Source of the DNA: Nitrososphaera sp.
Lineage (GTDB): Archaea > Thermoproteota > Nitrososphaeria > Nitrososphaerales > Nitrososphaeraceae
Length of the DNA stretch: 64,000 bases
Assembly (NCBI GenBank): GCA_035562555.1
Contig: DATMWK010000068.1
Span: 17,319-81,318, forward strand
Direction: 5' to 3'
Shown in pieces: positions 1 through 64,000 of the stretch; the first letter of the stretch is position 1; the number at the start of each line of letters is the position of its first letter. Position numbers and translations under genes: made by a program. The notes under the pieces are model-generated. The model searched no databases and was not told the origin of the DNA. It saw nothing but the letters and a program-made list of their open reading frames with translations.

Positions 1-1329
1 CATCGCCTATGTATGCAGAGATATGTCCTGCTGAATAATGTCTCAAACATTGTAACAACGGGCGTAATTACAGAAGAATAGCAACCTCATTGGCATAATG
101 ACACCTCTTCTCGTATTGACGGACAAACAGTTCAGAGATACATTTGATCACAATGATGTGATATTTTTTACCAATTCATCATTGATCTTTTCTGTTCATG
201 ATTCGGATGGATATGCGAAAGGCATCATCATCATCATTCTGACTGCGGCACCTTTCATTTTGTAAGCGGTTAAGAAGTTGTATATGAGAAAAGTATGTAT
301 TGAAATTGATAAACCTTTTAGACAGGGCAAAAGCTTGCTTTGAGATATTTTTGTCAACAGAATATTGAAGAACATATCGCGCTACAATGCTGATTAGTCA
401 ACAGTTTTTGTTGATCCTTGGTAAGCCTTATCGAAAAATCATTTTTATGATAGCAGCAGAACGCTTTTACCTTTATGTCTACCGTTTTTGGTATATAGAT
501 ATCATAATTGACCATCTCTTTTTCTCGTCCAAATAGAAAGAAGGACCCCATATCTGCTAGACTAAAAATGCCGCTTTTCGAATCCTTTTGCGCCCTAATT
601 GCTAATAATTGTATCAACCTCAACACAACATAAAAATTGGCCCTTTGATATCCTTGTACTGAATCTATTATGACAAGGGAACCGTCAGACTCATGCTTTT
701 GAACGTTGATCTCATAATACCTATCTCGCTGGTATTGTCTTATACTAATAGTATTTAGAAATTTGGAGAAAGAGTCTAAATATCATTCTATATTGATGGC
801 ATACGTATGGATGCTTGGAAGAGAGTCATATGGGCGGTCCGTAACATATTAAAATTTTGAGCCGACATTTATGGAAGATTATTGAAAGCTTTTGAGTCAG
901 AAACATTTTAAGCGTAATTATAATTGAGGCAAAATAGCGGTTGGACCAGATGCTTTCACTCTGGAGCTAGACTGTGTGTTGCAGAATTTGTGATGCTATG
1001 AAGAAGAAGCTAATGCCAATACTGAGGGACCCTTTATTTTGCTTCTAGTTTGCCATACTTGGACTCGACAGACTTCAAATGAGAAAATGAAGGAAAGGAA
1101 TTGTTGCTGCCATACTATTACAATAATAAAAATCTCTATATCCCGGTATAGAAAAATAGCACATTGATTTTGTTTTCGTCAGTTATGAGTGTTGTCTCTT
1201 GTGCTACAGTTAATCAGGTTTTAATTATTCAAAGGACACCCTGTCAGTCGAAATTTTGGCTACAAATTTTTTAAATCCTAAGCTAGATGGAAGGTAATAA
1301 TGATGCTCTCTCTCTTAATTTGATATAAT

Positions 1330-1833
1330 TTAGCTATTACCAGAAATTTTATGCATTAGATCTTTGGCTTGATTTTGTTTTTCTTCAGTTATATTAACGA
1401 CAACCATTCCCTCTAAGGGCTGGCCATAGAGAACGACGGAGCCCTTTGGTGCCATTATGAATAGCGGTAAGGCAAGCATATCCTCTTCTCCTTGTACTTT
1501 CACGGTAACAGGCGGAGGCGTTTCTAACGCGATTTGCAAAACATCAACTGCTTGCTTTGAAATTGTACCTGCGGGGTTAACGCATAACATCTCCTTGGTA
1601 TGATATTTGATGAAGTGGTTGCGCCGCGACCTACGTTCTAACCCGTCAATGACTGCAAGGTGCGGTGTTATACCAAAAGATATTAGGCGCTCAGTGGTTG
1701 CGTCGCCAACCGTGATGATCTTTTTAGCGTCCACCAGCATTGATAAAATTTTTTGTTTGGTTATATTCTTTTCAAGTACCAGCGTTCCAAAGGGTCTCTT
1801 TAGGATATGTTTGTCTCTTATATAAGCCGGCAT
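1330..1833 (-). CDS. GTP-dependent dephospho-CoA kinase family protein (DUF359/COG1909-like)
   Basis: 167-aa ORF. The pattern LKRPFG...ITVGDATT...GITPHLAVIDGLERR...EEDMLALP matches my recollection of the archaeal DUF359 family. Its start overlaps the stop of the upstream Mrp gene by 1 nt. Confidence 0.65.
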   Translation of the reverse strand: MPAYIRDKHILKRPFGTLVLEKNITKQKILSMLVDAKKIITVGDATTERLISFGITPHLAVIDGLERRSRRNHFIKYHTKEMLCVNPAGTISKQAVDVLQIALETPPPVTVKVQGEEDMLALPLFIMAPKGSVVLYGQPLEGMVVVNITEEKQNQAKDLMHKISGNS

Positions 1834-2930
1834 TACTCTTTTTTGGGCTGCTCAGTTGCTTGATTTTCTGACTGTTCCTGCGCTCTGATTTCTGATGCTA
1901 GGATGCTAATTCTTCCTGCAATCAGTTTGGCAGCCTTTGTAAAGGCCTGTGACTGCACTGAGTCTGGCTCAGAGATTATAGTGGGCTTACCAACATCACT
2001 GCTTTCCATTATACCGGGATGGAGAGGGATCTCGCTTATGAAAGGTAACCCAAAGTCTTCGCTTATCTTCTTGCCGCCGCCTTTACCAAACAGAGAAATC
2101 TGCTCATTGCAATTTGGACATTGAAGATAGCTCATATTTTCAATGATGCCTACAATTGGTACATTGAGCTTGTTGAACATTCCGATCGCCTTGACTGCAA
2201 CATTCATTGCCACATTCTGGGGCGTTGTCACTATGAGAATACCTGTAATAGGTATCGTCTGCGCTATTGTCAAAGGTGCATCGCCTGTGCCGGGCGGGAG
2301 GTCAATTATCAAATAATCTAGCTCACCCCAACTCACATCTGTTAGGAATTGCTTGACAATGCCAGAAACAATTGGGCCCCTATAAATGCCCGCCTGTTGT
2401 GATTGCTCATAGAAAAAACCCATTGAAATGACCTTGACACCTTCGACCTCCGGAGGTTGGATCTTATTATTGACTACTTCTGGCGATGCTTGAAGGCCAA
2501 GCATTAAAGGCACGCTTGGCCCATAAATATCAGCATCGAGCAATCCAACTTTTGCACCAGTATGGGCTAATGCAAGGGCGAGGTTTACGGAAACAGTAGT
2601 CTTGCCCACGCCTCCCTTCCCGCTTGCCACTGCGATAATATTCTTGACACCAGGCAATAGCTCATCCATCGAAAGCGACCTGCCTTCCATAACCCTAGCA
2701 GTGACTCTCATGTTCAGATCTTTCACCCCTAGAGATGCCATTGCGGCCCGCACATCACCCTCAATTTCGCTATTGAAGGGGCAAGCAGGTGTTGTTAACT
2801 CTAGAGTAAATGCGACCTTCCCGTCGTTTATCGATAGGTCCTTGATCATACCCATTGACACAATATCTTTGTGAAGCTCAGGATCTACAACTTTCTTGAG
2901 TGAGCTGAGAACCTGATCTACAGTTACCAT
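1833..2930 (-). CDS. Mrp/NBP35/ApbC-type Fe-S cluster carrier ATPase with N-terminal DUF59 domain
   Basis: 365 aa. Deviant Walker A SGKGGVGKTT, a CPNC motif near the C-terminus, and an N-terminal VVDPELHKDIVSMGMI DUF59-like segment. Confidence 0.9.
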   Translation of the reverse strand: MVTVDQVLSSLKKVVDPELHKDIVSMGMIKDLSINDGKVAFTLELTTPACPFNSEIEGDVRAAMASLGVKDLNMRVTARVMEGRSLSMDELLPGVKNIIAVASGKGGVGKTTVSVNLALALAHTGAKVGLLDADIYGPSVPLMLGLQASPEVVNNKIQPPEVEGVKVISMGFFYEQSQQAGIYRGPIVSGIVKQFLTDVSWGELDYLIIDLPPGTGDAPLTIAQTIPITGILIVTTPQNVAMNVAVKAIGMFNKLNVPIVGIIENMSYLQCPNCNEQISLFGKGGGKKISEDFGLPFISEIPLHPGIMESSDVGKPTIISEPDSVQSQAFTKAAKLIAGRISILASEIRAQEQSENQATEQPKKE

Positions 2931-3213
2931 TGGAAAAAATTTGTCTTTACTGTATTTAAATCATCGTATTTGAGGGAAAATCTAGTAGTCTTAGAAACAA
3001 TTTTCAAAATCATAATTACCAATTTTCTTACCAAACGGTGAACGATCCTCTTATGTTTCTAACTTGGAAAGATGCATTACACCCACTCGTAAGCAACATA
3101 GCCTGTCTAGCGACAAGCAAGACTAGCCGCTTCTATGTAATCAACCTGGAGCGCATATCTTCAAATATCATCAACCCTATGATCCGAGAAAAAGATGGAT
3201 CATCGAAGAAAAA

Positions 3214-4131
3214 TTAGGAAGAGAAGATTTTTCTCACATCTTGAAACCTTTTTCTCAGAGTCACAATACTAATATCCCCAGACACTGCTATTTGAGCTTG
3301 GCTTACATTCTCTCCTTCTCTGAGACATGCTGCGTAGAGTACAGCTACGGCAAGCGCATTGGGATCTTTACCATGTGAAATAGGATCGTTCTTGATAGCT
3401 GATAGCATCTCAAGCGCACTCCTATAGGTCTTCTCACTCACCTTTGCCTTATTTGCTATTTTTGCTAGGTATTTATTTGAGTCGATCACCGGCAAGTGAA
3501 GCTCAAGGTTCTGCACAAGCAATCTGTAGCATTTGCCAGCAAATATCGCATCAGTATTCGCTGCTGAAGAGATTTCCTCAAGCGTCCTCGGTATCGAAAG
3601 GTCTCTGCACGCAGCATATACTGCTGCGACTATCAATGCTCTGATCGATCGCCCCTTGATTATCCTCTTGTCAAGAGCCTTCCTATAATTATATGCAGCC
3701 TTCTCGATCAAAGTGTCGCTGAGGGAGAGCTTATCCTTTATAGTACTCAGTATGGCAAATGCGTTCTTCAAGTTACGATGATAACTCCGGTTATTACTTG
3801 AGATCTTGTTCCATCTTCGCATCCTCTGAACTTTGCTTCTCTGCTCAGCACTTATTGCAACTCCATTTGCGTCTACGTTTGAGTATGAGATGAAAGTAGA
3901 TAACCCCATGTCATGAAAAGCAAGTGAAGAGGGCATACCCGTCCTACTCTTGCTTTCCATGTCCTCGCCCGAGTAAGACCTCCATTCTGGTCCCATCGAT
4001 TCAATATTGTCTTTAACGACCATTCCACAGGAAGAACAGATCGCTTCGCTCGTCTCAGAATCAAAAACAATGGACGTACTATTGCACAAAGAGCAAGCCT
4101 CCGTCGGTTCCGATGCAAGTTTGTAACTCAT
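3214..4131 (-). CDS. tfb: Transcription initiation factor IIB (TFB)
   Basis: 305 aa. N-terminal zinc ribbon (CSLCNS...CSSCGMV), followed by two cyclin-like repeats typical of TFB. Confidence 0.92.
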   Translation of the reverse strand: MSYKLASEPTEACSLCNSTSIVFDSETSEAICSSCGMVVKDNIESMGPEWRSYSGEDMESKSRTGMPSSLAFHDMGLSTFISYSNVDANGVAISAEQRSKVQRMRRWNKISSNNRSYHRNLKNAFAILSTIKDKLSLSDTLIEKAAYNYRKALDKRIIKGRSIRALIVAAVYAACRDLSIPRTLEEISSAANTDAIFAGKCYRLLVQNLELHLPVIDSNKYLAKIANKAKVSEKTYRSALEMLSAIKNDPISHGKDPNALAVAVLYAACLREGENVSQAQIAVSGDISIVTLRKRFQDVRKIFSS

Positions 4132-4272
4132 GTCTCAAACGATAAGTGCGGAATTAATTTAAAGGCCATGTATACAGTTTCGTTAAGTGCGCTGCAGTGT
4201 ACTGCAACTCGCTACATAAAACAATACTATAACACAGAAGCGCTCTCTTTAAACACCTAGTGCTCTGTTTAT

Positions 4273-4839
4273 TTGGCATATATGACAGTACTTTCACAGG
4301 ATGGCCGCCCGTCTTCGATTACTCGATCTTTTAGGTTTGAATCCGACGTATTGACTGTACTTGACGAAGAGGCAAAGCGGATGGGAATATCTGTAAACGC
4401 GCTGGTAGGCATCATATTGCGTACATATGTCGAATTTACGCGCTATCTTTCAAAGATAGATATGGTTGTGGTAAATCGTGAACTCCTTACATCTCTCATT
4501 GATCTGCTAAGTGAAGAAGAACTTTATAAGATGGGAGCAAAGCTGGGGCAGACAATGCTAGCAGACACAGTCATGTTTTGGAAAAAAGAAACCACTGAAA
4601 AGGCAGTGATGGAATACATCGAGAAGATGGTCTGCAGATATGGCCGCCTTGGCACTTATGATGAAAGGCGGATGCCAGGCGGGCAGATGGCTATAGTCCT
4701 CCGCCATAGACTTGGTAAGAACGGCTCACGGTTTCTTGAGGGGTATTTGTATGAGGGGCTAAAGCATACACTAGGCGTTGATGCCATCTTCGAAATTACT
4801 GAATCGTCAGTCAAATTGGAAATTCCTGCTATTAGATAA
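4273..4839 (+). CDS. Hypothetical protein with N-terminal ribbon-helix-helix-like segment
   Basis: 188 aa. RSFRFESDVLTVLDEEAKRMGISVNALVGIILRTYVE resembles a CopG/Arc RHH fold. TTG start at 4273, alternative ATG at 4282. Divergent from tfb. Confidence 0.45.
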   Translation: MAYMTVLSQDGRPSSITRSFRFESDVLTVLDEEAKRMGISVNALVGIILRTYVEFTRYLSKIDMVVVNRELLTSLIDLLSEEELYKMGAKLGQTMLADTVMFWKKETTEKAVMEYIEKMVCRYGRLGTYDERRMPGGQMAIVLRHRLGKNGSRFLEGYLYEGLKHTLGVDAIFEITESSVKLEIPAIR

Positions 4840-4897
4840 CAAGCTCAGTATAGGACAAAAAGTTCATAATAACCTCTCCATCTAAATTGCCTGGATT

Positions 4898-5506
4898 ATG
4901 TTTGCCATAGTGCATATGAGCGATGTTGTTAGAATTCCCCCAAATAGGCTTACCCACTCTCTGAATGATGCTGCTGTCCAGATTCTTAAAGAAAAATATG
5001 AAAGCATGATTAGTCCTGAAGTTGGATATGTCATCATGATAACAGATGCTGATCCAAGTTCCATCGGCAAGCTGGTCGCTGGTGACGGTGCGACTTATCA
5101 CAAAGTCACTTTTAAGGCCCTTGCGTTCTATCCCAAGCTTCAAGAAATAATTGAAGGCGAAGTAGTTGAAATTACTGACTTTGGAGCATTTGTAAGAATA
5201 GGCCCTACTGACGCTCTTCTTCACCTCTCACAGATCACTGACGACTATCTTAAAAGCGATGTTAAGCAGGGAGTCATTGTAGCAAATCAGACTGCCCGGT
5301 CGCTCAAGATCGGATCCAAGATCAGGGCAAGGATAACTGCAGTAAGCCTTGGCAAAGGAGCAGGGATGGGCAAAATAGGCATAACTTGTAGGCAGCCGTT
5401 TCTCGGTGCGGTAGAATGGGTTGCTGAGGAGATAAAGAAGGCAAAGGCTGGAGGAGAACAACGGTCACCTCCTGCAAAGGAGAAAAAAGGGGTGGACAGG
5501 AAGTAA
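4898..5506 (+). CDS. rpoE: DNA-directed RNA polymerase subunit E' (Rpo7) with S1 domain
   Basis: 202 aa. N-terminus MF..V.MSDVVRIPPNRL and a central S1-like EGEVVEITDFGAFVRIGP motif. Followed 1 nt later by spt4, the usual archaeal pairing. Confidence 0.85.
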   Translation: MFAIVHMSDVVRIPPNRLTHSLNDAAVQILKEKYESMISPEVGYVIMITDADPSSIGKLVAGDGATYHKVTFKALAFYPKLQEIIEGEVVEITDFGAFVRIGPTDALLHLSQITDDYLKSDVKQGVIVANQTARSLKIGSKIRARITAVSLGKGAGMGKIGITCRQPFLGAVEWVAEEIKKAKAGGEQRSPPAKEKKGVDRK

Positions 5507-5507
5507 A

Positions 5508-5696
5508 ATGGTCAAAGAGAAAGCATGCAGAAAGTGTAAAGTGATAACTACGGGAAAAGTGTGCCCAAACTGCAAGTCAACTGACCTAAGCGCAGACTGG
5601 TCAGGTATTATACTAGTTTTTGATGCTCAGAATTCGCTGGTTGCTAAGACGCTTGACATTATGACTCCTAACAAATATGCGCTTAAGGTCACTTAG
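5508..5696 (+). CDS. spt4: Transcription elongation factor Spt4 (RpoE'')
   Basis: 62 aa. Zinc ribbon CRKC...CPNC followed by W.G..IV.D. Sits immediately after rpoE'. Confidence 0.85.
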   Translation: MVKEKACRKCKVITTGKVCPNCKSTDLSADWSGIILVFDAQNSLVAKTLDIMTPNKYALKVT

Positions 5697-6548
5697 ATGG
5701 ACAATCTGCAGACATTTCTCAATGTTAGAGAAATACTTGCCAATTTTTTGCAAGAGGACGTTGGTGTAGGCGATATTACTAGCGATAACATAATTCCCGC
5801 AGGCCTTGTAGCCAAGGCAGAAATCGTGTGCAAGTCGCACTTTGCAATTGTATCTGGACTTGAAGAAGCCTCGATGCTTTTTGATATCTGTGGCTGCAAG
5901 AGTGAGATCCTTGTTAAGGATGGCTCAAAAGTTGTAAAGGGAACGGTGGTTATGAATGTGTCAGGTTATGCCAGAGCTATTCTAAAGGCAGAAAGGACAG
6001 TCCTAAATATCATAATGAGAATGAGCGGTATAGCAACTGATACTAGGCGCATGGTGGACCTTGCAAAAGGTGTTACAATATTGGCGACTAGAAAGACAGC
6101 ACCGGGGTTACGTTATTTTGATAAAAAGGCAGTCGTTTTAGGTGGCGGAGCCACACATAGAATGCGGCTCGATGACATGGTTTTAATTAAGGATAATCAT
6201 ACTGAGCTCATCTCTGATCTTAGAAAAAGTATCAGGCTTGCCAAGAAAAATGTCGGCTCATTGATAAAGGTTGAATGCGAAGCAAGGACGAAGGAAGAAG
6301 CATTAGCTGCTGTTGCAGCCGAAGCAGATACCGTCATGCTGGACAATTTTACTCCAAAACAAGCTCAAAATACAATAAGGGAGATTAGAAGAAGGAGGTT
6401 CCGAAACAAGATAAAAATAGAGCTTTCAGGCGGCATCAATCAAAAGAATATAAGACGTTACTCGAAAACCAAACCTGATTTTATTTCACTTGGCTTCATT
6501 ACGCACTCATCAAAGGCAATTAATTTCAGTCTCGAAATTATGAAATAG
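5697..6548 (+). CDS. nadC: Nicotinate-nucleotide pyrophosphorylase (quinolinate phosphoribosyltransferase)
   Basis: 283 aa. Typical NadC features (ILKAERTVLN, TRKT.PG.R, GGG..HR..L.D.VLIKDNH, MLDNF). Start abuts the spt4 stop (TAGATG). Confidence 0.9.
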   Translation: MDNLQTFLNVREILANFLQEDVGVGDITSDNIIPAGLVAKAEIVCKSHFAIVSGLEEASMLFDICGCKSEILVKDGSKVVKGTVVMNVSGYARAILKAERTVLNIIMRMSGIATDTRRMVDLAKGVTILATRKTAPGLRYFDKKAVVLGGGATHRMRLDDMVLIKDNHTELISDLRKSIRLAKKNVGSLIKVECEARTKEEALAAVAAEADTVMLDNFTPKQAQNTIREIRRRRFRNKIKIELSGGINQKNIRRYSKTKPDFISLGFITHSSKAINFSLEIMK

Positions 6549-7488
6549 CTAGCATTCGATTGATTGCAAGGCGAGCGTTCTCTGCAGTATGTTCTGGTAC
6601 CTTTACTTCATAGATATCTTCCATCAACGAATTGTAAACTTTCTCTAAAGTAATCTTTTTCATATACTTGCATACCGCATCTGATTTGATAGGTATGAAC
6701 TCCTTCTCTGGATTCTCCTTCTGCATGCGATACAATATCCCAGTTTCAGTAGCTACCACGAATTGCTTTGCACCTGATGCTTTTGCGTGTTTCATCATGC
6801 CTTCAGTTGAAAGTATGTGAGCGTTCTTTACCAATTCATCTCTTGATAGGTGATATAATACTGAAGAAGTGCAACTACATTCTGGATGAACTAGAAAGTC
6901 AGCATTTTTGAAGCTTGCAAGCATCTTGTTTATATCCTCTGCCTTAATACCAGCATGAACATGGCATTCGCCAGGCCAAATGTACATGTTCTCTCTCTTG
7001 GTTATTTCCGCGACGTAAGAGCCTAGAAATAGGTCAGGCAAAAACAATACTTCTTTATCTTTAGGGATGCTATTTACTACCTTCACTGCATTTGATGATG
7101 TACAGCAATAGTCAGACAAGGCCTTTATTTCCGCAGTTGTATTGACATAGCTTACGACCACCGCATCGGGATGCTCTGCCTTCCAAGCTTGCAACTCCTG
7201 AGCATTAATTGTGGAAGCAAGCGAACATCCAGCTTCGAGGTCCGGTATGAGGACTTTTTTGTCTGGACACAGGATCGAGGCTGTCTCCGCCATAAAGTGA
7301 ACTCCACAAAATAAAATTATGTCTGATTCTGTAGTGGCTGCCTTTTTTGACAATGCAAGTGAGTCGCCTATAAAGTCAGCTACGTCTTGCACTTCTGGAA
7401 GCTGGTAATTGTGCGCCAAAACCAGAGCATCTCTTTGTTTCTTTAATTCAAAGACACGATGCTTGTAGTCTAGGTCTAACATTGTCAT
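6538..7488 (-). CDS. nadA: Quinolinate synthase
   Basis: 316 aa. NadA-like throughout (LAHNYQ, CGVHFMAETA, VSYVNT, HPEC). Its 3' end overlaps nadC by 11 nt in convergent orientation. Confidence 0.92.
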   Translation of the reverse strand: MTMLDLDYKHRVFELKKQRDALVLAHNYQLPEVQDVADFIGDSLALSKKAATTESDIILFCGVHFMAETASILCPDKKVLIPDLEAGCSLASTINAQELQAWKAEHPDAVVVSYVNTTAEIKALSDYCCTSSNAVKVVNSIPKDKEVLFLPDLFLGSYVAEITKRENMYIWPGECHVHAGIKAEDINKMLASFKNADFLVHPECSCTSSVLYHLSRDELVKNAHILSTEGMMKHAKASGAKQFVVATETGILYRMQKENPEKEFIPIKSDAVCKYMKKITLEKVYNSLMEDIYEVKVPEHTAENARLAINRMLAIS

Positions 7489-7693
7489 GGCAGTTGATAA
7501 ACATGAGATAATGGGGGGCCTCTACATTTAAAGTAGTATAGTGGAGGACATCGCTGCCTTGAAAATTGAATTTAAAGGCAATACTTGCCACCATCTCGGG
7601 TAATTATAGATGGATTGCGCGATATGAGATTTAGTGGAGGATTATCATGCATACAAATATAAGTATTAATTAATAATTACACAATAGAAATAA

Positions 7694-7876
7694 ATGCCAA
7701 CGCACGGATCGCTTACGAAAGCAGGAAAGGTAAGAGGTCAGACACCGAAGATTCAGGGCAAGCCGAGATTACGCCCCATTGCTAAACTTCGCAACAAAGG
7801 AAATTTTATCAAGCGGTTTGAAAAGAAGAGACTTCCAGGCCAAAAGAAACCAGAACGGCGCGGAAGCAGAAGATAA
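7694..7876 (+). CDS. rps30e: Ribosomal protein eS30 (S30e)
   Basis: 60 aa, very basic. [16 protein letters not shown] is the conserved eS30 N-terminal signature. Confidence 0.85.
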
Positions 7877-7916
7877 AAATGCCCTCTTAGATATCATATG
7901 TGTTTAGTCATCCTAG

Positions 7917-8750
7917 ATGCCAAAGAAAAATGTTGGCCTAATAGGTTGCGGTACTATCGGAACACATCTAGCTATGGCCATAGAATCTCACACCATAGCT
8001 AACGCTTCGCTTACAGGAGTTTTCGACATTATTGATAGCAATGCAAAGATTCTAAAGTCAAAGTTGAGGGGTAACCCTCAGGTTTATAGTAATTTCGATA
8101 GCCTCATTGACTCCGAGGCAGACATCATAGTAGAGGCCGCCTCGCAAGAAGCTGTCAAAAAGTTTGGCAAGCAGATAATCGAGGCTAACAAAGACTTAAT
8201 GATAATGAGCGTGGGCGCCCTCGCAAATACAATCTTTTTGACGGAATTGCTAGACCTCGCCCCTGTAAGGAAAGGCCGCAGCAAGATCTATGTGCCAAGC
8301 GGAGCAATAGCCGGCATAGACGCGATACGCAGCGTTAGGCATCTTCTGGATTCTATTACACTTACAACCACGAAAAGTCCAAAGGCACTTGCAGGTGCGC
8401 CGTTTTTCGCAACAAGTGAGGTGAACCTTGACACCATAACTAAGATCACAGAGATCTACGACGGCCCAGCTGCAGATGCTGTCAAGTTGTTCCCTGCAAA
8501 TGTCAACGTTGCTGCAGTGCTGAGTCTTGCCGGCCTAGGTGCCGACAAAACCAAGGTTAGAGTGCTAGTAGATCCTCATGCTACTACTAACCAGCATGAA
8601 ATTGTGGCAACCGGTAGATTTGGTGATATCAAAATAACTGTCAATAATGTAACGACTCCTGGAAACCCTAAGACAAGTTTTCTTGCAGTCCTTTCAGCAA
8701 TAGAATGCCTTCGTTCGATATGTGACGATGCCATAAGGATAGGTTCATAG
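7917..8750 (+). CDS. nadX: L-aspartate dehydrogenase
   Basis: 277 aa. N-terminal Rossmann motif GLIGCGTIG, then SGAIAGIDA and NVAA motifs typical of NadX. Located next to nadA and nadC. Confidence 0.82.
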   Translation: MPKKNVGLIGCGTIGTHLAMAIESHTIANASLTGVFDIIDSNAKILKSKLRGNPQVYSNFDSLIDSEADIIVEAASQEAVKKFGKQIIEANKDLMIMSVGALANTIFLTELLDLAPVRKGRSKIYVPSGAIAGIDAIRSVRHLLDSITLTTTKSPKALAGAPFFATSEVNLDTITKITEIYDGPAADAVKLFPANVNVAAVLSLAGLGADKTKVRVLVDPHATTNQHEIVATGRFGDIKITVNNVTTPGNPKTSFLAVLSAIECLRSICDDAIRIGS

Positions 8751-8805
8751 TAGTTATTATTCTCTTCTTAGTTTATATTGGGTTTACGATTGACAAATCC
8801 CAAAC

Positions 8806-9057
8806 ATGAGCTACGGAGGAAGAAACGATAGCTTCGGTCCGAAGCCTGTAGAAACAGGTAAAGAATACGACGTACAGATCACTGAAATTAGCCGCAAAGG
8901 CGACGGGATTGCGAGAATACAAGGATTTGTTATCTTTGTAAAGGGAGGAAAGGTAGGTCAGAACGCGAAGATCCGGATTAGTCAAATCGGACCAAGGTTC
9001 GCCACTGCAGAAATTATCGACGGCTCGACTGCTTCACCAAACGAACCAACAAGTTAA
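8806..9057 (+). CDS. TRAM-domain RNA-binding protein
   Basis: 83 aa. YDVQITEISRKGDGIARIQGFVIFVKGGKVGQNAKIRI fits the small archaeal TRAM fold. Confidence 0.7.
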   Translation: MSYGGRNDSFGPKPVETGKEYDVQITEISRKGDGIARIQGFVIFVKGGKVGQNAKIRISQIGPRFATAEIIDGSTASPNEPTS

Positions 9058-9364
9058 GTTACTGCGCTCTGACAAACGTACGCAGTGACACTTTTTTTCT
9101 TATCATTATGATTCCTCTCTTTCAACATTTATTTTTTCCACCCTTCGAGCCTTCTTCATGTTTGCCCGTTGTAGTGTTCTAATTAGTGCGTGTAATATGC
9201 GCAATACAAGAGTCACCATCCAGTGAATGAAAGATTCCTTTTGTTTTTGCCGCTTGTACTCACGGTACCTCTTCGCTGCAACTGCAGAATATTGTGACAT
9301 GCTAAATTAGCTTGTCTGTGTTCATGATATAAGGGTTAACCCGCCCAAAGAAATTTAGGTTATT

Positions 9365-9784
9365 TTGTTGAAAGATCAACTGCTGATATTGATGCACAAC
9401 AACATAATTGCCATTGTAGCAATTTCGTTTGCAACAGTGGGGGGATTGTGGGCTGTAGGCAAGCTAATGAATCCTGAGGCAAACGTTGATCTACCGGTCG
9501 AGGATATTCTCCTCATAGCGCAGAGAAGCACGTTTAACGATACCAACCCGGACGTTTACGTCACCGTGAATGTTCCAGCAAAGCTTGTTGTGCAAAACAA
9601 CGATGCAGTAACCCATGACCTGAAAGTGGATGCATCTTCAAATGGCGGAGTAACACCAATAAATACTGCCCCACTGCGTGGAGGCCAGAACTTTCTTACG
9701 GCTATAGTAACATCAAAACCTGGCACGTACGAATATTACTGCTCCTATCATCCGCAAATGCGGGGACACATTATCGCTGAGTAA
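9365..9784 (+). CDS. Membrane-anchored plastocyanin-like blue copper protein
   Basis: 139 aa. One N-terminal TM helix. Cupredoxin ligand pattern H (AVTHDL) ... YEYYCSYHPQMRG (C, H, M). TTG start; alternative ATG at 9392. Confidence 0.75.
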   Translation: MLKDQLLILMHNNIIAIVAISFATVGGLWAVGKLMNPEANVDLPVEDILLIAQRSTFNDTNPDVYVTVNVPAKLVVQNNDAVTHDLKVDASSNGGVTPINTAPLRGGQNFLTAIVTSKPGTYEYYCSYHPQMRGHIIAE

Positions 9785-10054
9785 TGTCAGAGAGACGAAG
9801 AGACAGAAAAGGAGATCTGAAAATTCTTATTTCTTTAAATGTATGTTACTATTTGCATTCATAGTATAGCACTTCTATACGGTTATGTCTTATGTCTTAT
9901 TTTATCAATTACGACCAGGGAAAAGCAGATGATCTTTATTTATCTGTGTGCATTGTCATTTCGGGTTCCCCTTCAGTCTAGATTGCAAAGCCTAAGATAA
10001 CCTTGATATAACTTCGCTTTCTGCAACCTTGGATAATCTGAGTTTCTTGTACAT

Positions 10055-11197
10055 TTAGATAGATGTCCCAGAAACCTTTACTATTGTAAGTATATCTTCG
10101 TCGGCTATCTTGTGGTCAAGGCCTACTTTTTGTCCAGCAAATTTCGCGCTCTTGCCCCACACAAGTCCGTAACGGAAGTTCTTGGCCATGTTTCGGTGAA
10201 TCTTGTTGCACACGTCCTGTACAGTTGCGCCATTTTTAATTATTAACGGCTCTTTGAAATCAGTTTCACCACCTTTGGGCCGCATGTAAACTCTAATAAA
10301 TCCAAGCCTTTGATATAACGCCTCTTTTAGGACATCAATGTTAATACCGGACTCTGCCGAGACGGCGACAAAATTATTATTATTATTATTATTACCTACA
10401 ATCTTTGACTTGATCTCTTGGACAAAACTTGCGTTAACCAGATCTATCTTGTTGAGCACAACAACTGAAGGGACATATATGCGGTTCCCATTTAGCACGT
10501 CTATTAGCTGATCATCAGTAAGATTTGGTTCCCTTATTATCAGCCGACCGTTGTGCAAACCATAAAGCCTCATTATTTCCTTTATCAGCCTTTCAGAAGC
10601 CTTTATGGGCACTTGTGCATTGACTGATATGCCGCCGGTTGCTGTCTTTTCGATCAATATGTTTGGAGGCTGCTCGTCCAATCTGATACCTGCTTCCGCT
10701 AGCTCTTTTTTTAGTACGCTTAGGTGATGAGGCTGAAAGACATCAAGCATTATCAAGACAAGGTCTGCACTGCGAGCAACAGATAACACACGCTTACCAA
10801 ACCCTTTGCCGCCAGAAGCTCCCTCAATAATTCCTGGCAAGTCAAGCACCTGTATCTTTGCTCCTCTATAGTGCATCATACCAGGGACAGCTGTGAGCGT
10901 TGTGAACTGGTAGGATGCCACACGCGACTTGGCATTTGTAAGACTATTAAGAAGTGTCGATTTGCCTACGCTTGGCAAGCCAATTATCACTATAGTTGCG
11001 TCACCTGTCTTTCTGACATCAAAGCCAATATTTTCACCACCACTATGCATTGTCTTGCCGTGTACATTTTCCTGCATTTCCCGCTTGAGCCGTGCTATCT
11101 TGGCCTTGAGTAGACCTATGTGAAATTCTGTAGCCTTGTTGATCTGAGTTCTATGTATCTGGTCCTGAATCTCCTTAATCTTCTCTGGAATGCCCAT
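10055..11197 (-). CDS. DRG/OBG-family GTPase with C-terminal TGS domain
   Basis: 380 aa. G1 GLPSVGKST, G3 DLPG, G4 NKID, and a C-terminal TGS-like segment. Contains an internal run of seven Asn. Confidence 0.88.
   Translation of the reverse strand: MGIPEKIKEIQDQIHRTQINKATEFHIGLLKAKIARLKREMQENVHGKTMHSGGENIGFDVRKTGDATIVIIGLPSVGKSTLLNSLTNAKSRVASYQFTTLTAVPGMMHYRGAKIQVLDLPGIIEGASGGKGFGKRVLSVARSADLVLIMLDVFQPHHLSVLKKELAEAGIRLDEQPPNILIEKTATGGISVNAQVPIKASERLIKEIMRLYGLHNGRLIIREPNLTDDQLIDVLNGNRIYVPSVVVLNKIDLVNASFVQEIKSKIVGNNNNNNNFVAVSAESGINIDVLKEALYQRLGFIRVYMRPKGGETDFKEPLIIKNGATVQDVCNKIHRNMAKNFRYGLVWGKSAKFAGQKVGLDHKIADEDILTIVKVSGTSI
10373..10393. repeat. (ATT)7 trinucleotide repeat encoding Asn7 inside the DRG GTPase
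   Basis: Read directly: seven perfect ATT units on the + strand, which are seven AAT codons on the - strand (KIVGNNNNNNNFVAV). Confidence 0.95.
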
Positions 11198-11508
11198 TGC
11201 TAGAGGTCAATATCATTAGCTGCATGGCGATAAAAATTTTGTCAGATAGACCAATAGTTTGACATTTCCGTCAGGTCAAATCAATATGTGGAAACAAAGA
11301 GCTTCTTTTCTGGAGTAAAAACGGCGTGGAATTCATGTCACACCGATATTATATTGTCTTTTTCAAAATTTTACTTTTCCTGCTAGTATAGCTAAGTCTT
11401 TTCGTAAAGAAGCCTGCACATGAATTATAGATAACCTCATACGATAGATTATTGCCTGCAGGTCCGCGCAGCTATCCTTCAGAAAAGCAGACCGAGCTCA
11501 TCTCGCGG

Positions 11509-11522
11509 TTTAATTTATATTC
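11509..11522 (+). promoter_or_regulatory. Putative TATA box / promoter of tRNA-Glu
   Basis: TTTAATTTATATTC lies about 25-35 nt upstream of the first tRNA nucleotide. This spacing is typical of archaeal promoters. Confidence 0.5.
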
Positions 11523-11545
11523 TGCACGTTATTGAAACTGTCAGG

Positions 11546-11658
11546 GCTCCGGTGGTGTAGTCCGGTTAAGCATCTCGCCCTCTCAAGGCGAAGATCACGG
11601 GTTCAAACTGCTGCGAGATCATATTTTCCAGTAGGGATACATCCCGTCCGGAGCACCA
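11546..11658 (+). tRNA. tRNA-Glu (anticodon CUC) with a 34-nt intron in the T-loop and encoded CCA
   Basis: Hand-folded:
- Acceptor GCUCCGG/CCGGAGC.
- D-stem GUGU/GCAU.
- Anticodon stem UCGCC/GGCGA with loop CU-CUC-AA.
- T-stem ACGGG/CCCGU.
- The T-loop UUCAAA|U is interrupted at 11608-11641.
- Discriminator A, then CCA, followed by TTTTT.
The exons total 79 nt. Confidence 0.85.
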
Positions 11659-11751
11659 TTTTTAGTATTTTACCAAGAAGCAGAGCTCTGATCTTCTGCG
11701 GTCTATCTTGTACAACATAAAAATAGTTTTAGATACGAGATATATGTCACA

Positions 11752-12261
11752 ATGGGAAAGAAATCCTTAGAAATAGCAGGACCAAACGTTGACAAAAGTA
11801 TCGGAATGCTGCACAGAGCCTATGCCTTTGAAATGCAAACGTCTCATTACTTTCAGTATGTGGCTAACAATATAGAGGGAATAGGAGTCCTCTTCGAAGA
11901 CTTTTTTGGAGAGCGTGCAAAAGAGGAACAAGGACACGCAGCTGGAATTAATGACAGGTTGATGGAGCTTGGGGAAAACCCCACAGATGACCCCGGCTCA
12001 TGGGAGAAGGAAAGCGGGTTAGGAAAGACCGAACCTAAGAAATATCTTTCGCTTAGGAGCGCGCTTGAGAGGGCTTTAGAGATGGAAAGATTTGGAATCG
12101 GACTTTACAATGATCTTGCAAATGCAACAAAGGATAGGGATCACGGAACATATCAACTAGCACTAAAATTACTCAGCGACGAGCTTGAAGATGAGCAAAC
12201 AATGGAGGATATTTTGGCTAAGCTTGAAGTAAGGGATGTAAAAGAGGCTGGACCGCTATAG
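11752..12261 (+). CDS. Ferritin-like / Dps-family protein
   Basis: 169 aa. Four-helix-bundle-like sequence with di-iron-type E/H residues (AFEMQT..., EEQGHA, ALEMERF). Confidence 0.65.
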   Translation: MGKKSLEIAGPNVDKSIGMLHRAYAFEMQTSHYFQYVANNIEGIGVLFEDFFGERAKEEQGHAAGINDRLMELGENPTDDPGSWEKESGLGKTEPKKYLSLRSALERALEMERFGIGLYNDLANATKDRDHGTYQLALKLLSDELEDEQTMEDILAKLEVRDVKEAGPL

Positions 12262-12314
12262 GGAGGAAACAGACTTCAAATAAAAATAATAGAAATGGAA
12301 AATAGTGGCTGGAA

Positions 12315-12551
12315 TTAAATAAATCTCAAAGATCCCTTGCTTCTTCTTCTCTTCTTTTTTCTAAGCAAAATCAAGGTAGATGATTTTGGCTTTATGCTTG
12401 CTTTGATCAACTCTACACCGCACCTTGAACATTTTCCTTTGATGATGGCCCTTCCGTTGACAAGTCTAAGATATGCTGAACCTGTAATAGGAACATTTTC
12501 TTTGCAGAAAGTACAGTAGGTTTCATGTAGCATACCCTGATCTGTTGGCAT
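12315..12551 (-). CDS. Small zinc-ribbon protein (DUF5679-like) with Lys/Arg-rich tail
   Basis: CTFC...NGRAIIKGKCSRCG resembles the DUF5679 ribbon pattern, and the C-terminus contains KKKRRRSK. The ATG at 12551 is preferred over the upstream TTG at 12584. Confidence 0.55.
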   Translation of the reverse strand: MPTDQGMLHETYCTFCKENVPITGSAYLRLVNGRAIIKGKCSRCGVELIKASIKPKSSTLILLRKKKRRRSKGSLRFI

Positions 12552-13376
12552 GTCCTTGTTATATATCAGAGTAGCAATAAGCAATAATTAAATTTCCCTC
12601 AGCCTAGAGGAACTAGCCAAAGTGGAATCAGCAGTAAAATAAACTAATTTTAGTATAAGTGAAAGCCATGAAGTATGCGCAAAAGAGCTTTGTTCAGAAC
12701 ACAAAAGGATCTATATAATTAAAACAGAAGAAGAGCAGGGAAGTATAAAATATTAACTCCTTTGAATTAACCGGTACAAATACTCTGTGGCAGTTTTTTA
12801 TGTTCTTTTTTTTAACACAGAGCAAGGGGAATTGATCTATATGGCAGATATATCGAATCATTTTTCTTTAATAGGCCTTACTTTTTATTCGTTCGCACAA
12901 GCCATTTCTGGAAAATCAGTCTTGCAATCCATAAAAATGTGAAGCAGTTCAAGATCAACATCAAGATCTGATAAGCATAGGAAGGATCACTTCCTCCTAT
13001 GCTTAGGCTACAGGGATTCAGCAGTCCGGTTAGGTTCTCTTCATCTAATCTGCTTTTGCTGGCAGATAATAGGGGGACTGTTACTTCGTCATAATCCTCA
13101 TGCAGCCTCCCATATGAAACTGCAAGGAGATAAAAAACCCTACCTATGAATTGTACGCACGCTGTCCAAGACTTTTCTTAGGTCAGCGGCCCCCAAGTGA
13201 GAGATAGAATGCTGTCGGGTCCAACTTGAGCATTCTAAAAATTGTATCATTTTTATACCATCTATATCAGACAGAAGAGGCTCAAACTAGCAGGACAATT
13301 TTGTTGCTAACTTGAATGTTCATATGGAGTCAAATCTTTTCAATTTATTCTCCTATGCCAATTTTTTCTTTCCTTG

Positions 13377-13667
13377 TTATCTTGTCCTGTTGAGAATGCT
13401 ACTTGTCCTATTCTTGAGCACTTTCCTTACTTTGTCGCGGATTTTATTCATGTTGGCCGTGGGCATTGCAGTAAGTGAGAGTATACCATCCCTTAGAGGA
13501 AAGGATATGAGTGAAAATTTTTCATGCTCAGTTAGGGGGTAGCGCACCATTCCAAGCCTGTCGCTGTAGAATTGCAGCATTGTTTGGGTTGACAGTGAGT
13601 GGATGTACATCTGCTGCTCATTAGCTCCATTAGAAGTGACTCGATCCCTTGCTTGAATCCCCTTCAA
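13377..13667 (-). CDS. Hypothetical protein (weak call)
   Basis: 96-aa ORF, the only sizeable one in a 1.4-kb gap. No recognisable motif, and an alternative ORF overlaps it on the + strand. Confidence 0.2.
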   Translation of the reverse strand: MKGIQARDRVTSNGANEQQMYIHSLSTQTMLQFYSDRLGMVRYPLTEHEKFSLISFPLRDGILSLTAMPTANMNKIRDKVRKVLKNRTSSILNRTR

Positions 13668-14022
13668 TGACTTCTCCTATATTATTGACAATGCCTACGA
13701 AGCGTATACTGCGATCAAGTTTGATAATTATGTCACAGAGAGTGGGTTCTCGCACACACGGATACTGCTCTTCAGAATATAAATTGCTTATAAGTTATTG
13801 TTATGACTAATCTATTTGGTATCATAGCCCTCTATTTCTACAAGCCTGATTTCGATGGAATGACCACTCTTAATGTGCGTATAAAAATGTAATCGTACAA
13901 GCGCGTTTATGTTAAGGTCTGTAAAGTATTTTGTCGAGTATCTCGCAAGCACGATCTTGCAGTCAGAGCAGAAAATTTCTTTGAATATCAAAGTGTTGTT
14001 GTCCCATCTACTCTGTATAGAT

Positions 14023-14688
14023 TCAGTAGAACTTTTTATCGATTTTTTTTGACGCCAGATTGTTGGCGTAATTGTTATTCTCCGTAAAGTTTATCGTTGA
14101 CGCCTTGTAGTATATCACTTCGCCTCTCCTCTCTATTACTGCAACAACTGCTTCCTTGCCCATCTTTTGTATTTCGCTTACGGCAGAAGCAAATTGTTTG
14201 GCTGTAGTATTCGTTCCCTCATTTATACCAAAGACCACGTACTTGGCAGGCTTTTTTTCGTAATCACCTCGTTCATACACTCGAAAGTCATTGCCAAAGC
14301 CAAAACCCTCCTTCGCCACGTAGCCCCTGCTTCGGAGGTCGCGATAAACTAGAAACTCACTCATAATGTTCCGGTTGTGTTTTAGCAGTAGTACAAGGAG
14401 CGAGTTGAATCTAATGGTCGGTTTATTATTGAGCTTTAGGCGATTTGTATAGAATAGATATAAAGTCTCGTATGGCTTAAGGATGAATTCAGAGTCTTCC
14501 TTCTCTCCAAAACCTTTACTACGCAGTTCATCCTGAAAGCGAGTTTGACCAACTACTACCTTGCGATTGCCTGCCAAGTACGCCTCTATTACCGGGGGCT
14601 GTACATCTGCTGCGGCGGCTTCCCTCTGACTTACATTCTCAACGAAGGGCGGGGAACTTATTGGAGGCGGCGAGGATGATGACATCAT
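14023..14688 (-). CDS. endA: tRNA-splicing endonuclease (EndA) family subunit
   Basis: 221 aa. The C-terminal half (FLVYRDLRSRGYVAKEGFGFGNDFRVYERG...GKEAVVAVIERRGEVIYY) is the EndA catalytic-fold signature. The N-terminal extension is Ser/Pro-rich. Confidence 0.8.
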   Translation of the reverse strand: MMSSSSPPPISSPPFVENVSQREAAAADVQPPVIEAYLAGNRKVVVGQTRFQDELRSKGFGEKEDSEFILKPYETLYLFYTNRLKLNNKPTIRFNSLLVLLLKHNRNIMSEFLVYRDLRSRGYVAKEGFGFGNDFRVYERGDYEKKPAKYVVFGINEGTNTTAKQFASAVSEIQKMGKEAVVAVIERRGEVIYYKASTINFTENNNYANNLASKKIDKKFY

Positions 14689-14818
14689 AGCTATGTTGTA
14701 AAGGTGATTAATTAACTAAACTGGTGGCAAAATCATAGTTCTTAGCAGTATAACATAACGATTAAATCAGAGCGAATTACCAAAATTAATCATTACATAG
14801 GATTAAATGAATTGAGCT

Positions 14819-15340
14819 ATGAAGGGTGTTAATTATCGAGAAACTCGTGGTATGCCGTATGTAAGGCGAGAATACATAGCTGGCAAACCTCAGTTGAAAA
14901 TAGCAAGATTTTCATCTGGGCTTGCGGGAAACAACTATGATTACAAAATCGAACTTATTGCGACTGAGAAGCTCCAGATACGGCATAACGCGCTAGAAGC
15001 TGCCAGGCTTGCTGCAAACAAAAGGATGGCACAAGCAGGGGAGACGAGCTTCTTTTCTATGTTGCGGGTATACCCACATGTGCTCCTGAGAGAGAACAAA
15101 ATGATTGCAACTGCAGGCGCGGACAGACTTCAGGAGGGAATGAGGAGGGCTTTTGGTAAGTCAACTGGTCTTGCCGCAAGGATAAGGCCAGGTCAAGTGA
15201 TCTTTGAGGCTTACGTCACCACTCCCAATCTTGAACTTGCACAGGACGGCTTTAAGATGGCAGCAAGCAAGCTCGGCCGGCCGACAACTACTAGGATAAC
15301 GCCGCTAAAGGAGCAGGCAATGGTAACAGCTGAAGATTAA
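14819..15340 (+). CDS. rpl10e: Ribosomal protein uL16 (L10e)
   Basis: 173 aa. YRETRGMPYVRREYI.G.P..KI..F..G and the remainder are typical of L10e. Confidence 0.92.
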   Translation: MKGVNYRETRGMPYVRREYIAGKPQLKIARFSSGLAGNNYDYKIELIATEKLQIRHNALEAARLAANKRMAQAGETSFFSMLRVYPHVLLRENKMIATAGADRLQEGMRRAFGKSTGLAARIRPGQVIFEAYVTTPNLELAQDGFKMAASKLGRPTTTRITPLKEQAMVTAED

Positions 15341-15368
15341 ATCAAATCAAATCAAATCAAATCAAATC
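15339..15368. repeat. (AAATC)6 pentanucleotide microsatellite
   Basis: Read directly: six perfect units. The repeat begins inside the TAA stop codon of rpl10e. Confidence 0.95.
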
Positions 15369-15864
15369 TTGGCGGCCAGCAACTCCGACTCTTCTATATT
15401 ATAGAACTTCATGCTTCAACATGGATTATCTTCCAGATAAGCGCAGTAGTGTCGCATGCTTCTGTTTTTATGGTCAAGCACACTATTGTTATATAGCATC
15501 TAAAACCTATTATCTGACCCTTGCACATTAATGCCTTACAGAGGTTGTGGGCTGTAGTGGGAGGTCAATTGCATGTTTAACTTACGAACACACAGAGATA
15601 AGCCAACTAAATTCCCTCCGCACTAAGAAATGGTCTCTGTTACAACGAAAAAGTTTTAGACTAATACTCTGTTGCTCCCGAACAAAATATTGTATTTTAG
15701 AGAAGCAAAACAATGAAAGGACGACTCAATTATTCTAGCAGTTTATAAAACACCGAGAACAAAAAACAAATCAGATGAGTTCCACATCTATATGAATTCT
15801 TGCAGCTATACAGTTTCGCTCACAATTATAGAATTGCTAAATAGTTTTCGAGCGTATCTTCAAC

Positions 15865-16338
15865 GTGCCTAGTGAGCGTTCAAGTTGGACCGACCTTATC
15901 AGCGAGTCAGTACATACAAGCGATGACCAAGATATAGGAGACATTGAAGCAGTCAGCCGAAACTTCATAGTCGTAAAAAAAGGACTTGTCAATGTCCACC
16001 GGTACTACATTCCTCTTCACAGGGTTGAAGGCTGGGAAGGAAAGGTAGTATGGTTAAAGATCCCAGAAGAAATGGTAAAGACCAATTACGAGAGAGACCC
16101 GGCACCAGATCCTCATAACTATCATTACAGCAGCGCTCCTATGGTTGATGCATCAGACAATGTGCGCAGATTCCAGATTAATATACCCAAAATCCCGCCA
16201 AGAGCTCAAGAAGAAAGACCATTTCTTGTTTCTCAGCAATCCTCAGAACAAGAGGAGCGCGTCTTAGTCTGTAACCTTTGCAGTGCAGCCTTCGAGACCG
16301 ACGATGAGTTGAGCAGGCACGTAGAGTCGAGTCACTAG
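15865..16338 (+). CDS. PRC-barrel-like protein with C-terminal C2H2 zinc finger
   Basis: 157 aa, GTG start. The N-terminal DIGDIEAVSRNFIVVKKG...YYIPLHRVEGWEGKVVWLKI is PRC-barrel-like. The last 22 aa, CNLCSAAFETDDELSRHVESSH, fit C-x2-C-x3-F-x5-L-x2-H-x4-H. Confidence 0.55.
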   Translation: MPSERSSWTDLISESVHTSDDQDIGDIEAVSRNFIVVKKGLVNVHRYYIPLHRVEGWEGKVVWLKIPEEMVKTNYERDPAPDPHNYHYSSAPMVDASDNVRRFQINIPKIPPRAQEERPFLVSQQSSEQEERVLVCNLCSAAFETDDELSRHVESSH

Positions 16339-16660
16339 CCATCAATTTCTTGTTCAACAGATAAAAAACGGAGCTCCAAACGAAGAAAAATTGCCGAATG
16401 TAATACTACTTATGCTCTATGTATTGAAAATCATATCTTGTAGGTACGATATCTAATACAGAGAAAGAAGAAAATATCCTGGCATACCTTACGCTGATAG
16501 AGATATCTAATGATCTTTTATCTTCATGCGATGCTGACGAAAAAATTGAAAAATATATACCATTTTAGATAGCACTCCACACATTACCAGCACATCTTTT
16601 TCTCATTATGTAGGCCCTCCAAAAAACTGACCGAACGTAATGGAATCGACCTCTAATAAA

Positions 16661-17719
16661 TTACTTGTGCGCGACGGATCCCGTCTGATTTTTCCTGTCA
16701 CCAAAAATCCCACCAAACTTTCTTGTTGCTGTTGTTGTTGTTGTTTCTTGTTTTTGCTGAGGATGAGAATGCGGTATCGAGGATATCCTTGCTATTGCGG
16801 GGATTTGTGAGCGAATGGACATTTCTATCATAACAAGCAAAAGCTCTACATCCGCAAGCTTCTTGTTTCCATCGATCTCAAGATGAACTTCAGCTTGCGC
16901 CATTGCTCCTGCTGGACGTAGCAAGACTGACTTGACCCTAATATTTTCCTCCTTGAACTTTTCCTCCACTATGCGCTTCACCATATCGGTCAGTTTTGGA
17001 TTCTGCCAAGAGTCCACCAAGATCAGCGAGGACTGCTTCAGTGAAATATATGACACAGAAAATATGTAGCCAGCAATTATCATGCCGCCTATCGCATCCA
17101 TCTGAAGTAAACCAAACTGAGATGCAATTAGAACGCTGAGAAAACCGATAACAGATGCGGAGCCATCTTTTATGGAATTTTTGGCATCTGTCTTTAATGA
17201 CAAGAGGTTGTATTTATTGGCTATCGAATTCATCTGAATTGCTCTATGAAGGGAAATGCCACCTGCAGCGGCCAACACAATCATTGTCAATATTGGTTGC
17301 TTGATTTCTCTTGGGTCAAGTAGCGCTTCAAATGAATGATAAAAGATGAATATTCCTATTCCAATCATGCCTATAGCTGCTATGAGCGCAGCAAAGCTTT
17401 CCACTTTGTGGTAACCGAAAGGGAATTTCCTGTCTGCTGGCCTGTGTGCTATGCGTAACCCAACAAGTACTATGAAAGAAATCATTGCATCTGAAAGTGA
17501 ATCTATACCGTCTGCTGTTGCGACAACGCTACCGCTTATTTGACCCATTATGATTTCGGCAGCTCCTATGCTGAGCAAGGTTACAACAGAAATCTTGGCA
17601 ATCTTTTGTCCTGCAATAAGGCCTTCATTTACAAGATCGGCCGGTTTGCCGGCTGAGGGCTTGTTGCTGCTCACGACAATACTGGCTATACTTATAGACC
17701 ATCGTATATAACGTTTCAA
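16661..17719 (-). CDS. Cation diffusion facilitator (CDF) family metal efflux transporter
   Basis: 352 aa. Six predicted TM helices with the motifs D..SD in TM2 and FPFGYHKVE, plus a C-terminal cytoplasmic domain. The start codon is uncertain. Confidence 0.85.
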   Translation of the reverse strand: MKRYIRWSISIASIVVSSNKPSAGKPADLVNEGLIAGQKIAKISVVTLLSIGAAEIIMGQISGSVVATADGIDSLSDAMISFIVLVGLRIAHRPADRKFPFGYHKVESFAALIAAIGMIGIGIFIFYHSFEALLDPREIKQPILTMIVLAAAGGISLHRAIQMNSIANKYNLLSLKTDAKNSIKDGSASVIGFLSVLIASQFGLLQMDAIGGMIIAGYIFSVSYISLKQSSLILVDSWQNPKLTDMVKRIVEEKFKEENIRVKSVLLRPAGAMAQAEVHLEIDGNKKLADVELLLVMIEMSIRSQIPAIARISSIPHSHPQQKQETTTTTATRKFGGIFGDRKNQTGSVAHK

Positions 17720-17824
17720 AAAGTACCAATATCAATAACAACTATTCATAGAGAACCTTTCTCCACTCGCTCTATTTTTCTGTTATACAGATAAATAAAC
17801 CTTAACCATTTTACCAGTCGTTCA

Positions 17825-19027
17825 TTGTATCTGAGAACAATTTCAGACTTGGAAGATTCACAATTTGATGGCAAGAGGGTATTTGTTCGAGTTGATTTTA
17901 ATGTGAGCATACACAACGGGGGCGTAGGGGAGGATTATAGAATCCGGATGTCGATTCCGACAATTGAGTATTTGACAAAGCGTGGAGCTAAGGTTATATT
18001 GGCTTCACATCTTGGAAGACCTAAAGGTCATGACCAGAAATATTCTATTGCGCCTGTAGCCAAACGACTGACTGAGATCATTGGCAGATCAAGGCCACCG
18101 ATACATTTTGCAAGCGACTGTGTGGGCGTAGAAATTGAGGAGCACATAGACAAAATGAATAAAGGCGACATCTTGCTGCTCGAGAACTTGCGTTTCCATA
18201 AGGAAGAAGAATCAAATGACCCAGAGTTTAGCAAAAAGCTTGCTTTTCTTGCAGATATTTATGTTAATGATGCATTCAGTACATCTCATAGGAAGCATTC
18301 TTCGACCTATGGCGCCGCATGGATGTTTGATATTCGGCTAGCAGGCTTTAATCTGATAAAGGAAGTAAAGTATCTTTCAATGATAAGGGAAAACCCGATT
18401 AGACCATTTACCCTTGTGCTTGGAGGAGTAAAGATAAAGGACAAAATAGGAGCGCTTGAACACTTGTTGCCAAAGGCAGACAAGGTCATAATAGGTGGCG
18501 CAGCGGCATATACTTTTCTCAAGGCAAAGGGTCTCAATACTGGGAACTCGATTATAGATCAGGAGCATATACAATGGGTCGAAAAGGCGCTTTACAGTTA
18601 TGGCGACAAGATATTGCTGCCAACTGATCACCTTTGCGCAAATTCCCCAAACGACACCTCTATTACAATGGTTAATGGCGACATCCCAAATGGGATGTCT
18701 GGATTTGATATAGGCAATGAAACAATTGAACGTTATTCAGCACAAGTGGCTTCAAATGGAGGAGGTGCTCTTTTTTGGAATGGTCCAATGGGTATGTTTG
18801 AGGTAAAGGCCTTTTCAAACGGTACGATAAGCATCGCGAAGAGTATGGCTCTTGCATATTGGCGGGGAAGCAAAACTCTTATCGGCGGCGGCGATACTCT
18901 TGAAGCAATGAAGAGAGCAGGTGTTGCGGAAAACGAAGTGAGTCATGTATCAACAGGCGGCGGCGCAACATTACGCTACCTAGCAGGAGACGAAATGCCT
19001 GGCCTGGTCATTCTAAATAACCATTAG
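17825..19027 (+). CDS. pgk: Phosphoglycerate kinase
   Basis: 400 aa. RVDFNVS, SHLGRPKG, NLRFH.EE, GGAKI.DKI-like and STGGGA motifs. TTG start. Confidence 0.92.
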   Translation: MYLRTISDLEDSQFDGKRVFVRVDFNVSIHNGGVGEDYRIRMSIPTIEYLTKRGAKVILASHLGRPKGHDQKYSIAPVAKRLTEIIGRSRPPIHFASDCVGVEIEEHIDKMNKGDILLLENLRFHKEEESNDPEFSKKLAFLADIYVNDAFSTSHRKHSSTYGAAWMFDIRLAGFNLIKEVKYLSMIRENPIRPFTLVLGGVKIKDKIGALEHLLPKADKVIIGGAAAYTFLKAKGLNTGNSIIDQEHIQWVEKALYSYGDKILLPTDHLCANSPNDTSITMVNGDIPNGMSGFDIGNETIERYSAQVASNGGGALFWNGPMGMFEVKAFSNGTISIAKSMALAYWRGSKTLIGGGDTLEAMKRAGVAENEVSHVSTGGGATLRYLAGDEMPGLVILNNH

Positions 19028-19147
19028 GCTTGACTTGAGACACTACTGTATCTTGATAATTGAATTATAAAATTTTATCAAAAAAGACAGCAATGAGTAC
19101 ACGGGCAAATACTATCCCTGTTTCTAATTCAAAAAGATATGGCAGTT

Positions 19148-20773
19148 TTAAATTATATTGACTCTGACTGCTTTCAGGTAGGAAACGTCGTCGTTGCCAG
19201 CTCCAAGCATTATCATATATTGACCCTGCTCTAAATCGTCCGCTGGAGTAAAGGTATATGAAACGTCTTTTGAATCTCCAGACGACAAAGACAGAGATTG
19301 TTCGCTAAAAATGCCAGTCGAGTTACCGAGAGCTCCATTTGGCGTGAATGTCCCAGCGGCTATCATTTCACCGTTGAAATCGCTAGATGCTGCTACTGCT
19401 ACCTTAATCTCAGTGCTTTCACCCCTTGCAACTGTAACTTCACCTGGCGTCAATACTGAAACTGGCACAGGCTTTGATGCATCTAGTTTAGCGATCTTGT
19501 TTTCTGTCCATTCACTGAACCATAGATGATTGTCAGGTCCTGCTGCAAACTGCAAGACATTTGCAATGCCACATGTCGCTGCTCCAGGGGGACAAAGTGT
19601 CCAGGCGCGGTTTTGAGAAGGCACCCAATATTCGATTAGTGCAAGCTCATTCGGATCAAAGCGGGCCATCTTATTGCCTGTATGTTCGTTAAACCACAAG
19701 GAGCCCTCCTCACCTTTATCTATCCAGTATGGCAGCGTATATGCGTTTGAAGGGGTACTTCCACCATAAATCTTCGATGATGCTAACGAAGTTACGAATC
19801 TTGTTATGTTGTCCGTGCTGGGATCGTATTTGAAGAATTTGCTTGTGCCGTGATCTGCCACCCAGACATTACCATTATTGTCAAGTGCCATTCCAACAGG
19901 CGAGCCAACATCAGGAGGAAGATCCACAGTCCTGACAACTCTGTCAGTTTCAATATCATACTGAAACAACTGCCCTTTCTTTTGTTGGAAAGCAAGGAGC
20001 GAGATCCACACGTCATTTCTCTCCTTGTCAACTGCCAGCCCGCCGGAGGTGACCAAATCCAAACTGATGCCAGCAAACCCCCCAAGTGGTAGCGGGATCT
20101 CTCTAAATCCTTCAGAGGTTCCGTTTCGCATCTCAGATACATTGCCAAAAAAAAGAGACTGAGAGTTTATTCCTATAAAGTACAAGTTACCAGTTGAGTC
20201 AAAATCCATCGTAGAAGGATATTTGGCTGGAACTTTGAACATATCAAAAGCTTGCTTTGACTGGTTAAAGCGCCATATTGTATCGTTCTGGTCAGTGAAC
20301 CAGATATTCTGACCGTTGCCATCCAGCTTTACTGTCCATGACATTGACCATGAAGGTACTGCTGAAAAAGGCAGTGAACGGGTGGGCCATGACGGTATCT
20401 CATATTCAGAGAAGGCACCTGTATTAATATCATAGCTGCCGAGAAGCCCACGTTTTGTTGATATATACCATACCTTTGCGCCATCCACGGCGATTCCGAC
20501 CGGCATTTCGCATTCTGTAGGCAGACTAACTTCAACAATGTAAGGATTGGAATTTGGCATTCTATTAGTTCCGCAGAACTGTTCTTTGAAACGCTGCTCC
20601 ATTGCTTGATCATTTTGCGTATTTCTTATTGAAGGACTAGTGCCAGTTTCAGGTACGCTGCGAGAATACATGGCAATATAGATAGCGGCAACGGCTACAA
20701 TGCCAATTACAGCATAAACAACAATCTTTTTTGACAAAGGGCTTGTGATTTTCTTGCGGGACGAATTTGGCAA
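19148..20773 (-). CDS. Membrane-anchored beta-propeller repeat protein (Vgb/streptogramin-lyase-like repeats, COG4257-like)
   Basis: 541 aa with an N-terminal TM anchor. Repeated blades such as PVGIAVDGAKVWYIS, IWFTD, VWVADHGTSKFFKYD, LWFNEHTGNKMARFD and LWFSEWTENKIAKLD. The C-terminal domain is beta-rich. Confidence 0.65.
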   Translation of the reverse strand: MPNSSRKKITSPLSKKIVVYAVIGIVAVAAIYIAMYSRSVPETGTSPSIRNTQNDQAMEQRFKEQFCGTNRMPNSNPYIVEVSLPTECEMPVGIAVDGAKVWYISTKRGLLGSYDINTGAFSEYEIPSWPTRSLPFSAVPSWSMSWTVKLDGNGQNIWFTDQNDTIWRFNQSKQAFDMFKVPAKYPSTMDFDSTGNLYFIGINSQSLFFGNVSEMRNGTSEGFREIPLPLGGFAGISLDLVTSGGLAVDKERNDVWISLLAFQQKKGQLFQYDIETDRVVRTVDLPPDVGSPVGMALDNNGNVWVADHGTSKFFKYDPSTDNITRFVTSLASSKIYGGSTPSNAYTLPYWIDKGEEGSLWFNEHTGNKMARFDPNELALIEYWVPSQNRAWTLCPPGAATCGIANVLQFAAGPDNHLWFSEWTENKIAKLDASKPVPVSVLTPGEVTVARGESTEIKVAVAASSDFNGEMIAAGTFTPNGALGNSTGIFSEQSLSLSSGDSKDVSYTFTPADDLEQGQYMIMLGAGNDDVSYLKAVRVNII

Positions 20774-20863
20774 TGGCTAGGAAGACACCAGAGCTTTACC
20801 ATCTTATATCTCTTGTCGGAAGCTATATGCAGAAATACCGAGAAGGATTATTAGCTGAGTTGA

Positions 20864-21769
20864 GTGGTTACAGAAAAAGGACAAGAGAGCCATAGGCAGC
20901 GACTTCTCGTAGGCTACATGTCCGTGTTGCTTGCTGCAGTTCTTTTTGGCTCCGTATTCAGCCTAGCAAAGGTTCCTCTTGCTACGATAGACCCGCTTGC
21001 GCTAACAGCAGTAGTCTATACTATCTCGGGCTTAGCCCTGATTCCATTTGCAAAGGCCTCATTCACATTTGAAAGAAAGGACGACTATTTCTATTTATTA
21101 ATCGTAACAATTTTTGGAGGAGTATTGGCACCCGTGCTTTTGATGTATGGCCTTCAGCAGACGGCCGCATCCACCGCAGCCATATTGACAAATGGCGAAA
21201 TTGTATTCACTATAGCACTTTCTTCCATATTTTTTGGAGAAAAACCCCGTGGAAGAGTCGGGTTGTTTGCAGTGATTTTAGTAGTGATAGGTCTAATCAT
21301 AGCGACCACAGAGGATCTAAAGGCTTTAGAGACTATCGTCCAATTGAACGCAGGTAACATCATGATACTGGCATCTATGTTCATGTGGGCAATAGACAAT
21401 AACGTCAGTAGGCGTCTCACATCAAGGGCCAGCCCTGCCAAGATAGCTATGATCAAATCACTCTCCGGCGGTCTCGTTCTTCTCGCAATAGCATTAGCAC
21501 TTGGCAAGGGAAGCATCATAACCGGAATCAAATTCGACATGTGGATCCTAATAGTTGGAATGTCAATTGCAGGGTTTGGCGGTGCGCTTCTACTATTCCT
21601 CACAGGCATCAAGAGAATTGGAACGGTAAAGACTATGTCAATGTTTTCTTTGACTCCTATTTTCGGTATTGTACTCGCAGCGCTGACACTTGGAGAATCT
21701 ATAAGTCTATTTCAGGGCATTGCTACAGGCCTGATTATTGTAGGCATAATTCTCATATGCCGATACTAG
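20864..21769 (+). CDS. EamA/DMT-family transporter
   Basis: 301 aa. Ten predicted TM helices in two EamA-like halves. GTG start. Confidence 0.8.
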   Translation: MVTEKGQESHRQRLLVGYMSVLLAAVLFGSVFSLAKVPLATIDPLALTAVVYTISGLALIPFAKASFTFERKDDYFYLLIVTIFGGVLAPVLLMYGLQQTAASTAAILTNGEIVFTIALSSIFFGEKPRGRVGLFAVILVVIGLIIATTEDLKALETIVQLNAGNIMILASMFMWAIDNNVSRRLTSRASPAKIAMIKSLSGGLVLLAIALALGKGSIITGIKFDMWILIVGMSIAGFGGALLLFLTGIKRIGTVKTMSMFSLTPIFGIVLAALTLGESISLFQGIATGLIIVGIILICRY

Positions 21770-22119
21770 AGAAGCTTGAGCTCAAATGTTACTTCGTCGA
21801 CAAGATCTGAAGGAGCTGGGCCGATTCCGATACAAGTAATCGTACCAGATGGTATCTGTGTCAAACCACTGTCCTGAACTTGCACTACAGGCAGGTTCAT
21901 CTCTTCGGCTCGCATCCTTACATCCATCAATTCTTCGATATTCTTTACCTTCACCACTACTTTTGCCTGGCCAGCACCGAACCAAGAGTTGAACCATTCT
22001 CTTCTGGATGCCTTTACTCTTTCTGCGCCCATGACAGCAGCATGGGCAACCTGTGCTGCTATCTTACCTGTGCCCATGTTGAGGTCGCGCCTGACAATAA
22101 TTACCTGCTTAAAGTCCAT
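21766..22119 (-). CDS. pth2: Peptidyl-tRNA hydrolase, archaeal type (Pth2)
   Basis: 117 aa. KQVIIVRRDLNMGTGKIAAQVAHAA and D.G.TQIP.GT.T..GIGP are Pth2 signatures. Confidence 0.88.
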   Translation of the reverse strand: MDFKQVIIVRRDLNMGTGKIAAQVAHAAVMGAERVKASRREWFNSWFGAGQAKVVVKVKNIEELMDVRMRAEEMNLPVVQVQDSGLTQIPSGTITCIGIGPAPSDLVDEVTFELKLL

Positions 22120-22181
22120 ATCTTATGCTTGCCCATGATTTAATTAACAGACTGAAAAATAGATTACTAGTCATTTACTAG

Positions 22182-23357
22182 ATGCCCCACTATGACGTCG
22201 TGATCGCAGGAGGAAGCATATCTGGCCTCCTTGCTGCGCGTGAAATTGCTTCTGGAGGCCTTTCTGTTGCTGTAGTTGAGGAAGATGCAGAAATTGGCAC
22301 GCCGGAGCACTGTGGGGGGCTCGTAAGCGCTTCAGGTATACGGAATCTAGGCATCGTGCCAGATATAGATACAATAGAGAACAACAGAATAACGCAGGCT
22401 AAGATCTTTTCTCCTTCAAGCTGTTTTGAAATCAGCGCAGAAAGACAAAATGTCGTAGTTCTAGACAGGCGAGCATTTGATAAACAGATCGCCTTTCAGG
22501 CGCAAAAGAAAGGCGCCGAGATAAGAGTAAAATGTTCAATGCGATCGTTTGCAAAAGAGGGATATGGATATGTTGTCAAGACCTCTGAAGGAGATCTTTC
22601 ATGCAACTTTTTTGTAGACGCAAGAGGTATAGCATCAATAATTAAAAGGAATAGGAGTGGAGTTCTCCAGTCTGCTCAGTATGAAGTTTATGCTTCATGG
22701 ATAGACCCCCACACCATTGAGGTCGCATTTGATAGACAGCAATATCCAGGTTTTTTTGCGTGGGTAATCCCTACTGGTCGAGGAAGAGGCAAAGTGGGAG
22801 TCGCCGGCAGGCAGATAAATGCTGCAAGCGCGCTGCAGAGTTATATCGATCGCAAAGGAAAGTACTCTGTAGTGCGCAAAGTTTACGCACCGATATGGAT
22901 TAATGGGCCATTGAAAAGTTTTGTACTGGACAGGATGATAATAGTGGGCGACGCAGCTGGCCAGAGCAAGCCTACAACTGCTGGAGGTATTTACACCTGC
23001 GGAATGGGAGGTGTGCTGGCAGGAAGGGCTCTGGTAGAAGCAGCAGACAAAAGCAAAAGTGATGAGCAGAGGCAACGGCTATTGCTAAAGCAATATGAAA
23101 CTAATTGGTTGTCTATGTTCCAGCCCGAATTTGACAAGATGTTGCTTGCGCGCCGCCTGTTGGAGCGAATGGACAATAAGGCTATAGACGATTTGATTAC
23201 AGCAATACCCGGGGGAATTGTTCAAGAGACGTCTATAGATGGCGACTTTGACTTTCACTCCGCTGCACTTGCTAAGATCTTGGGAGCAAAAGGGGCCGCC
23301 AGAATGGCTAAGGCTCTGCTTGGCAACGAAATAAGGCGCTTAATCCCAGAGAGCTAA
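22182..23357 (+). CDS. Geranylgeranyl reductase family FAD-dependent oxidoreductase
   Basis: 391 aa. N-terminal YDVVIAGGSISGL..A, then GTPEHCGGLVS and VGDAAGQSKPTTAGGI, typical of archaeal GGR. Confidence 0.85.
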   Translation: MPHYDVVIAGGSISGLLAAREIASGGLSVAVVEEDAEIGTPEHCGGLVSASGIRNLGIVPDIDTIENNRITQAKIFSPSSCFEISAERQNVVVLDRRAFDKQIAFQAQKKGAEIRVKCSMRSFAKEGYGYVVKTSEGDLSCNFFVDARGIASIIKRNRSGVLQSAQYEVYASWIDPHTIEVAFDRQQYPGFFAWVIPTGRGRGKVGVAGRQINAASALQSYIDRKGKYSVVRKVYAPIWINGPLKSFVLDRMIIVGDAAGQSKPTTAGGIYTCGMGGVLAGRALVEAADKSKSDEQRQRLLLKQYETNWLSMFQPEFDKMLLARRLLERMDNKAIDDLITAIPGGIVQETSIDGDFDFHSAALAKILGAKGAARMAKALLGNEIRRLIPES

Positions 23358-23396
23358 GGAAGATATAAATTCCCTTATTCGTAAGTAGCAGCATTT

Positions 23397-23576
23397 ATGT
23401 CCAAGCCATTGCAATTGCCAGTCTGCAGTTCATGTGGCAGGCCGATTATGCCTAATGACGAGTGCGTCAAGTATTACTGTGCAAATTGTGGATATGTTCT
23501 AATGTGGCGATGCGAGAGCTGCCGCGTGTTCGCAAGACCCTATAAATGCATAGGCTGCGGTTTTGAGGGTCCATAG
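23397..23576 (+). CDS. Zinc-ribbon protein with four CxxC pairs (COG2888-like), upstream partner of EF-1beta
   Basis: 59-aa ORF below the track cut-off, translated by hand: MSKPLQLPVCSSCGRPIMPNDECVKYYCANCGYVLMWRCESCRVFARPYKCIGCGFEGP. Its stop lies 2 nt before the EF-1beta ATG. Confidence 0.7.
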   Translation: MSKPLQLPVCSSCGRPIMPNDECVKYYCANCGYVLMWRCESCRVFARPYKCIGCGFEGP

Positions 23577-23578
23577 CC

Positions 23579-23860
23579 ATGGCACGACTGGTAGCTAGGA
23601 TAAGAATACTTCCAGCTGAGGCAGAGTCGAACCTTGAAAATGTTGTCGAATCGATAAAGAAATCTGTGCCACAAGGAATGGAAATGAAAAGTAGCTCAAT
23701 GGAGCCAATTGCCTTTGGGCTGAAAGCAATTATTGGCGACTTTTTGTTAGATGACGCCGAGGGACAAATGGACAAGCTCGAAGAATCTATAAAAAGTGTC
23801 GAAGGTGTAGGAGAGATAGAGGTAACCAATATCAGCAGACAGTCAGTAAGAATGAAGTAA
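23579..23860 (+). CDS. ef1b: Translation elongation factor aEF-1 beta
   Basis: 93 aa. M..V.ARIRILP......LE.....IK and EPIAFGLKAI are typical of archaeal EF-1beta. Confidence 0.88.
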   Translation: MARLVARIRILPAEAESNLENVVESIKKSVPQGMEMKSSSMEPIAFGLKAIIGDFLLDDAEGQMDKLEESIKSVEGVGEIEVTNISRQSVRMK

Positions 23861-23895
23861 TGTAATATTCTAAAAATAACGGAGGCTCCTGAGGA

Positions 23896-26091
23896 TTGAA
23901 AAAGGTGCGCGCTGGAAGTGACGAATCGTCCCCCATCCAGCTTAGAGTAGCAGAAGCCAAGCATCGCGATGTAGGCAAGAGGCGAGCGAGGGTGGATGCA
24001 CGCCATATGGAACATCTCGGTATACAGGCCGGAGAAGTAGTTGAGATCTTGGGGAAGCGCACGACAGCAGTTACTGCATGGCCAGCCGATGAGGAGGAAA
24101 AGGATACAGATATTATTAGGATAGATGGCCAGACAAGGAAGAATGCAGGTGCGGGGCTCAACGACCTTTTAAACGTGAAAAAGATAGATTGCAGGCAAGC
24201 AAAGAGCGTCACGTTGATGCCACTAGGCAATAGCAATATCACAGTAGACAAGGAATTTTGTGATTTTGTCAAGCATAGGCTCAAAGGCTATCCCATCAAC
24301 GAAGGTGACGAAATTTCAGTAGTCATTTTAGGCAACCAGATGGACTTCAACGTTCAAAGAGTAATACCAAAGGTCATTTCTAGGATTGAGCAGTCAACAA
24401 GACTCACTATATTGGCAGAGATCACAAGCGACAGAAAGCCGCGTGTTACATATGAAGAGATAGGTGGAATGAAAGAACAAATAAAAAGACTCCGAGAAAT
24501 AGTCGAGCTTCCTATGCGCCATCCGGAAGTCTTTGCAAGGCTCGGAATAGAACCTCATAGCGGCATCTTGATGTACGGATCTCCAGGTTGTGGCAAGACA
24601 CTTATAGCAAAGGCACTGGCCTCAGAGTCTGAAGCGAACTTTTTCATAATCAATGGCCCAGAAATTATGAACAAGTATTATGGCGAAACTGAGGCGAGAT
24701 TACGAGACATTTTCAAGGAAGCTCGTGAATCTGCCCCTAGCATAATATTCATCGACGAAATTGATGCTATTGCTCCAAAAAGAGAAGAGGCATTTGGTGA
24801 CGTTGAAAAACGCGTAGTAGCTCAGCTGCTAGCTCTGATGGACGGCATGTCCGACCGTGGCCAAGTTATTGTACTAGGAGCCACCAATAGGTCTGAAAGC
24901 TTGGATCCCGCACTAAGGAGACCAGGTAGGTTTGACAGGGAAATCGAAATAGGCGTACCAAACGTAGAGGGCAGGCTTGAGATACTGCAAATACACACAC
25001 GTGGTATGCCACTCTCAGAAGACATTAACCTGCAAGAACTTGCGGCTAGACTTCATGGATATACAGGTGCAGACATTAAGGCATTATGCAGAGAAGCTGC
25101 AATGAAAGCGCTAAGGCGTTGCCTGCCTGAGATTGAACTAGAGGGTGAGAGGATTTCTGGTGAAATCCTTGAGAGTATGATGATCACGCATCGCGACTTT
25201 AAGGAGGGAATGAAAGAAATCATTCCCACTGCAATGAGGGAATTTTACGTAGAAGTAGCAGGTGTCAAATGGGAAGACGTTGGCGGTTTGTATGAAGCAA
25301 AGAGGACTCTGCATGACAGCCTCATAACCGGAATCAAAGAGCCCGACAAGTTTGTCAAGATGGGCATTAGACCGTCAAGAGGAGCATTGCTCTATGGTCC
25401 ACCCGGGACAGGAAAGAGTCTCCTTGCTAAGGCATTAGCCACGGAGAGCAATGCAAACATTATCGTCGTGCGGGGACCTGAAGTGCTCAGCAAGTGGGTC
25501 GGCGAGTCCGAGAAGGCTATACGGGAAATCTTCAGAAAGGCAAAGGCTTCATCACCTTGTATAGTTGTGTTTGATGAGCTAGATTCTCTTGCGAGGCCAA
25601 GGGCGCATGAAGATGACATATTAGGCAACGAGCGGGTCCTAAGTCAGATACTGACTGAAATGGATGATGCAGGGAGTGGGGGAGTTATAGTAGTCGGCAT
25701 TACAAACAGACCGGATCTGATTGACACTTCATTGTTGCGGCCAGGCAGACTGGACCAGATAGTCTACGTTGGACCCCCTGATGAGAGGGCAAGGCTTGAG
25801 ATACTGAAGGTAACTTCACGGGCCATGCCACTTGCAGCAGACATAGACTTGGATGCGATAACTCAGTCCACAAAGAACTTTAGCGGGGCAGATTTAGTTG
25901 CTCTTTGTAGGGAAGCTGGTGTCCTGGCTCTCCACAACAGGTCTGACGTTATATCAAGTGCAAACTTTGCTGATGCATTAAGACTTGTACGTCCATCAAT
26001 AACAAAGGATGTAGAGGACTGGTATGAATCGATGAAGAAAAACATAACCTATGCTATGCCTAAGCCAATTGATAGGACATTTTATGGTTAA
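23896..26091 (+). CDS. cdc48: CDC48/VCP-type AAA+ ATPase (two AAA domains)
   Basis: 731 aa. An N-terminal CDC48_N-like domain, two Walker A motifs (GSPGCGKT and GPPGTGKS), two DE Walker B motifs and SRH regions. TTG start. Confidence 0.93.
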
Positions 26092-26704
26092 TAACTATAG
26101 AGATGCGTATATATCCTATAATAGGCTCATCTGAGCTGCTTAATTACCTACCCTATCAGGGAATTTGTCCACGGGTCGCGCTCGAACGATAACAATGATT
26201 GTAGGGTTTTGTTAGCGTCGATATAGCCTGCCAAAAAAGTTGTCAAAGATAAGTAAGACGAAGAGCAATTGATCAATGGGGCTTTTTTGTCTCAAAAAGT
26301 GTTCTATCTTTATGAAAAATTTTCGAGCGAATCAGCCAAGATATTCAGCAATAATCTGTTTAGAAGATCCATGACAGGAAAAATAAAATTAAGAAAAAGG
26401 TTCGCAATCATAATTTATTTTTAAGAAAGAAAATTCAAAGACAAGAGACTTTACATCTGCTTGGCCAGTACGGTAAAATCATTTGCTAATCTTTGGTGAA
26501 AGACTATTGATTAGGTGAGGCAGATCCTATGAGCGACTGCTGCGCTTGTATAATATTAGTTAAGTGCCGTGACGACTCAGTATTGGTAGTCTATCCCGTA
26601 TTTCGCTTGTCGATATGCACTGGGACAGGGGAAATCCTTATCTATCCTAATGTATCTATTTTGATTTCACCTATTGTTAGGTCCTTCAGGGATAAAAGAT
26701 AATA

Positions 26705-26932
26705 ATGAAATATCCAATCCGAAACCTTGTATATGAGAAGATCCGCCAAGCAGGCACAATGACAGATACTGATCTTATGAACGCGCTCCAAAAGGAGGGT
26801 CTCACACTTGCAGATTCTGACTTTAATAAGACTCTTATGGACCTTGAAATATACGGCCTTGTAAGAGTTTCGTGGGTAGCTAAGGACAAGCGCAGAATCG
26901 AGCTGACAGCAGATTCCGAGGCTGCATCTTAA
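26705..26932 (+). CDS. Small hypothetical protein, possible winged-helix fold
   Basis: 75 aa. LVYEKIRQAGTMTDTDLMNALQKEG...LEIYGLVRV resembles a wHTH. No family recognised. Confidence 0.4.
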   Translation: MKYPIRNLVYEKIRQAGTMTDTDLMNALQKEGLTLADSDFNKTLMDLEIYGLVRVSWVAKDKRRIELTADSEAAS

Positions 26933-27855
26933 CCTATAATACGAAAAAGATGAATAGATAGTGGTGGCATTAGCGGATAGTAAAATAACGCATCAAGTGC
27001 TAGCGCGATAAAAATCACGATAAGATACGGTGCAGTGACTTTGTATGCCTTCCATGCAAATTCTGGCGTCGGGTTCTTAGTTAGCTTGTAGTGATAGGCT
27101 AACATTAACGAGCCTGAAACTGCTGCGACTGAGGCATATAGCAAGCCAAGTCCAAAAAATGCCAAGGCTAATGAATATGGCAAAAGGATTGCTGTGTTGA
27201 GCAGGATATAGCTTGCTGTCCTCTGATTTCCAATAAGGACAGGTAGCATGGGAACATTTACGCTTGCATACTCTTCTCTTGCCTTTATTGCAAGGCACCA
27301 AAAGTGGGGAGGTGTCCACATGAAAACTAGCCATCCTACCAAAAAGCCCAACAGATCGATGGATCCAGTCGCAGTGGCCCAGCCCGCCATGGATGCAGCA
27401 CTTCCCGCAAAACCTCCGATGACAATATTTGATGCGTTACTACGTTTGAGCCAAGCTGTGTATATTATGACGTAAAAGAAGATCCCAATAGCAATCATTG
27501 CAGTGGCAACTGGATTAAGGGTAAAAAACGCAATGACAATCGAAAGGGTGCATAAGGTAAACCCATATGCAAATACACTATTTGCAGAAACTCTACCTGC
27601 AGGTATGGGTCGGTTTGCAGTACGCGGCATCATCCTGTCAATATCTCTATCGTAATAGTGATTGAGAGCACTCGCTCCCATTGAGGCTAGAGCCCCTGTA
27701 ATAGTCAGAAAGCCTATCTGCCAAGCACTGACATCCCAAGCAATAGCTGGTGTAGAATCAAACCTGCTAGCTGCCAAAAGTGAAGCAATAGCTGTTATTA
27801 CGAGCACAACCACGATTCTTGGTTTTGAAACTTCTATGTAGTCAAGTACGGTCAC
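26929..27855 (-). CDS. ctaB: Protoheme IX farnesyltransferase (heme O synthase)
   Basis: 308 aa UbiA-family polytopic protein. Motifs NHYYDRDIDRMM.RT..RP and WTPPHFW. Confidence 0.9.
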   Translation of the reverse strand: MTVLDYIEVSKPRIVVVLVITAIASLLAASRFDSTPAIAWDVSAWQIGFLTITGALASMGASALNHYYDRDIDRMMPRTANRPIPAGRVSANSVFAYGFTLCTLSIVIAFFTLNPVATAMIAIGIFFYVIIYTAWLKRSNASNIVIGGFAGSAASMAGWATATGSIDLLGFLVGWLVFMWTPPHFWCLAIKAREEYASVNVPMLPVLIGNQRTASYILLNTAILLPYSLALAFFGLGLLYASVAAVSGSLMLAYHYKLTKNPTPEFAWKAYKVTAPYLIVIFIALALDALFYYPLMPPLSIHLFRIIG

Positions 27856-27916
27856 AGGCTTAACTCGATCGGAACTCTCCCCTTGCTCGCATTTAATTTA
27901 TTCGTTCTCTCGACAG

Positions 27917-28216
27917 TCAATATATGAAATGCTTCAAATTAGCCACCTGTAGATTGAAGAACCTCATAATTTTTCGCTTTAATAATGCATGTTCACCATC
28001 CGATAAGCCGCATAAGCATTTCGTATTCTTCCTGTCTATGGCGTGAGATTCAGCAAGCACATAGATCTTGGTTATCTTGTTGCGTGCCTGCTGAAAGTTA
28101 TAATAGTGACTAATCTGCTGGGTATTCTCAAGCATATCGAGCAAAGTCACCGTGTTAAGCCATGCGTCCCAGATTGTATCGCTCTCACTTATGTCGAAAA
28201 GGTCTGCTAAGGTCAC
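27917..28216 (-). CDS. Hypothetical protein
   Basis: 99-aa ORF with no recognisable motif. It sits between ctaB and the cupredoxin gene. Confidence 0.3.
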   Translation of the reverse strand: MTLADLFDISESDTIWDAWLNTVTLLDMLENTQQISHYYNFQQARNKITKIYVLAESHAIDRKNTKCLCGLSDGEHALLKRKIMRFFNLQVANLKHFIY

Positions 28217-28432
28217 AGTCGTTGGGTATACCGTATATACTCTTAAGACCTGATATCAATAAGTCTAGATTTGCTGTTCGTTTTAATGCACAAGACCTAG
28301 CTGTTCAACCACAGTTTAGTCACCATTTGTCTTACGAACAAAAGAGGCATCCCACCAAATATTTCAACTGATGTCTAGGCATCCGAGGAAACGATTAAGT
28401 ATGCCAAACAAATTCAATAAGCGTACAACAAC

Positions 28433-29710
28433 ATGACTGACTGGGACCTTCTGACACCCGGTATTGGTCTTACTTCCATAGGAATAGTCGGTGTCGGAAT
28501 TTCTCTTTCAGGCATTGCCAAGACCTTCATCGATGGAATGCATGCCGTTACTCTTTTGACAATGTTTATTGGCATGATCTTCCTTGCCTCGGGGTTGTTC
28601 AAGGATGGCTTTCCTACCTCGGGTAGAGCCAAATCTGCTACATTTGTCACCCTGGGCTTCCTGGTTACTTTTGGTTTTGCTGCGGCAGTGACGGTGAGCA
28701 CGCAGGTTCCAAGCATTTTTGCATACATTGGACTCATGCTTATAATCTCGATTCCCGCTACGGTGCTTGCAGTTGCCTCCTACAGAGGCGTCCCGTACCT
28801 TAAGGCGATGGCCGTTATATTTATCGGTGCTGCTATTGTAGGCGGCTCAACATTCTATGCATTTGGATTAGTGACGCCTAAGCCGCCAGCTGAAGAAGAA
28901 GAAGCAGCACAGGAAGCACCTGCTGCAGAGGAACCGGCTACTTCACCACCTGCCAACACTGTGAACGCCACGATACTTCCTGGAGCCTCTGCACAGGGCA
29001 ACCCCGATTTTGACCCGGATCCCATTACGATAAAACAAGGGGATGGAGTTCAATGGACAAACAAAGACAATACGCCTCACACTGTAACCAGCAGGCAGGA
29101 AGGAGTATTTGATTCTGGCCTAATCAATGCTGGCGACACCTGGCTTCTAAATTCCGCCCAAGTGGCGCCAGCACAATATGAATATTATTGCACACTTCAT
29201 CCATTTATGGCCGCAACACTTGTAGTTTCAGCTGGCGAAGGCACCTCACCCCAGGGCTCGGAAAATGCCACGACGACCCAAGGCGCAGGGGGAAGCAATC
29301 AGTCTAGTACCTCTGCAAATAACACAGCAGGCAACAATACTACTACTGCAGCAGCAGGCAACAATACTACTACTGCAGTAGCAATTTCAAACTCTTCTGA
29401 GATGAGTGGGTCAGTAACTACTGTCTCAATAATAGCTGGAGCTTCGGTTCCAACCAATGGCAAATTTTATGAACCTAACAGTGTCGAGACTACAGTTGGC
29501 AGCATGGTAACATGGGTTAACGACGACACTGTGCCGCATACAGTGACGTCGGGGACAGTGGAAAACACCAGACCTAAACCTGATGGAAGCTTCGACTCTG
29601 GCATAATAAACCCTGGAAACAGCTTTCCATTTGTTTTCGATAAAGCTGGCGAGTATCCCTATTATTGCATGATTCATCCATGGATGACAGGCAAGGTTAC
29701 TTCAAATTGA
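28433..29710 (+). CDS. Polytopic membrane protein with two C-terminal plastocyanin-like cupredoxin domains
   Basis: 425 aa.
- About four N-terminal TM helices.
- An acidic/Ala-rich linker.
- Domain 1 with PHTVTS...YEYYCTLHPFM.
- An Asn/Thr/Ala-rich linker.
- Domain 2 with PHTVTS...YPYYCMIHPWM. Confidence 0.82.
   Translation: MTDWDLLTPGIGLTSIGIVGVGISLSGIAKTFIDGMHAVTLLTMFIGMIFLASGLFKDGFPTSGRAKSATFVTLGFLVTFGFAAAVTVSTQVPSIFAYIGLMLIISIPATVLAVASYRGVPYLKAMAVIFIGAAIVGGSTFYAFGLVTPKPPAEEEEAAQEAPAAEEPATSPPANTVNATILPGASAQGNPDFDPDPITIKQGDGVQWTNKDNTPHTVTSRQEGVFDSGLINAGDTWLLNSAQVAPAQYEYYCTLHPFMAATLVVSAGEGTSPQGSENATTTQGAGGSNQSSTSANNTAGNNTTTAAAGNNTTTAVAISNSSEMSGSVTTVSIIAGASVPTNGKFYEPNSVETTVGSMVTWVNDDTVPHTVTSGTVENTRPKPDGSFDSGIINPGNSFPFVFDKAGEYPYYCMIHPWMTGKVTSN
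29327..29380. repeat. 27-nt tandem duplication in the inter-domain linker of the double cupredoxin
   Basis: GCAGGCAACAATACTACTACTGCAGCA followed by GCAGGCAACAATACTACTACTGCAGTA (one mismatch). Encodes AGNNTTTAA/AGNNTTTAV. Confidence 0.95.
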
Positions 29711-30115
29711 ATGAAAACTATTTCCCTTAGCGTGGCCCAGATTAGAAAGCTTGAAGGAATCGCTAAAGATGCCCTTCCCAATGAGTCTTGTGCCTTCCTT
29801 CTAGGCTATAACGATAAGGTAAAGGAGATTTTGGAAGTTCGAAATAGTGATGAGTCACCTGTTACATTTAGAATCGAGTCTACAGATCTCTTACATGCAT
29901 ATTACCTTGCTGAGAACAAAGGGATGCAAGTAATTGCAATTTTCCATTCGCATCCAACAAAGCCATGGCCGTCAAGTACTGATGTAAAATTTATGGAGAT
30001 AAATCCTGTCGTATGGGTTATTTATTCAACAACAGAGAGCCAGCTCAAGGCTTTCACGTATGAAGACGACTTGGTAAAAGAAGTTCATATAAGAATTATT
30101 GGTGCTAGGGCATAA
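29711..30115 (+). CDS. JAMM/MPN+ family metalloprotease
   Basis: 134 aa. An upstream Glu (PNESCAFLLG) and HSHPTKPWPSSTD form the JAMM motif (E...HxH...S..D). The ATG directly follows the cupredoxin stop (TGAATG). Confidence 0.85.
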   Translation: MKTISLSVAQIRKLEGIAKDALPNESCAFLLGYNDKVKEILEVRNSDESPVTFRIESTDLLHAYYLAENKGMQVIAIFHSHPTKPWPSSTDVKFMEINPVVWVIYSTTESQLKAFTYEDDLVKEVHIRIIGARA

Positions 30116-31400
30116 GCCTTTCAGTGTCCCGTGGGTACAAAACAACCTCCCGTACATTCTGTTCTCCAGTAAGGACCATCATCAGCCGATCATAGCCAAG
30201 ACCCCATCCAGAGTGTGGAGGCATACCCCAGTCAAAAGCTTTGAGGTGGTCCTGAAACGAAGCAGGATTTAGCCCTTGCTCGGCCAGCCTGTTGCGCAAT
30301 TTTCCAGGATTATGCAAACGTCGTCCCCCTGATGCAAGCTCCAAGTAGTTGTACTGAAGGTCAAAAGACTTTGAAAGTCTGGGATCTTCCTCCTTTTCGT
30401 GAATGTAAAAGGGCTTAAGCTTGAGCGGCCAATCCGTGACGAAGTAAAATCCAGGATGCAAGCTTCCAAGTTTTCTAAGCGCTGAATCTGAAAGATCCTC
30501 ACCAAATTCTAGCTTTTCGCCCTCATGACCAAGTTCCTCAAGGCATTGCTCGTAAGTCAATCTCTCTATCTTTGAAACTGAGATTTCCTTCGCACCAGCT
30601 GTCTGTAGATCTCCATCGTACATTTCGTGAAAGCCGATGGCGACTTTTCTTACAACTTTTTCTAAAATATCCATGACGTCTTCGTAGTCAAGAAAGGCGG
30701 CTTCAATGTCGACGCTTATAAATTCGGATAGGTGCCGGACCGTGTGCGAGTTTTCAGCACGGAAGTACGGTCCGATCTCAAAAACCTTGTCAAGGCCAAC
30801 CATCAATTGCTCCTTGTACAATTGGGGACTTTGTGCAAGATACGCCTTTTTATTATCAAAGTACTCAAATCCAAAGAGATTTGCTCCTCCCTCGCTTGCG
30901 CTGCCGATTATCTTAGGAGTATTGACTTCGATAAAGCCTTGCGAGGATAGTGCATCTCTTATGATCTTAAGTCCTGCTGAGCGAAGACGGAAAATGGCTG
31001 CTATTCTTGGATTCCTTAAATCAAGTGCACGTGCGTCGAGCCGCTTATCTATAGCAGATTCTACTCGTCCAGTAGGGTCTATTGGGAGTGGATGCACTGC
31101 TTCTGTAAGTACTGTAAATTCACTTACCTTCAGTTCAACAGGAAAGTCTCGGGCCTTGCTCTCTTGTACAATCCCTGTGATAGTTACTGCACTCTGTCTA
31201 GGAGCCTGCAGTGCCGATTGCAAATTGTCACCTATCATGATGGCTTGGCATAGGCCTGTAAGATCTCTGATTGTTACGAAAGCAAGTTTACCAATATTCC
31301 GTATATCTTCTATCCATCCTCCAATTGTTACTTGCTGTCCTAGCAGTGCGGTGCTAACTTGGCATGCATAATGAGTCCTTTTGATGTTTTTTAGAGCCAT
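30105..31400 (-). CDS. aspS: Aspartyl-tRNA synthetase, archaeal/eukaryotic type
   Basis: 431 aa. N-terminal OB anticodon-binding domain and class IIb motifs (FRAE, GGRR...; GLGYDRL). Confidence 0.93.
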   Translation of the reverse strand: MALKNIKRTHYACQVSTALLGQQVTIGGWIEDIRNIGKLAFVTIRDLTGLCQAIMIGDNLQSALQAPRQSAVTITGIVQESKARDFPVELKVSEFTVLTEAVHPLPIDPTGRVESAIDKRLDARALDLRNPRIAAIFRLRSAGLKIIRDALSSQGFIEVNTPKIIGSASEGGANLFGFEYFDNKKAYLAQSPQLYKEQLMVGLDKVFEIGPYFRAENSHTVRHLSEFISVDIEAAFLDYEDVMDILEKVVRKVAIGFHEMYDGDLQTAGAKEISVSKIERLTYEQCLEELGHEGEKLEFGEDLSDSALRKLGSLHPGFYFVTDWPLKLKPFYIHEKEEDPRLSKSFDLQYNYLELASGGRRLHNPGKLRNRLAEQGLNPASFQDHLKAFDWGMPPHSGWGLGYDRLMMVLTGEQNVREVVLYPRDTERLMP

Positions 31401-31404
31401 TTTC

Positions 31405-31923
31405 TTAGATCCTATTTTGATTATTCTTGAACTCTACTAGCAGTTCGATGTTTCTTATAGCCTTTGCAATCTTTTGCACTTTCTCTATATCGACTGGGGT
31501 ATTTTTGGGATCGTCTGCAATAATGATCTTCGTGAGCTTATTGGTTCCAGGAAGCCAGAAGAAGTTGACTGACAAGACCTTTAGTGGATGAAAGAGGCTT
31601 TCAATGAATCGCCTGTCGGATGCCTCCGTTTCAACGAACCAGACCTTTTGTCCCATTTGTTTTTCAATTTTGCTGGCTAGCTGTTCGTTACCTCGTAGCA
31701 CGCTTACATCAGACCCCCGCAATACAAGCACAAAGTCTCCATGCACCCTTGTACCGCGTACAAGTGTAAACTTGTTAACCTCCTGATTGTGATCTGCCAA
31801 ACCAATCAGCTTTGTTGCAGCCTCGACGTCATCTTGCGTTATACTTCCTGACTTCATTTTCGCTTCGCATTTGCTACAAAGCACACCAGACTTAGCATCA
31901 AAGGAGCAGATCGGAGTTTTCAA
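31405..31923 (-). CDS. NusA-like KH-domain protein with N-terminal zinc ribbon (tentative)
   Basis: 172 aa. Starts MKTPICSFDAKSGVLCSKCEAK. FIESLFHPLKVLSV...IIIADD resembles the NusA KH segment (FI.NAL.PA.V). Sits 4 nt upstream of aspS. Confidence 0.5.
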   Translation of the reverse strand: MKTPICSFDAKSGVLCSKCEAKMKSGSITQDDVEAATKLIGLADHNQEVNKFTLVRGTRVHGDFVLVLRGSDVSVLRGNEQLASKIEKQMGQKVWFVETEASDRRFIESLFHPLKVLSVNFFWLPGTNKLTKIIIADDPKNTPVDIEKVQKIAKAIRNIELLVEFKNNQNRI

Positions 31924-32393
31924 TTATTATAAACTTATGATGATCTGTCATTTGGGTTATATAACCCATATGTACTCTCGCAAAATAGAGCTAAACATTG
32001 AATATAATAAAGCATTGAAACAACTGCAGTAGAAAAGAGGAGATAAAGGACAGGATAGCGCAGGGAGATGTACAAGGCAGAGATGTTGAGTACTGGAAGG
32101 TGCTTGACGGAATCAAGATAATGAGGATTAAATTCTAGAGGCTAGAAGAGAGATATAAAAGCCAAAGCTAGAACTAAAGCTAAAGTTCATACAATAGAGC
32201 ATCTAATTGCTATATTTGGATGCTGATGAGGACGATATTAGGAAGAGCGGGCTGATGCGTGCGCGCCTGTTTGTATGTGTGTATGCATATATGTGTGTGT
32301 TTCTCTCAAGAAAACAGACAGACGTACGCGTAAACACATCATCCATAACTGATGATGAAGATTATGAGATCCTGAGCCATCCATATTGTATTC

Positions 32394-33737
32394 TTATATC
32401 CTTCGGGACCTTACGTTTACTATCTTATCAAGTGCGTTGCCAATAAGGACAAACGCAAGCCCTGTTATTGCTATCATAAGGCCTGGCGGCATTATCCACC
32501 ACCAAAGACCTCGCGAAACAGCTCCTGCAGAATTGGCGTCATGTAGGATTTGACCCCAGGTAGGAATTGATGGATCGCCTAGGCCTAAAAATGAAAGCGC
32601 AGCCTCACCTAGAATTGCACTTGGAACCGCAATGGCAATGCTGGCAAATGTTAGTGGCAGTAGCTGTGGAATTATGTGTTTGAAAATTATTTTTGAGTCT
32701 GATTGGCCCATCAGTTTTGCTGCTTCGATGTACTGTAGGCTCCTTATCTGCAGTGCAAGGCTTCTGCTTATCTTTGCCATTCCGACCCAGCCAAATATTA
32801 CCAGAAATCCGGTTATCAAAAATATGCTACGTCCTATAGTCACTGACAAAATCACGAGAAGGGGAAGAGTGGGGAGCGAATAAAAGACATCGTTTATGCG
32901 CATGAGACCTTCGTCTGTGCGGTTTCCCTTGTAGCCTGCGACAATCCCATACAGCAGGCCAATAAGTACTGCCGCGACTGACACAGTAAGCCCAATAAAA
33001 AGTGCAACAGGTGCGCCCCAGAGTATGCCAATAGCTAAATCGTGACGCAAGTCGTCAGTACCCATGATACCATAGACTTTTCCACCTAATATTACTCCAG
33101 AATCGAGAACGGTGTCATTTGGATCAAATAAATAGAAGGTGTTGCGGAAGACATAGGTGCCTTTTAGCACTTTATTCTCCTGCGTATCTGAAAAAATCAT
33201 GACTTGTGGTCTAGTAGGATCTACTGTATATGCAAAGAGATTGCTATATCCAGCAAGGCTATCTGCAATAAGTGTGTCTGTGGAGAAGATCCTGGCAGAG
33301 AATTCATTGCTCTCGTTCTGGGGGGAAGGAAGAGATGCAAAGTAAACCTGGAATTCATTACCATCTGGCCTAAGCACATCGACCTGAATTGCTGGTTGAA
33401 TACCACCATATTTGGCAGAATACGTAACCATGAAGTCATTTGGATAAGAATCGTAATCGAAATTGACTTTGTAAGAATGGCTCTCAATGCGTACTCCATC
33501 TTCTAAAACAGTAGACTTGTCAGCGTCTTTGGCAGTCATGATCAAATGCTCTGGCATATTTAGCCCCAGCATGTTTAGCCAGGCAGGCATAGCCGACTGG
33601 GGGAGATTGATCCAAAAGTTTGGGTTATTCCACTGCGTGAAAGATTTTAATGGAATAGCTACCGTTGCATAAATTGTTATTAAGATAAGTCCAAATAATA
33701 TTGCAATGCCAGCAATGCCACCTTTGGAACGTTTCAA
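32394..33737 (-). CDS. ABC transporter permease (Opp/Dpp C-type) with large extracytoplasmic insert
   Basis: 447 aa. The C-terminal half carries the BPD-transporter EAA-type loop (IEAAKLMGQSD..I). About 230 aa lie between TM1 and TM2. Confidence 0.85.
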   Translation of the reverse strand: MKRSKGGIAGIAILFGLILITIYATVAIPLKSFTQWNNPNFWINLPQSAMPAWLNMLGLNMPEHLIMTAKDADKSTVLEDGVRIESHSYKVNFDYDSYPNDFMVTYSAKYGGIQPAIQVDVLRPDGNEFQVYFASLPSPQNESNEFSARIFSTDTLIADSLAGYSNLFAYTVDPTRPQVMIFSDTQENKVLKGTYVFRNTFYLFDPNDTVLDSGVILGGKVYGIMGTDDLRHDLAIGILWGAPVALFIGLTVSVAAVLIGLLYGIVAGYKGNRTDEGLMRINDVFYSLPTLPLLVILSVTIGRSIFLITGFLVIFGWVGMAKISRSLALQIRSLQYIEAAKLMGQSDSKIIFKHIIPQLLPLTFASIAIAVPSAILGEAALSFLGLGDPSIPTWGQILHDANSAGAVSRGLWWWIMPPGLMIAITGLAFVLIGNALDKIVNVRSRRI

Positions 33738-33781
33738 TCCCTTGAAAACATCTGACCTAGAAGGTGCTTCTACAGGACTTG

Positions 33782-34828
33782 TCAGGCGATCTTCACCCTT
33801 GGATCGAAGTAAGCGTATACTATGTCAGTGGCAAATACTGTGAAGATGAAAATGAGTGTTGATATGTATGTTAATCCAATTATAACTGGTATGTCAAAAA
33901 AGCCTATTGCTTGATAATATAAGCTCCCTATTCCTGGCCAACCAAAAACTGCTTCTATAGTAATGGCACCTCCAAAGGAGCTGGCAAGGCTCAAGGCTAT
34001 AACAGTAATGATCGGCGGTGCAGCATTCTTTAGAGCATGGGAATATAAGATCTTCTTTTGTGGTATACCTGCGGCCCTCTTGGCTATGATATAGTCTTCC
34101 CCCAAGACTCCAACCACAAAATAGCGTACAATATAAGCCCACGACCCAAAGCCGACTAGCACTATTGTGATAAGAGGTAAAATCATATGATAAAGCAAAT
34201 CTAATGCATAACCCGGATCGGATGGCGCAGTAAGAGGCGTGGCTGTCGCAGGAAAAATATGGTATGTAAATGCAAAAGCAATGATCATAAGCATTCCGAC
34301 CCACCAAGTGGCAAAGCTGCTGCTAAACACTGCAAAAGCAGAGTTGATCTTGTCCCAAAGAGAGCCAGCGCGATTTGCTGCAAACGCGCCAAGGTAAAGC
34401 CCGATCATAGTAATAATCAGAGTTGAAGTAGTAAAAAGCAATATTGTCTTTGGCACCTTTTCCAAGATGATGTCACGCACATTTGCCGAGCCGCTCTCGC
34501 TTGTAAGGTAATTAGACTTTCCAAGGTCGAGCACCATCACTTTCAAGACAGTGTTTGTAAACCGCTTAGGAGAGTACCACGGCTCGTCAAGACCGAGCGC
34601 CTTAATCTGAAGGTCAATCTTTTCGTCTATGTAGTTCTGGCGCTCCTCAGTATTTTGGAACTTAATATTACTATGGTTTGTTTCTTCGACAACGGCGGAT
34701 CTTGTCGCATCAAGCAGTATCTTATCCATGGTAGAACCAACTAGAGTCATTGTTAGGATCAAAGTGGAAAATAGCACTATAACCATATTTAATGAGCGTT
34801 TTACAACAAAGCCTCCAAAGTCTCCCAA
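33782..34828 (-). CDS. ABC transporter permease (Opp/Dpp B-type)
   Basis: 348 aa. Six TM helices and the motif YIIAKRAAGIPQKKILY.HALKNA, typical of DppB/OppB. Confidence 0.85.
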   Translation of the reverse strand: MGDFGGFVVKRSLNMVIVLFSTLILTMTLVGSTMDKILLDATRSAVVEETNHSNIKFQNTEERQNYIDEKIDLQIKALGLDEPWYSPKRFTNTVLKVMVLDLGKSNYLTSESGSANVRDIILEKVPKTILLFTTSTLIITMIGLYLGAFAANRAGSLWDKINSAFAVFSSSFATWWVGMLMIIAFAFTYHIFPATATPLTAPSDPGYALDLLYHMILPLITIVLVGFGSWAYIVRYFVVGVLGEDYIIAKRAAGIPQKKILYSHALKNAAPPIITVIALSLASSFGGAITIEAVFGWPGIGSLYYQAIGFFDIPVIIGLTYISTLIFIFTVFATDIVYAYFDPRVKIA

Positions 34829-35106
34829 CTACAACCAATCACCACCTAGCGATTTTATATTTTCTACCAATTTTCACTGCAGAGATATAATATGTCTGTT
34901 GTAAATACTGTTCGGCGATACTAAGACTTTGGCCTTGTCTAAACAATAACAGTTATCAACACAACAGAGACTCAAGTGCTTGCTTGCTTGTTGCCAGAAA
35001 TACATGATATTTGCAATCACACTCGCAATGGCTAGTGGCATAATGATGTAGAGTGTCGATCAATAATAGATCGGATCAAAGATATTTATTGTCATGCTGT
35101 CGCAAC

Positions 35107-37587
35107 CTATTGTGTTGTGTTGACAAGAGATTGATCACCGCCCATCTGATTGTTGTTATTAGGGCTCTGACTGAAACCAAGTGCGCCTGGAGCAGCGAGA
35201 ATAGTGTTTGAAGAAATGTCAGGGCGAAGGGCATCCTTACTTGTTGCAAATATCTTGATTTGATTAGGTCCAGGTGATAGCATTGCAGTCATCTCTGATG
35301 TCAGATCGATAGTGAATTGCCCGGTGCTTTGAGGTTGGGCCTCTCCTCTTACTTTCACTATTCCATCCTTGTTTGAAACAAAATAATTTACTGTCACATT
35401 ACTGCTCGGCTGGCCGGCGACCTCAACACTGACCTTGATTGGGGTAGGCTGACCCATCGTTAGTATCCGCGGCACGTCAACAGTACTAATCTCAGCAAGT
35501 GCAGGTGACTCATACTGAGACCAGTGACCCATCTCAAATGGATACGAGGCGTCTCTAAATGCATTAATAGTTATTGTTCCTCCTGCTGCATTGAAGTTGT
35601 CAAGATAGAACGGACCATTGCTAATTATTGCATGCCCATGGTTTTCAATCCAGCTGATGCTGGCATCATAACGCTTGAGGGCATCTTGCACCGTTATTAC
35701 GTTCTTTAGGGCAGGTGGCACAAATTGCTCATTTTTCATTTCTTGAAGCTCTGCCTTTATCATTTCCGCATGCTCTCTTACGAGAGGATCGTACCATCCA
35801 ATTCCTTTGGCTTGTGCTTCGCTTCTAGAATAAGCAAGTCCGCCATCCATGACAATTCTTTCAGAGGCAGCGAGAATTTCCCATGGCTCATTGGCAAAGA
35901 AGACTCCCGAGTCAGCAATCTCCTTCTCGTCGTAATGCCAAATATCAACATATGATTCAATCTTGTCAGGGGCAATATACCTCAGCCCTTTGGAAAGCTT
36001 TAGAGCTTCGCTTGCTACTGGTGTATATTCAGGATCTACTGTGCGATCTCCTGGGCCAGTATCAGTGCCCCATTCATAGCTGAAATAATCAGCATACATC
36101 ATGTCAGAAACATCCATTTGAATGCCATTATGCCATTTTGAATAAAGTGGCGTGAACGTTACCTTACTTGTGGCAGTGGATCCTTCGCCTGCTTGAACCC
36201 ACTGCTGCAATGTTTGATTCCATCTCATTGCATCGGAAGGTACATCTAATTTGCCAAGAGGACCGGCTGTCTCGATGTCTGTCCAAGGGCTTCGAAACGG
36301 AATCACCTCTCCCGTATACGGGTGTCTAAAAGCGTCAGGATCTGCAATCATAAAGTAGATACTTCTACTATAAATATCCTGTTGACCTGCAATTGTGTTC
36401 CAAGACCCTTGATGGATCTGCTTGACTCCAATGTCAACTGAAGGACTTCCATCACCTGACCTTGCGTTTAATAGAGAATACTTGCTTGTTATTCCAGCCC
36501 CAAAATCATTTACCAAACCCTGTATATTGGCAGATGCAACAAAGGCGTCAGTCTTCTGTGCAACAAATATCCTCACAGATTCTTGGATACCCATCTTTAC
36601 TGCATCACTTACAAGCTGGTTCCTTTCCGTCTCGGATGTGAAGTTGAAAAAAGCTATCTTCTGGGTAATCTCATCAAGCGTACCATTTTGATAATTCCAA
36701 TAGCTCGGGTTCTGAGACCCTGGCATTCCGCTCAACCAAGGGGCATACATCTGGGCTGGAATTATTGGATTATATCTCACAAATGCGCTGGTACCTCCAA
36801 GCTCTTCTGTGTATAACTGCCATTGCAAGTCCTTCGGATCTGAACCATATACTACTGTGTTTGCCTTGTTTAAATCACCGTAATCTCTCTGGACGGCAAA
36901 GCCAATCTTTTCAAGCTCTGAAGCAACCAGCTCTCCCATTGATTTCTTTTGGACGTCATCTTGTCTTATGAGCATCTTTATGGTAACAGGACCCCCATTG
37001 AAAACCCATTTACCACCTTCGTTTGCAGCGCCTGCAGCAATCATCGCGCCAGAAATCATACTTGATGCAAGTGATGGATTATACCTAAAACCAAATGATT
37101 CAACTGTATCGATAATATTAAGATATTCCGGTGAATATATCCCAAATGGACCGATAAGGGGACTGCCGTACCCTTTCAGAATTTCATTAATCACGAAGTC
37201 TCGGTCTATCAGATAGTTCAAAGCATAACGGACTTCCTTGAATTGGAAGGGATTCAGGATGTTAGAATCTGCTGCAGGAGCGGGATTTACAAACAAGCCT
37301 AATGAACCCGCAGTCTTATCATATACCTTTAGCCTAGGATCATTCCTTGCATCATTGGCAGCTTCGGGTGGAATTGGAAAAAAATTCATATCAAGAGACC
37401 CAGATTTGACCTCTTCAAGTGCAAGATTCTCGTCGGCTCGGAGAATAAATCTTGCGTGATCTATATAAGGACCTTTTTGTTGTACCTGCGAGAAAGCAGA
37501 ATTCTCAAATGCCGCAGAAGAAAATAAAAGCGATACAGCAATAGAAACAATAGCAACATGTGATCCTATTTTTTGCAACGCTATCAC
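35107..37587 (-). CDS. Extracellular solute-binding protein, family 5 (peptide/nickel type), extended
   Basis: 826 aa. N-terminal signal/anchor, an SBP_bac_5-like core, an extra beta-rich C-terminal domain and an Asn/Gln-rich tail. Confidence 0.82.
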   Translation of the reverse strand: MIALQKIGSHVAIVSIAVSLLFSSAAFENSAFSQVQQKGPYIDHARFILRADENLALEEVKSGSLDMNFFPIPPEAANDARNDPRLKVYDKTAGSLGLFVNPAPAADSNILNPFQFKEVRYALNYLIDRDFVINEILKGYGSPLIGPFGIYSPEYLNIIDTVESFGFRYNPSLASSMISGAMIAAGAANEGGKWVFNGGPVTIKMLIRQDDVQKKSMGELVASELEKIGFAVQRDYGDLNKANTVVYGSDPKDLQWQLYTEELGGTSAFVRYNPIIPAQMYAPWLSGMPGSQNPSYWNYQNGTLDEITQKIAFFNFTSETERNQLVSDAVKMGIQESVRIFVAQKTDAFVASANIQGLVNDFGAGITSKYSLLNARSGDGSPSVDIGVKQIHQGSWNTIAGQQDIYSRSIYFMIADPDAFRHPYTGEVIPFRSPWTDIETAGPLGKLDVPSDAMRWNQTLQQWVQAGEGSTATSKVTFTPLYSKWHNGIQMDVSDMMYADYFSYEWGTDTGPGDRTVDPEYTPVASEALKLSKGLRYIAPDKIESYVDIWHYDEKEIADSGVFFANEPWEILAASERIVMDGGLAYSRSEAQAKGIGWYDPLVREHAEMIKAELQEMKNEQFVPPALKNVITVQDALKRYDASISWIENHGHAIISNGPFYLDNFNAAGGTITINAFRDASYPFEMGHWSQYESPALAEISTVDVPRILTMGQPTPIKVSVEVAGQPSSNVTVNYFVSNKDGIVKVRGEAQPQSTGQFTIDLTSEMTAMLSPGPNQIKIFATSKDALRPDISSNTILAAPGALGFSQSPNNNNQMGGDQSLVNTTQ

Positions 37588-37633
37588 AGGCTAGTACGTG
37601 CTAATATACCTTTTCTAAACAAGGTTTGGTTCT

Positions 37634-38452
37634 TCATTTACTTTGCAGCTCTGGTATTGCATTTATTAGCGATCTCGTATATGGATGAGAGGGATCCGAA
37701 AGTACCTTGTCAATTGGACCTATCTCGACTATCTTACCCGATTTCATTATAGCTAAATCGTCCCCTATATATCGCGCTGTTGACAGGTCGTGTGTTATGT
37801 AGATGTAAGAAATACTAAATTTCTCCCTAAGGCTCTGCATAAGTCCTAATATTTCGCCCCTGACGGACACATCAAGCATTGAGACGGGCTCATCAGCCAC
37901 GATAAGTTTAGGGCGGAGCACTAATGCTCTTGCTATTGCAACCCTCTGTCTTTGACCTCCTGAAAGTGTGTGTGGAAGCCTGGCTGCTATCTCTTCTGGC
38001 GGCTCAAGGCCGACCTCGCGTAGAGCATTTAGAACCTTTTCCATCTTCTGCTGTTTTGAGGTTTGCTTGTCGTGAATGCTGATTGGCTCCATTATTATCT
38101 CCCTAACCTTCATACGGGGATCGAGGGATGCATATGGGTCTTGATATACCATCTGGACTGCCCTCCGGAAGTGTATAAGCTGGCTTCCCCTGGCCCGTGT
38201 TACATCGTTTCCTTCAAATATTATTGAGCCACTATCTGGATCTATCGCGCGCATGACAAGCCTTGCGATGGTTGTCTTACCTGAGCCGGATGCGCCCGCA
38301 AAAACTAACACCTTGCCCCTATCGACAATAAAGCTTACATCGTCTACTGCTTTGACAAAGAGGCTAGGCTGCGCCGGCTTGAAGAACTCGCGCAAAGTCT
38401 TCTTGATAGCAAAATATTTTCTCAGCCCTTTTGCCTCAAGGAGTACACCCAA
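37634..38452 (-). CDS. ABC transporter ATP-binding protein (Opp/Dpp F-type)
   Basis: 272 aa. Walker A GASGSGKTT, signature LSGGQRQR, Walker B LIVADEP. Confidence 0.9.
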   Translation of the reverse strand: MGVLLEAKGLRKYFAIKKTLREFFKPAQPSLFVKAVDDVSFIVDRGKVLVFAGASGSGKTTIARLVMRAIDPDSGSIIFEGNDVTRARGSQLIHFRRAVQMVYQDPYASLDPRMKVREIIMEPISIHDKQTSKQQKMEKVLNALREVGLEPPEEIAARLPHTLSGGQRQRVAIARALVLRPKLIVADEPVSMLDVSVRGEILGLMQSLREKFSISYIYITHDLSTARYIGDDLAIMKSGKIVEIGPIDKVLSDPSHPYTRSLINAIPELQSK

Positions 38453-38548
38453 CTAGTTCCAAGTTGTCCTACTGGTAATATAAAGACAGTTACAATTCAT
38501 AATGCAAATTTCCAGAATCCTCATATAACCAATAATGGATTTCTTCTC

Positions 38549-39523
38549 TTGTTATTGCCGAAACTAAAAGTATCCGGCCTCAAGGCATATTATTTTACCG
38601 AAAACGGGACAATAAGGGGAGTAGACGGCGTAAACTTCGAGATCGATGAGGGTGAGTCGCTTGGCATTGTTGGAGAATCAGCATGCGGCAAAAGTACGCT
38701 AGGCGCAGCCCTTCTGCGATCAATACAGTTTCCTGGAAGAATAGTTGAAGGTAGTATAATCTTAGGAGGCGATGACATTATGAAAATGTCTTCATCGGAA
38801 TTCGATAGCAAGATACGATGGAAGAGAATATCGATGGTTTTCCAAGGTGCGATGAACGCTCTTGATCCGGTATATACTGTGGAAAGCCAGCTACGGGAAA
38901 TTCTAACAGAACACCAGTTTCAAGGCAAGATTGATGACAAAATAGCAGAATCGCTCCAACAGGTTGGCCTTGATTTGTCAATTGCAAAGCGTTACCCCCA
39001 CGAGCTCTCCGGTGGTATGAAACAGCGGGTTGTAATTGCGATGGCGCTTTTATTGGATCCTGACATTTTGATAGCCGATGAACCAACAACTGCGCTCGAT
39101 ATGGTAGTGCAGTCGCAGATAATCGGCTTACTTAAAAAATTACAGAAGGAAAAAGGAATAACAATAATATTAATAACACATGATCTCGCACTTGTCTCGC
39201 AGATCACAGATAGGATAGGCATCATGTATGCTGGACAACTGGTCGAATTCTCGACTACAAGTGATATCTACAAGAATGCCAGCCATCCATATACTCGTGC
39301 TTTAATTGAAGCAATTCCTAAGCTGAGGACAGAAGACAAGAAAATACATTTCGTGAAGGGAAGCCCGCCGTCGTTGCTCAGTCCTCCTCCGGGTTGCAGA
39401 TTCCGCGACCGCTGCATCCATGCTATGGATGTATGCAAGATTGATCCTCCGGAATTTGAGACAAAAACAGGTTTCGTCAGCTGTTGGCTGTACGAGGACG
39501 CAAGGGAGGACCACCAACCTTAA
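38549..39523 (+). CDS. ABC transporter ATP-binding protein (Opp/Dpp D-type)
   Basis: 324 aa. Walker A GESACGKST, signature LSGGMKQR, Walker B ILIADEPTTALD, and a C-terminal oligopeptide-transporter Cys motif (GCRFRDRC). Divergent from the rest of the transporter genes. Confidence 0.9.
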   Translation: MLLPKLKVSGLKAYYFTENGTIRGVDGVNFEIDEGESLGIVGESACGKSTLGAALLRSIQFPGRIVEGSIILGGDDIMKMSSSEFDSKIRWKRISMVFQGAMNALDPVYTVESQLREILTEHQFQGKIDDKIAESLQQVGLDLSIAKRYPHELSGGMKQRVVIAMALLLDPDILIADEPTTALDMVVQSQIIGLLKKLQKEKGITIILITHDLALVSQITDRIGIMYAGQLVEFSTTSDIYKNASHPYTRALIEAIPKLRTEDKKIHFVKGSPPSLLSPPPGCRFRDRCIHAMDVCKIDPPEFETKTGFVSCWLYEDAREDHQP

Positions 39524-39572
39524 AAAGTGTGATGTGTCTAGAGACTCCACAGCGTGCAGGTAATTTCATGAA

Positions 39573-41291
39573 ATGACAAGCCCAATATTAACGCATTTTC
39601 CGTTTCCCACAGTTAGAGAAAAGCAAAAGAAAGTCCTTGATATGATAGATTCTGCGATCAAGTCCGGCTATAGGTTGATTTTTCTTGAGGCTCCTACCGG
39701 CTTTGGCAAGACACCCGTTGCAGTGACCCTCGCCCGCTATCTTGGAAGCTCTCATATTTGTACAGCAACTAAAGACCTTCAAAGTCAGTACAGACGTGAC
39801 TTTCCGTTTATAGTGGACGTAAGGGGAAGAAGCAATTTTCCCTGCATTGTCAAGGAGGATATGGGGCTCGATGAGAGCTGTAACTATGGACCCTGTATCA
39901 AGGACGAATCTTACGACTGTTCCTACAAGACTCGCCTTACAGATTACAAAGTCTACGACCAGGGCACTGTCCACGAACTCGTTAAGCTTGATCCTTTTGC
40001 GGAGCGGAGATATGTGGACAAGATGAGATCAAAACCGAAGCTAGTCGATATAGATTGGCGACCATGCCATTATTATCATCAAAAGTGGATAGGCAGTCAA
40101 GCAACCCATACGGTTTACAATTATCGATATTTCCTATCAGACATCTTTTATGCCGGAGCAACACAAAAACGTAAACTTTTGGTCCTCGACGAAGCGCACC
40201 AGCTGGAAAATGAAGTCGGCGACTTTAGGAGTTTTACGATTCGCAAGAACATGTTCCCTTTCTTGAAGATGTATATGCCGATTGACAAGATTGATGACAT
40301 TGAAACATGGCTTGACTTTTGCTCGATGCTAAAAGAACGGCTTTTTGAATTTACAGAAAAGGCCCAAGGCATCATAGAGCGCAGCAACCAGAAAGTGACT
40401 TTGGAGCCATACACCGAAAAGAATCTGATAGATGTGCTAGAACTTGATAAGAATCTTACAGCGGTCATTGAGGACGTGAAAGCTAACAAGGATAATTGGA
40501 TAGTATCAGGTGTCCAGCGCGATTCTACTAACCAGCTTGTAAAGGTAACTCTAATGCCGCTTGAAGTTTCTAGCTATTTTGATACAATCCTCGAAAAGGG
40601 TTCAGTCTCGCTTTTCATGAGTGCTACAATCCTGAGCAAAGACCACTTATGCAAGACAACAGGTCTTGAGCCTGAAAAAGTCAAATTCATCCGAGTTGAA
40701 GATTCAGACTTTCCAGTTAAGAACAGACCTATTCACCTTATGAATGTAGCATGGCTCAGTGCCAAAACAATGAACATGAGTATGCCTAAAATTGCTCAGG
40801 CTGTAGACAATATCATGTCAATTCACAGGAATGAAAAGGGCATAATCCATACTACATCGTACTCACAACTTCAATTTATTAAGGTAAATATTAGCAAGGA
40901 AAATGCAAGCAGACTCATAGAGACAGCATCCAGCCTTGATAGAAGCGAAGTACTGCAAAAGCACTACGAGAGCGAGAAGCAGACAGTTCTGATATCTCCA
41001 TCTCTCCACCTTGGGGTAGACCTAAAGGACGACCTCTCAAGGTTTCAGGTGATCGTAAAAGTGCCATTTCCAGATTTGACCGACAAAAAAATAGCTGCAA
41101 AAAAAGAGCGCGATCCAAAGTGGTATACATGGAACACAGTTCTCCGGCTTGTTCAAGCTTATGGCAGGAGCGTTCGTAGTGGTGATGACTATGCAACAAC
41201 ATATATCCTAGACGGTAGCGCTTCCTATCTTCTTAGGAATGCAAAGGAGTTAATGCCCCGCTGGTTTACCGAAGCAATTGTGCAGTTCTAG
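39573..41291 (+). CDS. XPD/Rad3/DinG-family superfamily 2 helicase
   Basis: 572 aa. Walker A EAPTGFGKT and DEAH box VLDEAHQL. A four-Cys cluster lies between them (PCIV...SCNYGPCIKDESYDCSY), as expected for an Fe-S domain. C-terminal helicase_C_2-like motif QAYGRSVR. Confidence 0.8.
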   Translation: MTSPILTHFPFPTVREKQKKVLDMIDSAIKSGYRLIFLEAPTGFGKTPVAVTLARYLGSSHICTATKDLQSQYRRDFPFIVDVRGRSNFPCIVKEDMGLDESCNYGPCIKDESYDCSYKTRLTDYKVYDQGTVHELVKLDPFAERRYVDKMRSKPKLVDIDWRPCHYYHQKWIGSQATHTVYNYRYFLSDIFYAGATQKRKLLVLDEAHQLENEVGDFRSFTIRKNMFPFLKMYMPIDKIDDIETWLDFCSMLKERLFEFTEKAQGIIERSNQKVTLEPYTEKNLIDVLELDKNLTAVIEDVKANKDNWIVSGVQRDSTNQLVKVTLMPLEVSSYFDTILEKGSVSLFMSATILSKDHLCKTTGLEPEKVKFIRVEDSDFPVKNRPIHLMNVAWLSAKTMNMSMPKIAQAVDNIMSIHRNEKGIIHTTSYSQLQFIKVNISKENASRLIETASSLDRSEVLQKHYESEKQTVLISPSLHLGVDLKDDLSRFQVIVKVPFPDLTDKKIAAKKERDPKWYTWNTVLRLVQAYGRSVRSGDDYATTYILDGSASYLLRNAKELMPRWFTEAIVQF

Positions 41292-41331
41292 AACATTTTT
41301 ATCCCGTGGGTCGCTCACAAAAATGTGAAAT

Positions 41332-42384
41332 TTGTCGAGGGACAAAACTGTAGCTTCTGATGGCACGGAAGGCCATGTTATATTTGGCATAAACTCGAGC
41401 ATAGCGGCGACTTTGATACTTATTTCGCCGATTTTGTTTACCCTTATAGTATATCCGGACACCTTTGTTCTTTCTTGGAATGAGGGGAGAGGAGGCTTTC
41501 TATTTGCGATGGCATTTATTGGAGCTGAGCTTGTCGGAGTGAAATATTCCTTCAGCAAAAAAAGACTCCTCTTGGTAGCAGGCATGGCAGCCCTCACCAT
41601 TTCATATTTTATTGCATTACCATATGGACTAAGTGACTATATCAGAAATGGAAAATATGTGTACAATGTTTCGCTTGTGGACAGTTGGATGTGGATGTGG
41701 GATTTTATTGTAACGGCCATATTTGTAGCAAGCTCGCTTATATTGCTATTTGGCAAAAAGTGGTACAAGATAGCATCTGCAGGAACGATATACCTGGCAG
41801 GAAGCGCGCTCATCCTAGCGCTGGATGCATTTTTTCCATTTGATTCTCTTGGCCCTCTGCAGGTCATAGTGCCAATTTATTTGCAGATTGACCAGGCAGT
41901 GATTAACTTTATAGATACATCTATCATTAATGTCGGGCCGCAGACACCGGGTAATTCTGTAGATCCTGCACTTGCAAGGGGCAATCTACTCGTGATGAAT
42001 GGCCTTCATGGCCCTTTCGCACTGCAGGTCTTTTGGCCGTCGGCAGGTGTCCACAGTATGATAATCTATACCCTTGTGATGCTGGCACTGCTCCTTAAAA
42101 TGAATATGCCATTAAGTAGGAAGCTAATCTACTTTGCCGCAGGAACCTTAGGCACTGTTGCTGTAAATCTGGTTCGAATCGTTTCGCTTTCTGTATATGC
42201 ACTTGTGGTGACGACAGACGTTCAGGAGTGGGAGGCATTTCATTCAATAGCTGGAGAGATAATGTTTTTGCCTTGGCTTGGGATATATCTTGGAGTAGTA
42301 ATCTATATCGAAAACAATAGGACCCGTAAGTTACAGGCAGAAGCGGACAACAATACTGCAACTTCTAATCAGTCGACTCGCTAG
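41332..42384 (+). CDS. Exosortase/archaeosortase-superfamily polytopic membrane protein (variant active site)
   Basis: 350 aa with about 8 TM helices. Motif order matches the sortase family: QVFWPSAGVHSM (where the family has V...CSG..S), then AVNLVRIV (N..R), then FHSIAGEIMF (H...G). TTG start. Confidence 0.6.
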   Translation: MSRDKTVASDGTEGHVIFGINSSIAATLILISPILFTLIVYPDTFVLSWNEGRGGFLFAMAFIGAELVGVKYSFSKKRLLLVAGMAALTISYFIALPYGLSDYIRNGKYVYNVSLVDSWMWMWDFIVTAIFVASSLILLFGKKWYKIASAGTIYLAGSALILALDAFFPFDSLGPLQVIVPIYLQIDQAVINFIDTSIINVGPQTPGNSVDPALARGNLLVMNGLHGPFALQVFWPSAGVHSMIIYTLVMLALLLKMNMPLSRKLIYFAAGTLGTVAVNLVRIVSLSVYALVVTTDVQEWEAFHSIAGEIMFLPWLGIYLGVVIYIENNRTRKLQAEADNNTATSNQSTR

Positions 42385-42630
42385 TAGGAAGCTTATCTTT
42401 GTTGGAATGTTCTACCCAATCCATAGACATGTTCGTGCTCGCACCAGCCCTCTCTCTGTAATCATCAGACCGCTAAACCAATTTCGTTATCTAAGATATT
42501 ACCTTGATTTGGTCAGCATTCAAATTCAAATTTTATCCAATATAGTGCTGCTGAGACCCATATTGCTCCAACAGTTTCTACCGGTCAGATTATATACAGG
42601 CTTGCTGTGTCATAAATAGAGGTTTTTTGA

Positions 42631-42960
42631 TTGGTACAAAATAGTTTTCCGATGAGAGAATGGCACCTTGAACACATGGAAAAGACGGTTGTAAAATATG
42701 TCAAAGGTCTGTCAGAAAACGCATCAGGATGGGAGAAGAGAAATCACAAAAAGTATGGCGGCCTTCCAAATATCTGCAGACAGATTGAATATGATATTAA
42801 ACATGGAGTTAGTAGCGAGCAAGTCAATTCTATCTTTGAGAGGATTAGAAGTGACTCATCCTTTTCAACTCTAAGAAAGAGCAATGGTTCAATGGAAAGA
42901 TTAGCTGAAATAGAAAATCAATTTAGTAAGCCCAAAATAAGAGTGCCCCGATGGAGTTAG
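42631..42960 (+). CDS. Hypothetical protein
   Basis: 109-aa hydrophilic ORF with a non-ATG start. No motif recognised. Confidence 0.3.
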   Translation: MVQNSFPMREWHLEHMEKTVVKYVKGLSENASGWEKRNHKKYGGLPNICRQIEYDIKHGVSSEQVNSIFERIRSDSSFSTLRKSNGSMERLAEIENQFSKPKIRVPRWS

Positions 42961-43247
42961 GTTTGCTTACTACTCTACCCTACCTCCATTATTGTTCCTA
43001 ATCTTTCATCTCCATTTTCTTAATTGATGTAAACTTGAATTAAGCTCTATGAGGCGAGTGAACAAAAATTTAGTTTCCATATAGATATATATATAATATA
43101 GGTCATAAACAAGAAAAACAATATTTTACTTCGGCAGCTTTTTGATTTTAACCTTTGATAATAATCCGTTTTTTACTACAGCAGAATGCCAATGTCGCTT
43201 TTTATTATCCTCAACTTAAATACCCACATCGAGCAATAGATGAGTAG

Positions 43248-43499
43248 ATGGCCGCCGCAGATGATGGGGTCCCGGTCGTGGCAGAACAAAGTGGCATTAA
43301 GATCAAGACCGACAAAATGATCACAGATAAGCTCTACCACTGTATTTATGAGAATAAGGTTTTTTTATTTTACAAAGATGACCAGTCCCTACTCCATTGC
43401 TATGAGGTAGAACATCCAGAGGCGGTTAGGGAGATAGCAGAAAAGCCTTCAGAGCTTCAAAGCATTCTCAAAAAGTATGCCCAGATTACTCAAGGCTAG
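43248..43499 (+). CDS. Hypothetical protein
   Basis: 83-aa ORF with an ATG start, directly upstream of alba. No motif recognised. Confidence 0.4.
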   Translation: MAAADDGVPVVAEQSGIKIKTDKMITDKLYHCIYENKVFLFYKDDQSLLHCYEVEHPEAVREIAEKPSELQSILKKYAQITQG

Positions 43500-43543
43500 C
43501 CTCAATAAACGTTATATTGTACTGTGCTGAATTATCTCGCACG

Positions 43544-43852
43544 ATGTCGACAAGCACCAATTCAGTTAGGCAAAGCACTTCAAGTAACGAGATATTCATT
43601 GGCAAGAAACCGCTCATGACTTATGTCACAGCAACTCTAGTACAATTGGCAAACGAGCCAACAGTCGTAATAAAAGCAAGAGGAAAGAGCATCACAAGAG
43701 CAGTAGATGTGGCGCAGATTATTGTAAAACGTATGGATACACTTGGATACAAGATTGGACCAATTAAGCTAGGGTCGGAGACAGTCCAATCGGATGACGG
43801 TAAGGTGAGGAACGTCTCCACAATAGAAGTCCCTATTTCTCGTGCTAGGTGA
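43544..43852 (+). CDS. albA: Alba DNA/RNA-binding chromatin protein
   Basis: NEIFIGKKPLMTYVTA...VVIKARGKSITRAVDVAQIIVKR is the Alba signature. The ATG at 43544 is preferred over the TTG at 43517. Confidence 0.88.
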   Translation: MSTSTNSVRQSTSSNEIFIGKKPLMTYVTATLVQLANEPTVVIKARGKSITRAVDVAQIIVKRMDTLGYKIGPIKLGSETVQSDDGKVRNVSTIEVPISRAR

Positions 43853-44196
43853 AAGATCGTAACATAAGTGCAGGCGTAGCTATCCCGTTGGTAATGTAAC
43901 ATTTTTCTTTTCTGAAGGTCGTTTACAGTGAATAACCGACACTAACAAGCAAAAAAGAGCTCTGGGTCAGGACCGATGAAAGATTAGGCAAAGTGCTAAA
44001 GTTCAAATACACTACTTCTCCAACGAGCAAAAATTGCATAACAATCAACATGGATGGTTGTTGACAGCTTAGTTATAACAACGTCCGAGAAATTCCTTGG
44101 GGAACTTCACGCATAGAGCTGATGCCTAGCGAGCACATAAAGAAAGAGCTGCCAATTAGAATTCGGAGATTATCTTCAAAAATGTTTTAATTTTTC

Positions 44197-44841
44197 TCAA
44201 GTGTGAATGTATTGTGATGCCGCCTCTGATACAAAGCTAACTCCATAATATATGAGTACTACTGTTAGTCCCAGGCGTAAAGCTGGATAGTATTTTGACC
44301 TAAGAACAGAGGCTCCTATTGAAGCAAGATAGGCAGTGCTGCCAAGCCATGCATAGTCCATCCAAATGTGAAGCGCAAAAAGAATTGCTATGCCATTAAC
44401 GACCCCAAATACTTCAGAGTCGACCACCAGTTTCAATCCAACTGTGAACCACCATAAAACGAAGAACGGGTTGAGAGCACTGAGTATAATGCCCCCTATA
44501 ATTGGGCCTTTGCTGCCTAAGGAATTGGAATTTTTTTCATATCCGTGTATTTGTTTAAAGATACTTGCTATTTGCAAACCTGCAAAGACAAGGATAGCGA
44601 TTCCACCAATCACTCCTATGACGCCAGCATATTTTTTTGCAGTATCAAAAGCCACCAGGCCTGCTGCTAGTATGATTATTAGGGGGAGCTCGACTATCGT
44701 GTGGCCGTAAGCAACTTTGATACCAGACCATCTGTCGTGTTGCGTACCGTAGGCCAGATTGGCGAAAAAAAGTGGGCCAGGAGCCAGTACGCCTGATGCT
44801 GAAAGAGTGATAACTTCGATGCCGAATTCAAGCGCATTCAT
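44197..44841 (-). CDS. LysE/RhtB-family amino-acid exporter
   Basis: 214 aa. Six TM helices and the N-terminal motif SGVLAPGPLFFANLAYG, typical of the LysE family. Confidence 0.82.
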   Translation of the reverse strand: MNALEFGIEVITLSASGVLAPGPLFFANLAYGTQHDRWSGIKVAYGHTIVELPLIIILAAGLVAFDTAKKYAGVIGVIGGIAILVFAGLQIASIFKQIHGYEKNSNSLGSKGPIIGGIILSALNPFFVLWWFTVGLKLVVDSEVFGVVNGIAILFALHIWMDYAWLGSTAYLASIGASVLRSKYYPALRLGLTVVLIYYGVSFVSEAASQYIHT

Positions 44842-44893
44842 CTCTTCGAAATAAGGACGTCACAGTACTGTTAAGGTTTTCTATGCAAGAGAA

Positions 44894-46006
44894 TTGCTTA
44901 AAAGGGACAGTCGCTGGAGAAGTGGTACATTGGTAGTTGACACAATTCGTACTATAAAGCTTATCAGCAAATGGGGCATGGACACGGCATTAGGTAGGAG
45001 GCGTCCTGTTGTAGCAGTGTTTAGTATGACACATTACTGCAATTTTTATTGTCCCATGTGTCCCTTCGGTGATTCCGACAAGGAAGGACAAATAAGGCTG
45101 GCCAAGAACTCTGATCTTACGACACAGCAGTGGAAGATGGTCTTTGATAAAGTATCGAAATATTGTGTCTGGTGTATAATAGAAGGTGGAGAACCAACTA
45201 GCAGGCCTGATTTTATGGAACTTGTTGAGTACCTGCACAATATCAAGATGCCCATAACACTTATCACCAACTGCTCGCTCCTGCACAGGATTAATCTCGA
45301 GAGCTTGAGAAAATATATTCAGTTTGTGACATGCAGCATCGACTCCACTTATGAAGAGTCCTACTGTAAAGTGCGAGGAGTGTCTCCCCCGATCTTTAGT
45401 AGAGTTATGGACAACTTACGCTTGCTCACAAAATATGAAGTACCACACTATTTTAACAGCGTGATTACAAAATTCAACACACAGGAGTTTATCGATCAGA
45501 CTTACTTTGATAGGGCAAAGGATCTGGGAGCAAGTGCGATCTCTCTTACCTTTGTTGAAGATAGGTCTGATGTTGATTATTCACTATCGCCGGATCGTGA
45601 AACCATGGTCAAGGTGTGCAGAAGCGTTCTCGATTATATGAAGAAGCCTGGCTCATTGCGTATGCTGATACCACCGGAGTATTTTCAACAGATAATAAAA
45701 CATGGCCGGACACTCTTTGATGAATGTGGAGTTTGGAAGAGCATATTTGTAAACGGAAACGGGACCGTTTTAGTGCCTTGTTGGAAGTTTAAGTCAGCTG
45801 AGAACACGTATAGCCTTCTTGAGAAGAGCATAGACGAAATTTGGGACGCTCCGCAATGGGACATTGCTAGAACATGCCATGATTGCAAGGTGCTAGGTTG
45901 CATTTGGACATCATCACAACCAATCCGGTCGCTTGCCAGAAGTTATATGCAAGGTGTATCGAAGGTCATTGGCCAGTACCGCCCAGACCTTCAAGAGATG
46001 GCGTAA
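44894..46006 (+). CDS. Radical SAM protein with Cys-containing C-terminal extension
   Basis: 370 aa. Radical SAM cluster motif CNFYCPMC and a GGEP motif (IEGGEPTS). C-terminal cysteines (CGVW...VPCW...CHDCKVLGC) suggest a partial SPASM/twitch-like auxiliary cluster. Alternative ATG at 44978. Confidence 0.78.
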   Translation: MLKRDSRWRSGTLVVDTIRTIKLISKWGMDTALGRRRPVVAVFSMTHYCNFYCPMCPFGDSDKEGQIRLAKNSDLTTQQWKMVFDKVSKYCVWCIIEGGEPTSRPDFMELVEYLHNIKMPITLITNCSLLHRINLESLRKYIQFVTCSIDSTYEESYCKVRGVSPPIFSRVMDNLRLLTKYEVPHYFNSVITKFNTQEFIDQTYFDRAKDLGASAISLTFVEDRSDVDYSLSPDRETMVKVCRSVLDYMKKPGSLRMLIPPEYFQQIIKHGRTLFDECGVWKSIFVNGNGTVLVPCWKFKSAENTYSLLEKSIDEIWDAPQWDIARTCHDCKVLGCIWTSSQPIRSLARSYMQGVSKVIGQYRPDLQEMA

Positions 46007-46724
46007 CAAATAGTCCTAAACAGTAAAAATCTCCTTCTCTATAGTTATTCAGCGTTAGTCTAAAGTGAAAACAGGATAATTATCTTGCGTAGTGATGATG
46101 GAGCCATTAGGATATAATATAACTACAAACCGAGTGATCGATTAACATGAGTGTGTAACCTTATATATGCTATTTTTGAACGGCACTCGTGAAATACCCT
46201 ATAGTTTCGAGAAAGCTTTGTACAACAAAGTTATGCCTACGAAGAGCTTGTAGGATGCTCGGGCTCACGTAATCTAATATTCAATTAGCACAATAGAACG
46301 AAATTTGCTTGAACATTAATTTCTAAAGACGTTACTCAAGTAAGCTGTCGAGTGGGCTGCAAAAGCCTCTCTTGTGACAGAGGCCCTTCCACGAAAAATG
46401 AACCCTTAGAGCAAAAAAGGGGTTTTCCGAGCCAGAGGCGATGGCCAATTAGCCGTATTACAAAATATAACTAGTGTACTTCAACGTTCCATTTCGAATA
46501 TCTCTAACTTTTCAGTTAATAAAGGCAGGCGATCATAAAAAGGTAAGTGATTTAGAATCATAAGCTGTAATTATAACTTATAATCTTGAGTACTTTAGCA
46601 CGGCTATATTAAGCGCTAGAGTAGACTATACAGTAAAATAAATTCAATTTTTCCTTACTAAGAACTATTCATTAGAGACAGAAATAACCTGTAAATATGA
46701 AACTCTAACATATTGTATTGCAAT

Positions 46725-47027
46725 ATGCTAACCGATGATGGCGAGGGACTTAGAGTTCCAATGCACGGTCCGGCATGCCAGGTCGCTGGATGTTTTGAGC
46801 GCGCATCAGTGTATGTCGTCATTAAGGAAAGTGATATCAATGCCTTAAATATTGATGCCGGCGAAAAACAAATGGTGGTAGAAAGGGAGTCGCTAGCAGA
46901 CGTAAACGCATTTAAGCTCATATTGTACCTTTGTCCTCGCCACGACTATGACTTGAAGTATCTTCTCGGGGAAAACGAGCTAGAGATAACAAAAAGGCGT
47001 CACCTGATGCTTAAGGAAACCCAATAG
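46725..47027 (+). CDS. Hypothetical Cys-containing small protein
   Basis: 100 aa from the ATG. Followed immediately by a 7-bp stem hairpin. No family recognised. Confidence 0.4.
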   Translation: MLTDDGEGLRVPMHGPACQVAGCFERASVYVVIKESDINALNIDAGEKQMVVERESLADVNAFKLILYLCPRHDYDLKYLLGENELEITKRRHLMLKETQ

Positions 47028-47045
47028 GCATTTGCGTTAATGCCT
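47026..47045 (+). terminator. Hairpin overlapping the stop codon of the 46725-47027 ORF
   Basis: AGGCATT-tgcgtt-AATGCCT, followed by TTTGC. Read directly. Confidence 0.3.
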
Positions 47046-47707
47046 TTGCAGTCTAGGGCAATAAATGCACAGTTTTAGATTTGCTCTTTCTGTGTTCCTC
47101 AAGGTTCCAAACAATTCAAAAATCGTGGCCTTTAATCATGAGGCCCAAATTATCATAGTATTATTACAGTCAGCTTTATGCATCCACCGTCTGGTGCAGA
47201 ACATTCCCTTCATAATTTTGTTGACTTCTGTCATAAGTTCTGTATCATCATCTTTGTAGGAGCTTTGCACCTTAACTTCATTAACTAACAAAGCAAGTCA
47301 TCTCAAGATATGAAGCCAAATCGTGAGGCAATTGCCCCAATCTTCGACCTACGATTGCAAGGATACGTGAAGAACGAATGAATTGTAGAGATCAATGCCA
47401 AAAGAACCTATGAACTGGACAAAGAAAAAAGGCCTCCTTTATCTTCAGTTGCAGTCTAATCTATCAGCACGAGAATTGTAGAGTACCGAACTAGAATGAG
47501 AATACATTAGTTGGAAGCTATGTCTCAAAGGAGACTTTTATGAGTCGCAAAGATTAACATTTTGTCTCAAACATTTTAGCTTGCTGATCATGTGACCCTA
47601 TTATTGGCTATGCCACTTTACCACTTTTCCTAGGGACTAGCAGGGTCTTTGTTTTGCACCAAGTGCATCAATAATGTGTTGAGGATTACCAAAGTTATTT
47701 TGAAATC

Positions 47708-48127
47708 TTAAGAGATTTCATCTTTTATCTTCTGGGCTATTTTAATTATATCTTCTTGAGAGGCAACCCTGCGTGAAGGCCATTTTCCGTCGGGACTATC
47801 ATCGTGAAAACGTGGTACAATGTGGACGTGTACATGCGGCACAATCTGGTTTGCAGCTATTCCGTTGTTCTGCCCCACATTGAAGCCATCAGCCTTTACA
47901 GCAGATATTATTGCCTTAGCAATTGTGGGTACCAAAGAATACAATTCGCCCACTTCGGAAGGAGGCATTTGGAGCAATGTGTCATAATGCTTTGTCGGCA
48001 TCACCAGGGCATGACCCGGGTTAATTGGATATTTATCCATAAGCACTAAAAATCCATTATCTCGGTGTATCTGCACGCAGGGCTCTTGCCCAGCTATTAT
48101 AGAGCAGAAGATGCAAGGTTTGCTCAT
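47708..48127 (-). CDS. HIT-family (histidine triad) nucleotide hydrolase/transferase
   Basis: 139 aa. CIFC at the N-terminus and the triad motif HVHVHIVPR. Confidence 0.9.
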   Translation of the reverse strand: MSKPCIFCSIIAGQEPCVQIHRDNGFLVLMDKYPINPGHALVMPTKHYDTLLQMPPSEVGELYSLVPTIAKAIISAVKADGFNVGQNNGIAANQIVPHVHVHIVPRFHDDSPDGKWPSRRVASQEDIIKIAQKIKDEIS

Positions 48128-48222
48128 GCTGTGCCTAGTAGCCTGTGAGTATATTGGTTGTTTATTTTTTGCTATTAGGCATATGAATTTTTAAATAGAC
48201 CAATGATCGGAAATTTACATAG

Positions 48223-48411
48223 ATGGGAGAAACACTCGAGCTCGATAGCTTTGACATGACTTTCGCTTTCCGCTGTCCCAAATGTGACTACTTGAATGAA
48301 GAGGTGGCAGCTAAGGATCTTTCAAGCGGTAATGCAGAATGCGGAATGTGCGAGACCGTTTTTAAGGTAGAAGGAATTGACGCTGTCAAGATAACGGCGA
48401 CTCTTGAGTAA
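48223..48411 (+). CDS. Small zinc-ribbon protein
   Basis: 62 aa. CPKC...CGMC arrangement. Upstream of ilvD. Confidence 0.5.
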   Translation: MGETLELDSFDMTFAFRCPKCDYLNEEVAAKDLSSGNAECGMCETVFKVEGIDAVKITATLE

Positions 48412-48451
48412 CTGAAAAATCTTAAAATATGCACTTGTATCGATAATTACA

Positions 48452-50131
48452 ATGAAGCTCGAGAGTAGAAAGGCACTTGAGGGACCAGAGAGGGCTCCAC
48501 ATCGAGCGATGTACAAGGCAATGGGGCTGACAGATGAAGACTTGGACCGTCCTCTGGTAGGAGTATCTTCTACCTGTAATGAGGCTACCCCCTGCAACAT
48601 CCATCTTGGACGACTTGCACAGAGCGCTAAACGCGGTGTAAAAGATGCTGGATGTACTCCCAGAGAGTTTACCGCAATTGCAGTTTCTGATGGCATAGCC
48701 ATGGGCCACGAGGGTATGAAAGCCTCTCTTGTGAGCCGTGAAATAATCGCAGATTCTATTGAAGTAATGGTAAGGGCCCATGAATACGACGGAATCGTGG
48801 GTATATCAGGCTGTGACAAGAGTTTACCTGGAACGCTAATGGGTATGGGCCGGCTGAACCGACCCTCAATATTTGTTTATGGCGGAACTATCATGCCGGG
48901 TCTGTGGAATGGCAACCAGGTAACGGTGCAGGATGTATATGAGGCTGTGGGTGCGTATGATGCTGGCAAGATGACATTGCAGGAACTTGTCAGCCTTGAA
49001 AATGTTGCATGTCCTAGCGCAGGCTCATGTGCTGGCATGTACACTGCAAATACAATGGCCTCAGTCAGCGAAGCCCTAGGAATGTCAATCCTTGGAAGTG
49101 CTTCTGCTCCAGCAGAGAGCGAAAGGCGGCTTGAGATCTGCTATAACACGGGAAAGGCTATAATGAGCCTGCTTGAAAGCAACATCAGACCACGTGACAT
49201 CATGACCTTTGAAGCCTTTGAAAATGCAATTATGATGGCCAATGCAATAGGGGGTTCAACCAATGCTATACTGCATCTCCTAGCAATAGCTAGAGAAGTT
49301 GGAGTAAAACTGAACCTTTCAGACTTTGAAAGGATTCGAAAGCGCACTCCTCATATCGCAGATATGAGGCCTGGTGGAATGTATGTAATGGCCGACCTGG
49401 ACAACGTAGGTGGGGTCCCGGTAATACTCAATAGTCTGCTCAAGAAGGGTCTCTTGAATGGCAATGTCTTGACAGTCAGCGGAAGGACCATGAAGGAAAA
49501 TTTGGAATCGCTTAAGTTTAGCTTCGATATTGATAATAAGATTATCCGACATCTAGATAACCCAATCAAGGAGGAAGGTACGCTCAAAGTGCTTAAAGGC
49601 TCACTTGCACCCGAAGGCGCCGTAATGAAGCTTGCAGGCATACAAACCAAGAAATTTGTTGGCAGGGCGAGAGTATTTGACAAAGAAGAGGATGCATTTG
49701 AAGCTGTATCAAAACGCAAGATAGTAGAAGGAGACATAATCGTAATTCGTTACGAGGGACCAAAAGGGGGACCCGGAATGCGGGAAATGCTGGCAGTAAC
49801 CGCAGCCATTGTAGGACAAGGGCTAGGTGAAAAAGTGGCTATGGTCACAGATGGGAGGTTTTCTGGTGCAACCAGGGGATTCATGATAGGTCATGTTGCT
49901 CCAGAAGCCATGGTGGGTGGCCCCATTGCCTTAGTAAAGGAATATGATCAAATCATAATTGACATGCAGAAAAGCAGAATAGATCTCATGGTTTCAGAGG
50001 TGGAGCTAAGAAAAAGGAGAAAGAAATGGAAGCCTATCAAACCTCGCTATACCGCTGGGGTTCTTGCAAAATACGCTATGCTAGTCCAGACTGCATCGGA
50101 AGGGGCAGTCACGACCGCTACCGAGCGATAA
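48452..50131 (+). CDS. ilvD: Dihydroxy-acid dehydratase
   Basis: 559 aa. IlvD/Edd signatures (CDK..PG, SDGRFSG-like [17 protein letters not shown]). Confidence 0.95.
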
Positions 50132-50187
50132 AGGTTTAAATTTTATTTTACTGCAGCCTCAATATAGGTAGGAGAATATGAGCAAGA

Positions 50188-51576
50188 GTGATTGCTTTTG
50201 GTCATCTCACAGGCAGTTCAGTCCACGTACGGAAGCTCACCACTTCTGAAAACCAGTTCCAACTTTTTGAAAAGCTCTATTTCCTTTACCAAAGGGTCTT
50301 CATCTTGGAGTCGCTCATTGGGCCTGAAGAGCTAACTGAAATATCTGTAATTGGTTTTGACCCCAAACTGGTTGTAACATGCGATTCTAATAATTTCAGC
50401 GTTAAAGATAGGAACGGAAGAATTCTGCAAAGCTCTCCAGCAAAAGAACCGCTATTGAGCCTGCGAGAGTTAATGCCCAAAGTGAATGATGATCGTTTCC
50501 GTTACATTGGTGGCGCAGTCGGATACATCAATTACGACGCAATTCGGTTCTGGGAGCATTTGCCGATCAAAGACAATAAAAAAGTTAGCAACTTTCCGCT
50601 CCTAGAATTTGGCATCTATGATGACGGCATACTCTTTAACCACAAAGAAAACCAAGCTTACTATTTTTTCCTTGGAAAATCGCGACTGGAGCAAATCGAG
50701 CACAAGATGGCACACGTGAAAAGTAAACCAAGTACGTTTTCATATTCGACGCCTAAGAGAAACATGACGAAAAAAAACTTTGTAAAAATGGTGACCAAAG
50801 CCAAGCGTTACATATATGATGGTCACATTTTCCAAGTAGTGCTTGCAAAGAGCATGAATTTTACGGTCAAGGGCAACCTTATTGCTCTCTATGCTAAACT
50901 TCGAGAAGTAAACCCCTCACCATACATGTACATGTTAAAAATGTCTGACAAGTGCATAATAGGCTCAAGCCCTGAAATGCTCATTCGTATCACAAAAGAC
51001 TACGTAGAGACTTTCCCTATCGCAGGCACAAGACAGATACTTCAGGATGAAAAGAAGAACGAAAGGTTGCGTCAAGAATTGCTAGAGGATGAAAAAGAGA
51101 TTGCAGAACATACAATGCTTGTCGATCTAGCAAGAAATGACATAGGAAGGGTCTGTCAATTTGGCACAGTTAAAGTCGAGGATTTCATGACTGTTAAGCG
51201 GTTCAGTCATGTTCAACATATTGTCTCTCACATTGTAGGTAGATTGCATAAAAATTTTGACTCGTACAATTCTGTCAAAGCCGTTTTTCCAGCCGGCACT
51301 GTATCTGGCGCTCCTAAAGTTCGCGCAATGCAAATAATAGATGAGCTGGAGCCTTCAGTCAGAGGACCTTATGCGGGAGCCGTAGGTTACTTTTCATTTA
51401 ATGGCTCATGCGATTTTGCAATAACTATAAGATCTCTATTTGTTAATGGCAGCAAGGCATATGTTCAATCAGGAGCAGGTATTGTTATTGATTCCGATCC
51501 AGAGCTTGAATGGGCGGAAACGGAGCATAAGGCAAATGCTATACTTTCTGCCCTAAAGGCTTCAGCATCTGACTAA
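50188..51576 (+). CDS. Chorismate-binding enzyme: anthranilate synthase component I or aminodeoxychorismate synthase
   Basis: 462 aa. Motifs GDIFQVVL-like (GHIFQVVLAK), NPSPYMY, GSSPE, LVDLARND, GAPK..AM and GGAVGY. No glutaminase subunit lies adjacent. Non-ATG start. Confidence 0.85.
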   Translation: MIAFGHLTGSSVHVRKLTTSENQFQLFEKLYFLYQRVFILESLIGPEELTEISVIGFDPKLVVTCDSNNFSVKDRNGRILQSSPAKEPLLSLRELMPKVNDDRFRYIGGAVGYINYDAIRFWEHLPIKDNKKVSNFPLLEFGIYDDGILFNHKENQAYYFFLGKSRLEQIEHKMAHVKSKPSTFSYSTPKRNMTKKNFVKMVTKAKRYIYDGHIFQVVLAKSMNFTVKGNLIALYAKLREVNPSPYMYMLKMSDKCIIGSSPEMLIRITKDYVETFPIAGTRQILQDEKKNERLRQELLEDEKEIAEHTMLVDLARNDIGRVCQFGTVKVEDFMTVKRFSHVQHIVSHIVGRLHKNFDSYNSVKAVFPAGTVSGAPKVRAMQIIDELEPSVRGPYAGAVGYFSFNGSCDFAITIRSLFVNGSKAYVQSGAGIVIDSDPELEWAETEHKANAILSALKASASD

Positions 51577-51752
51577 TTATAGATGTTTTTGCTCAATCAG
51601 CCAAAGGTTTTCTTTTGTACTGTCTGTTGGTTTTGTGCGTAGTCAATGGAAAAAAGAGGGCAGTACAGGCAACCGTCAAAAAATCCAAGTGTAGATTATA
51701 TATGTAGTATAATTTTGAATAAGTTAATAATAAAGTCCTACTTATACCATTA

Positions 51753-51786
51753 TTAGCAAATTAGTTTTTTTAATACTAATTGCTAA
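51753..51786. terminator. Imperfect hairpin between the convergent trpE-like and thrC genes
   Basis: TTAGCAAATTAGT-ttttttaat-ACTAATTGCTAA: 12-bp stem with one bulged A and a T-rich loop. Confidence 0.35.
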
Positions 51787-51852
51787 AATATAAAGCTACC
51801 AACGTAGTAATAAAGTCATTAACGTTCCTTTTGACACAAACAGAAGAAAGTT

Positions 51853-53193
51853 TTAGTGGCTCGTTGGCGGCCTTGCAAATATATTCTCTACATTTATATG
51901 ATATTCTACTGCAAGCCCAGGATCTTTTTGCCTACCAGTAAGAATACCAACCACTACATCATCCTTCTTGATTAGCCCTTCCCTACGGAGCTTTCTAACA
52001 CCCGCAGGAACCGCACCAGAGGCCATTTCGCAGTCAAAGCCATTTAGACCAACTATTGACATGCCATCACTCATTTCGTTGTCGCTCACTTGTACCACAA
52101 CACCATCGGTGAAGTCTAAGGCACGCAGTGCTTTGACAATATTAGCTGGTCTGCCTATCTGAATTGCAGTTGCGTGTGTCTTTGGCCTGATTCCTTTGTT
52201 GTCCATATCAGCATAATAGCGGTCGATCATTGCAAGATCTGGCCTGCCACTGTTCCATCTCAGAGGCTTGTCTTCAAACTGCCCATTGTACAGTCTGTAT
52301 AATGTATTTGCTCCTTCTGCATTCACTACTACAAGCCGTGGGATTTTTTTGATCCATCCCCATTCATAAAGCTCAATCAAGCATTTTCCGCAGCTCGATG
52401 TGTTACCTAGGGCTCCACCAGGATACACAATCCAATCCGGAGGATTCCAGTCCAAGTATTCAAGGACACGGTAAACCATCGTCTTTTGACCTTCCAAGCG
52501 GAATGGATTGATCGAATTGACTGTGTATCCGCCGGTTTCTTTCGCGTTTCTAAGTGAAGCAGTAAGAGCGTCATCAAAATTCCCTTGCACTTGTATTACC
52601 TGAGCTCCAAACTGGAAGGCTTGGCCAAGCTTTCCAGGGGCAATTTCACCCCTTGGAATGTAAACGTCACATTCTATATTTTCGTTTGCAGCATACATTG
52701 CCGCAGAAGCCGAAGTGTTGCCGGTAGAGGCACAAACTATTCTCTTTACTCCAAGCATTTTTGCATGTGTCATTGCAGTCGACATGCCGTTGTCCTTAAA
52801 CGAGCCTGATGGATTATATCCTTCTGGCTGAAGAAAGAAAGAATCGTGGTCCATGCTTGCATATTCAGCTACTTTGCTCATCTTGTAAGGTTTGGAAAGG
52901 CGGCCTTCAGAGCCGTCAAGCGACACGAGCAAACGAGCGCATTCATTAAAGTCTTCAGTGTTTAGACCGGCAAAATTGATTAGTTCGCGAAAGCGCCATA
53001 CTCCGCTTTCGTTGTAAATGTTGCCACCATGATCCCTACGCTGGTAGAACTTTTCTATTAAGTCCCGGCTTTGCTTCTCATTATATTTTATGTCGAGAAG
53101 TGAGCCACAGGAGCATTTGTAAATATCATTGTTTATCTCAAAACTTAAACCGCATGAGGGATTGATGCATTTTTTGACAGTACGTGCATCCAT
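51853..53193 (-). CDS. thrC: Threonine synthase with N-terminal zinc ribbon
   Basis: 446 aa. N-terminal C..C...C.C, the PLP lysine motif NPSGSFKDNG, and a GNTS motif. Confidence 0.92.
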   Translation of the reverse strand: MDARTVKKCINPSCGLSFEINNDIYKCSCGSLLDIKYNEKQSRDLIEKFYQRRDHGGNIYNESGVWRFRELINFAGLNTEDFNECARLLVSLDGSEGRLSKPYKMSKVAEYASMDHDSFFLQPEGYNPSGSFKDNGMSTAMTHAKMLGVKRIVCASTGNTSASAAMYAANENIECDVYIPRGEIAPGKLGQAFQFGAQVIQVQGNFDDALTASLRNAKETGGYTVNSINPFRLEGQKTMVYRVLEYLDWNPPDWIVYPGGALGNTSSCGKCLIELYEWGWIKKIPRLVVVNAEGANTLYRLYNGQFEDKPLRWNSGRPDLAMIDRYYADMDNKGIRPKTHATAIQIGRPANIVKALRALDFTDGVVVQVSDNEMSDGMSIVGLNGFDCEMASGAVPAGVRKLRREGLIKKDDVVVGILTGRQKDPGLAVEYHINVENIFARPPTSH

Positions 53194-53240
53194 ATTATTT
53201 GAGCCCTCTGATTGTTATTTAGACGTTGTTCTAGATAGCG

Positions 53241-53504
53241 CTACTTTTTGGTCGTTTTTTCATACATCTTGAGTAGCTGCTGGATGACACCATCCATGTC
53301 GTCCTCCCTAACTTCCGGCGAAACCGCATGTTTAAGTAAATTGCTTACAGTGTTGGAGATCTCGGAACTGACTTCGTCAAAGCTATCCATGTCACTATAG
53401 TTCTGTTGATAAAGGCTCCTCAATCGCATTGCATACATGTGCGTCTGTTCATTCATTGTGATGTCGTAGTTGCGATTGTTGACCTTTATCTTCTCCTTTA
53501 TCAT
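53241..53504 (-). CDS. Hypothetical acidic protein
   Basis: 87-aa ORF with an ATG start, co-directional with and upstream of thrC. No motif recognised. Confidence 0.4.
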   Translation of the reverse strand: MIKEKIKVNNRNYDITMNEQTHMYAMRLRSLYQQNYSDMDSFDEVSSEISNTVSNLLKHAVSPEVREDDMDGVIQQLLKMYEKTTKK

Positions 53505-53682
53505 GTTCTACACGTAACCAGACTATAGCCTTTAAAAACCTGTCTACTTATGAGTAACATCGTCGATAATGTTATATCTTTTGTAACCAAAGACCCCTGT
53601 AACCGCGGTCAGAGGTACCTAGGATACAATGATACTTTTATGGTCTTAATATCATGATGGCTTGGGTGCTATAGTAATAAGA

Positions 53683-54333
53683 ATGCCATTTGATAACAGG
53701 TGGGTAAAGCCACAGGGAGAAAGCGTTGGTCACAAATTGCTTGAGGGCATCAAGCCGCAAGCACCATTGAAGCCAAGGATAGAGGAAGCACAGAAAAAGT
53801 TGCATATGCAAATCTCAAGGCTAGATGCAATAGCCTTGAGAATGCAAGAAAAAGATAAACTGATTTTCAAGCGCGTAGTGCTTGCCATGCAAAGTCATGA
53901 TTCTTCACATGCAAAGGTCTTGTCAGGCGAACTGTCACAGATCCGAAAGATGAACAAGATGGTCACATCAGCGAAGCTAGCTTTAGAGCAGATACAGCTT
54001 AGGCTTAACACAATGACAGAGCTCGGAGATGTAGTGGTAACATTGAGCCCTGCAATGTCTGTTATAAAGGGATTGCAGAGCGGATTGTCAGGAATGATGC
54101 CAGAAGCAGATCAGTCATTTGGACAAATATCCGACTTGCTAGGAAACATCATGACAGACTCGGGACAGATACCGAATAGTGAAATTGCAAACTTCAACAC
54201 GATAAACGAAGATACAGCACAGATAATGGAAGAAGCTAGTACAGTGGTCGAAATGAACATGAAGAGCAAATTCCCAGATTTGCCTTCTCCAAACCTGGCA
54301 GCTGCAAAGAACCTAGAGGCAACAAGTTACTAG
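53683..54333 (+). CDS. cdvB: ESCRT-III (Snf7/Vps2-like) protein, CdvB family
   Basis: Coiled-coil helical hairpin pattern (KLHMQISRLDAIALRMQEKDK...AKVLSGELSQIRKMNKM...LEQIQLRLNT...) and an acidic C-terminus. The ATG at 53683 is preferred over the TTG at 53662. Confidence 0.78.
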   Translation: MPFDNRWVKPQGESVGHKLLEGIKPQAPLKPRIEEAQKKLHMQISRLDAIALRMQEKDKLIFKRVVLAMQSHDSSHAKVLSGELSQIRKMNKMVTSAKLALEQIQLRLNTMTELGDVVVTLSPAMSVIKGLQSGLSGMMPEADQSFGQISDLLGNIMTDSGQIPNSEIANFNTINEDTAQIMEEASTVVEMNMKSKFPDLPSPNLAAAKNLEATSY

Positions 54334-54356
54334 CTCTTGTCTATATGTCTCTCACT

Positions 54357-54686
54357 CTATTTTTTGCTCGCTATTTTTCTAACTTGTTTTTTTATCCTCG
54401 ATATCGTGGGGTAGCTATATCCTTTTTCCCTATAAGTCTTGATCATGGCCTTCCAATTATTGAGCCGCCAATTTGCTTGATCCTCTGTGAGCAAGAGCGT
54501 CTCTCTCTTCACTAAACTCTTTCGCCCAGGCAACAAATACCCGCCGCTTTCAGCCGTATAGCGGCTATACGCAAAGCGCAATCCAAAGAGCAATTCATGA
54601 GGTGGAAGCGCTCTAATATACACTGCAAATTCTCTACGTTGCTCCTCTGACAGGTTTACTTTGAACACAAATTCCCTACTGCGCAT
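54357..54686 (-). CDS. Hypothetical basic protein downstream of bioF
   Basis: 109 aa with an ATG start and a Lys/Arg-rich C-terminus (ISRIKKQVRKIASKK). A TATA-like AAAGTTTTTAATAAAG lies about 25-35 nt upstream, abutting the palindrome at 54723-54746. Confidence 0.5.
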   Translation of the reverse strand: MRSREFVFKVNLSEEQRREFAVYIRALPPHELLFGLRFAYSRYTAESGGYLLPGRKSLVKRETLLLTEDQANWRLNNWKAMIKTYREKGYSYPTISRIKKQVRKIASKK

Positions 54687-54722
54687 ATAAAGTGGCAGGA
54701 CCTAATCTTTATTAAAAACTTT

Positions 54723-54746
54723 ATTTCTAAACTCGAGTTTAGAAAT
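54723..54746. promoter_or_regulatory. 24-nt perfect palindrome ATTTCTAAACTCGAGTTTAGAAAT (bio site 1)
   Basis: Read directly. Lies 5 nt downstream of the bioF stop and 37 nt upstream of the ORF109 ATG. Confidence 0.9.
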
Positions 54747-54750
54747 TTTC

Positions 54751-55914
54751 CTATAGTATGCCTGTCTTTTTACCCGCTCTTTCAAGTGCCGAGAGCGAAA
54801 AATCCAAATGTCTTTTGCGGTGCATCGCATTCAGTGAAATTCTGAGTCGAGCATGACCCTTTTTGACTGTTGGATACCGAATTGCTTGAGCAAAAACACC
54901 CCGCTCTAGCAATTCTTTGGAGAGCTCCAAGGCCTGAGCTTCTTTACCGACTATGATTGGAACTATCTGGCTTGAAGAGTTTGCAACTTCAAATCCTAGC
55001 CTTTTGATTTCCTTGAAAAAATAGAGGACATTCCATTGAAGCCTCTTTTGTAAATATCCACTCTTTGCTATTGGAAGAGCCGTAATTGCTGCAGAGCATA
55101 AATGGTCAGGCAGGGCTGAAGTGTAGATAAATTGTCTTGATGTATTAATTAACAGCTCCCTAATGGGGAATGTAGTTGCTACATATCCTCCGAAGCAACC
55201 CAACGCCTTACTCATACTGCTCACATGGATGTCAAAGTTTACTCTCATTTTAGCTGGCATTCCTGAAAAGCCAGGCCCAAAGACAAAGTCACCATGTGCA
55301 TCGTCAATAATGGTTATTGCACCGTGGTCATCGGCTATGCTCTTTATTTCCGATAGTTTTCCCATGTCTCCGTCCATGCTAAAGATACCTTCGGTTATCA
55401 CAATTTTTCTGCCTCTTCCGCGCCCCATTTGCTCTTGTAAATGATCAGTGTCATTATGCCGAAAGACAACAATTGTTGCCCCGCTCAACCGACATGCATC
55501 CACTATGCTAGCATGGTTCAGCTCATCACTAAATATCGTTGAATTCTTGTCTGCAACTGTCGTAACCACACCCAAGTTAGCAGTGTAACCTGTGGGATAT
55601 AGAAGAGCTGATTCTGTTCTACGGTGGCATGCAAGCAGACCTTCAAGTTCGGTAAGTTTTGGATGGTTGCCTGCAATTAACCTTGAACCACATTGTGATA
55701 CTTCTTCGTTCAGTGCGGTAATAGTTTTCTTGATTACTTGCTTGTTTTGAGAGAGCCCGAGATAGTCGTTGGAGCAAAGATTAATGACCTCCTTGCCGTC
55801 GACATTGGCCATTGGACCTCTAGGAACGACCGTCCTAAGATGACGATATAACCCGCTATTTTCAAGAAAATCAAGCTGATCCTTGACAAAAGCGGTCCTA
55901 TGGCTTGAGCCCAA
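54751..55914 (-). CDS. bioF: 8-amino-7-oxononanoate synthase
   Basis: 387 aa alpha-oxoamine synthase. Motifs SNDYLGL, DELNHASI, DDAHG and the PLP lysine SMSKALG. Overlaps bioB by 17 nt. Confidence 0.92.
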   Translation of the reverse strand: MGSSHRTAFVKDQLDFLENSGLYRHLRTVVPRGPMANVDGKEVINLCSNDYLGLSQNKQVIKKTITALNEEVSQCGSRLIAGNHPKLTELEGLLACHRRTESALLYPTGYTANLGVVTTVADKNSTIFSDELNHASIVDACRLSGATIVVFRHNDTDHLQEQMGRGRGRKIVITEGIFSMDGDMGKLSEIKSIADDHGAITIIDDAHGDFVFGPGFSGMPAKMRVNFDIHVSSMSKALGCFGGYVATTFPIRELLINTSRQFIYTSALPDHLCSAAITALPIAKSGYLQKRLQWNVLYFFKEIKRLGFEVANSSSQIVPIIVGKEAQALELSKELLERGVFAQAIRYPTVKKGHARLRISLNAMHRKRHLDFSLSALERAGKKTGIL

Positions 55915-56881
55915 TTTCTTTTATCATCGCAATGTCCGTTTGGGCCGTATTTCCCCCAGTGGTCAGGTATCCGCCTGTGATGATACCATTTGCTCCTGCC
56001 TTGAGAGCTAGTTTCTCATTATGCTTGAGATGCACCTCCCGCCCACCTGCTATCTTAAGAATAGTTTTTGGCAATATGAAACGCCATACTGCAATTGTTT
56101 TGATTGCCTCTATAGGATCCATTGGCTCAAGATTCTCAAGCGGAGTCCCTTCTCTACCGATCAGAATATTGATAGGTACCTCTTCAGGGTGAAGCGATGC
56201 AAGTGAGAAAGCCAGCTCTAGCCTCTGTCTAGGGGTTTCACCCATACCTATTATACCCCCACAGCACAGCTCTAAACCCGCCTCCTTGACAATTTTTGCA
56301 GTATTTACTCTGTCAGAGAAGCGATGTGTGTTGCAGATATTGGGAAAAAAACTCTCAGCAGTTTCTAGGTTATGGTTATAACGCTTGACTCTCATAGCCT
56401 TTAGCTTCTTCGCTCTATCTAATGTCATAAACCCAAGAGAGACATTGACTTCAATATCCACTTTGGATCTAATCTCTCCTATTGCTTCACAGATCTGTTG
56501 AAAGTCCTTCTCGGGAGGCTCTCTGTAAGCGCATACCAAACAAAAACTTGTAGCGCCCTCTTCCTTAGCCTTTGCTGCCTTCTCGACTAACTTTTCTTTC
56601 CGCAATAAAGGATATTTCTCAATACCAGTATTGTAGAATGAGGATTGTGCACAAAATGAGCAATCCTCAGGACACCTCCCTGATTTTGCATTCACCAGAG
56701 CCTCGACATCTACCGTGTCACCGTTAAACGTCCGAGTGATAGTATTAGCGCAATCAGCAAGAAGCATGACGTCATCGGTGCCAAGTAATGTCTCTGCTTC
56801 TTCAAAGGTTATCGAGTCACCGGCGAGTACTCTCGCCGTACAACCTTGAATCAAGGCCGGGTCCATTATAAGGTGAGGCAA
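55898..56881 (-). CDS. bioB: Biotin synthase
   Basis: 327 aa. Radical SAM motif CPEDCSFC, plus YNHNLET and GGIIGMGE. TTG at 56881. The alternative ATG at 56856 fits a TATA-like AAATTTTAATTACC at 56893-56906. Confidence 0.93.
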   Translation of the reverse strand: MPHLIMDPALIQGCTARVLAGDSITFEEAETLLGTDDVMLLADCANTITRTFNGDTVDVEALVNAKSGRCPEDCSFCAQSSFYNTGIEKYPLLRKEKLVEKAAKAKEEGATSFCLVCAYREPPEKDFQQICEAIGEIRSKVDIEVNVSLGFMTLDRAKKLKAMRVKRYNHNLETAESFFPNICNTHRFSDRVNTAKIVKEAGLELCCGGIIGMGETPRQRLELAFSLASLHPEEVPINILIGREGTPLENLEPMDPIEAIKTIAVWRFILPKTILKIAGGREVHLKHNEKLALKAGANGIITGGYLTTGGNTAQTDIAMIKEIGLKP

Positions 56882-56930
56882 CCTGGATCCGGTAATTAAA
56901 ATTTCTGTTCAAAGAGCTGGGTTCCGGACG

Positions 56931-56958
56931 ATATCTCTAAATTCGAATTTAGAAATAT
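56931..56958. promoter_or_regulatory. Palindrome TCTAAATTCGAATTTAGA (bio site 2)
   Basis: Read directly. The core at 56936-56953 is an 18-nt perfect palindrome, extending to 28 nt (56931-56958) with one mismatch. Its centre lies about 63 nt upstream of the bioB TTG start. Confidence 0.9.
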
Positions 56959-57350
56959 GCGCTAGGCTTTTACTACGTATCTGAACCTTGAAAGATATGG
57001 CAAATAACGAATCCCTTTTTGGGGTATGCTCCTCGTTTATAAATATGACACATTACAGACTGGTTCAAAACGGAGGTTAAAGGGGGCCCCGGATAGCCAA
57101 AAAGACCCAATGATTAGTAGATCATTCTCTTCGCAGGTATGGAAAGAGAAGTGGCGGTTTTCGTTACATATCTGCACAATGCAAAACAGTTCAATAATGG
57201 AACGTTTTCTATACGGCACAAAAATGAGTACCTTTTTTTTACCCTTGGTTTCTAATAGGTTACGATCAAGTCGTCCATTTATTGACGCTACCCTTTTTGA
57301 ACACTTTTCTTGACAATGAGCTAATTATAGCAGAGCTTCTGATAGGGAAT

Positions 57351-57944
57351 ATGAAATATGCCTTTGCATACCTACGCGTAAGCACAGAAGAGCAGACTGT
57401 CCAGAATCAGAAGATTGCTCTTGAAAAATGGGCGTCCGCAAACAATTACTTAATTCTGGACTCTTTTGAAGATCCTGCTATAAGCGGTAAAGTTCCTGCC
57501 ACTGAGAGGCGCGGATTTCGAGAGATGCTGGAGCTCGTAAAAATGACTGGAGTTGATGCTGTTTTAGTCTATGAGTTATCACGCGTTGGAAGAACTTTCT
57601 GGGATACATTAGATGCGATAAAGGCAGTAGAGCGCTATGCATCTTTGATTTCATGCTCGCCCCGAGAATCATTTCTACAAACCACAGAGTCCAGTATCAG
57701 AAAACTCATGATCGGGATCCTGACATGGGCTGCCGAGAGAGAACGTGAGCTTCTAGTCCAGAGGACAAAGGATGGCATGGACCGGGCCAAAGCGGCAGGG
57801 AAAGGCATTGGTCGGCCTCAAAAGATAATTGATAAAGATAGGCTCATAACCCTACTTGCAGAAAATCACTCAAAAGCTAGAATAGCAAAGACTCTTGGGA
57901 TCTCAAAAGGTACCCTGTACAAGAAATTGAGTGACCTAGGATAG
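57351..57944 (+). CDS. Small serine recombinase (resolvase/invertase family)
   Basis: 197 aa from the ATG at 57351. Catalytic motif AYLRVSTEEQ, then VYELSRVGR, and a C-terminal HTH (ARIAKTLGISKGTLYKKL). Confidence 0.9.
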   Translation: MKYAFAYLRVSTEEQTVQNQKIALEKWASANNYLILDSFEDPAISGKVPATERRGFREMLELVKMTGVDAVLVYELSRVGRTFWDTLDAIKAVERYASLISCSPRESFLQTTESSIRKLMIGILTWAAERERELLVQRTKDGMDRAKAAGKGIGRPQKIIDKDRLITLLAENHSKARIAKTLGISKGTLYKKLSDLG

Positions 57945-59273
57945 TTTCTCTATCTTTCTCACCAACATAAGCTGCACGTTGACAAGCTTCTCTAGATCCC
58001 GCCTTCCAATACCGAGGGGTGGAATTAAGAGCATGATGTTGCGAAGCGGTCTAAGATACACTCTCATCTTTAGCGCTTGTTGTACTATAAAGTAGTTTAT
58101 GATTTCTTTATTTTTCAAGATGATAATGGGTTTATCGTTTTTTGCAAGCTCGATTCCAACAAGTAGACCCTTATGTCGGATATCAGCTACTATAGGAGAT
58201 TTGTAAAATTCAGGCAGTCTTGATGCTATATATTTTGTGTTCACTTTGATTTGCTGGATTAGATTATGGTTTTGGTAATTCTCAATATTTGCTAAGGCTG
58301 CGCTGCAGCCTACAGTATGGCCTGTAAAAGTGTGACCATGATATAAGAGCTTATTTTTACAGTATCTCCCTAAAAAAGCATCAAAGATGCGACGAGTAAC
58401 AAGAGTTACTGCTAGCGGGAAATAGCCTCCGGTAAGAGCTTTTCCAAAGCATACGATGTCTGGTTGTGACTTCTGGGCACGATATTCTACGACATTTCCA
58501 AGTCTACCAAAACCAGTTGCAATCTCGTCTAGAATTAGCAAGATGTCATAATCTCTGCACAGCCTTGCTATTTTTTTTTGATAACCTTTAGGAAAAACTA
58601 TTGCTCCTCCTGCTATCTGAGCGCCGCTTTCCATAACTAGCGCGGCGCATCGATTCATGTGCCTCTTGATAGTGTTCTCAGTCTTCTCAAGACACCATTC
58701 TACTAAGTCGCTTTCATTCGTAAACCTGCTCCCATAAAGGATAGGGCTTGGAACCCTGTGCACATTAAACAATAGAGGTTTATACGCTCTGAAAAAATCC
58801 TCGATGTAACCAATAGACATTGCGCCCGTTGTGTCTCCATGATATCCGTGCTCCAGTGAGATAAATTCCCTCTTTTTGTCTTTGCCGTTATTGTACCAGT
58901 ATTGAAGAGCTATCTTCATAGCGACCTCTATCGCGGTAGAGCCATTGTCAGTATAGAATACCTTCTCCATTCCCGTTGCCAATGTAATAAGCCTTTCAGC
59001 AAGCTTTATGGATGGTGCATTGGCAAAGCCAAACAAGGTCGAATGGGGGATGTTTTTAAGCTGATCTACCATGGCTTGAACAACTTTATTCTGTGTGTGA
59101 CCCCACACGTTGCACCACATGCTTGCAGTGCCGTCTAGGTATTTTCTTCCCTGGCTATCAACGAGGTAAAAACCATCTCCTTTCACTATTACCTTGTTAT
59201 TCCATTTTGCCCAGTCGCTCATCTGGGTATATGGATGCCATACAAACTCTTTGTCGGCATTTGTCAGGTTCAA
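57936..59273 (-). CDS. bioA: Adenosylmethionine-8-amino-7-oxononanoate aminotransferase
   Basis: 445 aa class III aminotransferase. Motifs DGTASMWCN, DEIATGFGR and the PLP lysine FGKALTGGY. TTG start. Confidence 0.93.
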   Translation of the reverse strand: MNLTNADKEFVWHPYTQMSDWAKWNNKVIVKGDGFYLVDSQGRKYLDGTASMWCNVWGHTQNKVVQAMVDQLKNIPHSTLFGFANAPSIKLAERLITLATGMEKVFYTDNGSTAIEVAMKIALQYWYNNGKDKKREFISLEHGYHGDTTGAMSIGYIEDFFRAYKPLLFNVHRVPSPILYGSRFTNESDLVEWCLEKTENTIKRHMNRCAALVMESGAQIAGGAIVFPKGYQKKIARLCRDYDILLILDEIATGFGRLGNVVEYRAQKSQPDIVCFGKALTGGYFPLAVTLVTRRIFDAFLGRYCKNKLLYHGHTFTGHTVGCSAALANIENYQNHNLIQQIKVNTKYIASRLPEFYKSPIVADIRHKGLLVGIELAKNDKPIIILKNKEIINYFIVQQALKMRVYLRPLRNIMLLIPPLGIGRRDLEKLVNVQLMLVRKIEKLS

Positions 59274-59317
59274 TTCAGTTAAATGCTTGTTTCATCTGCA
59301 GCTCTAATAATATTTCC

Positions 59318-60016
59318 ATGCATGGTATCTTCATAACAGGGACAAGCACAGGAGTGGGCAAGACGGCAGTGGCTGCGGGACTGGCCTGGGCCCTGAGAAA
59401 GCAAGATATAGATGTTGGCATCATGAAGCCTTTTGCAACTGGAAGCAGAGTTTTTTCAAAAAAATACCAGTCTCAGGACACCGCAATACTTGCAAAGGCC
59501 TCCGGGGTAAATGATCCTGATTCCAGTCTCAATCCTTTTTTCTACTCGATAGCAGCTTCACCTCTAGTAGCTTCGGAGCTAAAGTACGGTACACCAGTTG
59601 ATATCAAAACGGCCGCGCGCCAGTTGAAAAAGCTTGGAAGAAAACACGAATTTCTAATTGCCGAAGGTATTGGAGGCATCATGGTTCCGTTGACTGAAAA
59701 TGAATCTGTTGCAGGTTTTATAAAGCAGGTAGATATGCCTATACTTATTGTCACTACAGCTAAACTTGGTACCCTTAACCACACTTTACTCACCGTAATG
59801 GCCTGTAAAAAATTTGGACTTAAAATTGCAGGAATAATTTTGAATAAAATGCCTAAGAAGCCTACTATAGTAGAGAAAAAGTCAGCAGAAGTTATTGAGA
59901 GGCTTACACATTTCAAAGTGTTAGCTCTAATTCCTCTCTTACAAAGGGAAAATTATGCTACTATTGGTAAGGTGCTAGAACATGATATGGACCTTGACAA
60001 ATTATTGTCCTTGTAG
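59318..60016 (+). CDS. bioD: Dethiobiotin synthetase
   Basis: 232 aa from the ATG at 59318. P-loop ITGTSTGVGKT, then EGIGG..VPL. Divergent from bioA. Confidence 0.88.
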   Translation: MHGIFITGTSTGVGKTAVAAGLAWALRKQDIDVGIMKPFATGSRVFSKKYQSQDTAILAKASGVNDPDSSLNPFFYSIAASPLVASELKYGTPVDIKTAARQLKKLGRKHEFLIAEGIGGIMVPLTENESVAGFIKQVDMPILIVTTAKLGTLNHTLLTVMACKKFGLKIAGIILNKMPKKPTIVEKKSAEVIERLTHFKVLALIPLLQRENYATIGKVLEHDMDLDKLLSL

Positions 60017-60559
60017 GAGCTTGAGTCCACGATCTCCCTTGTTAACAAGGAACGCATTGATATCTGAAATGATCCTCGAGTACGGAAATTCTTTTGAACT
60101 AATATAATAATTTTTATGATCTCCATCTAGTCGTCTAGCTGATACGATCCAAATATTTGCATCGTGAGGCTGCACGGACTTGGCATGCTTTATCTTTGTG
60201 AGCTCTAAATCACTTTTTATTATTTGGATGACTAGAGTTTTTTCCGGGCGTTTGCCCAGCATTTTTAATGAAGGAATAACTAAATCCAATTCTGAGCCTT
60301 TCCAGTGGATCTTTCTCTCAGAAGGTAGTAGCGAAACAGTGAGCATGAAATGTAACAATGCTTCACATAAATTTCCGAGCAACTCGCCATCCAATTCATT
60401 ACCCATCCTATTTTTACATTCTTCAAGGATCTCATTACAGCATCTTTCCGACATTTCAATCTCGCTAATGACTTCCATTCGGATTTTTTCTTTGCCAATT
60501 TTATCTATGCTGGAATATAGGACGTCTTTAATATATGCACTCACAGATAATGCATGCAA
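60002..60559 (-). CDS. Hypothetical protein
   Basis: 185-aa ORF with a TTG start, so the start is uncertain. No confident motif. Its 3' end overlaps bioD by 15 nt. Confidence 0.35.
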   Translation of the reverse strand: MHALSVSAYIKDVLYSSIDKIGKEKIRMEVISEIEMSERCCNEILEECKNRMGNELDGELLGNLCEALLHFMLTVSLLPSERKIHWKGSELDLVIPSLKMLGKRPEKTLVIQIIKSDLELTKIKHAKSVQPHDANIWIVSARRLDGDHKNYYISSKEFPYSRIISDINAFLVNKGDRGLKLLQGQ

Positions 60560-60599
60560 GCTACGTTTATTAAATCTCTGTCATACAAAGTATCTATAT

Positions 60600-61028
60600 A
60601 TGAGTAAGAGGATTGCTACCGGTCTCCTTATTGCCTCTCTCATACTCCTGTTAGTCTACGGAGCCGATGTTGCAGTTGCCGCATCCTCTCAAGACAGAGA
60701 GGGCTTCTTACCCTTTAACGAGGCAGTTAGAGGCGGGGCCTTTGGGGGGAGTGCAGTTATAATGTCAATAATTGCATTCGTTATCGCTCGCAAGGAGTAT
60801 GCCCCAACTGTTTCGGCACTCTTGTTCGTTAATGGGGGCCTCATCATTGCAGGTATGATTGCCCTTGTTGCACAGGGCGCACTTGCATCCGATGATTCCT
60901 CAGGCGCAATGCGGACGATCGGCTCTACAATAGTGATGGGGGGAATACTGGTGGGGCTCGGAATATGGAAGCTTGTAGCAGATAGAAAAGTACTTGCTAC
61001 GAGGAGAAAAGAGCCGGCTCAGAAATAA
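60600..61028 (+). CDS. Small integral membrane protein
   Basis: 142 aa from the ATG at 60600. About four hydrophobic helices and a basic C-terminus. The longer track ORF starting at 60180 is antisense to the previous gene and is unlikely. Confidence 0.5.
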   Translation: MSKRIATGLLIASLILLLVYGADVAVAASSQDREGFLPFNEAVRGGAFGGSAVIMSIIAFVIARKEYAPTVSALLFVNGGLIIAGMIALVAQGALASDDSSGAMRTIGSTIVMGGILVGLGIWKLVADRKVLATRRKEPAQK

Positions 61029-61228
61029 TAAAGTGCTTCATTCGCCACTTCGTGCATGATTGATTTTAAAAGTAAAGCATAACGGCTACTAAAGTTGTCT
61101 GAAATATGGTGGCTTACTCGGCCTTGCCTTTGGCCTTTACTACCCATCAAAGAAGATCACCTGGACCAAATTTGCCTACTGCCCAGTAAGTAATATTTTA
61201 TACAATCGTCGCGAGCTTTACTGGTGTT

Positions 61229-61912
61229 ATGAAGACAGTAATTCTTGCTGGCGGTTTAGGAAAACGGCTAAAACCCCTTACCGATACGAGACCTAAGCCC
61301 ATGATACAAGTCCTAAATGTTCCAATAATCGAATGGCAGGTAAGATGGCTTCGAAAATTTGGCATAAAAGATTTTGTCATGTGCGTGGGATATAAAAAGG
61401 AGCAGATAATTGACCATATTGGCAATGGCGCTAAATTTGATTCCCGAATTGACTACTCATTTGAGGAAAAGGCACTGGGAACGGGCGGCGCACTATTCAA
61501 TGCAAAGGAGCTTTTAGCTGACCAAGATTCATTTTTCGTGTTAAATGGAGATATTATCACAGAGCTTGACCCAAACAGGTTGAATGTTAGAAATTCAAAT
61601 GTCCTTGCAGTTGTTCCTCTTCGTAGCCCATTTGGAGTAGTTGAAATTGACGTGAATTCAAGAGTTCGGGGATTCACTGAAAAGCCAGAAATTCCTGACA
61701 TTTGGATAAACGCTGGCTTGTATCGCTTCACTCAAGAGATTTTTAGCTATCTACCTACCGAAGGTAACATTGAAGTTACTGCTCTGCCTGCACTAGCAAA
61801 ACAAGGAAGGCTTCAGGCTGTGAGATACAAAGATGTTTTCTGGCGTTCGATTGATTCTCACAAGGATATCGACGAAGCATCGAAAGAGATGAAGGAAGCA
61901 AAGAGATCATGA
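61229..61912 (+). CDS. Sugar-phosphate nucleotidyltransferase
   Basis: 227 aa. N-terminal ILAGGLGKRLKPLTDTRPKPM signature of the NTP_transferase family. Confidence 0.85.
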   Translation: MKTVILAGGLGKRLKPLTDTRPKPMIQVLNVPIIEWQVRWLRKFGIKDFVMCVGYKKEQIIDHIGNGAKFDSRIDYSFEEKALGTGGALFNAKELLADQDSFFVLNGDIITELDPNRLNVRNSNVLAVVPLRSPFGVVEIDVNSRVRGFTEKPEIPDIWINAGLYRFTQEIFSYLPTEGNIEVTALPALAKQGRLQAVRYKDVFWRSIDSHKDIDEASKEMKEAKRS

Positions 61913-62889
61913 CTGTGAAAAAGGTGGCATACAGTCTTGGTCCACTACTGTCCATACACGACATGCTTCTATGCGCCAAGCTGGCTGATCAACAAGCAAA
62001 TGTTGATTCTTTATGGTTTCCCGAATCTTGGGGACGAGAGTCATTTTCAACACTTGGGGCCGTCTCTCAGTTCACTAAAAAGGTACGGCTTGGGACATCG
62101 ATTGTTAACATTTATTCAAGGACGCCTGCAACTATCGCAATGGGAGCCACCACTCTTGACATGCTCTCAAATAATAGGATAATTATCGGTCTTGGAGCAA
62201 GTACTGCAGCTATTGTTGAAAACTGGCATGGTCTACAGTTCAAAAAGCCTGTTAGCCGTATGAAAGAGTACATTCATTGTCTAAGACTCATAAATAGGGG
62301 GGAAAAGGTAAATTATGATGGAGAATTTTTCAAAATAAAGGATTTCAAAATATTGCACAAGCCGCAGAGGACGCATATCCCAATCTTTGCTGCCGCTGTA
62401 AACAAAAAAATGGTCTCTATGGTATCTGACCTAGCAGATGGTATATTATTGTATTTGAGGCCGTTTGAAGAATTGAAAAGGACAGTAGGCGGATTGAAAC
62501 AGACCACGAAAGGAAAAGATTTTGAAATTGCTTGCTCGTTTATATGCGCGGTATCGAATAAAGAGCCGGCAAAAGCCCGACATCGAGCAGCGAGAACCCT
62601 TGCGTTTTATGTTGCAGTTGGAAAGTACTATAGCAGGTTTCTTGCGGAGAATGGCTTCAAGACTGAAGTTGAGGAGATAAGCGCAGAGTATAGAAAAACA
62701 GGTGCAGACAGTGCGGCAAAATTTGTTTCTGATAGGATGCTTAACTCACTTGTAATTTGCGGTAGTGGCGAAGACTGTAGAGAAGCACTTTCAAAATTCC
62801 TCTCAACAGGAATTACTCTGCCTATTCTCCAGTTTAACCCCATTGGCAAGTCAGAAACTTCGTTTAAGGAGATGCTATCAACCTTCTAA
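61909..62889 (+). CDS. Luciferase-like (LLM class) flavin/F420-dependent oxidoreductase
   Basis: 326 aa TIM-barrel LLM pattern (FPESWGRE, LGTSI.NIYSRTP, GLGAS). ATGA start/stop overlap with the upstream gene. Confidence 0.82.
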   Translation: MTVKKVAYSLGPLLSIHDMLLCAKLADQQANVDSLWFPESWGRESFSTLGAVSQFTKKVRLGTSIVNIYSRTPATIAMGATTLDMLSNNRIIIGLGASTAAIVENWHGLQFKKPVSRMKEYIHCLRLINRGEKVNYDGEFFKIKDFKILHKPQRTHIPIFAAAVNKKMVSMVSDLADGILLYLRPFEELKRTVGGLKQTTKGKDFEIACSFICAVSNKEPAKARHRAARTLAFYVAVGKYYSRFLAENGFKTEVEEISAEYRKTGADSAAKFVSDRMLNSLVICGSGEDCREALSKFLSTGITLPILQFNPIGKSETSFKEMLSTF

Positions 62890-62890
62890 A

Positions 62891-63991
62891 ATGCGCAACG
62901 TAGCAGTGTGCTCATGGGCAACATCAACATTTACCAAAGGCTCAAAGCTGTCTTTATTTGAGCTGGCTTGCGAGCCTTCCATACAGTTGTTAAGGCAGAG
63001 CGGCATGTCTGCAAAGGAAATTGATGCTGTCTTGTTTTCTAGCTGTGCGACTGACCAATACAGTTCTGCGATAATATCTGAAATGCTTGGCATACATCCA
63101 AGAATTTCACATCGCGTAGACAACCTCTGCAATTCTGGCACGAACGCTGTGGCTTCTGCTTTTGCATTTATTGCGTCAGGCTTATGCAATACGGTACTTG
63201 TGGTTGGCGCAGAAAAGGTAGATAGCCCTGGTAACAGGTTGTTATGGGACGTCACTAGAGGCTCTTTCATGTTTCCAATACACTGGGCCGCAGTATTTGC
63301 TAAAGCCCATATGAAGAAATACGGCACAACTGAAGAACAGATGGCTATGGTTTCTGTTAAGAACCATAAAAACGCCACCAAAAATCCTCTCGCCCTTTTT
63401 AGAAAGGAAATTGCCTTACAAGACGTGATGAATTCAAAAAAGATAGCTCCTCCTATCAAGCTACTAGACTGTTCTGCCCCATGCGAGGGTGCATCTGCAA
63501 TACTATTAGTAGCCGAAGAAAAAGCACGCAGACTCAACAACGCTGTCTTCATAAAAGGAATTGGTCAACAAACAACCTCCGCCAGCTTTGCAAAAGCAAC
63601 ATCTGACCTAACAACAATTGAGGCAGCCAAGCGAGCCGCTCGTACCGCTTTTGAAATGTCGCATACAAAGCTGTCGCAAATAGATGTGGCAGAACTGCAT
63701 GACGCATTTACAATTCTTGAAATCTTAGCATATGAAGACCTTGGGTTTGCAAAGAAGGGCGAAGGAGGAAAATTTGTAGACCAAGAGCAAATAGCGATAA
63801 GCCCTAGAGGAGGATTAATTGGATGCGGCCATCCTGTTGGAGCGACTGGCGTGGCACAAGTTGCCGAGATCGCTTCTCAGCTTGCTGGAAAAGCGGGAAA
63901 CAGGCAAGTAAAGAACTGCAAGACAGGGCTTGTGCATAATCTAGCCGCAGCCGGCTCTTCAGCGTCAATAATCGTCATGGGCGTGGAATGA
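62891..63991 (+). CDS. Thiolase-domain protein (archaeal acetyl-CoA acetyltransferase type)
   Basis: 366 aa from the ATG at 62891. Active-site region NLCNSGTNAV and C-terminal GCGHPVGATG...HNLAAAGS. An ATGA overlap at 63988 starts a further gene that is cut by the window end. Confidence 0.88.
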   Translation: MRNVAVCSWATSTFTKGSKLSLFELACEPSIQLLRQSGMSAKEIDAVLFSSCATDQYSSAIISEMLGIHPRISHRVDNLCNSGTNAVASAFAFIASGLCNTVLVVGAEKVDSPGNRLLWDVTRGSFMFPIHWAAVFAKAHMKKYGTTEEQMAMVSVKNHKNATKNPLALFRKEIALQDVMNSKKIAPPIKLLDCSAPCEGASAILLVAEEKARRLNNAVFIKGIGQQTTSASFAKATSDLTTIEAAKRAARTAFEMSHTKLSQIDVAELHDAFTILEILAYEDLGFAKKGEGGKFVDQEQIAISPRGGLIGCGHPVGATGVAQVAEIASQLAGKAGNRQVKNCKTGLVHNLAAAGSSASIIVMGVE

Positions 63992-64000
63992 TCACTTGCA

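What the first reader, a model, noticed from the sequence alone, without database searches (positions are those of the whole stretch)
54723..56958. Two near-identical perfect palindromes bracket bioB-bioF exactly
What the sequence shows:
- Site 1 (54723-54746) is ATTTCTAAACTCGAGTTTAGAAAT, a 24-nt perfect dyad. It lies 5 nt after the bioF stop and abuts a TATA-like element of the next ORF.
- Site 2 (core 56936-56953) is TCTAAATTCGAATTTAGA, an 18-nt perfect dyad that extends to 28 nt with one mismatch. Its centre lies about 63 nt upstream of bioB.
- The two 18-nt cores differ only at one symmetric position pair (C..G versus T..A). This is a compensatory change that preserves the dyad.
- I saw no other full copy in the 64 kb.
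- The 2.2-kb interval between them holds precisely the overlapping bioB-bioF pair.

Three readings are possible, all inference:
- (a) An operator for a dimeric regulator of biotin genes. No archaeal biotin operator of this form is known to me.
- (b) Crossover sites for the serine recombinase encoded 400 nt away. Dyad sites of about 24-28 bp are what such enzymes use. The symmetric central CG would make the sites orientation-neutral, allowing inversion or excision of a bioBF cassette.
- (c) RNA hairpins acting in termination or processing.
Basis: partly seen in the sequence, partly recalled or inferred. Interest (0 to 1): 0.7.

Follow-up and report, generated by a model that had tools for sequence, protein, structure and literature searches.

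The report
Conserved archaeal palindromes bracketing biotin genes
The two palindromes are copies of a 28-bp DNA site found at one locus in all ammonia-oxidizing archaea; it is not biotin-specific, and one lineage has the biotin genes flipped exactly between the two copies.

Summary
Site 1 (54723-54746) and site 2 (core 56936-56953) are the only copies in the window, and they bracket bioB-bioF.

- **Motif.** Both are instances of a 28-bp dyad, ATATTTCTAAAY-TCGA-RTTTAGAAATAT.
- **Distribution.** The dyad is conserved in all orders of ammonia-oxidizing archaea (AOA). Each genome holds 2-4 copies in one small region. In Nitrosopumilales it flanks unrelated genes.
- **Mobile elements.** About 46 circular elements of roughly 4.3 kb each carry one or two copies.
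- **Nature of the site.** The two halves vary independently, so this is a sequence-specific protein site, not an RNA hairpin.
- **Recombinase.** In Nitrososphaeraceae a serine recombinase gene is inherited vertically next to the sites. Its catalytic Ser and Arg residues are invariant.
- **Inversion.** One clade, seen in at least 8 independent assemblies, has bioB-bioF inverted with both breakpoints inside the palindromes.
- **Stability.** Orientation is otherwise stable. Six conspecific contigs are all non-inverted.

My best reading is a recombination-type core site that bounds gene modules, with the neighbouring recombinase as the candidate catalyst in this family. A binding site for an unidentified AOA-wide protein remains a strong rival. 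The biotin-operator reading is not supported.

The parts
54721..54748 (.). Site 1: a 28-bp instance of the AOA dyad motif (perfect dyad 54723-54746). It lies 4 nt after the bioF stop and abuts the promoter of the 109-aa ORF.
   Evidence: An orthologous site is present at this position in nearly all related loci.
56931..56958 (.). Site 2: a 28-bp instance of the same motif (perfect core 56936-56953). It lies 69 nt upstream of the bioB ATG and about 390 nt from the recombinase start.
   Evidence: An orthologous site lies 68-97 nt upstream of bioB in related loci whichever way bioB faces.
55898..56866 (-). bioB (biotin synthase). It forms the inner module together with bioF. The ATG is at 56866 and the open frame extends to a TTG at 56881.
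   Evidence: TIGR00433, 390 bits.
54751..55914 (-). bioF (8-amino-7-oxononanoate synthase). It overlaps bioB by 17 nt.
   Evidence: TIGR00858, E=3e-107.
56893..56901 (-). TATA-like box of bioB (TTTTAATTA, -35 to -27 from the ATG). It lies inside the invertible interval, so the promoter travels with the genes.
   Evidence: Read from the sequence. Its function as a promoter is an inference.
54357..54686 (-). The 109-aa ORF (orf109), a highly conserved AOA protein of unknown function. Its TATA-like box (54710-54718) directly follows site 1.
   Evidence: 830 homologues; 52 invariant columns; no Pfam family; pLDDT 66, no fold match.
57351..57944 (+). Small serine recombinase of the resolvase/invertase type. 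It is inherited vertically between bioA and site 2, and its 3' end overlaps bioA by 9 nt.
57114..57330 (.). Strongly conserved non-coding blocks next to the recombinase promoter. On the minus strand they read TTGTCAA..GTTCAAAAAGGGT, TAAAAAAAAGG, ACGTTCCATTATTGAAC, ACGAAAACCGCC and GATCTACTAA. Between them and site 2 lies a spacer that varies in length among relatives.
   Evidence: alignment of 22 lineages; not motif half-sites; no consensus RNA structure.
57936..59273 (-). bioA, the neighbouring gene outside the bracketed interval. In some basal lineages a copy of the motif precedes or follows it.
   Evidence: L143, L204; L085/L086.
59318..60016 (+). bioD, transcribed divergently from bioA.

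Best explanation
**Proposal.** The two palindromes are copies of a 28-bp, sequence-specific, dyad-symmetric DNA site that acts at the DNA level as a recombination-type core site.
- A protein dimer binds the two 13-bp arms (T-N-TTTCTAAAYTC).
- Strand exchange takes place in the invariant centre (TCGA).

**Distribution.** The site is ancient. It occurs in all ammonia-oxidizing archaea, in 2-4 copies confined to one chromosomal neighbourhood, where it marks the boundaries of small gene modules.

**In this organism's family (Nitrososphaeraceae).**
- The modules are bioB-bioF, and in basal lineages also bioA and the recombinase gene itself.
- A vertically inherited small serine recombinase is encoded a few hundred bp from site 2.
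- Exchange between site 1 and site 2 flips the whole bioB-bioF module together with its promoter. This has happened and become fixed in one clade.
- Because each site is symmetric, the same exchange could also excise the module.

**What is shown.** The motif, its distribution, the independence of its two halves, the synteny and catalytic conservation of the recombinase, and the inversion with breakpoints in the sites.

**What is inferred.** That exchange at the sites is enzymatic, that the adjacent serine recombinase is the catalyst in this family, and that cleavage is at the central CG. In AOA that lack this recombinase, another protein must read the site.
For: **1. Site architecture (333 unique instances).**
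- Information is high from -14 to +14 only.
- The centre CG is kept in 331 of 333 instances and C at +-8 in 331 of 333.
- Positions +-4 to +-7 are A/T-rich, and the outer block at +-8 to +-13 is conserved.
- This fits a recombinase core site of 13-2-13, or 11-6-11 as in dif (PMC8371274).

**2. The halves vary independently.**
- Pair 3: Watson-Crick fraction 0.70 against 0.50 expected. Pair 12: 0.51 against 0.47. No pairing signal beyond +-14.
- The selection is therefore for protein recognition, not for pairing.

**3. The inversion.**
- L023, L024, L036, L038, L041 and L044, plus the GTDB assemblies L098 and L151/L168, have bioB-bioF inverted between the recombinase gene and orf109.
- The reverse-strand BLAST segment ends inside both palindromes. 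Example: L023 3686-5953 against L005 9967-7732, with sites at 3690/5932 and 7736/9946.
- All flank distances are kept: 11 nt after bioF, 72 nt before bioB, 42 nt before orf109.

**4. The recombinase.**
- It is syntenic in all Nitrososphaeraceae loci that reach that far.
- In 48 unique orthologues Y6, R8, S10, R68, R71, E118, R119 and R125 are invariant.
- Its closest solved relatives are gamma-delta and Tn3 resolvase and Gin.
- Finding a rare recombinase gene within 300-900 bp of one of 2-3 such sites in a roughly 3-Mb genome needs a causal link.

**5. One region per chromosome.** In every complete AOA chromosome hit, the exact matches lie in one region of at most 16 kb.

**6. Mobile elements.**
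- About 46 circular elements of about 4.3 kb carry the site; all but L212, which has two, carry a single copy. The flanks match those of the chromosomal sites.
- None has a recognisable integrase or Rep.
- This resembles plasmid and IMEX (integrative mobile elements exploiting Xer) sites that rely on a host recombinase.

**7. Structural variation clusters at the sites.**
- Tandem repeats of 60-71 nt each carry a site, next to tRNA-Asn.
- A gene is inserted 74 nt from site 2 in L090 and L107.
- The spacer beside site 2 ranges from 279 to 906 nt.
- In basal lineages sites flank the recombinase gene (L085/L086), bioA plus the recombinase gene (L204) or bioA (L143).

**8. Gene context.** The site occurs in tandem, divergent and convergent intergenic regions. 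This fits a DNA-level site better than an operator or a terminator.
Against: - The motif is present, equally well conserved, in all AOA orders that have no recombinase gene nearby.
- The bioB-bioF inversion is one monophyletic event that has stayed stable down to about 75% nucleotide identity.
- Six contigs from different samples that encode the identical BioF are all non-inverted.
- About 70 Nitrosopumilales loci show no inversion. Exchange is therefore rare, and rare homologous recombination between 28-34-bp inverted repeats could also produce one inversion.
- The second inversion (bioB alone) has a site at only one junction.
- No accessory half-sites for the motif lie near the recombinase gene.
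- The recombinase has Ser where resolvases have the conserved Asp67.
- Site positions relative to the starts of orthologous genes are constant, as expected for regulatory sites too.
- Nothing here shows which protein binds the site.
Confidence: 0.45

Rival explanations
1. The dyad is the binding site of a still unidentified, AOA-wide dimeric DNA-binding protein with no recombination role. Candidates are a local transcription factor or insulator, a nucleoid protein, or a centromere-like site analogous to parS. Under this reading the serine recombinase is a domesticated remnant of a mobile element. The single inversion arose by rare homologous recombination or template switching between the 28-34-bp inverted repeats.
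For: - The 28-bp sequence is conserved across the whole class, and its halves vary independently.
- There are a few clustered copies per genome, as for parS.
- Distances to orthologous gene starts are constant: about 35-43 nt to orf109, 68-79 nt to bioB, 67-70 nt to the DUF2299 gene and 93 nt to the Zn-ribbon gene.
- The site abuts TATA-like boxes at orf109, at the DUF2299 gene and in the 4.3-kb circles.
- Orientation is stable and no polymorphism is seen.
- The motif exists without any nearby recombinase gene in most AOA.
Against: - The flanking genes are completely different between orders while the site is nearly invariant. That is atypical for an operator with a conserved regulon.
- Conserved copies lie between convergent genes, for example 14 nt after the PNPOx stop facing another 3' end.
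- It leaves unexplained why a recombinase gene sits next to the sites and why structural variation clusters there.
- No conserved candidate binding protein is encoded next to the sites in all orders.
Confidence: 0.33
2. The dyad is the AOA counterpart of dif. It would be the core site of a chromosomally encoded tyrosine recombinase of the XerA type, with 11-bp arms and a 6-bp spacer YTCGAR. Extra copies would be left by elements that integrate there using the host enzyme, and the 4.3-kb circles would be such elements or would use the site for multimer resolution. Under this reading the serine recombinase gene arrived with one integration.
For: - The motif has the 28-bp 11-6-11 layout that defines dif in bacteria and archaea (PMC8371274, PMC2958812).
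- There is one locus per chromosome.
- The integrase-less circles carry the site, all but one as a single copy.
- Tandem site arrays lie next to a tRNA gene.
- Archaeal Xer alone performs excision and inversion between isolated dif sites in vitro, and S. solfataricus has two dyads at its dif locus (PMC3020120, PMC2958812).
Against: - There are 2-4 well-conserved copies separated by housekeeping genes, not a single copy.
- The site, including its spacer, is fully symmetric, so it carries no direction.
- It shows no sequence similarity to P. abyssi dif, ATTGGATATAA-TCGGCC-TTATATCTAAA.
- The presence of XerA in AOA and the position of the locus relative to the replication terminus could not be tested.
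Confidence: 0.15
3. The palindromes act as RNA hairpins, as terminators or 3'-end or processing signals of the bioBF mRNA and other transcripts.
For: - Sites begin 4-15 nt after the stop codons of bioF, the PNPOx-like gene and a thioredoxin-like gene.
- In the bioF transcript sense, site 1 is followed by a T5 run.
Against: - There is no compensatory covariation. The sequence itself, not the pairing, is conserved.
- The hairpins are weak, at -8.1 and -4.4 kcal/mol.
- Site 2 and the site between divergent bioB and orf109 in the inverted clade are not downstream of any gene.
- Only 2-4 transcription units per genome would use the signal.
Confidence: 0.04
4. The palindromes are operators of a biotin-responsive regulator. 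The candidates are the 109-aa ORF product or the recombinase acting as a repressor of bioB and orf109.
For: - In Nitrososphaerales the sites precede bioB, and in some lineages bioA (L143, L204).
- A site lies in the promoter of orf109, whose C-terminus looks like a helix-turn-helix (my own reading of the sequence).
Against: - In Nitrosopumilales and Nitrosotalea the same motif flanks non-biotin genes, and bio genes are absent from or distant to the sites.
- orf109 has no detectable DNA-binding family or fold.
- orf109 keeps its synteny with cdvB rather than with the bio genes (L077).
Confidence: 0.03

Closest known systems
DNA invertase systems (Hin/hix, Gin/gix, Cin, Pin) and resolvase/res site I (Tn3, gamma-delta)
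   Same: - A small serine recombinase (Resolvase plus HTH_7) is encoded next to dyad sites of about 28 bp.
- The central dinucleotide is identical in the partner sites.
- The half-sites have an A-tract followed by C near the centre, and a conserved outer block.
- The segment bounded by two sites is found in both orientations.
- The resemblance of the half-site to hix and gix is recalled from memory, not tested.
   Different: - The system is archaeal and inherited vertically within a housekeeping biosynthetic cluster.
- The sites are perfectly symmetric, centre included, so they carry no orientation.
- The promoter lies inside the segment, so inversion is not an obvious on/off switch.
- No enhancer or accessory half-sites were detected.
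- Orientation is fixed within clades rather than variable.
- The site family is far more widespread than the recombinase.
- The Asp67 position is Ser in all orthologues.
Xer/dif, elements that exploit it (IMEX), and plasmid pdif modules of Acinetobacter
   Same: - The layout is 28 bp, 11-6-11.
- There is one chromosomal locus.
- Small circular elements without an integrase carry the site (one copy each, two in L212).
- Gene modules are bounded by sites and can be found inverted (PMC8371274, PMC11705084 by title and abstract only).
   Different: - There are several chromosomal copies, separated by essential genes.
- The spacer is symmetric.
- There is no similarity to known archaeal dif sequences.
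- The only recombinase seen nearby is of the serine family.
Bacterial parS centromere sites
   Same: A short perfect palindrome is conserved across a whole phylum-level group, with a few clustered copies per chromosome, and is also borne by mobile elements.
   Different: - No ParB- or SegB-like gene was seen at the locus.
- Rearrangement breakpoints coincide with the sites.
- A recombinase gene lies adjacent.
BirA, BioQ and BioR biotin operators
   Same: In this family, palindromes lie upstream of bioB and in some lineages of bioA.
   Different: - The motif is not tied to bio genes outside Nitrososphaerales.
- At 28 bp with an invariant centre, it is unlike those operators. This last point rests on my own knowledge and was not tested.

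Membership tests
Crossover site of a small serine recombinase (hix, gix or res site I type) | Dyad of about 26-30 bp with two 12-13-bp half-sites around a 2-bp crossover | tested here: met
   The logo from 333 instances is informative from -14 to +14 and symmetric about C|G.
Crossover site of a small serine recombinase (hix, gix or res site I type) | Central dinucleotide identical in partner sites | tested here: met
   CG in 331 of 333 instances, and in both window sites.
Crossover site of a small serine recombinase (hix, gix or res site I type) | Cognate serine recombinase with intact catalytic residues encoded nearby | tested here: inconclusive
   Met in Nitrososphaeraceae: S10, R8, R68 and R71 are invariant in 48 orthologues, although D67 is Ser. 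Not met in Nitrosopumilales and Nitrosotalea loci, which carry the same motif without a recombinase gene within the 8-kb loci.
Crossover site of a small serine recombinase (hix, gix or res site I type) | DNA between two sites occurs in both orientations, with junctions in the sites | tested here: met
   The inverted clade has BLAST segment ends inside both palindromes. This holds between lineages only.
Crossover site of a small serine recombinase (hix, gix or res site I type) | Orientation heterogeneity within a population (ongoing switching) | tested here: not met
   Six contigs from different samples with the identical BioF are all non-inverted, and the inversion is monophyletic. Read-level data were not available, so low-frequency switching is not excluded.
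Crossover site of a small serine recombinase (hix, gix or res site I type) | The recombinase binds and cleaves the site | not testable with these tools
   Needs EMSA and in vitro recombination assays.
Xer/dif | 28-bp site made of two 11-bp inverted arms and a 6-bp spacer | tested here: met
   ATATTTCTAAA-YTCGAR-TTTAGAAATAT. The definition is taken from PMC8371274 and PMC2958812.
Xer/dif | Single copy per chromosome | tested here: not met
   There are 2-4 copies per genome, though all within one region of at most 16 kb.
Xer/dif | Sequence relatedness to known archaeal or bacterial dif | tested here: not met
   By eye, no alignment in register with P. abyssi dif ATTGGATATAATCGGCCTTATATCTAAA.
Xer/dif | A cognate XerA is present, and the site is placed in relation to the replication terminus | not tested
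   No whole-genome access was left. The N. gargensis locus lies at 1.366 of 2.834 Mb, but the origin coordinate is unknown to me.
Biotin-regulon operator | Sites precede biotin genes wherever the motif occurs | tested here: not met
   In Nitrosopumilales the motif flanks the DUF2299, Zn-ribbon, PNPOx-like and L6 genes.
RNA hairpin (terminator or processing signal) | Pairing is preserved by compensatory changes and the hairpin is stable | tested here: not met
   Observed Watson-Crick fractions are close to those expected for independent halves. Free energies are -8.1 and -4.4 kcal/mol.
REP- or MITE-like dispersed repeat | Many copies dispersed over unrelated intergenic regions of a genome | tested here: not met
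   There are two copies in 64 kb. Every complete chromosome hit has one region only.
Archaeal replication origin (ORB elements) | Repeats clustered in an AT-rich intergenic region next to orc1/cdc6 | tested here: not met
   No orc1/cdc6-like gene is among the conserved neighbours. The sites are separated by genes. The N. maritimus origin counts as a true positive for Ori-Finder 2 (PMC4164010); my recollection that this tool anchors its predictions on cdc6 was not checked here.

The most novel reading that the evidence does not exclude
Ammonia-oxidizing archaea possess a previously undescribed chromosomal recombination locus built on one 28-bp symmetric core site. That site would serve as their dif-like or module-exchange site. 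It would be exploited by a family of integrase-less circular viruses or plasmids of about 4.3 kb, making them an archaeal counterpart of IMEX elements. In Nitrososphaeraceae it would be served by a domesticated serine recombinase. That would be the first cellular, vertically inherited serine-recombinase system in archaea, and it would be able to flip or excise the biotin synthesis module.
Probability: 0.2. Interest if true: 0.85.

Novelty: new variant of a known kind. Interest (0 to 1): 0.62.

Why it matters
- Ammonia-oxidizing archaea are globally important, yet almost nothing is known about their cis-acting chromosomal sites or their site-specific recombination.
- A 28-bp site conserved across the whole class gives a concrete handle for finding the protein that reads it. 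The site is confined to one locus per genome and shared with small circular mobile elements.
- That protein could act in chromosome dimer resolution, in segregation, or in module exchange.
- A review states that archaeal serine recombinases have been seen in transposons but never fully investigated (PMC8371274). A vertically inherited one with candidate sites and a natural inversion would be a tractable first case.
- The site and recombinase could also become a genetic tool for organisms that still lack genetics.
- For annotation, the result warns against calling this motif a biotin operator.

Tried and rejected
- **Biotin operator.** Rejected after the genome-collection scan showed the motif at non-biotin genes in other orders.
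- **RbkR riboflavin operator.** I considered this because a PNPOx-like gene flanks the site. The thaumarchaeal RbkR motif is TTAC-N10-GTAA, so it does not match.
- **RNA structure.** There is no Rfam hit in the window, no covariation, and the hairpins are weak.
- **Conserved blocks between the recombinase gene and site 2 as a structured RNA or a small ORF.** There is no consensus fold, and the ORFs are not conserved.
- **The same blocks as accessory half-sites of the motif.** The weight-matrix scan found none.
- **CRISPR-like array.** The 71-nt tandem units in Nitrosopumilus have identical 'spacers', so they are plain tandem duplications.
- **Replication origin.** No orc1/cdc6 neighbour was found.
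- **Local GC skew as a test for terminus position.** It was uninformative over 64 kb.
- **orf109 as a DNA-binding regulator.** The structure model had low confidence (pLDDT 66) and no significant fold match.
- **Integrated copies of the 4.3-kb circles, or shared proteins with AOA loci.** None were found.
- **Relatives of the recombinase in viral contigs.** None were found.
- **Literature searches for the motif, for AOA dif or terminus, and for archaeal invertases.** Nothing relevant turned up. The Pelve et al. 2013 origin-mapping paper was not available.
- **Differing +-3 pairs as a device that makes sites 1 and 2 incompatible.** About a quarter of lineages have identical spacers, as expected by chance, so I dropped the idea.
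- **** was an empty script.

Full report
**1.

- Site 1 (54723-54746, ATTTCTAAACTCGAGTTTAGAAAT) is a perfect 24-nt dyad.
- The site 2 core (56936-56953, TCTAAATTCGAATTTAGA) is a perfect 18-nt dyad. It extends to 28 nt with one mismatched pair.
- These are the only matches in the window allowing up to 3 mismatches, against 0.14 expected. A half-site weight matrix finds no other strong half-site in 64 kb.
- All genes between and around the sites read on the minus strand except the recombinase gene and bioD. The order on the minus strand is:
  - bioA (59273 to 57936);
  - the serine recombinase gene on the plus strand (57351-57944), whose 3' end overlaps that of bioA;
  - about 390 nt of non-coding DNA;
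  - site 2;
  - the bioB promoter, then bioB (ATG at 56866) and the overlapping bioF;
  - 4 nt;
  - site 1;
  - a TATA-like box and the 109-aa ORF (orf109);
  - a convergent CdvB-family gene.
- The organism is a Nitrososphaera-like ammonia-oxidizing archaeon (AOA).

**2. The sites are conserved, and so is the recombinase gene**

- orf109 has 830 or more homologues.
- Contexts came from exact-protein look-ups and from 80 metagenome loci.
- They show the same order throughout Nitrososphaeraceae, including Ca. N. gargensis: bioD, bioA, recombinase, site, bioB-bioF, site, orf109, cdvB.
- The recombinase gene is therefore vertically inherited, not a recent insertion.
- In 48 unique orthologues (66-98% identity) the gamma-delta resolvase positions Y6, R8, S10, Q14, D36, R45, R68, R71, E118, R119 and R125 are invariant.
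- Position 67 is Ser and position 124 is Gln in all of them.
- The closest solved relatives are gamma-delta and Tn3 resolvase and Gin.

**3. The bracketed segment has been inverted exactly at the sites**

- In L023, L024, L036, L038, L041 and L044, bioB-bioF lies in the opposite orientation between the recombinase gene and orf109. The same holds for the GTDB assemblies L098 and L151/L168.
- BLAST against non-inverted relatives gives a plus, a minus and a plus segment. The minus segment ends inside the two palindromes.
- Example: L023 3686-5953 aligns to L005 9967-7732, with sites at 3690/5932 and 7736/9946.
- All flank distances are retained: 11 nt after the bioF stop, 72 nt before bioB and 42 nt before orf109.
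- A neighbour-joining tree of BioB, BioF and orf109 places all inverted loci in one clade. This is one old event, stable down to about 75% nucleotide identity.
- A second clade has bioB alone inverted, but with a site at only one junction.
- Six contigs from different samples that encode the identical BioF are all non-inverted.
- I therefore see evolutionary inversion, not visible phase variation. Read-level data could not be examined.

**4. The motif is not biotin-specific and not specific to the recombinase**

- I scanned one genome per species of the GTDB-based collection for TCTAAAYTCGARTTTAGA.
- Five of those are non-thaumarchaeal and look like chance matches (Gammaproteobacteria, Anaerolineaceae, Bacteroidia, Planctomycetales and an unclassified 'uncultured archaeon'). 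The other 115 are named as Nitrososphaerota of every order, or as Thermoproteota MAGs carrying the same bio locus. The orders include Nitrosopumilus, Nitrosarchaeum, Nitrosotenuis, Nitrosotalea, Nitrosopelagicus and Nitrososphaera.
- Every complete chromosome among the hits has all its matches in one region of at most 16 kb.
- In Nitrosopumilales the conserved layout is: L6, a 96-aa gene, tRNA-Asn, site (often duplicated in tandem units of 60-71 nt), Zn-ribbon gene, small membrane gene, site, DUF2299 gene, further genes, site, then a PNPOx-like gene and an ArsR-like gene on the opposite strand. No bio genes or recombinase gene lie in these 8-kb loci.
- These flanking genes have no homologues in the window.
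- In Nitrosotalea the site lies 15 nt after a thioredoxin-like gene and about 100 nt upstream of cdvB.
- Sites occur between tandem, divergent and convergent genes.
- In basal Nitrososphaerales, sites flank the recombinase gene (L085/L086), bioA plus the recombinase gene (L204) or bioA (L143). L174 has three copies in the gap.

**5. The site is recognised as sequence, not as a hairpin**

- From 333 unique instances the motif is ATATTTCTAAAY-TCGA-RTTTAGAAATAT.
- Positions +-1, +-2 and +-8 carry close to 2 bits. Position +-3 is Y/R. Position +-12 carries little information, and there is none beyond +-14.
- Symmetric positions vary almost independently. Pair 3 has a Watson-Crick fraction of 0.70 against 0.50 expected, and pair 12 has 0.51 against 0.47.
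- About 30% of sites are T..G or C..A hybrids at +-3.
- Only the bioB-upstream class shows a weak tendency to extend the dyad to +-17.
- The RNA hairpins would be weak, and no Rfam family matches.
- This pattern is what a dimeric DNA-binding protein produces.
- The length and layout fit both a serine-recombinase core (13-2-13) and the 11-6-11 layout that defines dif (PMC8371274, PMC2958812).
- There is no similarity to P. abyssi dif.

**6. Mobile elements carry the site**

- The same pattern occurs in 50 IMG/VR contigs. About 46 of them are 4.1-4.7 kb long, and several are circular by terminal redundancy.
- Each of these carries one copy (L212 has two), with the chromosomal-type flanks (tgttTCTAAA...TTTAGAaaca). 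The copy sits in a short divergent intergenic region.
- Their ORFs match no Pfam or PHROG family, and no integrase or Rep is recognisable.
- They share no proteins with the AOA loci, and I found no integrated copies.

**7. Interpretation**

- The biotin-operator and RNA-hairpin readings fail on the points above.
- What remains is a DNA-level protein site with an unusual set of properties:
  - it is nearly invariant across a class while its neighbouring genes change;
  - it is confined to one locus per genome;
  - it is shared with integrase-less circles;
  - it sits where structural variation clusters. Examples are the inversion, the tandem site duplications next to a tRNA gene, a gene inserted 74 nt from site 2 in L090 and L107, and a spacer of 279-906 nt beside site 2;
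  - in one family a catalytically intact serine recombinase gene lies a few hundred bp away.
- I consider a recombination-type core site the best single explanation (0.45). The adjacent recombinase is the candidate catalyst in Nitrososphaeraceae.
- The main rival (0.33) is a non-recombinational binding site for an unknown AOA-wide protein, with the one inversion caused by rare homologous exchange between the inverted repeats.
- A dif-like site for a tyrosine recombinase (0.15) is a variant of the recombination idea. It explains the pan-AOA distribution and the circles better, but the multiple symmetric copies worse.
- Because the bioB promoter lies inside the segment and orf109 keeps its own promoter, inversion does not obviously switch expression. 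Its consequence would be a change in read-through partners, either orf109 or the recombinase gene. That consequence is an inference.

**8. Open points**

- The reader protein is unidentified.
- The conserved non-coding blocks next to the recombinase promoter (57114-57330) remain unexplained. They are neither motif half-sites nor a structured RNA.

Noticed in passing
window 57114-57330 (minus-strand reading), between the recombinase start and the variable spacer: About 220 nt of non-coding DNA is conserved in all recombinase-bearing lineages. It holds TTGTCAA-N9-GTTCAAAAAGGGT, TAAAAAAA-GG, ACGTTCC-TTTTTGAAC (an inverted copy of the GTTCAAAAAGG block about 95 nt away), ACGAAAACCGCC and GATCTA-CAA. 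It is not a conserved ORF, not a structured RNA and not made of motif half-sites. It may hold recombinase or regulator binding sites.
   Followed up: partly
L210-L259 (IMG/VR), e.g. L221 69-86 = 4230-4247: A family of about 46 circular contigs of about 4.3 kb (38-43% GC) has entirely unannotatable ORFs. Each carries one copy of the AOA dyad (L212 has two) in a short divergent intergenic region. They are probably small AOA viruses or plasmids, but the host is unproven.
   Followed up: partly
L147 4532-4691; L136 4286-4454: In Nitrosopumilales the dyad directly follows tRNA-Asn (within 5-7 nt) and is tandemly duplicated in units of 60-71 nt. L147 has three identical 71-nt units.
   Followed up: partly
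window 54357-54686 (-): orf109 is an AOA-wide 109-aa protein with 52 invariant residues among 17 homologues of 72-94% identity. It is always next to a CdvB-family gene and has no family or fold match. Its C-terminus (KGYSYPTISRIKKQ) looks like a helix-turn-helix.
   Followed up: partly
window 57351-57944 (+): All 48 recombinase orthologues have Ser at the position of resolvase Asp67 and Gln at the position of Glu124. From memory, E124Q is a classical activating (accessory-site-independent) mutation of gamma-delta and Tn3 resolvase. I did not check this in the literature here.
   Followed up: no
L065, L075, L076, L083, L088, L089: A second clade has bioB alone inverted, so that it is divergent from bioF. 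A dyad is present only at the bioB 5' junction. L083, L088 and L089 have no detectable recombinase gene in the locus held (L083 reaches only the last ~160 nt of bioA) but keep the dyads. In L065, L076 and L089 both dyads share the same derived left arm (TTCTTTCAGAA), which suggests sequence exchange between sites.
   Followed up: partly
L040 (site at 10), L074 (22), L095 (7), L101 (19), L104 (3), L201 (22): Several metagenome or MAG contigs end within 25 nt of a dyad. The cause could be assembly trouble at a palindrome or structural heterogeneity. The enrichment is modest and was not tested statistically.
   Followed up: no
L090 1519-2499; L107 2301-3329: In two Nitrososphaera MAGs a gene of 330-343 aa is inserted between site 2 and the recombinase-proximal conserved region. 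It starts 74 nt from the dyad.
   Followed up: no
window 53662-54333 (+): A CdvB1/B2-like ESCRT-III gene (NF041005, E=3e-50, below the curated cut-off) is convergent with orf109. In Nitrosotalea the dyad lies about 100 nt upstream of its orthologue.
   Followed up: no
window 57936-57944: The convergent bioA and recombinase genes overlap by 9 nt at their 3' ends. The overlap or abutment is kept in most relatives.
   Followed up: no
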